Shown here piece by piece: positions 1 to 32,000 of a stretch of 32,000 nt of DNA. Positions within the stretch are counted from its first letter, which is position 1. Each line of letters begins with the position of its first letter. Position numbers and translations under genes: made by a program. Source of the stretch: an archaeon (lineage in GTDB: Archaea; Asgardarchaeota; Thorarchaeia; Thorarchaeales; Thorarchaeaceae); assembly GCA_024275415.1 (NCBI GenBank), contig JAJRZD010000059.1:54169-86168 (forward strand), written 5' to 3'. Under the pieces are notes generated by a model. That model made no database searches. It saw nothing but the letters and a program-made list of their open reading frames with translations, and had not been told where the DNA came from.

Positions 1-96
1 ATAGAGAAGCACCACCTTCTACTCTCTTTGTTTCACACCAAAGTTGACTTCATAGACCACTCCCCGACCTGCTCTATATATATGGGGTGATATGAA

Positions 97-1059
97 ATGT
101 CCTCACGAACAGACCGGAAGAAGCGTGCAGAAAGACACGCGCGAGATCAAGAGGAGTTCAGGTGTCCAGAATGTGGTGGTACTGATGTTGTTCAAGACCT
201 TGAAAAAGGTGAAAGGATCTGCGCCACCTGCGGACTCGTTTTGAGCGACCACAGGATCGACACCGGGCCCGAATGGAGGGCATTCACCTCTGACGAGAAG
301 GATGCTCGGTCAAGAGCGGGTGCCCCGACAAACTATGCAATCCATGACAAAGGCTTGTCAACTATGATTGACTGGCGCGACCATGATTCATCTGGAAAGA
401 AGTTCTCCGCTAAGAAGCGTTCGGAGATCTACAGGCTTCGCAAATGGCAGATTCGAACCAGAGTCCACTCCTCTGTCGATAGGAATCTGGCACAGGCGAT
501 GTCTGAGCTCGAGAGGCTGTCCTCACAGCTGGGACTCACGAAAAGCATCAAGGAGCTTGCAGCTCTCCTGTACAGGAAGCTCATCATCCGAAGACTTGCA
601 CGGAGCAGGTCGATAGATGCGATGGTCGGAGCTGCGATATATGCGGCGTGTCGGCTGAGGGAGTCACCAAGGTCGCTTGAGGAGATCGCTCGACACTCAC
701 GCGTCACCAAGAAGAAGATTGGTCAGCACTACCGGCTTCTCGTGGAGAAGCTCAAGCTCAGGATGCCCATCTCGGATCCTGCGAACTATGTTCCGAGATT
801 CATCACACAGCTTGGACTTCCTGGAGAGGTACAACAGAAGGTGCTGGAGATTCTGACGCTGGCAAAGGAGAACCGAACACTTGTGACTGGCCGTGACCCG
901 CGAGGGCTGGCTGCAGCAGCGATATACATCGCGTCAATCCTCACTGATCACAGGGTGACCCAGCGAGATATTGCCATGGCTGCGGGAGTCACAGAGGTAA
1001 CAGTTCGCAACCGATACAAGGAGCTCGTGAACAAACTCAACATCACGATGGCTCCCTAG
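97..1059 (+). CDS. tfb: Transcription initiation factor IIB (TFB), paralogue 1
   Basis: Zn ribbon CPECG...CATCG, B-reader GPEWRAF, HDKGLST, two cyclin repeats, C-terminal HTH GVTEVTVRNRYKEL. SD-like GGGGTGA at 84-90. Confidence 0.98.
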   Translation: MSSRTDRKKRAERHARDQEEFRCPECGGTDVVQDLEKGERICATCGLVLSDHRIDTGPEWRAFTSDEKDARSRAGAPTNYAIHDKGLSTMIDWRDHDSSGKKFSAKKRSEIYRLRKWQIRTRVHSSVDRNLAQAMSELERLSSQLGLTKSIKELAALLYRKLIIRRLARSRSIDAMVGAAIYAACRLRESPRSLEEIARHSRVTKKKIGQHYRLLVEKLKLRMPISDPANYVPRFITQLGLPGEVQQKVLEILTLAKENRTLVTGRDPRGLAAAAIYIASILTDHRVTQRDIAMAAGVTEVTVRNRYKELVNKLNITMAP

Positions 1060-1146
1060 GAGATATCCTAGTAGGTGATCATCACAACCCACGAATCAAC
1101 GCACGCGACATGTGATCGCACTACATAGGAGAGAGATCTAAACAAT

Positions 1147-2127
1147 ATGGTATCTACACTTGGAATAGGAATGAAGCACTCACGGAAGAGAAGGAACACC
1201 AACAACATTCTGGAGGGGCACATCAAAGCCTGCTCTGAATGTGGTGGGACTGAGATCATCCGTGACAACGAGAAGGGGGAAATTATCTGCGCGACATGCG
1301 GTCTGATCCTAAGTGACCATCGCATCGATTCTGGTCCAGAATGGAGAGCCTTCACCAGTGATGAGAAAGACGCACGTTCTCGAACAGGAGCACCAACCAA
1401 CTTTGCCCGCCATGACAAGGGACTTTCCACTGTCATCGATTGGCGCGACCATGACTCACAAGGGCGTCGCTTTACTTCGAAACAACGCGCTCAGATATAC
1501 CGCCTGAGGACGTTGCATATCAGGACTCGAGTCCACGGTTCGCTCGACCGGAATCTTGCCCAGGCAATGACCGAAATGGACAGACTAGCATCGCAGCTAG
1601 GACTCTCTAAGGGTATAAAGGAGCTATCAGCGATGCTTTATAGGAAGCTCATCGTCGGACTGAGAGCCAAGATCCGTTCAATCGACGCGACTGTCGCAGC
1701 ATCAATCTATGCGGCTTGCAGACTGAGGAAATCACCGCGCTCTCTTGAAGAGATTGCCAAGTTCTCACCAGTTTCTAAGAAGAAGATTGGTGCACACTAT
1801 CGGATGCTAGCGACCAAGATGAAACTGCGAATGCCTATCCCTGGCCCGGAGAACTACGTTTCAAGGTTCATCTCAGACCTAGGCCTTCCACCGGTGGTAC
1901 AGAAGATGACCCTTGAAATCATCGAGCGAGCCAAGGAGGTCCGGAACCTTGTGTCCGGGAGAGACCCCCGGGGTCTTGCAGCAGCATCTATCTACATTGC
2001 GGCAATCATCACGGATCAACGAGTCACACAGCGAGCAATTGCTAGGACTGCTGGGGTCACTGAAGTCACTATCAGGAATCGTTACAAGGAGCTCGTGAAG
2101 AAGCTCGAACTCGCTATAGTTCCTTAA
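1147..2127 (+). CDS. tfb: Transcription initiation factor IIB (TFB), paralogue 2; start may be the in-frame ATG at 1171
   Basis: CSECG...CATCG, GPEWRAF, HDKGLST, GRDPRGLAAA, GVTEVTIRNRYKEL. Collinear with paralogue 1 over its whole length. Confidence 0.98.
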   Translation: MVSTLGIGMKHSRKRRNTNNILEGHIKACSECGGTEIIRDNEKGEIICATCGLILSDHRIDSGPEWRAFTSDEKDARSRTGAPTNFARHDKGLSTVIDWRDHDSQGRRFTSKQRAQIYRLRTLHIRTRVHGSLDRNLAQAMTEMDRLASQLGLSKGIKELSAMLYRKLIVGLRAKIRSIDATVAASIYAACRLRKSPRSLEEIAKFSPVSKKKIGAHYRMLATKMKLRMPIPGPENYVSRFISDLGLPPVVQKMTLEIIERAKEVRNLVSGRDPRGLAAASIYIAAIITDQRVTQRAIARTAGVTEVTIRNRYKELVKKLELAIVP

Positions 2128-2224
2128 TGGAACATTGGATGGCCGTAACACTGTTTGCGGTCATCTCCTCATTTTCTTTCGGACTGGAAAACTGTCGTGT
2201 AAGAACAGTAATCAGAATGCTAGC

Positions 2225-2881
2225 TCATTTGTGAGAGCTGTCAATCGCCTCAAAGAACTTCTCGGTGAGGAAAGCCCTATAGAGGAACCCTCCCCAGCCT
2301 GAATGCTTCATGAGGGTCGAGATGTCGCCGAGCAGCTCCTCCCTCGATGACACTTTCACATCAAAGATCTCGTACGTGTCGATAGGCTTCATCTCACCAC
2401 CGACCTCACGCGCCAGAAAGACAAGAGAGCGCCATGGGATGATACCCTCGGCACACCGAACGTCAAGTGTGAGGTCAAGTACGAAGCGGTCAAGCTCGAT
2501 GTCCAGCCCTGTTTCTTCTTTCATCTCTCTCTTGGCAGCCTCTTCGATCGGCTCACCATCCTTCGCACCTCCCGATGGCGCACGATAGATGCCAGTCCTC
2601 GAATAGGCGTGCTTCTGGATAGTGACATAACCTCCGTCCTTGGGAATGAAACAAGTAATATCGTGTTGTCGTCCTTTCAGGGAAGACCTACGGACGAGGT
2701 CACACTCGAAATCCAAGAAGTCAGCTGCAAAATGAAACTTGAGAGGAATGCCGAACTTGGAAACTAGCAGTTCATATTCCTTGTCTGTGATGTCGTTCAG
2801 GATGCCTCGCCAGATGTCCCAGAGAACGCAGGAACAAAAGCATTGTGATGTGTAGCAATCTTTTTTCGGGTGTATGTACAT
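2225..2881 (-). CDS. Nudix hydrolase; true start probably downstream, around 2800
   Basis: Complete Nudix box GGAKDGEPIEEAAKREMKEETGL (G-x5-E-x7-REUxEExGU). The first ~27 aa of the ORF look non-coding. Confidence 0.9.
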   Translation of the reverse strand: MYIHPKKDCYTSQCFCSCVLWDIWRGILNDITDKEYELLVSKFGIPLKFHFAADFLDFECDLVRRSSLKGRQHDITCFIPKDGGYVTIQKHAYSRTGIYRAPSGGAKDGEPIEEAAKREMKEETGLDIELDRFVLDLTLDVRCAEGIIPWRSLVFLAREVGGEMKPIDTYEIFDVKVSSREELLGDISTLMKHSGWGGFLYRAFLTEKFFEAIDSSHK

Positions 2882-2933
2882 AATCTACGCAGGTATATTC
2901 AGGATGTCGAGTCATAAGAGAGAACGGTGAGGG

Positions 2934-3416
2934 ATGGTTATGAGCAAATGGGAATGGGAATTCGGCAACCTTCGGGTGACACTCAGGATAGGTCCTGTCG
3001 ACGATTCTGGGATGGGGCTCGTCGTGAAGTCTAGGAACATCCCGTTGGGCATGCATGCTGGAGGAATAGATGGCGGATTCAAGATCTCAGTCCAAGAAGC
3101 CTCCAATGCTGAACATATCGAGTATTGGCCGGCAATCACAATGCTTGACCAGGATAGACGACAGGCTATCAATCAGGCGGTCTGTCAGGCACTGTCGAAG
3201 GCAGAGGAAAGCAATGCGAAAGAAGTAGGGATCTACACGATGGGGCTTGAAGTCTCCAGAGTGCCCAGTTGGGAGGTAGCAGAGGAGATAGCAAAGGCAG
3301 TGTATCAACATTCCATGAATGATTGCTCTGTCGGGCATGTGGTGGTCGTGGCAAGCTCGCCAACCCAGATGAGCTCGTTCCAATACGCCTTTGACAACGC
3401 TTCAATTCTCATTTAG
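2934..3416 (+). CDS. Degenerate macro-domain-like protein
   Basis: Motif order fits the macro fold: VTLRIGPV (cf. GDI), LVVKSRNIPLGMHAGGI (cf. IVNAAN..L..GGGV), QALSKAEESNAKEVGIYTMG (cf. aL..Ae..g.kSIAfPaIstG), final VVVV strand then helix. Matched by eye. Confidence 0.6.
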   Translation: MVMSKWEWEFGNLRVTLRIGPVDDSGMGLVVKSRNIPLGMHAGGIDGGFKISVQEASNAEHIEYWPAITMLDQDRRQAINQAVCQALSKAEESNAKEVGIYTMGLEVSRVPSWEVAEEIAKAVYQHSMNDCSVGHVVVVASSPTQMSSFQYAFDNASILI

Positions 3417-3523
3417 GAGTTGGATCGGTATTCAAAGTAAATGCATACAAGTGATAAGAACTCGATCAGAAAGACTGCACTATCCAACAAGCAAGTACAT
3501 ATGGTTCTACCCAGTGAAAAGGA

Positions 3524-3931
3524 TTGAAGGTGGAAATGTTGAATGCTGAAAGGGGGTTTGGCAAAGCACAGATGTATAGAGATATTGCCCTCGAGTCAAT
3601 TGAAAAGAAAAGATTCGACTTTGCCGGATTCTCAGCTCAACAGGCAGTAGAATTCTTTCTTAAAGGATTCCTGATCGAACTTGTAGGAGTTCGGCCATAC
3701 ACGCATTCGCTCCCTGAACTGTTAGCGGCCCTTAACGAAGCAGGTATAGAAAGTCCTCCCGATGTCAAGGACTGTGTGAAAAGTCTTGCAGAACATTACA
3801 TTCAGGCCCGCTATCCTGATGCTCGCGTGACAGAATATGACCACGAGGAGGCAATTGAAGCCATCAAGTGCATGGAGGTGACCCTCGATTTCCTTACCAA
3901 AATTCATACGGAGTCTTCGAAAGGCAAATGA
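3524..3931 (+). CDS. HEPN domain protein (COG2250-like toxin of HEPN-MNT module); start probably ATG 3536
   Basis: FSAQQAVEFFLKG, YTHSL and HYIQARYPD motifs typical of archaeal HEPN. Directly upstream of an MNT. Confidence 0.92.
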   Translation: MKVEMLNAERGFGKAQMYRDIALESIEKKRFDFAGFSAQQAVEFFLKGFLIELVGVRPYTHSLPELLAALNEAGIESPPDVKDCVKSLAEHYIQARYPDARVTEYDHEEAIEAIKCMEVTLDFLTKIHTESSKGK

Positions 3932-4316
3932 AAGGAAAACAAAAGACTTCGATGACTTCGTGAGCCTGCTAAGAGACCGTCTGATAGAACGCGGGAGCGC
4001 ACTCCTCTTTGGCTCAAGAGCGCGTCAGGACTCTCACTGGATAAGTGATTTTGATGTGCTTGTGCTACATGATAATGTGGACAACGCTGACTCATTACGT
4101 TACTGGGCAAGGGGATACAGTGTAGACCTCTTTGTCATTGACTTGGCATCGACCAAGGAAGAGATAGAAAGAATGAACACTGTGCTCCTTGATGCATTGC
4201 TAGAAGGCGTCATCTTGTTCGATGATTTGGACACGATAGAGGAACTGAAAGAGTTCACCCTGGATATGGTCAGGACGCGAGGATTAAAAAGGCGTAAAGA
4301 TGGGGGGTATTGGTAA
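3888..4316 (+). CDS. Minimal nucleotidyltransferase (MNT antitoxin); ORF-track start is GTG 3960, but the frame is open from 3882 with a candidate ATT start at 3888
   Basis: LFGSRAR..SDFDVLV signature (hG[GS]x9-13Dh[DE]h), third acidic residue in VDLFV, and helical LLDALLEG tail. Confidence 0.88.
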   Translation: MSLPKFIRSLRKANERKTKDFDDFVSLLRDRLIERGSALLFGSRARQDSHWISDFDVLVLHDNVDNADSLRYWARGYSVDLFVIDLASTKEEIERMNTVLLDALLEGVILFDDLDTIEELKEFTLDMVRTRGLKRRKDGGYW

Positions 4317-4395
4317 CAGCCGTTCGAAAGAAAGTCCCCACTATCGGCCTGCAATGGTTCATCTATCCTAGGATAAGGCTAATACGGAAACTATC

Positions 4396-4414
4396 TTCCG
4401 GAGATACTCCGGAA
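4396..4414. other. Perfect inverted repeat TTCCGGAG-ATA-CTCCGGAA in the gap after the TA module
   Basis: 8-bp stem with a 3-nt loop read directly. Function unknown (terminator or binding site). Confidence 0.35.
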
Positions 4415-4660
4415 TCAAACAGAAACAGCAAAAGGGCGGGGACATATGTCATTTTATCATAACCTTTGACAAAATACGAACTCCGATCATCGGGATGTGA
4501 TAGTACACATGGTCATGCAATACAAGCCATTTCATTTCATTGCATATTCTGTTTGTCTTTGCAAGTCCTAGTAGCTCGATTAATGTCATATAGATTGTAT
4601 ATGCTCATTACATCCAAATGATGATCCTCCTACCCCGCCTCCTGAAAACCGATAGGCCTG

Positions 4661-6079
4661 TCACGCTAAGAACGTGATGGCTTCCTCTTCGAACAGGCAC
4701 CTTGAGAGGTCTACGTATGGGTCCACCATCAGGGACACGCCCCGCCCGAAGGTTATAGTACAGTCAGGTGCGTCCTGCATGAGGGGGGACACCACCACAG
4801 GCACCGGGCGTTTCGGGTCTGGGTTCTTGTCACTATGGAGGTACACGTGCCTGAGCGTGGCACCGCCCACGTGATCCAACTGGACTGGGGACGCCCCTCT
4901 GAAGTCACTCAGGTCAAGGTAGAGGCGTTCCAACGACTTGAACTTTACCAGGGGGAACAGGGACTTTTCTGACGTGGGGGCATAGTGAAGTTCCCGCACT
5001 CCCGCGCAGTCGTCCACAGTCAGGAACCATACCCAGTCAAGTCCAGCCTTGCCGGACAGGGACAGACGGTTGATGTTGGATGCACGCATGAAGGCATGTG
5101 GGTCGAAGACTGGGACATCACACCCGTAGGCGAACTGTGTCAGGTGAGGGAACGTCCCCTCTGAGGGCACGAGTTTGTCCCCGTCCAGTCCGCACTCGTC
5201 CACGACCAGCACTTCGAGGTTTTTGTGCTGGGCGAGGGACGGTACGTTGTGCAGCACAACACCCATCAGGTCAAGAGTCATGATCTGGGTACATCCAGAC
5301 AGGATGTCAAGGTCGAAGGGATGCCTCCCCCTGAAGCGTTCGATACTGCGGACTATGAGGGGGCGGTAGGTGCCCACGCATACATGACGTGCCTCCTGCG
5401 AGTCTATCGTTTTCTTGTCGTAGGAGTGGGGCAAGATCGACAGCACCCTGCCGTTCCATGTCGGGTCAAGGTCCGACATATAGTGCTTCGCAGCCGACAT
5501 CTCGGCAAGGCACTCTTTTTTCTGTTCATTCCACAGGTGTACAAGACCTCTTAGTGCTAGGAGCAGGGTTCTACCCGAGGAACTGCTCCTGACCTGACGG
5601 GCATAGGAGATGACCTCCTCGAAGCCTTTCCGTTCCTCAACAAGGACGTCCCCGAGGGCCTCGAAGGCGGACATGACCACCATCACCTGTTGGAGGAGTT
5701 CGTTGTCGTACGTGTCCCCTTGCCTCGCAAGCAACCCCATGGTGTACTCGCCGCGGTCGTATAGTTCTGCGGTCCTGAACCGGGTATCATCGATGCTCAT
5801 TACAGCGTGGTGCAACACCCTGATGTTTGCTTCCTTCAGTACGGGCACGTCGGACAGGGATATGGCTGCTCCTTTCCTGAGTAGAGACCGTGGGGCGAAG
5901 GAGTCTCTTTGTCCCCCCATATGTTCTTGGAGGGTGTGTCCGTTGTAGGTGTGGTAATTGATCCTCTGGAGTGCCTTCAAGGCGTTGCCAAGGTAGTCCT
6001 TGGGCACCAGCATAGTACAGATGTCCTTGTAGAACGCGTACGCTGCAGAATAGGGGTCGGACTTGTCGAAAGGAAGCAT
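4661..6079 (-). CDS. Multi-domain protein: putative degenerate TFIIB second cyclin repeat + helical region + C-terminal leucine-rich repeats
   Basis: LRR-like segments FDLDILSGCTQIMTLDL, LAQHKNLEVLVVD, LVKFKSLERLYLDL. N-terminal SDP...LVP...PRSL...AAI...RFRTAEL resembles TFB repeat 2. Same frame as the upstream ORF. Confidence 0.6.
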   Translation of the reverse strand: MLPFDKSDPYSAAYAFYKDICTMLVPKDYLGNALKALQRINYHTYNGHTLQEHMGGQRDSFAPRSLLRKGAAISLSDVPVLKEANIRVLHHAVMSIDDTRFRTAELYDRGEYTMGLLARQGDTYDNELLQQVMVVMSAFEALGDVLVEERKGFEEVISYARQVRSSSSGRTLLLALRGLVHLWNEQKKECLAEMSAAKHYMSDLDPTWNGRVLSILPHSYDKKTIDSQEARHVCVGTYRPLIVRSIERFRGRHPFDLDILSGCTQIMTLDLMGVVLHNVPSLAQHKNLEVLVVDECGLDGDKLVPSEGTFPHLTQFAYGCDVPVFDPHAFMRASNINRLSLSGKAGLDWVWFLTVDDCAGVRELHYAPTSEKSLFPLVKFKSLERLYLDLSDFRGASPVQLDHVGGATLRHVYLHSDKNPDPKRPVPVVVSPLMQDAPDCTITFGRGVSLMVDPYVDLSRCLFEEEAITFLA

Positions 6080-6109
6080 CGTGTATCATCAATCTTTCTT
6101 TGAAAGCTC

Positions 6110-6802
6110 TTATAAAGACAAGCACTCGTCCCCGACAGTTGCCAACGGACAGGCACCACTCGTTGGCAACTCTGTGAGGGGGATGTAAATACGACTGGTC
6201 CTATAACCAATAAACAACGAAGCTATTATGCTTTGTAGGATGGACATACCCCTGTGTACCCCCTGTCTGGCTGCCAGGCGATATATGTGTAATGCCCTAT
6301 TAATGATCGCAGGGGGTGTTTGTAGTTGGGATGTGAACACGCGCATATCGCTCCACGCCTGTATCAGGTTGCGTTGGAACGAATCAGTATGGACTTCTGT
6401 AGTACGGTGGCGCTGCCAATGCGAAGCAGTACCTATTTTGAAGAAGGGGGCGACATTCCCTCGTATCCTATGGGTTTTGTCGAGGTTTTGTGGTACTTTT
6501 GGTTCCCACAGCCAGTCTGGAAAATCCCCTTCGTTACCGAAGACGAGTCCACAGTTATCCTGTTCATGTCCTAAGTCGTCCTGTCCCGTTTGGACGAGTA
6601 TCTCCTGCATGTCCCTGCTCTCGTGTCCTTTCTCGTCGATATGGAACTTTTTGAAGTAACATACGGGACACTGTAGTGGATAGAGTTTTTTTACTGGGTC
6701 TTTTTGTGCTTCGTAAATCGGTTCTTTGCAATGACGACAGACGAACCGGAGGACTACAGGTTCACCTACCACCGGTGTGATGGCAGTGATTTTCCCCAGC
6801 AC
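6110..6802 (-). CDS. MCM N-terminal OB-fold/Zn-finger fused to TFIIB first cyclin repeat; possibly a pseudogene fragment
   Basis: N-half KFIQVLG..FVCRHC..Q..P..CPVC..F..DMQEILVQ..RIRGNV follows the MCM OB/Zn pattern. C-half WQR..DSFQRNLIQAWSDMRVFTSQLQTP..ALHIYRLAARQGVHRGMSI..ASLFIGYR follows TFB repeat 1. Confidence 0.75.
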   Translation of the reverse strand: MLGKITAITPVVGEPVVLRFVCRHCKEPIYEAQKDPVKKLYPLQCPVCYFKKFHIDEKGHESRDMQEILVQTGQDDLGHEQDNCGLVFGNEGDFPDWLWEPKVPQNLDKTHRIRGNVAPFFKIGTASHWQRHRTTEVHTDSFQRNLIQAWSDMRVFTSQLQTPPAIINRALHIYRLAARQGVHRGMSILQSIIASLFIGYRTSRIYIPLTELPTSGACPLATVGDECLSL

Positions 6803-6839
6803 CTGGATAAATTTGTCCTAATGTCCTGCGTCATGGTAG

Positions 6840-7865
6840 TTAATAGAAGACCACTTGAACATCCTTCAACCGCTCCCTCAACGGCCATGTTTTATCCATG
6901 ACCGTGGATCGATACTTTTCTGCAATCCGAATGTTCACATGTGCATCCACGGTCAGGTATTGGAACTCTTTGCAGTTCATTAGAGGAGTGAGATCCAATT
7001 CATCAAGCATATTGTCCTCCAGCCGTAGATTTTTCAATGTCGTCAGTTCGGATAGAGGAGAAAGATCGATGGATTCAAGCCTATTGCCATCCAACTGTAG
7101 ATTCTCCAATGTCGTCAGTTCGGATAGAGGAGAAAGATCGATGGATGAAAGGCTATTCCCGTGAAGGTCAAGATATTCCAATGGGCACTGTGAAAGAGGA
7201 GTCAGATCCAACTTTCTCACGTCAGCACATCCTGCGACTGTCAAACGTTCAAGGTTCTCACACTGAGGTAATGTGACAGGAGTTCTGTTTTTGACGATAC
7301 TACCAAGCATATGCATCGGATGAAGCAAATCCCCTAAGAACAATGTTCGCAGTGACCTTGAACCTGACAATGGCGTGAGATCAAATTGATAATGTGTCAC
7401 TGTGTTGATGAAGAGTCGCTCTAGCGAGGGACACTCTGACAGTCCGTCTAAAATGATGGACTCTATAGGGCCCTCTACCTCGATGTTCTTAATACTCGCA
7501 CTCCGCCTCAACGGGCTCAAATCCACCGAGTTCATCTGTGAACCACGAACTTGAAGATTCAACCTCTCAAAAGTCGGGAGCTTGCAAAGTCCTTCTAAAT
7601 CGATTGCCTGCATGTTCTGAGCTCTGCTCACTGAGAACCCCCGAAGGTTGTCAAATTTGCTGAACAAACTAGTGTCAATGAATTCATTCTTAATGTAGAA
7701 AGAGGAGATATTCTCGATATTCGGAGCAATGTCTACGACTTGTTCTACAAGTTTTTCATCAATGTATATCTGTGAGAAAGTGCAATTTTTTATATCATCA
7801 GGCACTTCCTTGACTGTGAGCGTGCCATCTTTGAGCACATCGGGACTTATTGTCAAATTATCCAT
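6840..7865 (-). CDS. Leucine-rich repeat protein with ~24-aa repeats of type IDLSPLSELTTLENLQLDGNRLE
   Basis: Repeated DLSPL/DLTPL...LxxLxLxxN units across most of the protein. Confidence 0.93.
   Translation of the reverse strand: MDNLTISPDVLKDGTLTVKEVPDDIKNCTFSQIYIDEKLVEQVVDIAPNIENISSFYIKNEFIDTSLFSKFDNLRGFSVSRAQNMQAIDLEGLCKLPTFERLNLQVRGSQMNSVDLSPLRRSASIKNIEVEGPIESIILDGLSECPSLERLFINTVTHYQFDLTPLSGSRSLRTLFLGDLLHPMHMLGSIVKNRTPVTLPQCENLERLTVAGCADVRKLDLTPLSQCPLEYLDLHGNSLSSIDLSPLSELTTLENLQLDGNRLESIDLSPLSELTTLKNLRLEDNMLDELDLTPLMNCKEFQYLTVDAHVNIRIAEKYRSTVMDKTWPLRERLKDVQVVFY
7035..7146. repeat. Two identical 40-bp copies at 72-bp period (adjacent LRR units)
   Basis: CAATGTCGTCAGTTCGGATAGAGGAGAAAGATCGATGGAT at 7035-7074 and 7107-7146. 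Confidence 0.95.
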
Positions 7866-7933
7866 AGTTGTAGAACTCTATGTGGGACATATGAATTTAC
7901 AGCCTGAGATGGCGCTATAAGACAATCTGATAG

Positions 7934-8308
7934 TTGAAGAAACAGAGTTCCCGATTAGTAGTTCATCTCACAAAGAAATGCTTCATTCTTGCTCGATTTC
8001 CAAAGGATGGTCATTTGCCGATGAATATCGTCGCGCTGTTTATGTGGAAACACCCGAGCATACAGTATAGCAATCGTTGGCCCGGGTGTGATAGAAGAGG
8101 TTTCATACTTTCTGCAAGCGAGGTTCAAAAGAAAGAAGAAAACAAATCTGGTGGTTACGATTGCATAATCATCCAGTTCATGGACATAGACAATATCAAA
8201 AAGGCACGCATTACAACTCCCAAATTCTTTACCTCAGAGTATGATCATGTCAAGTACCAAAGAGCCATTATTCAGATGGCTAAGATGTATGATGAGAGGT
8301 TTGGGTAA
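7934..8308 (+). CDS. Hypothetical protein (124 aa), AT-rich, no recognised family
   Basis: Fills the gap between the LRR gene and the methyltransferase and ends 1 nt from the convergent MTase stop. No motif recognised. Confidence 0.5.
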   Translation: MKKQSSRLVVHLTKKCFILARFPKDGHLPMNIVALFMWKHPSIQYSNRWPGCDRRGFILSASEVQKKEENKSGGYDCIIIQFMDIDNIKKARITTPKFFTSEYDHVKYQRAIIQMAKMYDERFG

Positions 8309-8309
8309 A

Positions 8310-9956
8310 CTATCGATTGTACCGCCTACCACGCAGCATTAGAGCACCTTTTCGCAGTAGCTCGATGTCAGCGGCAGACAGCCCAAGGTGGTTCTGCAGT
8401 ATGATGGTGTCAACCAGTGTTGTTGCCTCATCCATGTTCTTACTTCGAAGGAGCTCGTCAACCTCACGGACTAGAGAGCTCATCGTTTTTGAAGACATGT
8501 CAGGGATCGCAATGAAGGTCTTTTGAGCCTCGCCAGGCTCAAGCTTCAACATGCCTCCACCCATGCTATGCCCTTCGATCTCAGTACTCAATAATGTCAA
8601 ACTAGTTATCCAAGATACTGCAAGTTCGTTCATCGACACTTCTGCATTCTCTTTCAGGCGAACTATGAGGAGTGTGTTGGGCGCCACGACATCGGCTGTA
8701 TTGGAAACCAGTTTTGCACGTTTTCCGCTCATATAGGTCAACAAGCCATCGCAAGAATAGACATGAGGGACTACATACCACGGCGACCGAACTCTACATT
8801 TGTAGGACTTGTGAACACCATGACGCTCACCATATCGTATATAATCGAGAACAGAAGAGGGGAGTATGCCCGATGCACGGGATAAGTCAAGGAGGAAGTT
8901 TGCTGAACCACGACCGATAAGGGATTCCCAATCGTGTCGAGTAAACAAAAGCCCTGATAGCTGAGAACCTGTTCTGACACAGGGAGTTAGATACTCCTCA
9001 GGGATATGCCATGTTTCTGCATCCTCCTTTGTCAAATGAAAGAAGTCATTGTTGCCGGTTACATAGCCGATGTTCACAATTGCAGCATCACCAAGACGGA
9101 TGACCTGTCCACTTGATTTTAAGCGATTGTACAATTTTATCGTGTCAGCGGGCAACAGGTATTCCAGAAGTCGCGATTGTCCTGATACTATGTTAGAGAT
9201 GGATACAGGTGTCTTTCCACGGAGAGGCAGTTTGAGAGTCTTGAGCGATTCCAGATCAACAATTGACATGGATTGAGGAGGATGTCGAAAGCCGTCACAC
9301 AAGAGCAATAGCGCATCCTGTGACAAGTCAGGGAATATCCTTCGTCTAAATGTGATGAGGATGACCTCTCGAAAGGACTGCGAGATAAATCTCAAAACAG
9401 GCTGAGCGTACGAAGCATGCATCAACTCTGCGGGGACGACCATCGCCAAACGGCCGCCTGCACGGAGAAAGCTAGCTGCATGAATCAAGAACGGCGACCA
9501 TGACGAACTCAGACCATTCAGAGTAACTCCAAGATTACGAACACGTGCCATAGCCTTCTCGCGTACACGACCTTTGAATCTTTGATATCGGATGAAAGGC
9601 GGATTGCCAGCAACAACATCGACAAGTGGAATGTCTGGTTGTTCAAGGGAAGTCCCATTCTCTCCTAAGACATCAAAAAAATCAGCTTTGATGAGATTGG
9701 CTTGGGGGATCTGAGAAAGACGGCTGACAACTGAGTCATAGACATTATGATCTATTTCAACACCATGAATCTGGTGTGGTTCACCACCAATCTCTTTCAA
9801 TCGCTCACACGCGGCATCGAGAAAGACACCATCACCAAATGACGGATCAAGAATGGTGTCAGTGGGCTTGCGAATAGCCCATGTCACTAGAAAGCTCGCG
9901 ATAGAAGGGTCGGTATAGAAAACACCCAGCTCCTTCCTTCTCTCCGCCATACTCAT
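8310..9956 (-). CDS. N6-adenine DNA methyltransferase, gamma class (Eco57I/TaqI-like MTase domain), apparently solitary
   Basis: GVFYT, motif I LDPSFGDGVFL, motif IV GNPPFIRYQ, RLAMVVP, and C-terminal PWY...GGGMLKLEP region. Confidence 0.93.
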   Translation of the reverse strand: MSMAERRKELGVFYTDPSIASFLVTWAIRKPTDTILDPSFGDGVFLDAACERLKEIGGEPHQIHGVEIDHNVYDSVVSRLSQIPQANLIKADFFDVLGENGTSLEQPDIPLVDVVAGNPPFIRYQRFKGRVREKAMARVRNLGVTLNGLSSSWSPFLIHAASFLRAGGRLAMVVPAELMHASYAQPVLRFISQSFREVILITFRRRIFPDLSQDALLLLCDGFRHPPQSMSIVDLESLKTLKLPLRGKTPVSISNIVSGQSRLLEYLLPADTIKLYNRLKSSGQVIRLGDAAIVNIGYVTGNNDFFHLTKEDAETWHIPEEYLTPCVRTGSQLSGLLFTRHDWESLIGRGSANFLLDLSRASGILPSSVLDYIRYGERHGVHKSYKCRVRSPWYVVPHVYSCDGLLTYMSGKRAKLVSNTADVVAPNTLLIVRLKENAEVSMNELAVSWITSLTLLSTEIEGHSMGGGMLKLEPGEAQKTFIAIPDMSSKTMSSLVREVDELLRSKNMDEATTLVDTIILQNHLGLSAADIELLRKGALMLRGRRYNR

Positions 9957-10036
9957 TATAATTTCATCCGCTCACAGTACTTGATTGCAGACTGATAATA
10001 TAAATTCATCAATTGGAAATGCGCCGGCGTGCCATG

Positions 10037-10055
10037 TGCATCCAAGTGGGATGCA
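10037..10055 (-). terminator. Short hairpin just after the oxidoreductase stop
   Basis: TGCATCC-AAGTG-GGATGCA, 7-bp stem. Confidence 0.3.
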
Positions 10056-10058
10056 TGA

Positions 10059-11408
10059 CTATCGCTTGAGTCGTTTTCGAGCGGCATCTGCGGACTGCAC
10101 TAGTGGATCCCAAGTGTCGCAGATTGCTGGAGCATAGCAGTTCTCGAAATCGAACAGCTCGACCACATCTATGCCCTGCTGTATCCCCAACGTCAACACA
10201 TTGATTCGCATCGCAGCATCTTCCATGCCGACCAGCTGTCCGCCCACGAGCTTGCCAGACTCCTTGTCATAGTAGGTCTTGACTTTCAGCTCTTTCCCGC
10301 CTGTGAAGTACGGGGGTTTCGTGCTACCCTTAATCGAGCCTTTGGTCACAGAAACCTCGAACCGCCTTGCCATGTCCTCAGTGAGGCCGGTGCTGGCGAT
10401 CTCCAGACCGAAGAGCTTGGTGACCTTCGCACCGACAATCCCTGGAAAGATGGCATCACCACCCGCAGCATTGATCCCAGCGACCCGAGCTTGTCTGACT
10501 GCGACAGTCCCGAGACCTCCAGACATGGGTTTCCGGGTTATGAACTCGACATGTTCCGCACAATCGCCACAGGCATAGACGCCCTCAAGATTGGTTTCCA
10601 TTCGCTCATTAACAACAATGCCCTTCGTTGAACCCAACTGCACGCCAATCTTCTCTGCGAGTTCTGTATTGGCTCGTACTCCAGTAGCGACCACAACAAA
10701 GTCTGCTGGAACGACCCTCTCTTCATCAGATTGTCGGTCAACGACTTTCACACCAGTGGGCGTAGCATCGCCGATGACTTCCTGTGCCGCGGTATTCGTC
10801 AGGATGTTCAGTCCATGCTCAGCACAGTGTCTTTCGACAATCATTGCGAAGTCGGGATCTACCATTGCAAGCAGGATATTCGGGAGGAATTCAACTACTG
10901 TTACATCAAGCCCCCGTTCCTTGAAAGCTTCCGCAATCTCCATGCCAACGAGACCACCACCAATGACCACAGCATGCTTCGCTTTATCTAGCTCAGCTGC
11001 AAGGGCCTTGGCATCGTCTAATGTCCTTAGTCCATAGACACGATCCTTATCGAGTCCCTTTATCGGTGGGTCTGCGTTCCGTGCACCCGTTGCAAAAATC
11101 AGCGTATCATACTGAAGTTCGCCGCCCTCATAGTGAATCGTCTTCTTGTCATGGTCGATAGCAGACACTGTAGTTCCAAGTTTTGCGTCAACCTTGATCA
11201 TATCCCAGTTGTCGGGAGGCATCAACACAAGATCGTCGAACTCACGAACCTTCCCAGAGATTGTATAGGGAAGCCCACATCGTGAGTACTGAGAATATGC
11301 CTCACTATTGAAGACAGTGACGTCAACCTTGCGGTTGTATTTCCGTGCCTGCATCGCAGCAGTCGCACCTGCAGCGCCACATCCGATGATGACGATCCGT
11401 TCAGCCAT
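10059..11408 (-). CDS. FAD-dependent pyridine nucleotide-disulfide oxidoreductase (NADH oxidase / CoA-disulfide reductase / NAD(P)H:sulfur oxidoreductase family)
   Basis: IIGCGAAG FAD motif, single redox Cys in YSRCGLPY, GGGLVGMEIAE NAD(P)H motif, YACGDC, C-terminal dimerisation CYAP. Start set to ATG 11408; the ORF track gives 11447. Confidence 0.95.
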   Translation of the reverse strand: MAERIVIIGCGAAGATAAMQARKYNRKVDVTVFNSEAYSQYSRCGLPYTISGKVREFDDLVLMPPDNWDMIKVDAKLGTTVSAIDHDKKTIHYEGGELQYDTLIFATGARNADPPIKGLDKDRVYGLRTLDDAKALAAELDKAKHAVVIGGGLVGMEIAEAFKERGLDVTVVEFLPNILLAMVDPDFAMIVERHCAEHGLNILTNTAAQEVIGDATPTGVKVVDRQSDEERVVPADFVVVATGVRANTELAEKIGVQLGSTKGIVVNERMETNLEGVYACGDCAEHVEFITRKPMSGGLGTVAVRQARVAGINAAGGDAIFPGIVGAKVTKLFGLEIASTGLTEDMARRFEVSVTKGSIKGSTKPPYFTGGKELKVKTYYDKESGKLVGGQLVGMEDAAMRINVLTLGIQQGIDVVELFDFENCYAPAICDTWDPLVQSADAARKRLKR

Positions 11409-11696
11409 TGATGATATCTCCTGAGCATTCCCACAAACAACACCCATTTCAGGTTTTCCAAATAACCTGTGTATTATAACAAACGGAGAATGACTTCATC
11501 CACAAGAAACTCTTGCGTTTTGTTTCTCTCCTCCAGCATCAACACTCCTTCAGGACTCGATGAGCAATCATGACGTATTGAAACAACCATCAAGCCAGCC
11601 GGTCGGAAAAACCTCGTTCTACAAAGGTGATGGCAAGAACTATCGCAGGTCATTGTTGAATATAGATAAGATATGTCAGCAACGAATTCAATGATG

Positions 11697-11717
11697 AAGG
11701 GGGAGCCAGTCCCCCTT
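11697..11717 (-). terminator. GC-rich hairpin downstream of the 527-aa gene
   Basis: AAGGGGGA-GCCAG-TCCCCCTT, 8-bp stem, 10 nt beyond the stop. Confidence 0.45.
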
Positions 11718-11727
11718 GCGTCATGGA

Positions 11728-13311
11728 CTATTGTTTCTCTTTCTCCAGTTCCTCTGGAGTGAGTTGGTTTGAACCATCCTCGGGGTCAGAAGATTCAGGC
11801 TCGGTCTTCGATCCTTCATCCTCCTCTTCGTCTGTTGATTCAGGCTCGCCTGCTGCCTCGGTAGATTCAGCAGGTTCCTCATCGGCAGGCTCAGAAGGCA
11901 CATCACCCTTCTGCTCAGCCTCTGTTGGCATCATCTTCCCACCAGCTTCTACTTCCTTACGCAGCTTCTCAATCTGTATCTTACGAGCGAAGTAAAGAGC
12001 CACAATCACAGCTAGGGACATCCCTGCACCGACGATGGTGAGGGTTGTCTGGAACTGGCTTGATGCACCACCCAAGAGCTGTTGCCATGTAAGGATGAGG
12101 AACATCAGTCCCCCAATATTGATGACGAAGCTCTTGAAGGGAGTGTCAATCTTCTTTATCTCTGTCACGTCGGTGTCAACCATTGCCGCGCCGATGACCC
12201 CAGCGTTGTACTGATTAGATTTGATCTTCTTTGCCAGTTTCTGGATGGAGAGTGACTTCTTTTTCCCCATGACCTTCACTGCCCTCTCGGTTCTACCAAT
12301 GAGCAGCTCGGTATATGCATCCCGTGCCTGGTCTTCACCTATTTTGCATTTCTTGCAGGTGTTAGTTTTCTTGTCCCAGTTCCTCTTGCACTTCGGACAT
12401 TTATCACCAGGCCATGCATCAGGCGCCACAGCACGTAGGCGTTGACGGATGATGTATTCGCTGACAGCAGAGTCCTCCCTTTCTGTGGTTTCCTCTCCTT
12501 CCTTCTTCTTCTTTTTCTTGACCCTGACATAAGAAGCCACTATCGAGAACAGGAGGGGCAATGCTCCAAGCACTGTCAGGTTGGGCAACGAACGGATTTC
12601 GGAGGCTTTCTTCTGAATGCTCCGAACCTTGTGAGCGGTCTGAATGCCATCAAACAGCGCCTTGATGTTGCCTCCAATCCCAGCAACGGCACCTACCGTC
12701 GATACTGTGGTAGCAATTCCAGCCACTGAAGTAACAACATCAAGGAAGTCGTCTGCCTCTAGGCGTAGATAAAATTCCTTGCTTATCTGATGGAGTACGG
12801 AAGACCGGGCAGCATCTGTGGGATCGACCTCTGAATAAAAGAAATTCATACGAGCCTCAAAAACTCCAGTGATAAGATCGACAGGTCCCGCCCGCAGGTA
12901 ATCGCTAAGGTTGAACGAGTAGGTCACTGGTGGAGGATCAAAGGCAGGATCATTCGACACAAGCACAGTGGTCGAGTTGTCATATGGGCTCTGGATCACA
13001 ATCGGCAATATAGGAATATCATTATAGTAGAAAACGATGCTTCCATTCATCAAGAGGGGCACATCATTCGTCACATTGATGTCCATGTACAATTCCACAG
13101 GGCCAGATTTAGGGATGACGATAGCATTTGTATCCGAATCCGCATTCATAATAGAAACGCCATCGAAGCGGATATCGACATGTAGTTTCTCATCCTCGAT
13201 CCACGAGCCTCCGTAGGTATCAGCCTGAACTGAGTTTATTCCACTAACAAACACGAGGACGAAAAATCCAATTAATAGTAAATAGGCAATCCGTAAATGG
13301 GAGCGTGCCAC
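11728..13311 (-). CDS. Hypothetical membrane protein: signal/TM, beta-rich ectodomain, TM pair, Zn ribbon, possible HTH, TM pair, acidic tail
   Basis: Hydrophobic N-terminus, VKKKKKK stop-transfer, CPKC-x9-CKKC, E/D/P-rich C-terminus. Confidence 0.85.
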   Translation of the reverse strand: MARSHLRIAYLLLIGFFVLVFVSGINSVQADTYGGSWIEDEKLHVDIRFDGVSIMNADSDTNAIVIPKSGPVELYMDINVTNDVPLLMNGSIVFYYNDIPILPIVIQSPYDNSTTVLVSNDPAFDPPPVTYSFNLSDYLRAGPVDLITGVFEARMNFFYSEVDPTDAARSSVLHQISKEFYLRLEADDFLDVVTSVAGIATTVSTVGAVAGIGGNIKALFDGIQTAHKVRSIQKKASEIRSLPNLTVLGALPLLFSIVASYVRVKKKKKKEGEETTEREDSAVSEYIIRQRLRAVAPDAWPGDKCPKCKRNWDKKTNTCKKCKIGEDQARDAYTELLIGRTERAVKVMGKKKSLSIQKLAKKIKSNQYNAGVIGAAMVDTDVTEIKKIDTPFKSFVINIGGLMFLILTWQQLLGGASSQFQTTLTIVGAGMSLAVIVALYFARKIQIEKLRKEVEAGGKMMPTEAEQKGDVPSEPADEEPAESTEAAGEPESTDEEEDEGSKTEPESSDPEDGSNQLTPEELEKEKQ

Positions 13312-13390
13312 ACGATAACCTCCATAATCAAGAGGGTTAAGTAGTATCGCCTATTCTGAAAAGGGTTTTGATGATTGATAGGTGCAAGTC

Positions 13391-13783
13391 CTAGAGGGTT
13401 CTTGCAATGTCAGCAATCTTCTTTGCGATGCTGTGGAACCCTTCGCTCTTCTTCATTATGCCTTTCGCTCCAGCCAATTGTGCAGCTGCTATCAGCTCCG
13501 GTGAGAGATACGCGGTCATTAGATAGATATTCTTCAATCCCATGCTGGACAGTTCTGCTGATACCTCTAATCCGCCGACCCTGGGCATACGGTAATCAAG
13601 TATCGTGATGTCGGGGAGTACATGTTCCCTTCCGGATTCAATCCGTTCCCGTATAGTATCAATCGTTTCCTCACCACTTGCACTAGACTCCACAATAAAA
13701 TCATCGAGGAACCTCCTGAGATAAATCCCGATGAGCTTGGGGACTGCAGCATCGTCATCAACGAGCAGAATACGAATGGTCAT
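13391..13783 (-). CDS. Stand-alone response regulator receiver domain (CheY-like)
   Basis: ILLVDDD acidic pocket, phospho-acceptor LDYRMP, MTAY, conserved K in GAKGIMKK. Confidence 0.95.
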   Translation of the reverse strand: MTIRILLVDDDAAVPKLIGIYLRRFLDDFIVESSASGEETIDTIRERIESGREHVLPDITILDYRMPRVGGLEVSAELSSMGLKNIYLMTAYLSPELIAAAQLAGAKGIMKKSEGFHSIAKKIADIARTL

Positions 13784-14330
13784 GCAGATTCAAAACTCAT
13801 GCAGCATATCCTACTTATCAATTGTACTGAAGTAGTGTTGGTAATATATGCAAAAAACTTGTAAGAGGTTGTAGATAACATGGATCTCGTGTCAGAAATC
13901 TAGTGTGTGCTTACATAATGTATTTGAAGGGCTGGGATTTGGGGTGTCCCTAGCACACTTTCGGCCTCATAGTTATCCCGTTGCTGCCCATTGGGAGGCG
14001 AACACACTGTTATACAAGCTGTGTAAATAATAGTGTACTGTACTGGTTAACATATTGCCAAATTGTGTTGAATCTAGTGTGGCCCGAACCGAAAATAGAG
14101 CGATTTTAGAAGTAGGATTAACGATGCTAAGATTCTATGCAGACTTGCATTTGTTTGAAATCAAGTCGTTCATAAAAGGTAGTATGCTTCTAGACCCTCA
14201 GCGGATAATCCCTCAAGTAGTTCGGTTATTCTTTGGTCTACTCAGTAGTCGGATGTGATTTCTTGCAATCACATTTATATATTTGGTAGATATACAAACT
14301 TCAGAAAAATGATATAGAGGGCATTGCTCA

Positions 14331-17207
14331 ATGTTGTCGATTGTTCAGGATATTTTGAAAGATATTTCTGGTATTCATCCCGACATAACTTTGAAGAATC
14401 AGATACTCTCGTTGGCTGGAACTATCACCGCAACGATAGGACTGGTATTTTGTGAGAGCACTATAGGTTATGCGTGGGAAAAAATCGAATGGGTCAACAA
14501 TCAATTCAATGTGGCAGTCATATTTTATTTTTCCATATTTTGGCTAGTCATTGTTCTAAGTAACCTAAATAGGCCTTTAGTTGTTCCATTCTTTTTGCTG
14601 GTTTCTGAGGCATTAAGATATTATTATTACCAATTACTATCCCAAATAGAATATGAATTAATGTCATTGATCATGTCTACAGTAGCACTTGTAGGGGGTA
14701 TCATTCTCACAAAAATAGATTACCGCAGCATAATCGGTTCATTTCGAGAGCAATCACATTTATTGAAATCCATGCATAATATAACTTTGATAGCATCGCT
14801 TGTTGCTTGGATTAGTTTGTATATTTCAGGTCATTTCATTGAAACGTGGATTAACATTATCATCTCGTTTGCGACCATCGGGCTGACGATATCATATGCT
14901 ACAAAGAATAAGACATTGAACATCGTGTTTTTACTTAATTACATTCTGGCATTAGGAGTCGTTGTCTTTATTCTCAGCAATTTAGTTTATAATGGGATTA
15001 TTCTATTAGTTACATCTACATCCCAATGGATTGCATTTGTTTTTGCCGTGTCTACATTTGCTGGTTATCTTGTGAGCGAATGCATCAACCTAGAAAAAAT
15101 GATGAGATGGTTTTTAATAGCACTAATGATTCTCTCTACCGCAATAATCTTGCTTCCTGTTTCAGTAGTTCTTGTTTATTCATTCACATCACATAGTTCA
15201 ACGGCAGTCGTGCCTGTCATTGAGTTAGTCATATTCATTAGTCAATTGATTGTCATACTTGGATTTGGTATATATTATCACCACCCAGATAAACAACGGG
15301 CATTCATTTTCTTTGCAATTGGATATTATTCATTCATCACATATTTCCCTATCCTTACCCCGATAGGAATATCATACTATGCATATGATGGTTTATTCAA
15401 TTTGTTATTTCAGGAAACCCATGGAGTATTAGTAACCGCTACCTTGACACTTTTAGTATTGGTGTTAATCAGCAGTAGAAACAATGTAGGATTTGAAATC
15501 CTCGAGCTTAATCTTGATACGATCAAATTCCGAATAGAGAAAATGCACAAAAAAGAGATAACTTTTGACACGCCAAAGGAAAGAAAATCATTACAAAATA
15601 GAATACAAAAGGACTATGATACAATTGAATTAATGCTTGCGGAGTTGGCGGAACATCACAACATAACCCCCTCCATATCAGAATCATGCGATAAGATGAG
15701 GGCGTTACTTGATAAAACATACGACAAAATCATGCAACAGGTAAAAGATCGAAACAAGATACTAGCCATGGCGAACAGACTCGATGAGGAACTGCTTACA
15801 GAAATCAAGAATGCCGATGATGTTTCAAGACCACTAACCATTAGGCTTGAAGCTCTTCAGAGAAAACTTGCTGAAACAGTGAGAAAAACAGACACGATTC
15901 CCGAACCACCAAAGTGGATTCTAAAGACGTTACAGAAAGCTCGAAGAAAAATTAAATTCTTGGAAAAGTATCCAGCCCACAATAGTTCAAGGGTACCTCA
16001 GATTGTAGAAAGAATACCCGAAATAAAGACAACGGAAACATCAGCTGAGATATCGTCATCATCATCAGTTGCTACCGAAGATCCAATCACCGATGAGTTA
16101 AAGGAAATTAAAGTAACAAGAGGCTATGTCATTTCTGGGGGCACATTCCAATACAAGGTTAAAATTGAGAATAACACATCTTATGTCATTACCGACGTAG
16201 GTGTTTCAATAATTTCATATCCTGAAGATTGCATGGAGCTAGGAGAAGCGAGATTTCGTAAGATTTCCAAGATAGAACCGAAGGGATTCAGGTCTCTCGA
16301 ATTCACACTCATTCCTACAAAGGATTGCGTAAAAGGGGCAGTTCTTGCTAACGTATCCTTTGTGGATCACACTGGAAAGATGCAGTCCTACAATGTAGAA
16401 CCCCAAATCATACGTTCCGTATGTGACCTATTGATTCCACTAAAGACGTCACTAAGCCAATTTTACGATTTGCTTGATAAATGCCATGCGGATGGAACTA
16501 GGAAAGAAGAAAGAATAGAACAAAATGTGCAATCCATGTATCATAAGATAAAAAGTACTCTTCCCAGCATGAATTTCCACATCATTCATAGTGAATCAAA
16601 TAATATTGGAGGACAATTCTTTGGCACTGTAAGAGCTTCGGCGAAGGGAAAGTACAACCGTAACCAAATTATCCTTGAAATTATAGCAAGGGGATTCCTA
16701 GAAGAAGATGAGTGTCGGGTTACAATCAGTGCCTGTGGCGACAATCCTAACATGCTCCCAATAACTATAGTTGAAATGATAAAAGAATTTAGGAAAGATG
16801 TTCGTCAACTGAAAAGCTTGATGAGTGTAATTTACAAAAACACTGCTTCTCTGATGGATGCAGCAGGGGAGAGCCAACAGAATCAAGATTTAATCATGAA
16901 ACACCTCAAAAACATAGAAGCAAAGACTGATGCGAATTCTCTTTTCACAAAAGATTTTCTAACCAGTATCCATGATGCGCTAATGTCTGCTGAAAGTACG
17001 TCTAAGCAAAACGAAATTGTGCTTCAGGAAATACTTGATAAAGTCGACTTTTTAGCTGAGAAACACAAGCTACCAAAAAAGCTCCGAAATAGAATTTCAG
17101 GCAGCATTCGTTCATTGTCAAAATCTGTAGTAAAAGAAAGCACAGCATCTTTGCTCTGGGGGGCTGTAAGGGCAACATTAATCATACTTGGGTTTCAAAT
17201 CGTTTAG
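14331..17207 (+). CDS. Polytopic membrane protein with coiled coil and putative GAE + platform (adaptin/coatomer/BBSome appendage-like) region
   Basis: About 380 aa with roughly a dozen hydrophobic segments, a charged helical region, a beta-sandwich pattern (YKVKIENNTSYVITDV...IEPKG...VSFVD), then PLKTSLSQFYDLL and an alpha/beta platform pattern. Confidence 0.8.
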   Translation: MLSIVQDILKDISGIHPDITLKNQILSLAGTITATIGLVFCESTIGYAWEKIEWVNNQFNVAVIFYFSIFWLVIVLSNLNRPLVVPFFLLVSEALRYYYYQLLSQIEYELMSLIMSTVALVGGIILTKIDYRSIIGSFREQSHLLKSMHNITLIASLVAWISLYISGHFIETWINIIISFATIGLTISYATKNKTLNIVFLLNYILALGVVVFILSNLVYNGIILLVTSTSQWIAFVFAVSTFAGYLVSECINLEKMMRWFLIALMILSTAIILLPVSVVLVYSFTSHSSTAVVPVIELVIFISQLIVILGFGIYYHHPDKQRAFIFFAIGYYSFITYFPILTPIGISYYAYDGLFNLLFQETHGVLVTATLTLLVLVLISSRNNVGFEILELNLDTIKFRIEKMHKKEITFDTPKERKSLQNRIQKDYDTIELMLAELAEHHNITPSISESCDKMRALLDKTYDKIMQQVKDRNKILAMANRLDEELLTEIKNADDVSRPLTIRLEALQRKLAETVRKTDTIPEPPKWILKTLQKARRKIKFLEKYPAHNSSRVPQIVERIPEIKTTETSAEISSSSSVATEDPITDELKEIKVTRGYVISGGTFQYKVKIENNTSYVITDVGVSIISYPEDCMELGEARFRKISKIEPKGFRSLEFTLIPTKDCVKGAVLANVSFVDHTGKMQSYNVEPQIIRSVCDLLIPLKTSLSQFYDLLDKCHADGTRKEERIEQNVQSMYHKIKSTLPSMNFHIIHSESNNIGGQFFGTVRASAKGKYNRNQIILEIIARGFLEEDECRVTISACGDNPNMLPITIVEMIKEFRKDVRQLKSLMSVIYKNTASLMDAAGESQQNQDLIMKHLKNIEAKTDANSLFTKDFLTSIHDALMSAESTSKQNEIVLQEILDKVDFLAEKHKLPKKLRNRISGSIRSLSKSVVKESTASLLWGAVRATLIILGFQIV

Positions 17208-17239
17208 AAATCTGGCTACTCGACAACCAAAATATATTT

Positions 17240-17271
17240 GGAAAATATTGGGAGGGGAGATTGCTCCCCTC
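17240..17271 (-). terminator. Intrinsic-type terminator of the hydrogenase operon
   Basis: GAGGGGAG-ATTG-CTCCCCTC 8-bp stem (17252-17271), 8 nt past the hydA stop, followed on the minus strand by an AT-rich tract containing TTTT. Confidence 0.6.
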
Positions 17272-17279
17272 ACACTCGA

Positions 17280-18560
17280 CTAGATGACTTCGGTCATATG
17301 ACAAGAGCAACTGATACATGGGTCATATGCACGGATCAGTCTGTTCAGATTGAACATGATTTCATCTTTGTTCTTGCCTGCGATTTGCGGGAAGAATGCA
17401 CGGACATCCTCTTCCATGTTCACGTAATTCATGGTAGTAGGTGCGATTATGTCTGCCTTCGTCAAGAGACCCTTCTTATCAAACTCGTACGAGTGGACGA
17501 GCGAGCCGCGTGGTGCCTCTGTGATGTGAGTCCCTTTGCCCGCCTTGGGGATTACTTCGGGCTCATGCCACTCAAGGTCGGCCTTCAGAAGCCGTTCGAT
17601 TGTGTTCTCGGCCATTTCGAAGACCTGAGCAGTTTCAATGAGCTGTGCAGCATTGTTATGGAACGTGTTGTAGCTTGGCAGCTTTATCCCCAGTTGGTCA
17701 AGAACCTTCTTTGCAAACGGGAGCAGCAGATCCTTGTTGATATTCAGCCTCGCCAGCGCACCGACAAAGAATGCCTCGCCCTTGTGCTCACAAGCCTTTG
17801 CCTGACTGTAATCAGGAATCTTCTCCTGAATGTACTTCTTGTATTCTTCCACGGGCGCTCTGATACCGCTAAGAGTTGCAATATCCCCATCAACAAGAGC
17901 GTACTCGTCATCCCTGCGTAACGCCAAGAACTCAGTCTGTCGCTCGAATGGAATCTCGTCCAGAGTTGCCCAGACATCCACACACTTTTGCAGGTCTGCG
18001 CGTGCCTTGATCAGGCGGTACTTCATCTTTTCCAGTTCCTCCTTTTCAGGGTAGATGGAGAAACCGCCGACTTGCACGGAAACCTGATGAACCTCGCGCC
18101 CTCCAGTGAGAATCTGGATGTCGTTCCCAAGCTTCTTCAGTTTGAGTGCTATCTTGACGAGGTCTGGGAAGTCAGCCATGGCAGAGATTACGCTTTCATG
18201 ACCAACATAATCGGGAAGGGCGAGGTAGAGCGCATGGAGGATATGGGACTCGATATACTCGCCCCAGATGAGGAGCCTGCGGAGATCGATATCCTGCTCG
18301 GACACCTTGATTCCCATCGCTTTCTCCACTGCCATCGTAGAAACTATCCTATGGGATGCACTGCATATCGCACATATCCGACAAGCGATCTCGGGCACTT
18401 CTCTGAATTCGCGTCCAACGAGGAATGCCTCGAAGAGTCGAGCACCTTCGTCCACAGACATTTTGACATCCACAAGTTTCTTGCCTTTGGTCGTCACATA
18501 GAGGGAGCCATGCCCTTCGACCCTAGCGATATGTTTCAATTCGATGTTGCTACTTGTCAT
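17280..18560 (-). CDS. hydA: Group 3b [NiFe]-hydrogenase (sulfhydrogenase) large/alpha subunit
   Basis: ARVEGHG, L1 RICAIC, EAPRG, L2 RAYDPCISCSCH plus a short cleavable C-terminal extension MTEVI. Confidence 0.96.
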   Translation of the reverse strand: MTSSNIELKHIARVEGHGSLYVTTKGKKLVDVKMSVDEGARLFEAFLVGREFREVPEIACRICAICSASHRIVSTMAVEKAMGIKVSEQDIDLRRLLIWGEYIESHILHALYLALPDYVGHESVISAMADFPDLVKIALKLKKLGNDIQILTGGREVHQVSVQVGGFSIYPEKEELEKMKYRLIKARADLQKCVDVWATLDEIPFERQTEFLALRRDDEYALVDGDIATLSGIRAPVEEYKKYIQEKIPDYSQAKACEHKGEAFFVGALARLNINKDLLLPFAKKVLDQLGIKLPSYNTFHNNAAQLIETAQVFEMAENTIERLLKADLEWHEPEVIPKAGKGTHITEAPRGSLVHSYEFDKKGLLTKADIIAPTTMNYVNMEEDVRAFFPQIAGKNKDEIMFNLNRLIRAYDPCISCSCHMTEVI

Positions 18561-19339
18561 TAGAAAACCAACTCCTGGAATTCCTCCATGTCAGCCGTTG
18601 AGGGGCAATACTTCAAGAAGCGACGTTTGATCTCTTCGGGGGTCGCCCCTAGTTCCTGTAGTATCTTGTACTCGGCACCCCAATTCACCTGAGCCACAGG
18701 ACCACGACAGCCCTCACACACGGCACCATTGCTCGGGCATAGTGCATCACAACCAGCTTGGGTGACTGGCCCCATGCAGAACTTGCCTTCCTTGAGAAGG
18801 CATGCGTTCTCTCGGATACGGCATTCGTAACATACTGCAAAGTTAGGTATCTGGGGTGTCTTGCCAACGGCTAGTGCCTTTACTGCACGAACGAACTCGT
18901 TCTTATCCATCGGACACCCTGGCAGTGCCGCATCGACCTGTACGTAATGCGATACGGGCATAATCTTGTCCATGATGTCAAGATGGTCTGTCGTGTCGCC
19001 GTACACGGTCTTCTTCATCGCGCTTGTATCACGCAGATTCCTCATCGCAGGGAGACCACCATGTGTCGCGCATGACCCGATAGTGATGAGGATCTTGGAG
19101 TTCTCACGGATCTTCTTTATCCGCTCGATCTCGGACTTCTTGGCGATAGAGCCTTCAACTAACGCTATGTCCCAAGGACCCGGAGAGTTCTCAGCCTTTG
19201 CCATGACCCAAGTTGTGATATCAATCAACCCTATGAGGTCAACTATATGGTCCTCAAGGTTTAGGATATTCAACTGACAGCCAGCACATCCTGTGAATCC
19301 GAAGATGCCGACCTTTGGTTTTGCTTTCGCTTTTGCCAT
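18560..19339 (-). CDS. hydD: Group 3b [NiFe]-hydrogenase small/delta subunit
   Basis: FTGCAGCQ, GSCATHGG, LPGCP, VCYEC...C..CMGP..GC...CP...CEGCRG. Overlaps the hydA start. Confidence 0.96.
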   Translation of the reverse strand: MAKAKAKPKVGIFGFTGCAGCQLNILNLEDHIVDLIGLIDITTWVMAKAENSPGPWDIALVEGSIAKKSEIERIKKIRENSKILITIGSCATHGGLPAMRNLRDTSAMKKTVYGDTTDHLDIMDKIMPVSHYVQVDAALPGCPMDKNEFVRAVKALAVGKTPQIPNFAVCYECRIRENACLLKEGKFCMGPVTQAGCDALCPSNGAVCEGCRGPVAQVNWGAEYKILQELGATPEEIKRRFLKYCPSTADMEEFQELVF

Positions 19340-19350
19340 CTCATGACCTC

Positions 19351-20199
19351 CTAGATACTCTCCATAAGGCGTTCAGCCTCGAAGTACGTGAACACAGGCC
19401 CATCCATGCAGGTCAGCTTGTGGCCGACCTGACAGTGGGCGCATTTACCGATGCCACACTTCATCCTCCGTTCCAGCGAGAGCAGGATCTCGTCCCTTGC
19501 GAATCCTAGCTTGAGAAGATCCCGTACGACGAACTTGTACATGACAGGAGGACCACATATGAGAGCCATTGTGTTTGCAGAGTCCACAGCACACACGCTG
19601 AACAGTGTCGTCACGACGCCTACATTGCCCTGCCAAGTGGTATGGCACTCATCCACTGTCTGGTGAACCTCAAAGTCGGGGATGTTCGGCCAGACTTTCT
19701 CGATCTCATCGACAAAGACCCGTTCTTCTGGCAGACATGCTCCGTAAAATATCGTCACTTTCCCATAGTCATCTCGTCTGTCTGCGACATAGTTGATGAC
19801 TGAACGGAGCGGGACAAGCCCGATGCCTCCTGCAACGAATAGAAGATTATGGCCTTTCATCTTGTTCATCGGAAAGCCGTTCCCATAGGGGCCGCGAATG
19901 CCACTCCTAGCACCCACTTCAAGTGCGTGGATAGCTTCGGTGACATCACCTGTTTTACGGATGCCAAGTTCAATGACACCCTTTCGGGTCGGAGTTGAGG
20001 ATATAGAGAATGGGGCTTCTCCGATACCGAAGATGCTAACTTGCACGAACTGTCCTGGGTTGTAGGTGAACAGGTCACGGATCTCAGGTTCCTCGAACAT
20101 GAACTCGAAAAGAGTTTCCTTCTCGGTCATTTGGGTCTTCTTGATAAGCTTCGCAATGTGGGGGACGTACTCGTTGTCTTTCTTCAATTGAACCTGCAT
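19351..20199 (-). CDS. hydG: Sulfhydrogenase gamma subunit (FAD/NAD-binding, [2Fe-2S])
   Basis: PGQFV, GEAPFSISS, RGPYGNGF, AGGIGLVP, ICGPPVM, ERRMKCGIGKCAHC...CMDGPVF. Confidence 0.96.
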   Translation of the reverse strand: MQVQLKKDNEYVPHIAKLIKKTQMTEKETLFEFMFEEPEIRDLFTYNPGQFVQVSIFGIGEAPFSISSTPTRKGVIELGIRKTGDVTEAIHALEVGARSGIRGPYGNGFPMNKMKGHNLLFVAGGIGLVPLRSVINYVADRRDDYGKVTIFYGACLPEERVFVDEIEKVWPNIPDFEVHQTVDECHTTWQGNVGVVTTLFSVCAVDSANTMALICGPPVMYKFVVRDLLKLGFARDEILLSLERRMKCGIGKCAHCQVGHKLTCMDGPVFTYFEAERLMESI

Positions 20200-21303
20200 T
20201 TACAGACCTCCCTGTGGAGTTGGAGATGCTGCCCAGTACTCTTGCAGTCTGAACAGGACATCTTTGATGCTGATTCCTGCGGGACATGCATCGATACATC
20301 TCCCACAGCCAGTACATGCTATTTCCCCTTGATCATGGATAGCTCCACGGAACTTGTGATAGAACCGATACTTGAGGCGGGCCGGTGGGTCTTCACGGAA
20401 ATTGTGGTTCCCTGCGACGAGGGCGAAATCGTAGAACAGGCAGGTGTCCCACTTCCGGACTCGCTCTGCCTTCGAGATAGAAAGGTCAACCTCGTCCTGA
20501 ACGTCAAAGCAATAGCAAGTAGGACAGACCAAGGCACATGAGCCGCAGTTCATGCACTTCTCACCCAGCTCGTCCCAGATGGCATCATCCCAAGCGAGGT
20601 CAAGGGTCTCATGGATATTGTCAATATGCAATGCAACAGGAAGGTTCTCGTGTTTCTTATGCAATGCAGCAGTGAATGCCGCACCGTCTTCTTCCTTCGC
20701 CTCCTTGAAGAACTCGTGAGCTATGGTGAGGATCCTATCACCACGAGGCGACCCGACATGCACATAGTAGTGCGTATCAGAAATCTCCGTCAGGAACAGG
20801 TCATAACCGTCAAGGACGAAGTTCTTGTTAACTGCACGACAGAAACCGTACTTGCATGGCTCCAAGCAATTCAGACCAATGACGGTCGTTATCTCCTTGT
20901 ACGCCTGAAAATATGGGTCGTCATATTTCCCATCAAACACTCTGTTGAGAAAATTGATTCCATTGATATCGCATGAATGTACTCCAAAGAGGATCTTGGG
21001 TTTCTGGTCAAGAATATCCTTGACAGTATCCTCAATAGTGGCATTCTTCAGACTGACCTCCATGAGAGTCTGACTACTTGGAAGATAGTACTTCTTTGGC
21101 GACATGATTGTGGAATCATAGTCGAGATTCATTTTTGTAGGGTCGGTCACCGGTGCGAACACATAGGAGGTACGCTTCGGCATTGGACCAAACACCTCAT
21201 ATTCTTCCTTGAGAGCCTCGACGAGCTTTGGGATCTCATCTTTTCGAATGGTATAGGTCTGCATCACCATCATTCCTTTGTCAAAGGTTCGACCCGCTTG
21301 CAA
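20200..21303 (-). CDS. hydB: Sulfhydrogenase beta subunit (4Fe-4S dicluster); start probably 21264-21273
   Basis: FGVHSCD, CMNCGSCALVCPTCYCF, R..WDTC, CTGCGRCIDACP. Confidence 0.95.
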   Translation of the reverse strand: MQAGRTFDKGMMVMQTYTIRKDEIPKLVEALKEEYEVFGPMPKRTSYVFAPVTDPTKMNLDYDSTIMSPKKYYLPSSQTLMEVSLKNATIEDTVKDILDQKPKILFGVHSCDINGINFLNRVFDGKYDDPYFQAYKEITTVIGLNCLEPCKYGFCRAVNKNFVLDGYDLFLTEISDTHYYVHVGSPRGDRILTIAHEFFKEAKEEDGAAFTAALHKKHENLPVALHIDNIHETLDLAWDDAIWDELGEKCMNCGSCALVCPTCYCFDVQDEVDLSISKAERVRKWDTCLFYDFALVAGNHNFREDPPARLKYRFYHKFRGAIHDQGEIACTGCGRCIDACPAGISIKDVLFRLQEYWAASPTPQGGL

Positions 21304-21528
21304 TTTTTCTCGTGATAACTGTTGAGGAATCGCAATCGATAGGGTTGAACTCGAAGGCGTTCAATTAGAAACATTTCAATCTTCGTTGTGTGTAAAAACG
21401 AACATTATTGATGGTTAAGTGCGAATCCCCCATTTTGGAGCATTTTGCTGCTGGTTCAGAGCTAGCAAGGGACACCTACGACCTCATCTTTTGTACGTGC
21501 TCTTAAGCCACAGGCATGATGATTACTT

Positions 21529-22014
21529 GTGAACCGGATGACGGTCAAAGACAAACAACAAGGCTTCCAACCAATCGCAACTCTTACAGAAGACTTGCAC
21601 GAGGTGGATGTCAGGTTCAAGGTCATTGGCTGCTCATCTACACGAATCGTCACGTCGAAGAGAACGGGCAAGAAGTACAATTTACAGGAAATAGTCGTAG
21701 CGGATGAAACAGCCATGATCAAGCTCGTCCTGTGGAACGACAGTTGCGAGTCTTTTGAGGTCGGAGGCACATACATGCTCCGACAAGGGATATTGAAAGT
21801 CTACGACTTCTCAATGCAGTTGTCCGTAGGACGAAAAAGTATTCTCTCAGTAAATGAAACGGATATCGAGTCCCCGAACATCGAGATGGACATGAGTAGA
21901 CCATTCATGGGTAGGAAAAAGAAAAGAAAAAAGGCGCTCAGAAGAGAAGGACGAACCTTCTATGGAGCGCCGGGTAGGACTCCGACGGGATACTGCACCG
22001 ACAAGGAGTTCTAA
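21529..22014 (+). CDS. ssb: Single OB-fold ssDNA-binding protein (SSB/RPA-like) with basic C-terminal tail
   Basis: VRFKVI, VVADETAMIKLVLWND, MQLSVGR OB-fold pattern. Confidence 0.82.
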   Translation: MNRMTVKDKQQGFQPIATLTEDLHEVDVRFKVIGCSSTRIVTSKRTGKKYNLQEIVVADETAMIKLVLWNDSCESFEVGGTYMLRQGILKVYDFSMQLSVGRKSILSVNETDIESPNIEMDMSRPFMGRKKKRKKALRREGRTFYGAPGRTPTGYCTDKEF

Positions 22015-22019
22015 GCCAT

Positions 22020-25000
22020 TCATGGAGCTAGGATTGGCATCATATAGACACCGAATAGCACCAGTGATCCAATGAGCGCGAACAGTATCACCAAACGGAC
22101 ATACGCTAGTCGAGGCTGTTCAGCCTCACGCTCCTTGATGAATAGTGCAGTGAAGAGCAGGAAGGGTGCCAAAGCCAACAAGAGTCCTTGGACAAACTCG
22201 CCAATTGCAGAGGTCAGTGATGTGAAGGCAAAACCAGTGATAGCAAAGAAGAGGGGTGCGGCAAAGAGATGTTTTGAAACCCTTAATGCCACTGGGAATA
22301 TGACCCACGCTGCGACGAACATCGCGAGGTAAAAGCTCAACAACGCTGGGAACCACGAAAGCGAGATGAGATAGGTGGTCATCGCGGAGGTAAGAGATGT
22401 CGCAATCCACAGCGCAGTTCGTAGTGACTCGTTCAACAGGCGTGTGAATGTCGAAAGGAGCAGGAACAGTGTCCCTATCATGATAGCAAGCGAAAGGGAC
22501 ATTGGAGTAAATCCGAGAAACTCGCTAATGATCAGAGAAACCGCGACAGGGATTGGTACCCAGAAAACCGAGATTCTCGCGCCTTCGATGCGTTTCTCAA
22601 GGAGGACAGAAAGCCCGCCCAAGGAGGTAAAGACCACACCAAGCCCGATTGAAAGAAGAACGAAGCCGTGATCAAGAAGCCAAGTGCTGGTGGTCACTGC
22701 AGTCCCACCTAGCGCGATGAGGATGCAAGAAACCCCAAACAGAGACTTTACCCGTCTACGGATTATTGCGATCGTAAGGAGAAGCAGACCGAGAATCATG
22801 ACTGACATGCTGTATCTCGGCACCCAATAGAGGACACTGCCGGGGTTCATCCCAATAAGGTCGCTAAAGAATGACTGAGAGAAATAAGACAGACCTAATG
22901 CGAAGATAGATGAGAACATGACCCAATTGATGTAGCCGAATCGCTCGAAGAAGATGCGGACAGCATGAGCGAATCTACGAAATGCTCGACCAATCAGGGT
23001 TCCTATGTCCATTAGGGCTCTGCCAATGACCCGAATGACCCTAGCAAATACAGCAAGGGCACTGGTTATAGCAGACTTGAGGAAGGGGGTTTCCATGACA
23101 AAAGCAAGGAATAGCGCAACTCCTAGTGCGGTGGACGGGTAGAGCCCATTGTGAATTGTCAACCCGAGGAAGGTAGCAGGGAGAATGACTATGCCTGACA
23201 GCATCCAACTCCGTCGAGCAGGATTCATAAATCCGAAGAGGTAGTTAAGCCCTGCCATTAGCATGAGTGATACTGCAATCGACCCGAGGATATGATACGA
23301 AATGACGAGGACATCAGGAGGTGACTCGGGGAGATAGATGCTCAACAGAAGGATCGCAGTGCCTCTCCCCAACAATGCAACCGATGGGGCACGAACCCGC
23401 TTGTTGATAGTCCCGTTCGCAAAGGCTCCTTCCAAGAGATACATCACACCCATTGAAACCGTAGCAACAGACATGGCTTGTAGATAGTGCCGTACATCCA
23501 ATCCGAGAAGAGGACGTGCCGTCTGGAAAAGGAAGAATGACCCGAACCAGACCCCCACAATCACTGGAAGGACAAGCGCGATATTCACAGAGTTCAGCTT
23601 GATGAAAGTATAGAACCTCACCAAGCCAGAATACATGTATCCGCCTAGTGTTGGGATCTCAAGCATTCCCCAAATTGCGATGATGAGGATGTAACTTGGA
23701 ATGCTGGGAACAAAGGCGAATACAGACCAGATGAGAAGGGCCACTGACGAAGAAACCATCGCGTTGACAAAGAGCAGAAGTGATCGTCTGGGCTCAGGAT
23801 GTACAAGAACGAATATCAAAGATGCAAATGAGAAGCAGAGAGAAGTGGCCTGCACAACGAATGTCGGATTGAAGAGAACCGAGTACGAGTAGCCAATCAA
23901 CGTCCAACCAGGGATAGACAGGCTCCACGTCATATGGGACACTTGCTCACTCGAAAGCTCACCCTGTTTTGCCTCATTATACCTGCCCATTGAACCAGAA
24001 AGCACGGAGAATATCGACAGGCTCCACCCAACAGAAAGCAGAATGTTAGGAGGGGGGAGAAGAAGGGCAATCTCCCATCCTGAGATGAATGCACCTAGTG
24101 TTATAGACAGAAGAATAGAAACAAAGTCCCATACCATCTCGAAGTCGAGCCATGTGAGATTCTTAGTGACTGGAAATACTACGGTTGTTGTGAGCAGGAA
24201 TGATGCCCCGAGAAGTAGGACTGAAAGAGGTAGAGCGAAAACCAGAACTGCATGCCAAACCCAGACCACTTCGACCAATACAATTGCCGTTGTGCAGAAG
24301 GATCGGGAGATGCCTTGCTGGACGATGCCACTCCAAGGGGTCCAGATGGATGACAGATACCACACAAATAGTGCTGTCGGAATGACAAGGAAGAATGATT
24401 CGACAGTTCGGTACCCGATATACCAGAGTGAAGAGAATATTGCAGACGACAGGACTCGCAATATTTGCCAGTAGATTCTCCGTTCAGACTCAAAGGATGT
24501 AACGAAGAGTATGCCAAGAGCTGTCATCGATGAAATCACAGCAGATTGTAACAGGTCAACGCTCAGAAGTAGGGACAGGTAGGAGAAAATTGTGACGCTG
24601 AGAGTGAATGAGAGGATGTTCACAAGGATGAACCTTGTTTCCCTCTGAACTTCACCCCAGTTAGAAATAACAGTGATTGTAAGGAACGCCAGTATCGAAA
24701 CCTCGACTGAGAGAATCGAACCCGGCGGGAGTGACCCGTACAATATCACTGTCAGTAAAATTGCTCTGAGTATCCCTAGCTTGTCTGAATGCTCTGAGAA
24801 ACGGTATTCGCTGTCAGGAGTAAGCCTCACCAGCTCCACAGCCACCAAGATTGGTACTGTGTATTGCACTAGTGGTAGGAACCAGAACAGGAGGAATGTC
24901 ATGTAGCCTGACGCGATGCTGAAAAGCCACCACACTTGCCAAGATCGAGTTTCCTGTGCAAGGGTGAGGAAGAGTGTTTCTGTCACCACAAAGCTGGTCA

Positions 25001-28000
25001 GAGTAAGCCACAGCCCTGCGACAGGTAAGACGACCGCATACATGAAGGTCCCAATCGCTGCCGCAGTAGTAATCGGGTAGAGGATACGCCAACGCGTCAC
25101 AGAACTCGCAAAGGGTATCGTAAGAAAAGACACGGTCAAGATGGATAGCCCTGCATAAACAACTGGCTCTACTGCAAACAGGTTCAGTAGTAGAAACGCA
25201 AAAGCGCATGACGAAACTGCAATCACCATATTCCTGCGTTCGTAACCACCCAGGCCCAGTCGTACAAGGAAGGATGAGACCGCAAGGGCGATTAGTATCG
25301 CATTCATTAGTCCCCAAGAGAGGGACGTAAGGAATGCCAATCCACCCGATGACAGCGCAGACATGATTACAATCAGCGACAGCACTCGGGGATAGTCAGA
25401 ACGTCGCGTGATAGCAGTAGGCGCCCAGACGAGGGCAGTCAAGAGAGTGACAATGAACACAAAATGGAACTGCCAATACTCGTGCACAAGTAGTGCCGGT
25501 AGCAGTAGTTGGACGACCAGCAGCGCGATGCTGAAACTGAATATGCCCATAAGAAGAACAATGTGTGCTGCAATCAGCAAGAGAACGAAACGTACCGCCA
25601 TACCAACCGCAGAGGCAACCATGCGTATACCTGTGGTTATCCTAGATCCAATAAACAGCATGACCGCGCCAAGCCGTTTCACCACGATGAGGTACTGCCG
25701 GTACAGAACTATGCAGGGAAGAGCGACCAACGTGGCAATTGTGAGTATATAATCGAACGATACAAGATAGATGATCAGAGTGCCAGTCGGGACGCAGAGA
25801 AGCAGGAATATCAGAGAGGACACACGAACAAGCCGAGGGTTAAGCCTCAACGGCAACCCGCCCAAACCAAATATGAAGCTGGATAACAATAATGCCATGA
25901 GCTGACCCATCTCAAGTGTGGTCAGGTAAGTAAGATTGGAAACCCATACCAAGAAAGTAAACCACGAAAGGTAGGACAGCATGCTTCGAGACCTTTCGCT
26001 GGCTTGCGACCTAAGAGCATTGAGAAGCAAAAAAGTCACAACGGCCGAGAACGAGTATCGCAGTGATATGTGAGCGTATGGAAAGAAACTGAAGGCGAAT
26101 ACTCCTGCCGCAAGAGCAAGCACAGTCATGCAAGCAGACCTCAGACGACCCTTGTACATCCCTTTTGCTATTAACGATGGAGTAAAGAGGACTAGATAGA
26201 GCAGGGTCAATCCCGAGATAAGATATAATGGGTCAATATCAGTAGACATGGTGAACAAACTAAGCCCATACTGACCCAAGAAGTAGATGAGGACTACAGC
26301 GTACAATACCACAACGAACCTGACAAGCTGAACTGCTAGCCACACGGCACCGCGATAGATGACACCTCCAATGCGAATTAGCCCACGCTTTATTACATTG
26401 CCAACCCTAACGAGAGCTGCCTTGATGGTACCTCCGATTCGTGTGAGGACAGACGCAATTCGCCTTGCTACAAGTGCAATGCCACGGGAGAGGGCTGAGA
26501 ATGCCCGTATGTATTCCTGATGAAGCAAGCCTCCTGAAACGAATAATAGAGCGGCGATGGTCAACAAGGGAAGCTGATTGACGGAGAACTGAATTTCAAA
26601 CAGGTAGAGTGTCCTTCCCAGACCAATGACTCCAATTGTAAAAGGAAGTGATAGGAAACGTTTCCTTATCCCTAGACCCTGAAGGAGAGCGAAACCAAGG
26701 AACCAGATAGATGCCAAAGAAAGTGCGGTGTACCAGTCATAGAGTGGTGAGAAGAACCAATACGACAATGCAGCAATACTTAGGAAAAGGACACTGACCC
26801 CTGCAGCATGGATATCCCTCTTGCGAGGATAGGCTTTGAGTGCAGTCACACCAATCATACCCAGCAATGTAAAGACCAATGCAGCACTCGAACCCATGAT
26901 GAGAAACGGTTGATGTAATGATGATGCGAATGGATAAATGACGAATGCGACCACAACGGACGTAATCACCGTGTCAGTAGCAATACCGAACATCACCGCG
27001 TGGGCTTTGATCCAGACCCATATCCTGCGAGCAGCACCAGCAATCCGAGTCCATGCTGCCCTCCAGAGCTTGCGAATCTCCTTGAATATCCCAGTGATGC
27101 CAGACACGAAGACGATGACACTAAGCGGAAGAGAAGCCGGGATGAGGTAGAACTGCAACCATGCAAAGAGATTGAATGCCGCTAGAACAACGATGATAAA
27201 TCCTAGGGATTTAACAACTTTGGATTCCCGAGACCTTTCAATCACTCCACTCAATCGGAATGCCACTGGTGCAGGGACTACGATCAACAGAGAGAGTAGT
27301 ATCGCCAATGGGATGAAAAGGATTGGAAATGCGACCTCTAAAGCCCACGGTGTGCTACTGATGAGCCAGAGGAAATAGGTAGGTACTCCTGATGCGATGA
27401 ACAAAAGCGAAATGCCAGAAAGAAGAAGTGCTTTTCTAGACTCAATGAGCCAGATTGTATCCTCAATAGATATCTGTTGAAGAATTTGCTTCTCAGCCTC
27501 GTATTCGGGCGTCAGCCCTACTGACCTGAGCATCTCCTCCTGCTTCAAAATGGCTTCATGTTTCTTGAAAGGCTTTTGAGTTATCGAACGTTGGATGAAG
27601 CGATACACCTGCGTAGTCATTAGAAAAGATATCCCAAATCCCAAAAGGAACGCAGATAGGGTCACTGAAAGTACAGAACTAGGTAGGATAGACAAGTGTG
27701 AATTGGTGATGAAGAACCCCAACCCTACAGCAAGTAGCAGGGCATTAAAGGATCCAAGTCTAGCATCACGGAGGAGATACTGTGTCCCCTGGGTATATAA
27801 CCACAAGAGCAGACTAGCAACGACCACAATACCCGCAATCTCGACCCCAATGCCCTGAAGGTAAAGGACTGCGGGGAGAGGTGCAGAGGCGATGATGGTA
27901 GCTGAAAGGACATTCCTCACTTTGAGCCATTTGAAATGCGAGATTGCCAAACGGACTCGTAGGTATCGGAATACCCCCAAAAGGCAAACCAAGAATACAT

Positions 28001-28316
28001 GAACAATCACAATTGTAGCAAAAGGTGTATTCCAGAACATTGCCAGCGATATAGCTCCAGCCCCAGCAGCTGTAACTGTAAGGAAGCTTCCTCTGACGAG
28101 ATATTTCATCCTTGCGACAAGGACTCCTGCCAGCCCCAGACCAAAGGTCATAGAGAACATACCTCTCACAAAGGAGTCTGGTATGATCCCGGCAAATAGC
28201 GTGAAGACTGCAAGCCAAATGGCAGTGGGTATTATTATGACAAGCACTAACAAACGGGCAATCGCCTGAATGAGGTCGGCGACACGCGCGGCTTTTTCAA
28301 TCCCCTTCTCACTCAT
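22020..28316 (-). CDS. Giant (2098 aa) polytopic membrane protein of unknown function
   Basis: Uninterrupted 6.3-kb ORF made almost entirely of hydrophobic ~20-aa segments with short loops, plus Arg-rich amphipathic inserts. Confidence 0.9.
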   Translation of the reverse strand: MSEKGIEKAARVADLIQAIARLLVLVIIIPTAIWLAVFTLFAGIIPDSFVRGMFSMTFGLGLAGVLVARMKYLVRGSFLTVTAAGAGAISLAMFWNTPFATIVIVHVFLVCLLGVFRYLRVRLAISHFKWLKVRNVLSATIIASAPLPAVLYLQGIGVEIAGIVVVASLLLWLYTQGTQYLLRDARLGSFNALLLAVGLGFFITNSHLSILPSSVLSVTLSAFLLGFGISFLMTTQVYRFIQRSITQKPFKKHEAILKQEEMLRSVGLTPEYEAEKQILQQISIEDTIWLIESRKALLLSGISLLFIASGVPTYFLWLISSTPWALEVAFPILFIPLAILLSLLIVVPAPVAFRLSGVIERSRESKVVKSLGFIIVVLAAFNLFAWLQFYLIPASLPLSVIVFVSGITGIFKEIRKLWRAAWTRIAGAARRIWVWIKAHAVMFGIATDTVITSVVVAFVIYPFASSLHQPFLIMGSSAALVFTLLGMIGVTALKAYPRKRDIHAAGVSVLFLSIAALSYWFFSPLYDWYTALSLASIWFLGFALLQGLGIRKRFLSLPFTIGVIGLGRTLYLFEIQFSVNQLPLLTIAALLFVSGGLLHQEYIRAFSALSRGIALVARRIASVLTRIGGTIKAALVRVGNVIKRGLIRIGGVIYRGAVWLAVQLVRFVVVLYAVVLIYFLGQYGLSLFTMSTDIDPLYLISGLTLLYLVLFTPSLIAKGMYKGRLRSACMTVLALAAGVFAFSFFPYAHISLRYSFSAVVTFLLLNALRSQASERSRSMLSYLSWFTFLVWVSNLTYLTTLEMGQLMALLLSSFIFGLGGLPLRLNPRLVRVSSLIFLLLCVPTGTLIIYLVSFDYILTIATLVALPCIVLYRQYLIVVKRLGAVMLFIGSRITTGIRMVASAVGMAVRFVLLLIAAHIVLLMGIFSFSIALLVVQLLLPALLVHEYWQFHFVFIVTLLTALVWAPTAITRRSDYPRVLSLIVIMSALSSGGLAFLTSLSWGLMNAILIALAVSSFLVRLGLGGYERRNMVIAVSSCAFAFLLLNLFAVEPVVYAGLSILTVSFLTIPFASSVTRWRILYPITTAAAIGTFMYAVVLPVAGLWLTLTSFVVTETLFLTLAQETRSWQVWWLFSIASGYMTFLLFWFLPLVQYTVPILVAVELVRLTPDSEYRFSEHSDKLGILRAILLTVILYGSLPPGSILSVEVSILAFLTITVISNWGEVQRETRFILVNILSFTLSVTIFSYLSLLLSVDLLQSAVISSMTALGILFVTSFESERRIYWQILRVLSSAIFSSLWYIGYRTVESFFLVIPTALFVWYLSSIWTPWSGIVQQGISRSFCTTAIVLVEVVWVWHAVLVFALPLSVLLLGASFLLTTTVVFPVTKNLTWLDFEMVWDFVSILLSITLGAFISGWEIALLLPPPNILLSVGWSLSIFSVLSGSMGRYNEAKQGELSSEQVSHMTWSLSIPGWTLIGYSYSVLFNPTFVVQATSLCFSFASLIFVLVHPEPRRSLLLFVNAMVSSSVALLIWSVFAFVPSIPSYILIIAIWGMLEIPTLGGYMYSGLVRFYTFIKLNSVNIALVLPVIVGVWFGSFFLFQTARPLLGLDVRHYLQAMSVATVSMGVMYLLEGAFANGTINKRVRAPSVALLGRGTAILLLSIYLPESPPDVLVISYHILGSIAVSLMLMAGLNYLFGFMNPARRSWMLSGIVILPATFLGLTIHNGLYPSTALGVALFLAFVMETPFLKSAITSALAVFARVIRVIGRALMDIGTLIGRAFRRFAHAVRIFFERFGYINWVMFSSIFALGLSYFSQSFFSDLIGMNPGSVLYWVPRYSMSVMILGLLLLTIAIIRRRVKSLFGVSCILIALGGTAVTTSTWLLDHGFVLLSIGLGVVFTSLGGLSVLLEKRIEGARISVFWVPIPVAVSLIISEFLGFTPMSLSLAIMIGTLFLLLSTFTRLLNESLRTALWIATSLTSAMTTYLISLSWFPALLSFYLAMFVAAWVIFPVALRVSKHLFAAPLFFAITGFAFTSLTSAIGEFVQGLLLALAPFLLFTALFIKEREAEQPRLAYVRLVILFALIGSLVLFGVYMMPILAP

Positions 28317-28507
28317 AATACAGCATCAACCCCCTTGACTCCAAGATCCGTGGCGTGCATCCTTAGCGGAGTCAAGGTAAGGACGCCACATTATGAATAT
28401 CTGTTTTTCCCCTTATATTTCTAATCAACACCGTATCCAAACAGATTACTTTTTTATTGGCAAATCGGGTATTTTATTGTAACCACCAGATTGATTGAGG
28501 GAAAGCC

Positions 28508-29008
28508 GTGCCAGTAAGCAAAGAGTGTGCTCATTGTGGGCACTCGAATCATGACTTGGCTACTGAATGCGAGAACTGTGGAGCCAGCCTTTCAGACTCA
28601 TTTGTTCAGGCATATTGTGATAGGTGTGGGGTCATGCTACCGGAAGGTGTCACTCCTGTCGGTGCATGCCTCAAATGCCAGAAGCCGGTCTACATGTGTC
28701 AGAACCACCGTGCAAAGGTCGTAGGAGAGGAACTTTTCTGCAAGGATCACGAATCGGATTGCTTCATCGCCACCGCAGTATTTGGGACTGCATTAGACTC
28801 CAGGATCGATATCCTGAGAGAGCTTCGTGACCGGTGGCTGATGGCAACTCCACTGGGAAAGGCATTCGTCTTTGCCTATTACGAGGTATCACCATCGATT
28901 GCTAGACGCGCCAGATATAACTGGCTCCTGAGGAGATTCCTCAGAAAGACCATCGTCAATCCTGCGCTCCATGTGACAAGGATGATTTTTAATTGGCGTG
29001 CAGAGTAA
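28508..29008 (+). CDS. Zinc-ribbon/zinc-finger protein with C-terminal CFI-box-CTERM-like domain
   Basis: CAHC..CENCG, CDRC..CLKC..CQNH..CKDH, then CFIATAVFGT..LRELRD.WL..TPLGK.FV..YYEVSP. Confidence 0.88.
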   Translation: MPVSKECAHCGHSNHDLATECENCGASLSDSFVQAYCDRCGVMLPEGVTPVGACLKCQKPVYMCQNHRAKVVGEELFCKDHESDCFIATAVFGTALDSRIDILRELRDRWLMATPLGKAFVFAYYEVSPSIARRARYNWLLRRFLRKTIVNPALHVTRMIFNWRAE

Positions 29009-29501
29009 CGTACGACCGGGCAAGAATGTTAGAGTAAACCGCACATCATTCGATGAACCTAGATATGTTGAAGCTGACTACTGAGTGCTACTGACGTGGG
29101 ACAAGTCTTTCTGACACATTTGTGTAGTCATATCGCGATGGTGTGAACTCGGATTCCCTGAAAGTAACACCTGTATTCGTATGTTTCGAAGCGTCGGAGC
29201 CGGATTTGCATGTCCCATGCCCGTCATGCGATACGTGTTCGGTCAGTAACAACGTCATATTCCGTTGGTAGGTCACCAAATTGCAGAGGTTACGTTTGGT
29301 CGTCCTTTTCCATTTATTGTTACCAAAACAAAACCAACCTTCTGCGGGCAGATTCACTAAAGTTATGAATACTCATCAAAAAAGGAGTAGTGATTAAATA
29401 ATGTAATTCGTATTTGTGATAATGCAACAAATAGTAAGCAAATTGGCGGTAATGATTTAAGGTAGAAATGATGCGAGAATCCTTGGACAGACATCAGTTT
29501 C

Positions 29502-30722
29502 ATGGTGACTCTTGTGAAAAGACAACTCAGGACTACTACATTGATCATCATCGGTGCCGCTGTAATATTCCTCATGTCGACATTAGCTCTAGGGTTCCCA
29601 TCACAGACGGGAGCTTGCGACGCATCAGGGTGTCATGATGACCCGGGAGCTATGAGCATCACGGTCACGCCAGAATCTGTGACAGTGGGAATAGGAGAGG
29701 AGTTCACAGTTCTGGTAAGTGTGATCGGAGAAAGTGGACAAGATGCGTGTGTGATGAAATTCCCATCATCAGTAGCTGACAACAGTGAGTTCAGTTATGG
29801 CACACTGGGCAGTGAGGGGAGTGTCCAAGATGGAGACCCTGCCGACCTAGACCCAGATACAGATCAAATGGAAGTGAACTATACGATTGAGGCCCCTTCC
29901 GTGCCAGGTGCCTACACTTTAAGAGTATATGCAGCTCAACACACTCCTCGTTCAATTTATGCAGATATATCAGTGACAGTTACCCAGCCAGTGGGGCCAG
30001 GGCCATCTGTAAATTCCATTAATGCGACTCCGTCAATACCCTTGGCAGATGAGCCAGTCTTAGTAGTCGCCAACGTCACGTCAGATAATGCTATCACAGA
30101 AGTGAAATTACAATACAGCACAGACAACCGAACGAGCTGGACAAACGTGACCATGGAGCAGTCAGATGGATTGTACCAGGCACAAATCCCAGGATTGCCC
30201 GATGGGACTTTTGTTGTGTATCGTGTTGTTGCGATTGACGACCAGGGAGAAGAAACTGTTTCATGGGAGTCAACATATACTGTTGGAGATATCCCATTAC
30301 CACCCCCTGAACCAATGCCGCAGTTTCATTATGGTTGGCTTCTAGGCGGACCGGCGTTGTTCCTTGCATATCTAGGAACCGCTCTCGAATACTATGACGA
30401 AGAGCGATTCACACGCGTTCACGGAATCATGTTGAGTGTGGCATACATCTTGACATCAATCAATGTGTGCTGGCTCTTCTTTGAGGATCCATCGATATTC
30501 ACAGCAATGGATTTCAAGTATCTACTGAATCCAGCGAACACGCTTCTGTTCGTCCATTCATGGCATATCTGGCTTGGGATTATCAGCATGATTCTTGGTA
30601 CATTAGCATTCATCACGCACCTTGGAGGTTGGAAGACCTGTAACCTTGGACTTCCAGCTGTTGTGCTCTGGACAATACTTGGGTTCACTGGGATGTACCT
30701 AGGCATATTCTTCAGGATGTGA
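29502..30722 (+). CDS. Secreted/membrane protein: CX4CH-containing (Reeler-like) domain, Ig-like domain, His-bearing C-terminal TM bundle
   Basis: Signal peptide, CDASGCH, beta-rich domains, then TM segments with RVHGIML, HSWHIWLG and THLG. Confidence 0.85.
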   Translation: MVTLVKRQLRTTTLIIIGAAVIFLMSTLALGFPSQTGACDASGCHDDPGAMSITVTPESVTVGIGEEFTVLVSVIGESGQDACVMKFPSSVADNSEFSYGTLGSEGSVQDGDPADLDPDTDQMEVNYTIEAPSVPGAYTLRVYAAQHTPRSIYADISVTVTQPVGPGPSVNSINATPSIPLADEPVLVVANVTSDNAITEVKLQYSTDNRTSWTNVTMEQSDGLYQAQIPGLPDGTFVVYRVVAIDDQGEETVSWESTYTVGDIPLPPPEPMPQFHYGWLLGGPALFLAYLGTALEYYDEERFTRVHGIMLSVAYILTSINVCWLFFEDPSIFTAMDFKYLLNPANTLLFVHSWHIWLGIISMILGTLAFITHLGGWKTCNLGLPAVVLWTILGFTGMYLGIFFRM

Positions 30723-30726
30723 TATC

Positions 30727-32000
30727 ATGACAGAAACTGAAACCGAAATTGCCGTGATCGAGCCTCCTGTGGCAAAAGTCGAAGAATCAGATGTAGTACT
30801 GACTGAATTGACTGCTATCGTAGGAGAGAAAAATGTTTCAACTACAGAGATCGAGAGAGTCGTCTATAGTGGCGATCCTTCCTCATTACCACAATTTCAC
30901 TATCGATGGAAACGACGCTATCTTGTGGATTACGTGGTACGGGTGACAGACGTTGATCAAGTACAGAAGGTGGTAGCCATCGCAAGCTCGCACAGAATCC
31001 CAGTGGTTCCTAGAGGAGGAGCATCAAGCTGTTTAGGGTCGTCAAGCCCATCAAGGGGCGGAATCTCTCTGGATATTAAACGACTCAACCGAATTCTTGA
31101 GGTTTCCACAGAGCCAACCGATATGTTTGTGCGTGTGGAACCAGGAGTGACTTTCGCTACACTTGAAGTGGAACTTGCCAAGAAGGGGGTTGAATTAGGG
31201 ATATACCCGACAAGTGCAAAATCCGCTGTCATTGGAGGTTGGATTGGCTGTGGTGGAAAGGCAGGTATAGGAACACCGCGTCACGGGGACATCAAAGACA
31301 ATGTACTTGAACTTAAGGTCGTTAATGCCTATGGCGTGCTCAGCACGGTCACTGGAGCAGACCTCTCGCTCTTTGTCGGATCTTATGGGACTCTTGGAGT
31401 CATCGTTGAAGTAAAACTGAGAATAAGACAGCGAACATCTGCTGTGCAAACATTGAGCTATGGCTTTGAGCAGTTGACAGATGTGTGCAATGCATTGAAA
31501 GGTGTCGCTAGTCTAGATGAACGGCCATTGTATCTCAAGATTGCCGATGGGAGATTCCAGAGCTATTGCAACCCGCTCCAAAAAGGGAAATATGTGCTAA
31601 GTGTGACCTACGCTGAATCTGTGGGCACTACCCTACAGAATGAGCTCAAGAAGATTGTAGCTGATAACGGAGGGACATTCAATGGGGAGAAGTACTCGGA
31701 AAAAGAATGGGATCTGAGATATGATTGCGAATTCAACCCAAAGGAACACGCTCACACACTGATGTTCCAAGAGCTATGGATAGATGTGGAGCATGTGTTG
31801 GATATCCTATCCGCTTTTGAGAAGACAAAAAGGACACACAAGAACCCACTGCTCTGGTTCGGGATGCTGGGCACAGACACCAACATGAGATTGGAACTCA
31901 TGTCGATGCTGAACCCGGATAAGTATCTCGAGTTCATATCGAGCAAGGGCATCCTTCACAAGATGGTAAAACGTGCGATCAAGCGTGGAGGAGGGCCATA
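30727..32000 (+). CDS. FAD-binding oxidoreductase (GlcD/D-lactate dehydrogenase family), 3'-truncated at the window edge
   Basis: My own translation from ATG 30727 (absent from the ORF track because there is no stop in the window): IPVVPRGGASSCLG, SLDIKRLNRILE, VRVEPGV, IGGWIGCGG, DNVLELKVV, FVGSYGTLGVIVEVKLR. Confidence 0.93.
   Translation, partial: MTETETEIAVIEPPVAKVEESDVVLTELTAIVGEKNVSTTEIERVVYSGDPSSLPQFHYRWKRRYLVDYVVRVTDVDQVQKVVAIASSHRIPVVPRGGASSCLGSSSPSRGGISLDIKRLNRILEVSTEPTDMFVRVEPGVTFATLEVELAKKGVELGIYPTSAKSAVIGGWIGCGGKAGIGTPRHGDIKDNVLELKVVNAYGVLSTVTGADLSLFVGSYGTLGVIVEVKLRIRQRTSAVQTLSYGFEQLTDVCNALKGVASLDERPLYLKIADGRFQSYCNPLQKGKYVLSVTYAESVGTTLQNELKKIVADNGGTFNGEKYSEKEWDLRYDCEFNPKEHAHTLMFQELWIDVEHVLDILSAFEKTKRTHKNPLLWFGMLGTDTNMRLELMSMLNPDKYLEFISSKGILHKMVKRAIKRGGGP

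Follow-up and report, generated by a model that had tools for sequence, protein, structure and literature searches.

Integrated elements of archaea are known to harbor both TFIIB homologues and recruited MCM helicases, the TFIIB homologues having been found on integrative-conjugative elements (PMC6563490); for the description of mobile-element-borne archaeal MCM helicases, that article cites Krupovic et al. (2010). A further mobile-element MCM, a 687-residue full-length protein referred to here as P0002, is encoded on a 50.6-kb contig of the Logan assembly of SRR13394437 together with ParA/ParB, ArdC-N/MPTase-PolyVal, AAA ATPases and an Arf-family GTPase. This contig carries its own 294-residue TFB, 1.9 kb from the MCM gene, and is a candidate plasmid/ICE-like element of an Asgard archaeon. 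Reuse of MCM N-terminal sequence without the AAA+ domain also occurs: a relative of the genome studied here (G009, contig C22, L043:1372-2595, minus strand) encodes a 407-residue MCM_N+MCM_OB+NucS_C protein that lacks AAA+. For TFB, the archaeal TFB/TFIIB cores 1D3U and 1AIS provide the structural reference.

Here, we analyze a composite open reading frame (ORF) in a 32,000-nucleotide stretch of an archaeal contig (the window), in which a piece of an MCM gene and a piece of a TFB gene are joined in one frame. It resembles the 407-residue protein in that MCM N-terminal sequence without a motor is joined to an unrelated module; in that protein, however, MCM_N is present, MCM_OB is complete (profile positions 2–124 of 126) and the partner domain is whole, whereas the pieces in our ORF are all partial. 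With mosaic pseudogenes in variable islands the ORF shares truncated domains, homology that runs through a stop, singleton status and a composition-mixed, strain-specific block; it differs from them in having an unusually long and clean composite frame, free of internal stops and frameshifts through all 235 codons. The features are as follows.

3417..10058, unstranded: mosaic island of 6.6 kb, strain-specific, with HEPN/MNT, a 472-residue orphan, the chimeric ORF, LRR341, a 124-residue ORF and an Eco57I-like methyltransferase
4661..6079, minus strand: 472-residue orphan, the downstream neighbor, GC3 0.72
6110..6169, minus strand: 19-residue tail without homology, then the TAA stop
6170..6418, minus strand: TFB-derived segment (end of the B-linker, helices 1–3 and start of helix 4 of cyclin repeat 1)
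6420..6562, minus strand: joining stretch, residues 86–132, no significant homology, contains 'NCGLV' (6542-6556)
6572..6847, minus strand: MCM-derived segment (start of the OB fold, four-Cys zinc finger and next strand; P0002 residues 109–200)
6800..6802, minus strand: GTG, the sole candidate start near the 5′ end of the ORF, five codons past the TAG
6818..6820, minus strand: in-frame TAG within the MCM-derived segment, at the position of P0002 Leu118 (translation and tblastn alignment)
6840..7865, minus strand: LRR341, a 341-residue leucine-rich-repeat protein, the upstream neighbor, Pfam LRR_8 E = 5e-10

Two truncated pieces in one frame

The ORF (6113-6817, minus strand) comprises 235 codons open from stop to stop, with the TAA at 6110-6112, and would give a product of 230 residues from its first start codon, the GTG at 6802. 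Its two pieces derive from MCM and TFB genes, both are truncated, and the ORF is confined to this genome. The original prediction, made from the DNA letters, had described it as a chimera of an MCM OB-fold/zinc-finger module and a TFIIB cyclin repeat, and the searches agree with it on the identity of both parts.

Searched exhaustively with HMMER, 1.84 billion cluster representatives yielded seven proteins, namely, the ORF itself, five TFBs and a single MCM, P0002, whose residues 119–203 match ORF residues 1–85 at 55% identity (E = 9.4e-25). BLASTP against P0002 residues 119–200 gave 47 identities over 82 positions with zero gaps, and overall the identity to P0002 is 55–57%, ungapped; tblastn of P0002 against the window aligns 92 residues (55% identity, E = 6e-30). 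Pfam MCM_OB (PF17207) scores 28.5 bits against a cut-off of 24.8 bits (E = 1.4e-6), with residues 2–81 on profile positions 12–88 of 126. The zinc-finger cysteines C27, C30, C50 and C53 are all shared with P0002 (i.e., subdomain B is kept), and the ten codons above the TAG together with ORF residues 1–85 are collinear with P0002 residues 109–203. The string 'RIRGNV', which had been counted toward the MCM motif, is supported by no search.

Compared with P0002, which consists of MCM_N, MCM_OB (residues 110–238), a P-loop domain and a lid, the ORF nevertheless keeps only ∼95 of 687 residues, and a nonsense codon interrupts the piece. Homology begins at P0002 residue 109, and MCM_N subdomain A (PF14551) has no Pfam match in the ORF. 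The OB barrel is incomplete: its last ∼38 profile positions (89–126) are unmatched in the ORF, and by tblastn a counterpart of P0002 residues 204–238 is absent from the window in every frame. Neither the AAA+ motor (PF00493) nor the lid is matched in the ORF or the flanking DNA, in line with the earlier claim that the ORF lacks an AAA+ domain.

P0002 is the only close relative of the MCM piece that we found. Longer proteins and viral, genome and metagenome contigs yielded no closer one, and a search with the MCM piece alone came up empty in 400 genomes of the phylum. The MCM of the host (contig C43) shares ∼30% identity with the fragment and 40% with P0002, so the fragment was not copied from the host gene. 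The positions at which fragment and P0002 differ include 3 of 19 family-conserved columns as against 34 of 78 columns overall (P = 0.004); because they avoid the MCM-conserved columns, most of the divergence predates the break and arose while the sequence belonged to a working MCM.

The second piece, ORF residues 134–216, aligns with TFB cyclin repeat 1 (hhalign probability 98%, E = 2e-13). A TFB profile from relatives scores 57 bits (profile positions 121–199 of 320), and the PDB TFB cores 1D3U/1AIS match residues 144–216 (E = 8e-6; 1D3U_B residues 3–75). Pfam TFIIB (PF00382) reaches 23.2 bits, just below its cut-off of 23.6 bits, with residues 149–214 on profile positions 3–68 of 92; of the two Pfam hits that had been anticipated, the one to MCM_OB was thus obtained and the one to TFIIB narrowly missed, with the TFB assignment carried by the other profiles. 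Like the archaeal TFB/TFIIB cores, the ORF keeps motifs of the RNL, YR, RGxSI and AxLY type, and nearly all TFB columns that are invariant in alignment A5 are kept over the covered stretch (counted by eye). Unlike these cores, it has no detectable zinc ribbon, B-reader or repeat 2, and its repeat 1 is cut short, without the last helices. Pfam and the TFB profile find one partial repeat only; cyclin repeat 2, which bears the BRE-reading helix-turn-helix, is missing. The zinc ribbon (PF08271, Zn_Ribbon_TF) has no Pfam match at E ≤ 1, as had been predicted; the companion claim, that the B-reader is missing, needs the qualification that in the B-reader/B-linker region the linker end 'WQ..R...VH' aligns and the remainder is unmatched.

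The closest TFBs are only 37%–39% identical to the TFB half. The piece scores 33.8 bits against the conserved TFB on contig C20 and 13.8 bits against the two neighboring TFBs at 97-2127, which upholds the suggestion that it is not a local duplicate, and with identities of ∼30% and ∼37% a local duplication of host MCM or TFB genes is rejected. A continuation of the TFB into the downstream 472-residue ORF was likewise rejected (TFB profile −3 bits, hhalign probability 0.05%).

No second protein carrying both halves was found among the 1.84 billion cluster representatives, among 5.8 billion proteins, in the genome, viral or metagenome contig collections, or, with the whole ORF as query, in the 40 nearest genomes. 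The architecture had been held to be undescribed, and in the searched proteins, contigs and genomes it is indeed seen nowhere else; the same searches gave none of the intact full-length homologues that had been proposed as a check. A conserved orthologue is absent and the presence of the ORF is lineage-specific, as counted for a gene relic.

The 5′ end, the join and the predicted fold

MCM-like DNA, mapped by tblastn with P0002, begins at 6847, i.e., 30 nucleotides upstream of the ORF, and runs through the in-frame TAG; the start of MCM homology, which had been placed at about 6838, thus lies outside the ORF. In fixed register, 4 of the 10 codons above the TAG are identical to P0002, for which the chance is ∼0.002, and the frame above the TAG closes again 15 codons further up. 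The end of the LRR gene marks the limit of the MCM homology; the final codons and stop of this gene overlap the MCM-derived DNA in another frame. Parent-gene homology (MCM match 6847-6572) therefore reaches past the ORF and across a stop, a second property counted for a gene relic. Readthrough of the TAG by pyrrolysine was rejected, since TAG is an ordinary stop in this genome, where it terminates 490 of 1417 long ORFs, and neither PylD nor PylS was found in it. The ORF has no ATG at its 5′ end, the next one being codon 71, and no ribosome-binding motif was seen upstream of the GTG when the sequence was read by eye. Its spacing is tight, with 37 nucleotides to the upstream neighbor and 30 nucleotides to the ATG of the downstream neighbor, all three being co-oriented.

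Neither the MCM piece nor the TFB piece contains a frameshift, and no remaining part of the MCM OB fold or of TFB was found in other frames, as a hidden frameshift would leave. The joining stretch and the tail are unmatched in any frame; genome-wide, they gave only one chance-level hit, in a non-coding frame. The joining stretch does contain the string 'NCGLV', which scores against ribbon-half profiles at a level reached by 10–13 of 3000 shuffles (p about 0.004) and against a longer ribbon profile at a level reached by 112 of 3000 (p = 0.04), three profiles having been tried. 'NCGLV' may be what is left of the second half of a TFB zinc ribbon, a suggestive but weak lead from sequence; if so, the TFB piece would start near residue 88 and carry an internal deletion.

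AlphaFold2 (AF2) predicts residues 1–80 (strands and zinc finger) and residues 143–235 (helices) with confidence (pLDDT 85–97), separated by a 62-residue stretch (residues 81–142) with pLDDT below 50, and the whole-model pTM is 0.44. A Foldseek search with the model finds MCM N-terminal domains (∼80 columns) and 1d3u_B (93 columns, rmsd 1.8). The input alignment consists of fragments of both the MCM and the TFB families, and because it was built from these parent families the fold match indicates compatibility and is no proof of folding or function.

The island and the host genome

The ORF lies in the 6.6-kb mosaic island, the flanking macro-like and Pyr_redox genes of which are only 43–800 bp apart in three congeneric genomes; with the flanks near-adjacent in these congeners, the block is strain specific. 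The island is single copy in the genome, and no att-like flanking direct repeats were found at its ends. GC3 changes between the adjacent minus-strand ORFs, from 0.72 in the 472-residue ORF to 0.52 in the chimera and 0.49 in LRR341. LRR341 is one of many LRR paralogues in its family. The 472-residue ORF has no match in the genomes of 60 relatives; it may be LRR-like, the atlas leads to LRR reaching just 0.84. The chimera and its two neighbors match no PADLOC model.

Several observations on the surroundings may be recorded here. The Eco57I-like N6-methyltransferase of the island is solitary, with no nuclease partner seen. Within the LRR gene, positions 6981-7124 hold two tandem 72-nucleotide units that are 79% identical, a trace of a recent duplication of an LRR repeat. 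Elsewhere in the window, positions 97-2127 contain a tandem pair of full-length TFB genes in direct orientation, which share ∼70% identity, and this position is kept in 6 of 6 congeneric genomes searched. Two long ORFs have no Pfam match: one of 2098 residues (22020-28316, minus strand) in a stretch of strong AT skew (0.2–0.35), and one of 958 residues (14331-17207, plus strand) in a low-GC patch (35%–39%).

The genome is archaeal and of Asgard type, with several TFBs, an MCM, many LRR proteins and a eukaryote-like actin (444 bits). Its apparently only full-length MCM gene (C43 ∼46556-48571, L019) has an in-frame TGA in the N-terminal domain ('...DTVDE*LIKVRI...'), and the MCM genes of relatives G012 and G052 have one in-frame TAG each; these stops could be consensus errors, recoding or fresh nonsense mutations.

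Origin of the composite frame

In our view, the ORF is probably a young relic in which pieces of mobile-element MCM and TFB genes form a mosaic. This reading is favored because the 5′ end is broken, both folds are truncated, the linker is unmatched and an ATG is lacking, and because the ORF is a singleton in a mosaic, strain-specific island. On this account, a piece of a mobile-element-type MCM gene, comprising the OB start and zinc finger, would have been joined to a piece from a divergent TFB gene that covers cyclin repeat 1 and perhaps a scrap of the TFB zinc ribbon. Illegitimate recombination or a deletion in a genomic island with fast turnover would have made the join, the parent genes presumably having been cargo of a plasmid/ICE-like Asgard element. 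The frame would still be open since the event was recent and each piece stayed in its parental frame, and the product, if made at all, would have no selected function.

Several features count against a relic: the 235-codon open frame, the kept zinc cysteines and TFB columns, the lack of an internal frameshift, the operon-like spacing, the confident AF2 modules, and a TFB half with no relative closer than 38%. As to the first, 235 stop-free codons have a chance of 8e-6 in random sequence; with parental frames kept, what is needed is an in-frame join (1 in 3) plus a short open tail (0.39) or, as the alternative to the latter, an open stretch of at most 69 codons (0.03), which is unremarkable for a case drawn from a very large scan.

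The strongest competitor is a functional orphan (i.e., a recently born chimeric gene), which we regard as unlikely. Such a protein would be laid out, as modeled, as a small zinc-finger/partial-OB module, a disordered linker and a TFB cyclin piece of three helices; its role would be that of a decoy or regulator that, for example, titrates TBP or poisons MCM rings, and it might act with the flanking LRR proteins in a defense-type or mobile-element-derived island. Its open codons, the conserved residues kept in both modules, its tight spacing to co-oriented neighbors and the match of the confidently predicted modules to PDB MCM N-terminal domains and the TFB core all speak for it, as do the AAA-less reuse of an MCM N terminus in the relative and the presence of a toxin-antitoxin pair and a methyltransferase in the island. 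Against it stand the incompleteness of both folds, homology that crosses the upstream stop, a GTG start in place of an ATG, with no ribosome-binding motif seen above it, and the failure to find a second instance in the searched proteins, contigs and genomes. PADLOC models match neither the ORF nor either neighbor, the sharp GC3 differences among the three ORFs imply that they were not inherited as one unit, and the AF2 confidence leans on the parent-family alignment. The more specific form of this idea, a newborn expressed MCM-TFB decoy that disturbs TBP/TFB promoter complexes or MCM ring assembly, for instance in a host conflict with MCM- and TFB-carrying plasmids, would be more doubtful still. 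The proposal that an MCM DNA-binding/oligomerization module has replaced the RNAP-recruiting part of TFB is not supported: the modules are incomplete, the 5′ homology lies across the TAG, the join is unmatched and modeled with low confidence, and the ORF is a singleton in a strain-specific island.

An assembly artefact, in which MCM and TFB reads of different molecules were joined in a metagenome contig, is very improbable. The assembly does consist of 127 contigs with an estimated contamination of 4.5%, and several genes in the genome have unexpected in-frame stops; yet the region is central in a contig of 86 kb, occurs only once and offers an assembler no repeat for switching, the halves are not copies of the host MCM or TFB (∼30% and 37% identity), and it would be odd for a false join to be in frame and to hold ∼50 unrelated codons between its two pieces. 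That the ORF is a diverged TFB paralogue whose zinc-ribbon region resembles the MCM zinc finger by chance, as a weak, gappy BLAST alignment strung from the first CxxC to cyclin repeat 1 of a host TFB and the ribbon-like 'NCGLV' might suggest, is refuted by the HMMER and BLASTP match of its N-terminal 85 residues, ungapped at 55%–57% identity (E = 9e-25), to a specific full-length MCM, and Zn_Ribbon_TF gives no match at E ≤ 1.

If the ORF were functional, an MCM-TFB hybrid would link parts of replication and transcription initiation in an undescribed way, in the archaeal lineage closest to eukaryotes; were the decoy reading true, the ORF would stand as the first hybrid of MCM and TFB and would exemplify the exaptation of domain fragments in Asgard archaea. 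As it is, the young mosaic relic that we favor indicates that variable Asgard islands gather fragments of the replication and transcription genes of mobile elements, and that long, clean ORFs, annotated as proteins by gene callers, can arise when such fragments fuse. ORFs of this kind are raw material for gene birth as well as a source of false "novel architectures," and the present one points to a type of plasmid/ICE-like Asgard element that carries both MCM and TFB.

Follow-up and report, generated by a model that had tools for sequence, protein, structure and literature searches.

The window, a 32,000-nt stretch of a Thorarchaeota contig, carried a 958-aa open reading frame, P0001. The neighboring genes were those for a response regulator and for an unknown protein of 527 aa, together with a [NiFe]-hydrogenase operon. 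The P0001 gene and its upstream region were the only contents of an AT-rich block of about 3.4 kb that was specific to this genome. The features of the locus were as follows (block borders are approximate and were taken from the junction alignment).

13845 to 17240, no strand: AT-rich genome-specific block of about 3.4 kb
14331 to 17207, + strand: whole P0001 ORF, 958 aa, a single uninterrupted frame
14403 to 15473, + strand: multi-pass membrane domain, aa 25-381, 11 clear hydrophobic helices (hydropathy, positive-inside pattern)
15486 to 15899, + strand: charged helical stalk, aa 386-523 (composition and heptad check)
15900 to 16106, + strand: Ser/Thr/Glu/Pro-rich hinge, aa 524-592 (translation, Pro positions)
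16107 to 16418, + strand: ear lobe 1, Ig-like (GAE-type) beta-sandwich, aa 593-696 (AlphaFold2 strands E9-E112)
16326 to 16424, + strand: stretch from Cys666 to Cys698, a near-invariant pair in the family (conservation in family alignments)
16431 to 16793, + strand: ear lobe 2, platform (TBP/helix-grip-like alpha/beta), aa 701-821 (AlphaFold2 H124-H237)
16797 to 17186, + strand: C-terminal six-helix bundle, aa 823-952 (AlphaFold2 model m8dfc6b7b1977, pLDDT 86)

These features showed that P0001 was an inner-membrane protein with a long cytoplasmic C-terminal part made up of a stalk, a hinge, a two-lobed ear and a helical bundle. No Pfam family reached its cut-off when the whole protein or the C-terminal part alone was searched, and Rfam gave no match in the window. 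Sub-threshold Pfam matches to COG6_N, DASH_Duo1 and ARM_5 in the same searches were set aside as noise.

The original prediction, which was made from the sequence by itself, had described about a dozen transmembrane (TM) segments that formed an integral anchor, and a hydropathy scan bore this out with 11 distinct TM peaks within aa 25-381. TM loops 3, 5, 7 and 9 contained 4, 2, 2 and 2 Lys or Arg residues, respectively, and loops 4, 6, 8 and 10 contained none; because of this positive-inside pattern, the ear was placed on the cytoplasmic side, together with everything else after aa 381. No homologue of the membrane domain was found in a protein database (proteins of 526 to 1677 aa) or across 40 related genomes, 6 of them from the same genus, and an ESM Atlas search was empty. 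As judged from these sequence searches, the multi-pass anchor was an orphan domain. Lys, Arg, Asp and Glu made up 35% of aa 386-590. In the stalk itself (aa 386-523), which was charged and nearly devoid of Gly, Pro residues split the region into helical stretches, and COG6_N and DASH_Duo1 were the only Pfam matches, both weak and sub-threshold. By composition and a heptad check, the earlier assignment of a coiled coil to this stretch was no more than plausible.

The ear was modeled with AlphaFold2 from aa 585-835 and a 54-sequence alignment (model m572cda55854c). The model had a mean pLDDT of 91.4 and a pTM of 0.75, with low pLDDT at its first residues. Lobe 1 was modeled as a nine-strand beta-sandwich and lobe 2 in the order helix, strand, helix, four strands and helix. 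A GAE-type sandwich at 16104 to about 16420 and a platform at about 16425 to 16790, as in adaptin and COP appendages, had been proposed for this region, and the modeled borders differed from these by only a few bases. A Foldseek search against coat ears had been suggested as well; with the ear model as the query, the top 14 matches were all AP-2 or COPI appendages (E 6e-11 to 3e-8), and the match of the predicted structure to appendages was far above chance level.

Pairwise superpositions agreed with the Foldseek ranking. In VIA-align, the ears of beta-COP, AP-2 alpha, AP-2 beta2 and gamma-COP superposed on the whole module over 208 to 226 residues with Z scores from 18.2 to 13.9. Specifically, the scores were Z 18.2 for beta-COP (9qpq_H; 226 of 243 residues, 3.9 Å), 16.4 to 16.9 for AP-2 alpha, 16.1 to 16.2 for AP-2 beta2 (3.5 Å) and 13.9 to 14 for gamma-COP, and 210 residues of 2iv9_A were superposed at 3.5 Å. 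The sandwich was also similar to the GAE domains of GGA and gamma2-adaptin (Z 9.6 to 10) and to TRAP-beta (Z about 12), and matches of single Ig domains to the ear model reached a ceiling at Z of about 12. Instead of a generic CARDB or Ig domain with no platform, which had been named as the outcome that would speak against an appendage, the model contained a second lobe that by itself matched the AP-4 beta platform (2mj7) at Z 13.8 and 2.5 Å over 119 residues. Only coat appendages and BBS9 aligned over both lobes. One superposition of the predicted structure spanned sandwich and platform, which corresponded to a fixed lobe arrangement like that of AP and COPI ears. The predicted ear thus showed the sandwich-plus-platform fold and the lobe arrangement of the COPI and AP-complex ears.

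The AP and COPI ears used for comparison (1w80, 1b9k, 1e42, 2iv9, 1r4x, 9qpq_H and 2mj7) have the same two lobes in the same arrangement, with the Ig-like sandwich first and the platform second, and a flexible hinge precedes them, as in P0001. Pockets that bind short motifs are located on the platform of these ears and on their sandwich side. The P0001 ear differed in that it carried a family-specific conserved Cys pair and was followed by a helical bundle, and it was attached to an 11-TM domain and a stalk, whereas AP and COPI ears hang by their hinge on the alpha-solenoid large subunit of a soluble heterotetramer.

At the sequence level, the P0001 ear was only 7 to 12% identical to eukaryotic ears. 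Pfam-A searches with the whole protein or the C-terminal part alone gave no ear family at E<=0.1, a genome search at E<=1 gave no match to Alpha_adaptinC2 (PF02883) or B2-adapt-app_C (PF09066) in the window, and no ear was found among PDB sequences by phmmer with the C-terminal part or by hmmsearch with the family profile. The top PDB match of the family profile, a Pex19 stretch that aligned to the zinc-ribbon columns (E 0.06), was rejected. Because the sequence searches were silent, homology to eukaryotic ears rests on the fold and on published HHpred results for distant relatives.

This low similarity left room for convergence, in which a prokaryotic Ig-like sandwich of the CARDB/TRAP-beta type was joined to a common helix-grip/TBP-like domain with neither shared ancestry nor ear-like function. 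Each lobe is by itself a common fold; the sandwich matched transglutaminase, complement MG and TRAP-beta domains (Z 10 to 12), the platform matched KA1, Flpp3 and START-like domains (Z 9 to 10), and both the identity to ears and the lack of ear-family matches fit this idea. However, besides BBS9, only the coat appendages fit both lobes in a single rigid superposition, and they scored 4 to 6 Z units over the best single-lobe matches. In addition, the nearest structure to the platform alone was that of AP-4 beta, not KA1 or START, and the Methanosarcinales relatives, whose published HHpred match to the ears of AP-2 beta and COPI beta had a probability of 98, were homologous over the whole module. 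We therefore regard convergence as unlikely.

Those relatives were the arCOG15284 'adaptin (TRAP-beta) appendage domain' proteins, which occur in Meth_adaptin ESCRT loci of Methanosarcinales (for example, WP_013898571 and WP_013898578 of Methanosalsum zhilinae) and for which the HHpred match was reported (Makarova et al. 2024, mBio 15:e00335-24). In a local hmmsearch, an HMM of the Thorarchaeota module matched the 599-aa Methanococcoides L081 protein with 85 bits over HMM positions 5-235 of 247. The gene for this protein adjoined AAA ATPase and SPFH-Zn-ribbon genes, which fits the published neighborhood, and the protein consisted of a signal-like N terminus, PEGA, a TM helix, a linker, the ear and a Zn ribbon, with the same Cys pair as P0001. 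By sequence, these results showed that the Thorarchaeota ear family was homologous to the published archaeal adaptin-appendage proteins, so the kind of domain was already known. Since archaeal ears, membrane-linked ones included, had been published (Makarova et al. 2024, mBio 15:e00335-24), P0001 does not represent a new type of domain. P0001 differed from arCOG15284 proteins in its multi-pass orphan anchor, its long stalk and its C terminus, where a six-helix bundle replaced the Zn ribbon, and its gene was located outside any Vps4, ESCRT-III or SPFH neighborhood. This combination of a multi-pass orphan anchor with a bundle where the zinc ribbon would be had not been described before.

The module family comprised 444 clusters at E<=1e-3 and 110 at E<=1e-30. 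A search with alignment A2 located 77 ear loci, nearly all from Thorarchaeota/Promethearchaeota MAGs, and the module profile had 1 to 8 matches per genome. The ear occurred in all but one of 24 genomes from the same family and in the single genome from the same order, and the 15 genomes that belonged to other families in the phylum had none. Family relatives were 36 to 47% identical to the P0001 ear, in which all 18 family-conserved residues were kept. Cys666 was part of a KDC motif, and Cys698 was part of a VCDLL motif at the sandwich-to-platform junction; this pair, found in P0001 and the Methanococcoides homologue alike, was conserved in at least 90% of alignment A1 and was invariant in A2 and A4.

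A survey of the N-terminal partners of the ear, which had also been suggested, placed it mostly behind the TM helices of proteins with surface-type domains. The Pfam domains concerned were Beta_helix/NosD, SBBP, PQQ-type propellers, PKD, Big_13 and TSP3. Basic residues came after the TM helix in the family proteins, and 95 of 145 clusters had a Zn-ribbon tail. The survey showed a portable module: the ear forms the cytoplasmic tail of proteins that have one or several TM helices before it. Soluble ear proteins also occurred, as two-ear forms and zinc-module rods, and the genome of P0001 encoded one conserved form of this kind, a 758-aa zinc-module rod with an ear. Hydrophobic segments were found upstream of the ear in 106 of the 145 clusters, and a membrane anchor was the rule across the family and not a peculiarity of P0001.

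In Thorarchaeota relatives with an ear plus a zinc ribbon, the ribbon capped the ear; P0001 had the helical bundle at that position and a unique N-terminal domain. P0001 was not the only protein of this type: other family members, P0039 among them, combined 7 to 10 TM helices with a long spacer, an ear and the same bundle. The results showed that the bundle replaced the usual zinc-ribbon cap in the subgroup of P0001.

Comparison with two genomes of the same genus (G005 and G006) bore on how the gene reached the locus. The block was absent from this site in both genomes, the locus was otherwise collinear, and the distance from the stop codon of the hydrogenase large-subunit gene to the start of the response regulator gene was about 80 and 300 bp, respectively. 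The block had a GC content of 0.35 to 0.39 and a GC3 of 0.35 to 0.37, and the corresponding values of the flanking genes were 0.48 to 0.51 and 0.52 to 0.61. These findings showed that the P0001 gene came into this genome as a recent 3.4-kb AT-rich insertion. The insertion flanks had no convincing target-site duplication or terminal repeats; imperfect repeats of 12 and 17 nt were present, which is the chance level for AT-rich DNA. A viral origin of the insertion was not supported, because no ears were found on IMG/VR viral contigs. No ESCRT family was detected within the window, the P0001 gene had no trafficking neighbor, and the Snf7 (ESCRT-III) genes of this genome were located on other contigs. 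The sampled Thorarchaeota ear neighborhoods likewise had no ESCRT genes; the neighboring genes (HD-associated, UbiX, EutA-like, hydrolases and carboxyltransferase) had no link to trafficking.

Ears are interaction hubs of eukaryotic vesicle coats. The most likely role of the P0001 ear is that of a cytoplasmic docking handle. Like its eukaryotic counterparts, it would offer a rigid surface on which soluble partners dock through short motifs, and the bundle might provide a second contact or oligomerization surface. A membrane protein with an ear built into it could then be recognized, clustered, sorted or removed by shared cytoplasmic machinery; the linkage in Methanosarcinales makes ESCRT the leading candidate. 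We judged it reasonably probable that this explanation holds as a whole, namely, that P0001 is a membrane protein with a cytoplasmic ear, that it derives from an inserted gene and that the ear is a docking platform.

The ear with its zinc ribbon or bundle could instead be the output part of a transmembrane signaling receptor rather than a handle for sorting or turnover. A ligand outside the cell or in the membrane would shift the contacts of the ear or the bundle, and the change would be relayed to a cytoplasmic effector. The layout of the family (signal peptide, surface-type N-terminal domain, TM helix or helices and cytoplasmic module) is consistent with such a receptor, as is the response regulator gene that adjoins the P0001 gene. 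In the congeners, however, that gene abuts the hydrogenase gene directly, so it is adjacent to P0001 only because of the insertion. Furthermore, the ear was not accompanied by a kinase, a cyclase or any other known output domain, and the soluble two-ear and zinc-module-rod forms also argue against the receptor, which we consider improbable.

Because it is strain-specific and has an orphan anchor, the P0001 gene may be dispensable. Another reading, in which a degenerating or chimeric passenger (from the recent insertion or from a MAG assembly chimera) joins an ear cassette to hydrophobic sequence of no function and plays no role in the organism, would fit the strain-specific AT-rich DNA, the N-terminal domain without homologues and the estimated MAG contamination of 4.5%. 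We found this reading very unlikely, given that all 958 codons were open, 18 of 18 conserved ear residues were retained, the TM helices were regular with a clean positive-inside pattern, synteny was perfect on both flanks in a single contig, and P0039 and similar proteins were built in the same way.

The analysis documented that the Thorarchaeota ear is a portable, mostly membrane-tethered cytoplasmic tail, that the six-helix bundle is a second cap that can stand in for the zinc ribbon, and that the ear cassette is still recombining with new anchors and moving between genomes. Eukaryotic adaptors carry the ear, and the motif belongs to the accessory or cargo protein. In a speculative and rather doubtful extension, the cargo itself would bear the ear in Thorarchaeota, as a sorting handle by which one soluble machinery (ESCRT or a proto-coat) gathers, buds off or degrades dozens of unrelated surface and membrane proteins. 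If true, the cargo-borne ear would reverse the eukaryotic arrangement and possibly be its evolutionary precursor, and the ear-plus-bundle cassette would be a mobile version that could be grafted onto new membrane anchors. The age of ear-like parts matters for how the endomembrane system originated, and the binding partners of the ear would tell whether Asgard archaea have coat- or ESCRT-related cargo recognition.

The original prediction had also drawn a parallel with the BBSome. BBS9 (6vbu_9 and 6xt9_I) fit the sandwich and platform at Z 10.5 to 11.2 over 188 to 197 residues, as the weakest of the matches, and the tail matched no BBS chain, which does not prove a difference. A relationship of P0001 to the BBSome core (BBS2/7/9) rather than to AP and COPI ears was extremely improbable: the order stalk, sandwich, platform and helical tail resembled BBS2/7/9 (beta-propeller, coiled coil, GAE, platform and helical domain) and BBS9 fit both lobes (Z 11.2, 188 residues), but AP and COPI ears scored 3 to 7 Z units higher over more residues, a Pfam search found no beta-propeller in P0001, no BBS chain was among the matches of the bundle model in either structure search, and most family members had a zinc ribbon instead of a helical tail.

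The bundle model, in which the tail (aa 817-958) formed six helices, had no specific fold match (best Foldseek E 0.4; best VIA-align Z 8.4, to a designed repeat). In some Asgard proteins, an ear occurs together with the C-terminal four-helix bundle of Vps28 (Makarova et al. 2024, mBio 15:e00335-24). A search for this domain (PF03997, Vps28-C) gave no match in P0001 or its genome, and control genomes were equally silent. Because the structure matches of the bundle were only generic, a Vps28-C or BBS-like tail was not supported. A word-indexed search yielded no additional homologues of the bundle, and P0071 and other long-tailed ears, which were considered as relatives, were unrelated (hhalign probability 0.3%). 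The six-helix bundle was common to just about nine other clusters, and its last helix was hydrophobic or amphipathic.

A single 958-aa ORF encoded the ear protein under study (P0001), and the ear finding concerned its C-terminal 367 residues. Pfam contained no family that matched the protein, or its C-terminal part alone, at cut-off, and a sequence search found no solved structure for the C-terminal part. When aa 585 to 835 were compared with 1.8 billion representative proteins, 444 clusters matched at E<=1e-3, of which 110 reached E<=1e-30. The unit common to all of the clusters spanned about 225 residues, corresponding to aa 592 to 816 of P0001. An AlphaFold2 model generated from a 54-sequence alignment of this module (A1) had a mean pLDDT of 91.4 and a pTM of 0.75, and it contained two lobes.

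Window 14331-17207, + strand: ear-protein ORF, 958 aa
aa 593-696, + strand: ear lobe 1, a nine-stranded sandwich in the AlphaFold2 model
aa 701-821, + strand: ear lobe 2, a platform (helix/strand/helix/four-strand/helix in the AlphaFold2 model)

The original prediction had placed a sandwich and a platform here, and the modeled lobes agreed with its coordinates to within a few bases. As for the contrary outcome that it had named, an Ig domain lacking a platform, the platform was present in the model, and the AP-4 beta platform alone matched it in VIA-align (Z 13.8, 2.5 Å over 119). In a Foldseek search of the PDB, the top 14 places were all taken by AP-2 alpha, AP-2 beta2, beta-COP, and gamma-COP appendages (E 6e-11 to 3e-8, about 240 columns). 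VIA-align, run exhaustively against 48,161 chains, placed the ear of AP-2 alpha at the top (Z 16.5, 212 aligned), followed by beta2 (Z 15.5) and then gamma-COP (Z 13.9); when Foldseek's list was re-scored, beta-COP (9qpq_H) reached a Z of 18.2, with 226 of 243 residues aligned at 3.9 Å. BBS9 (Z 11.2) fell below the AP/COPI ears, and the remaining matches covered one lobe only, with Z scores of 12 or less. Thus, AP-2/COPI ears headed both searches, as expected of the adaptin/COP-appendage fold that had been proposed, and both lobes of the P0001 ear, which is known from a predicted structure, fell into one superposition with them. We consider the predicted fold and family membership very likely to be correct. 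A Cys pair that is nearly invariant in the family (in the KDC and VCDLL motifs), a candidate metal site or disulfide, was located at the junction of the lobes; eukaryotic ears are not known to have such a pair.

A hydropathy scan identified 11 clear TM helices in aa 25 to 381. From the third loop onward, alternate loops contained 4, 2, 2, and 2 Lys plus Arg residues and the intervening loops contained none. The alternation places the long C-terminal part in line with the basic loops, and the positive-inside rule predicts that everything beyond aa 381 is cytoplasmic. Of the membrane part and coiled coil that had been proposed, the former was upheld and the latter is only plausible. The segment at aa 386 to 523 was charged and was divided by Pro residues into helical stretches. 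A linker rich in Ser, Thr, Glu, and Pro (aa 524 to 592) followed. The ear of P0001 is therefore modeled as cytoplasmic, hinge-borne, two-lobed, and of the AP/COPI type, which confirms the observation in the original prediction and supports its interpretation of the fold and membrane tether. No relative of the membrane domain was detected anywhere searched, including six same-genus genomes.

The C-terminal tail (aa 817 to 958) was shared with nine other clusters and was modeled as a six-helix bundle (pLDDT 86). Its hydrophobic/amphipathic final helix was considered as a tail anchor, which was rejected because the modeled helix is packed against the rest of the bundle. The bundle had no specific fold match in Foldseek (best E 0.4) or in VIA-align, where a designed repeat scored best (Z 8.4). 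As an identity for the tail, Vps28-C, reported next to the ear of some Asgard proteins (Makarova et al. 2024), is possible but unsupported. A second group of long-tailed ears had a tail unrelated to this bundle.

Genome matches to the ear came nearly all from Thorarchaeota/Promethearchaeota MAGs, a single one of which often contained many loci. Specifically, the ear profile was found in 23 of 24 related genomes of the same family and in the one genome of the same order (1 to 8 matches per genome), and in none of 15 genomes from other families of the phylum. The genome under study (G000) carried two full copies, the P0001 gene and a gene for a zinc-module protein.

L001:124-2400 (contig G000:C45), + strand: second ear gene, 758 aa, with Cys-rich zinc modules, hinge, ear, and zinc ribbon
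G000:C38:32250-32933 (L003:1177-1860), + strand: platform-only protein, 227 aa, with an N-terminal TM helix
L007:57-3931, + strand, in one Thorarchaeota MAG: two EutA-like (actin-fold ATPase) genes and the gene for a 1194-aa ear protein

The zinc modules of the 758-aa protein were repeated. Its orthologues were present in most Thorarchaeota loci fetched, and their conserved neighbors encoded an HD-associated protein, a 166-aa unknown, a 620-aa zinc-ribbon protein, and a UbiX-type flavoprotein. The 227-aa protein, whose gene shares the contig of the window and precedes the window by about 21 kb, was membrane-anchored and matched the platform half of the profile only (E 5.7e-10), without a sandwich. 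The EutA-like pair was co-directional with, and just upstream of, its ear gene.

A near-complete module was present in 145 clusters, of which 106 had at least one upstream hydrophobic segment and 38 had three or more; single-pass proteins had a TM helix, a run of basic residues, and then the ear. The membrane tether, which had stood out in the original prediction, is therefore the normal state of the family. The C-terminal ends were a zinc ribbon about 47 aa long (95 clusters), a long Cys-free tail (21), or the module end (18). N-terminal Pfam domains were of surface types (right-handed beta-helix/NosD, SBBP, PQQ/FG-GAP propellers, PKD, Big_13, and TSP3), and because the propellers and solenoid-like domains lie N-terminal to the TM helices, their location is probably extracellular. 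The ear family serves as a shared cytoplasmic tail for many membrane proteins that are otherwise unrelated. In several related genomes, two or three ear genes stood in tandem (G011:C18:42949-47350, G013:C22:47429-52770, G015:C65:8698-12047, and G014:C4:175430-177382), which suggests that local duplication drives the expansion.

Archaeal "adaptin appendage regions" (Ig plus TBP-fold) have been described (Makarova et al. 2024, mBio 15:e00335-24), and adaptin ear Pfam domains have been listed among Asgard proteins (Eme et al. 2023). The archaeal examples include Methanosarcinales proteins that carry a zinc ribbon or in which a TM segment provides the link to GOLD, encoded in loci with Vps4, ESCRT-III, and SPFH; the reported HHpred probability of a match to AP-2 beta and COPI beta ears is 98, and Asgard multidomain proteins are described in which Vps28-C, steadiness-box, or longin domains accompany the ear (Makarova et al. 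2024). Our genome scan gave a distant match to a Methanococcoides gene whose 599-aa product contained a signal-like hydrophobic segment, PEGA, a TM helix, a basic stretch, a linker, an ear, and a zinc ribbon, in that order. The Thorarchaeota-module HMM matched this protein with 85 bits (HMM positions 5 to 235 of 247), and the gene adjoins AAA ATPase and SPFH-zinc-ribbon genes, which is the Meth_adaptin neighborhood of Makarova et al. (2024). Both results indicate that the Thorarchaeota family is a sequence relative of the published one. Neither the Pfam eukaryotic ear models nor a family-profile search of PDB sequences detected a relation between Thorarchaeota and eukaryotic ears; homology to the latter rests on the modeled fold and the published HHpred result for distant relatives. 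Hence, this kind of ear was already known in archaea, and the P0001 layout is new.

In eukaryotes, the AP-2 alpha and beta2 ears use the platform and the side of the sandwich to bind short linear motifs in accessory proteins. By analogy, the ear of P0001 may be a docking handle for shared soluble machinery that would recognize, cluster, sort, or remove ear-bearing membrane proteins, with the zinc ribbon, or the bundle in P0001, as a second contact. Distant relatives are encoded with Vps4, ESCRT-III, and SPFH, but neither the P0001 gene nor the Thorarchaeota ear loci sampled showed ESCRT linkage, which counts against docking. We give the docking function about an even chance, and the reading as a whole (ear fold, family membership, and docking handle) a somewhat better one.

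The gene and its upstream spacer were AT-rich (GC 0.35-0.39, GC3 0.35-0.37) compared to the flanking genes (GC 0.48-0.51, GC3 0.52-0.61).

Window ~13845-17240, no strand: 3.4-kb insertion, from composition and same-genus comparison
Window 17280-21303, - strand: four-gene cytoplasmic [NiFe]-hydrogenase cluster, converging on the ear gene
Window 22020-28316, - strand: giant ORF, 2098 aa, a multi-TM protein in the original prediction

The hydrogenase large-subunit and response-regulator genes, which flank the P0001 gene, were about 80 and 300 bp apart in two genomes of the same genus, and synteny continued on both sides; the P0001 gene therefore lies in an insertion. Deletion in the relatives would also account for its absence elsewhere; this is less parsimonious and leaves the AT-rich composition unexplained. 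The insertion had no clear terminal repeats, and viral contigs gave no match to it or to the ear. An imperfect 17-nt direct repeat (ATATATTTGG.A.ATAT; 15 of 17 bases matching) occurred at window 14277-14293 and 17232-17248, just 5' of the start codon and just 3' of the stop codon; it may represent a TATA-like promoter element or a remnant of the insertion. A quick tree built from 152 ear segments grouped the P0001 ear with the bundle-bearing ears P0039, P0041, P0064, and P0027 (support 0.84), whose N-terminal parts ranged from none to about ten TM helices. P0001 is a young, strain-specific layout variant.

The 2098-aa ORF had no Pfam match at E<=0.001. The hydrogenase cluster encoded the large, small, FAD/NAD-binding, and 4Fe-4S subunits, and a hairpin 3' of the large-subunit stop codon was kept in a congener (G005).
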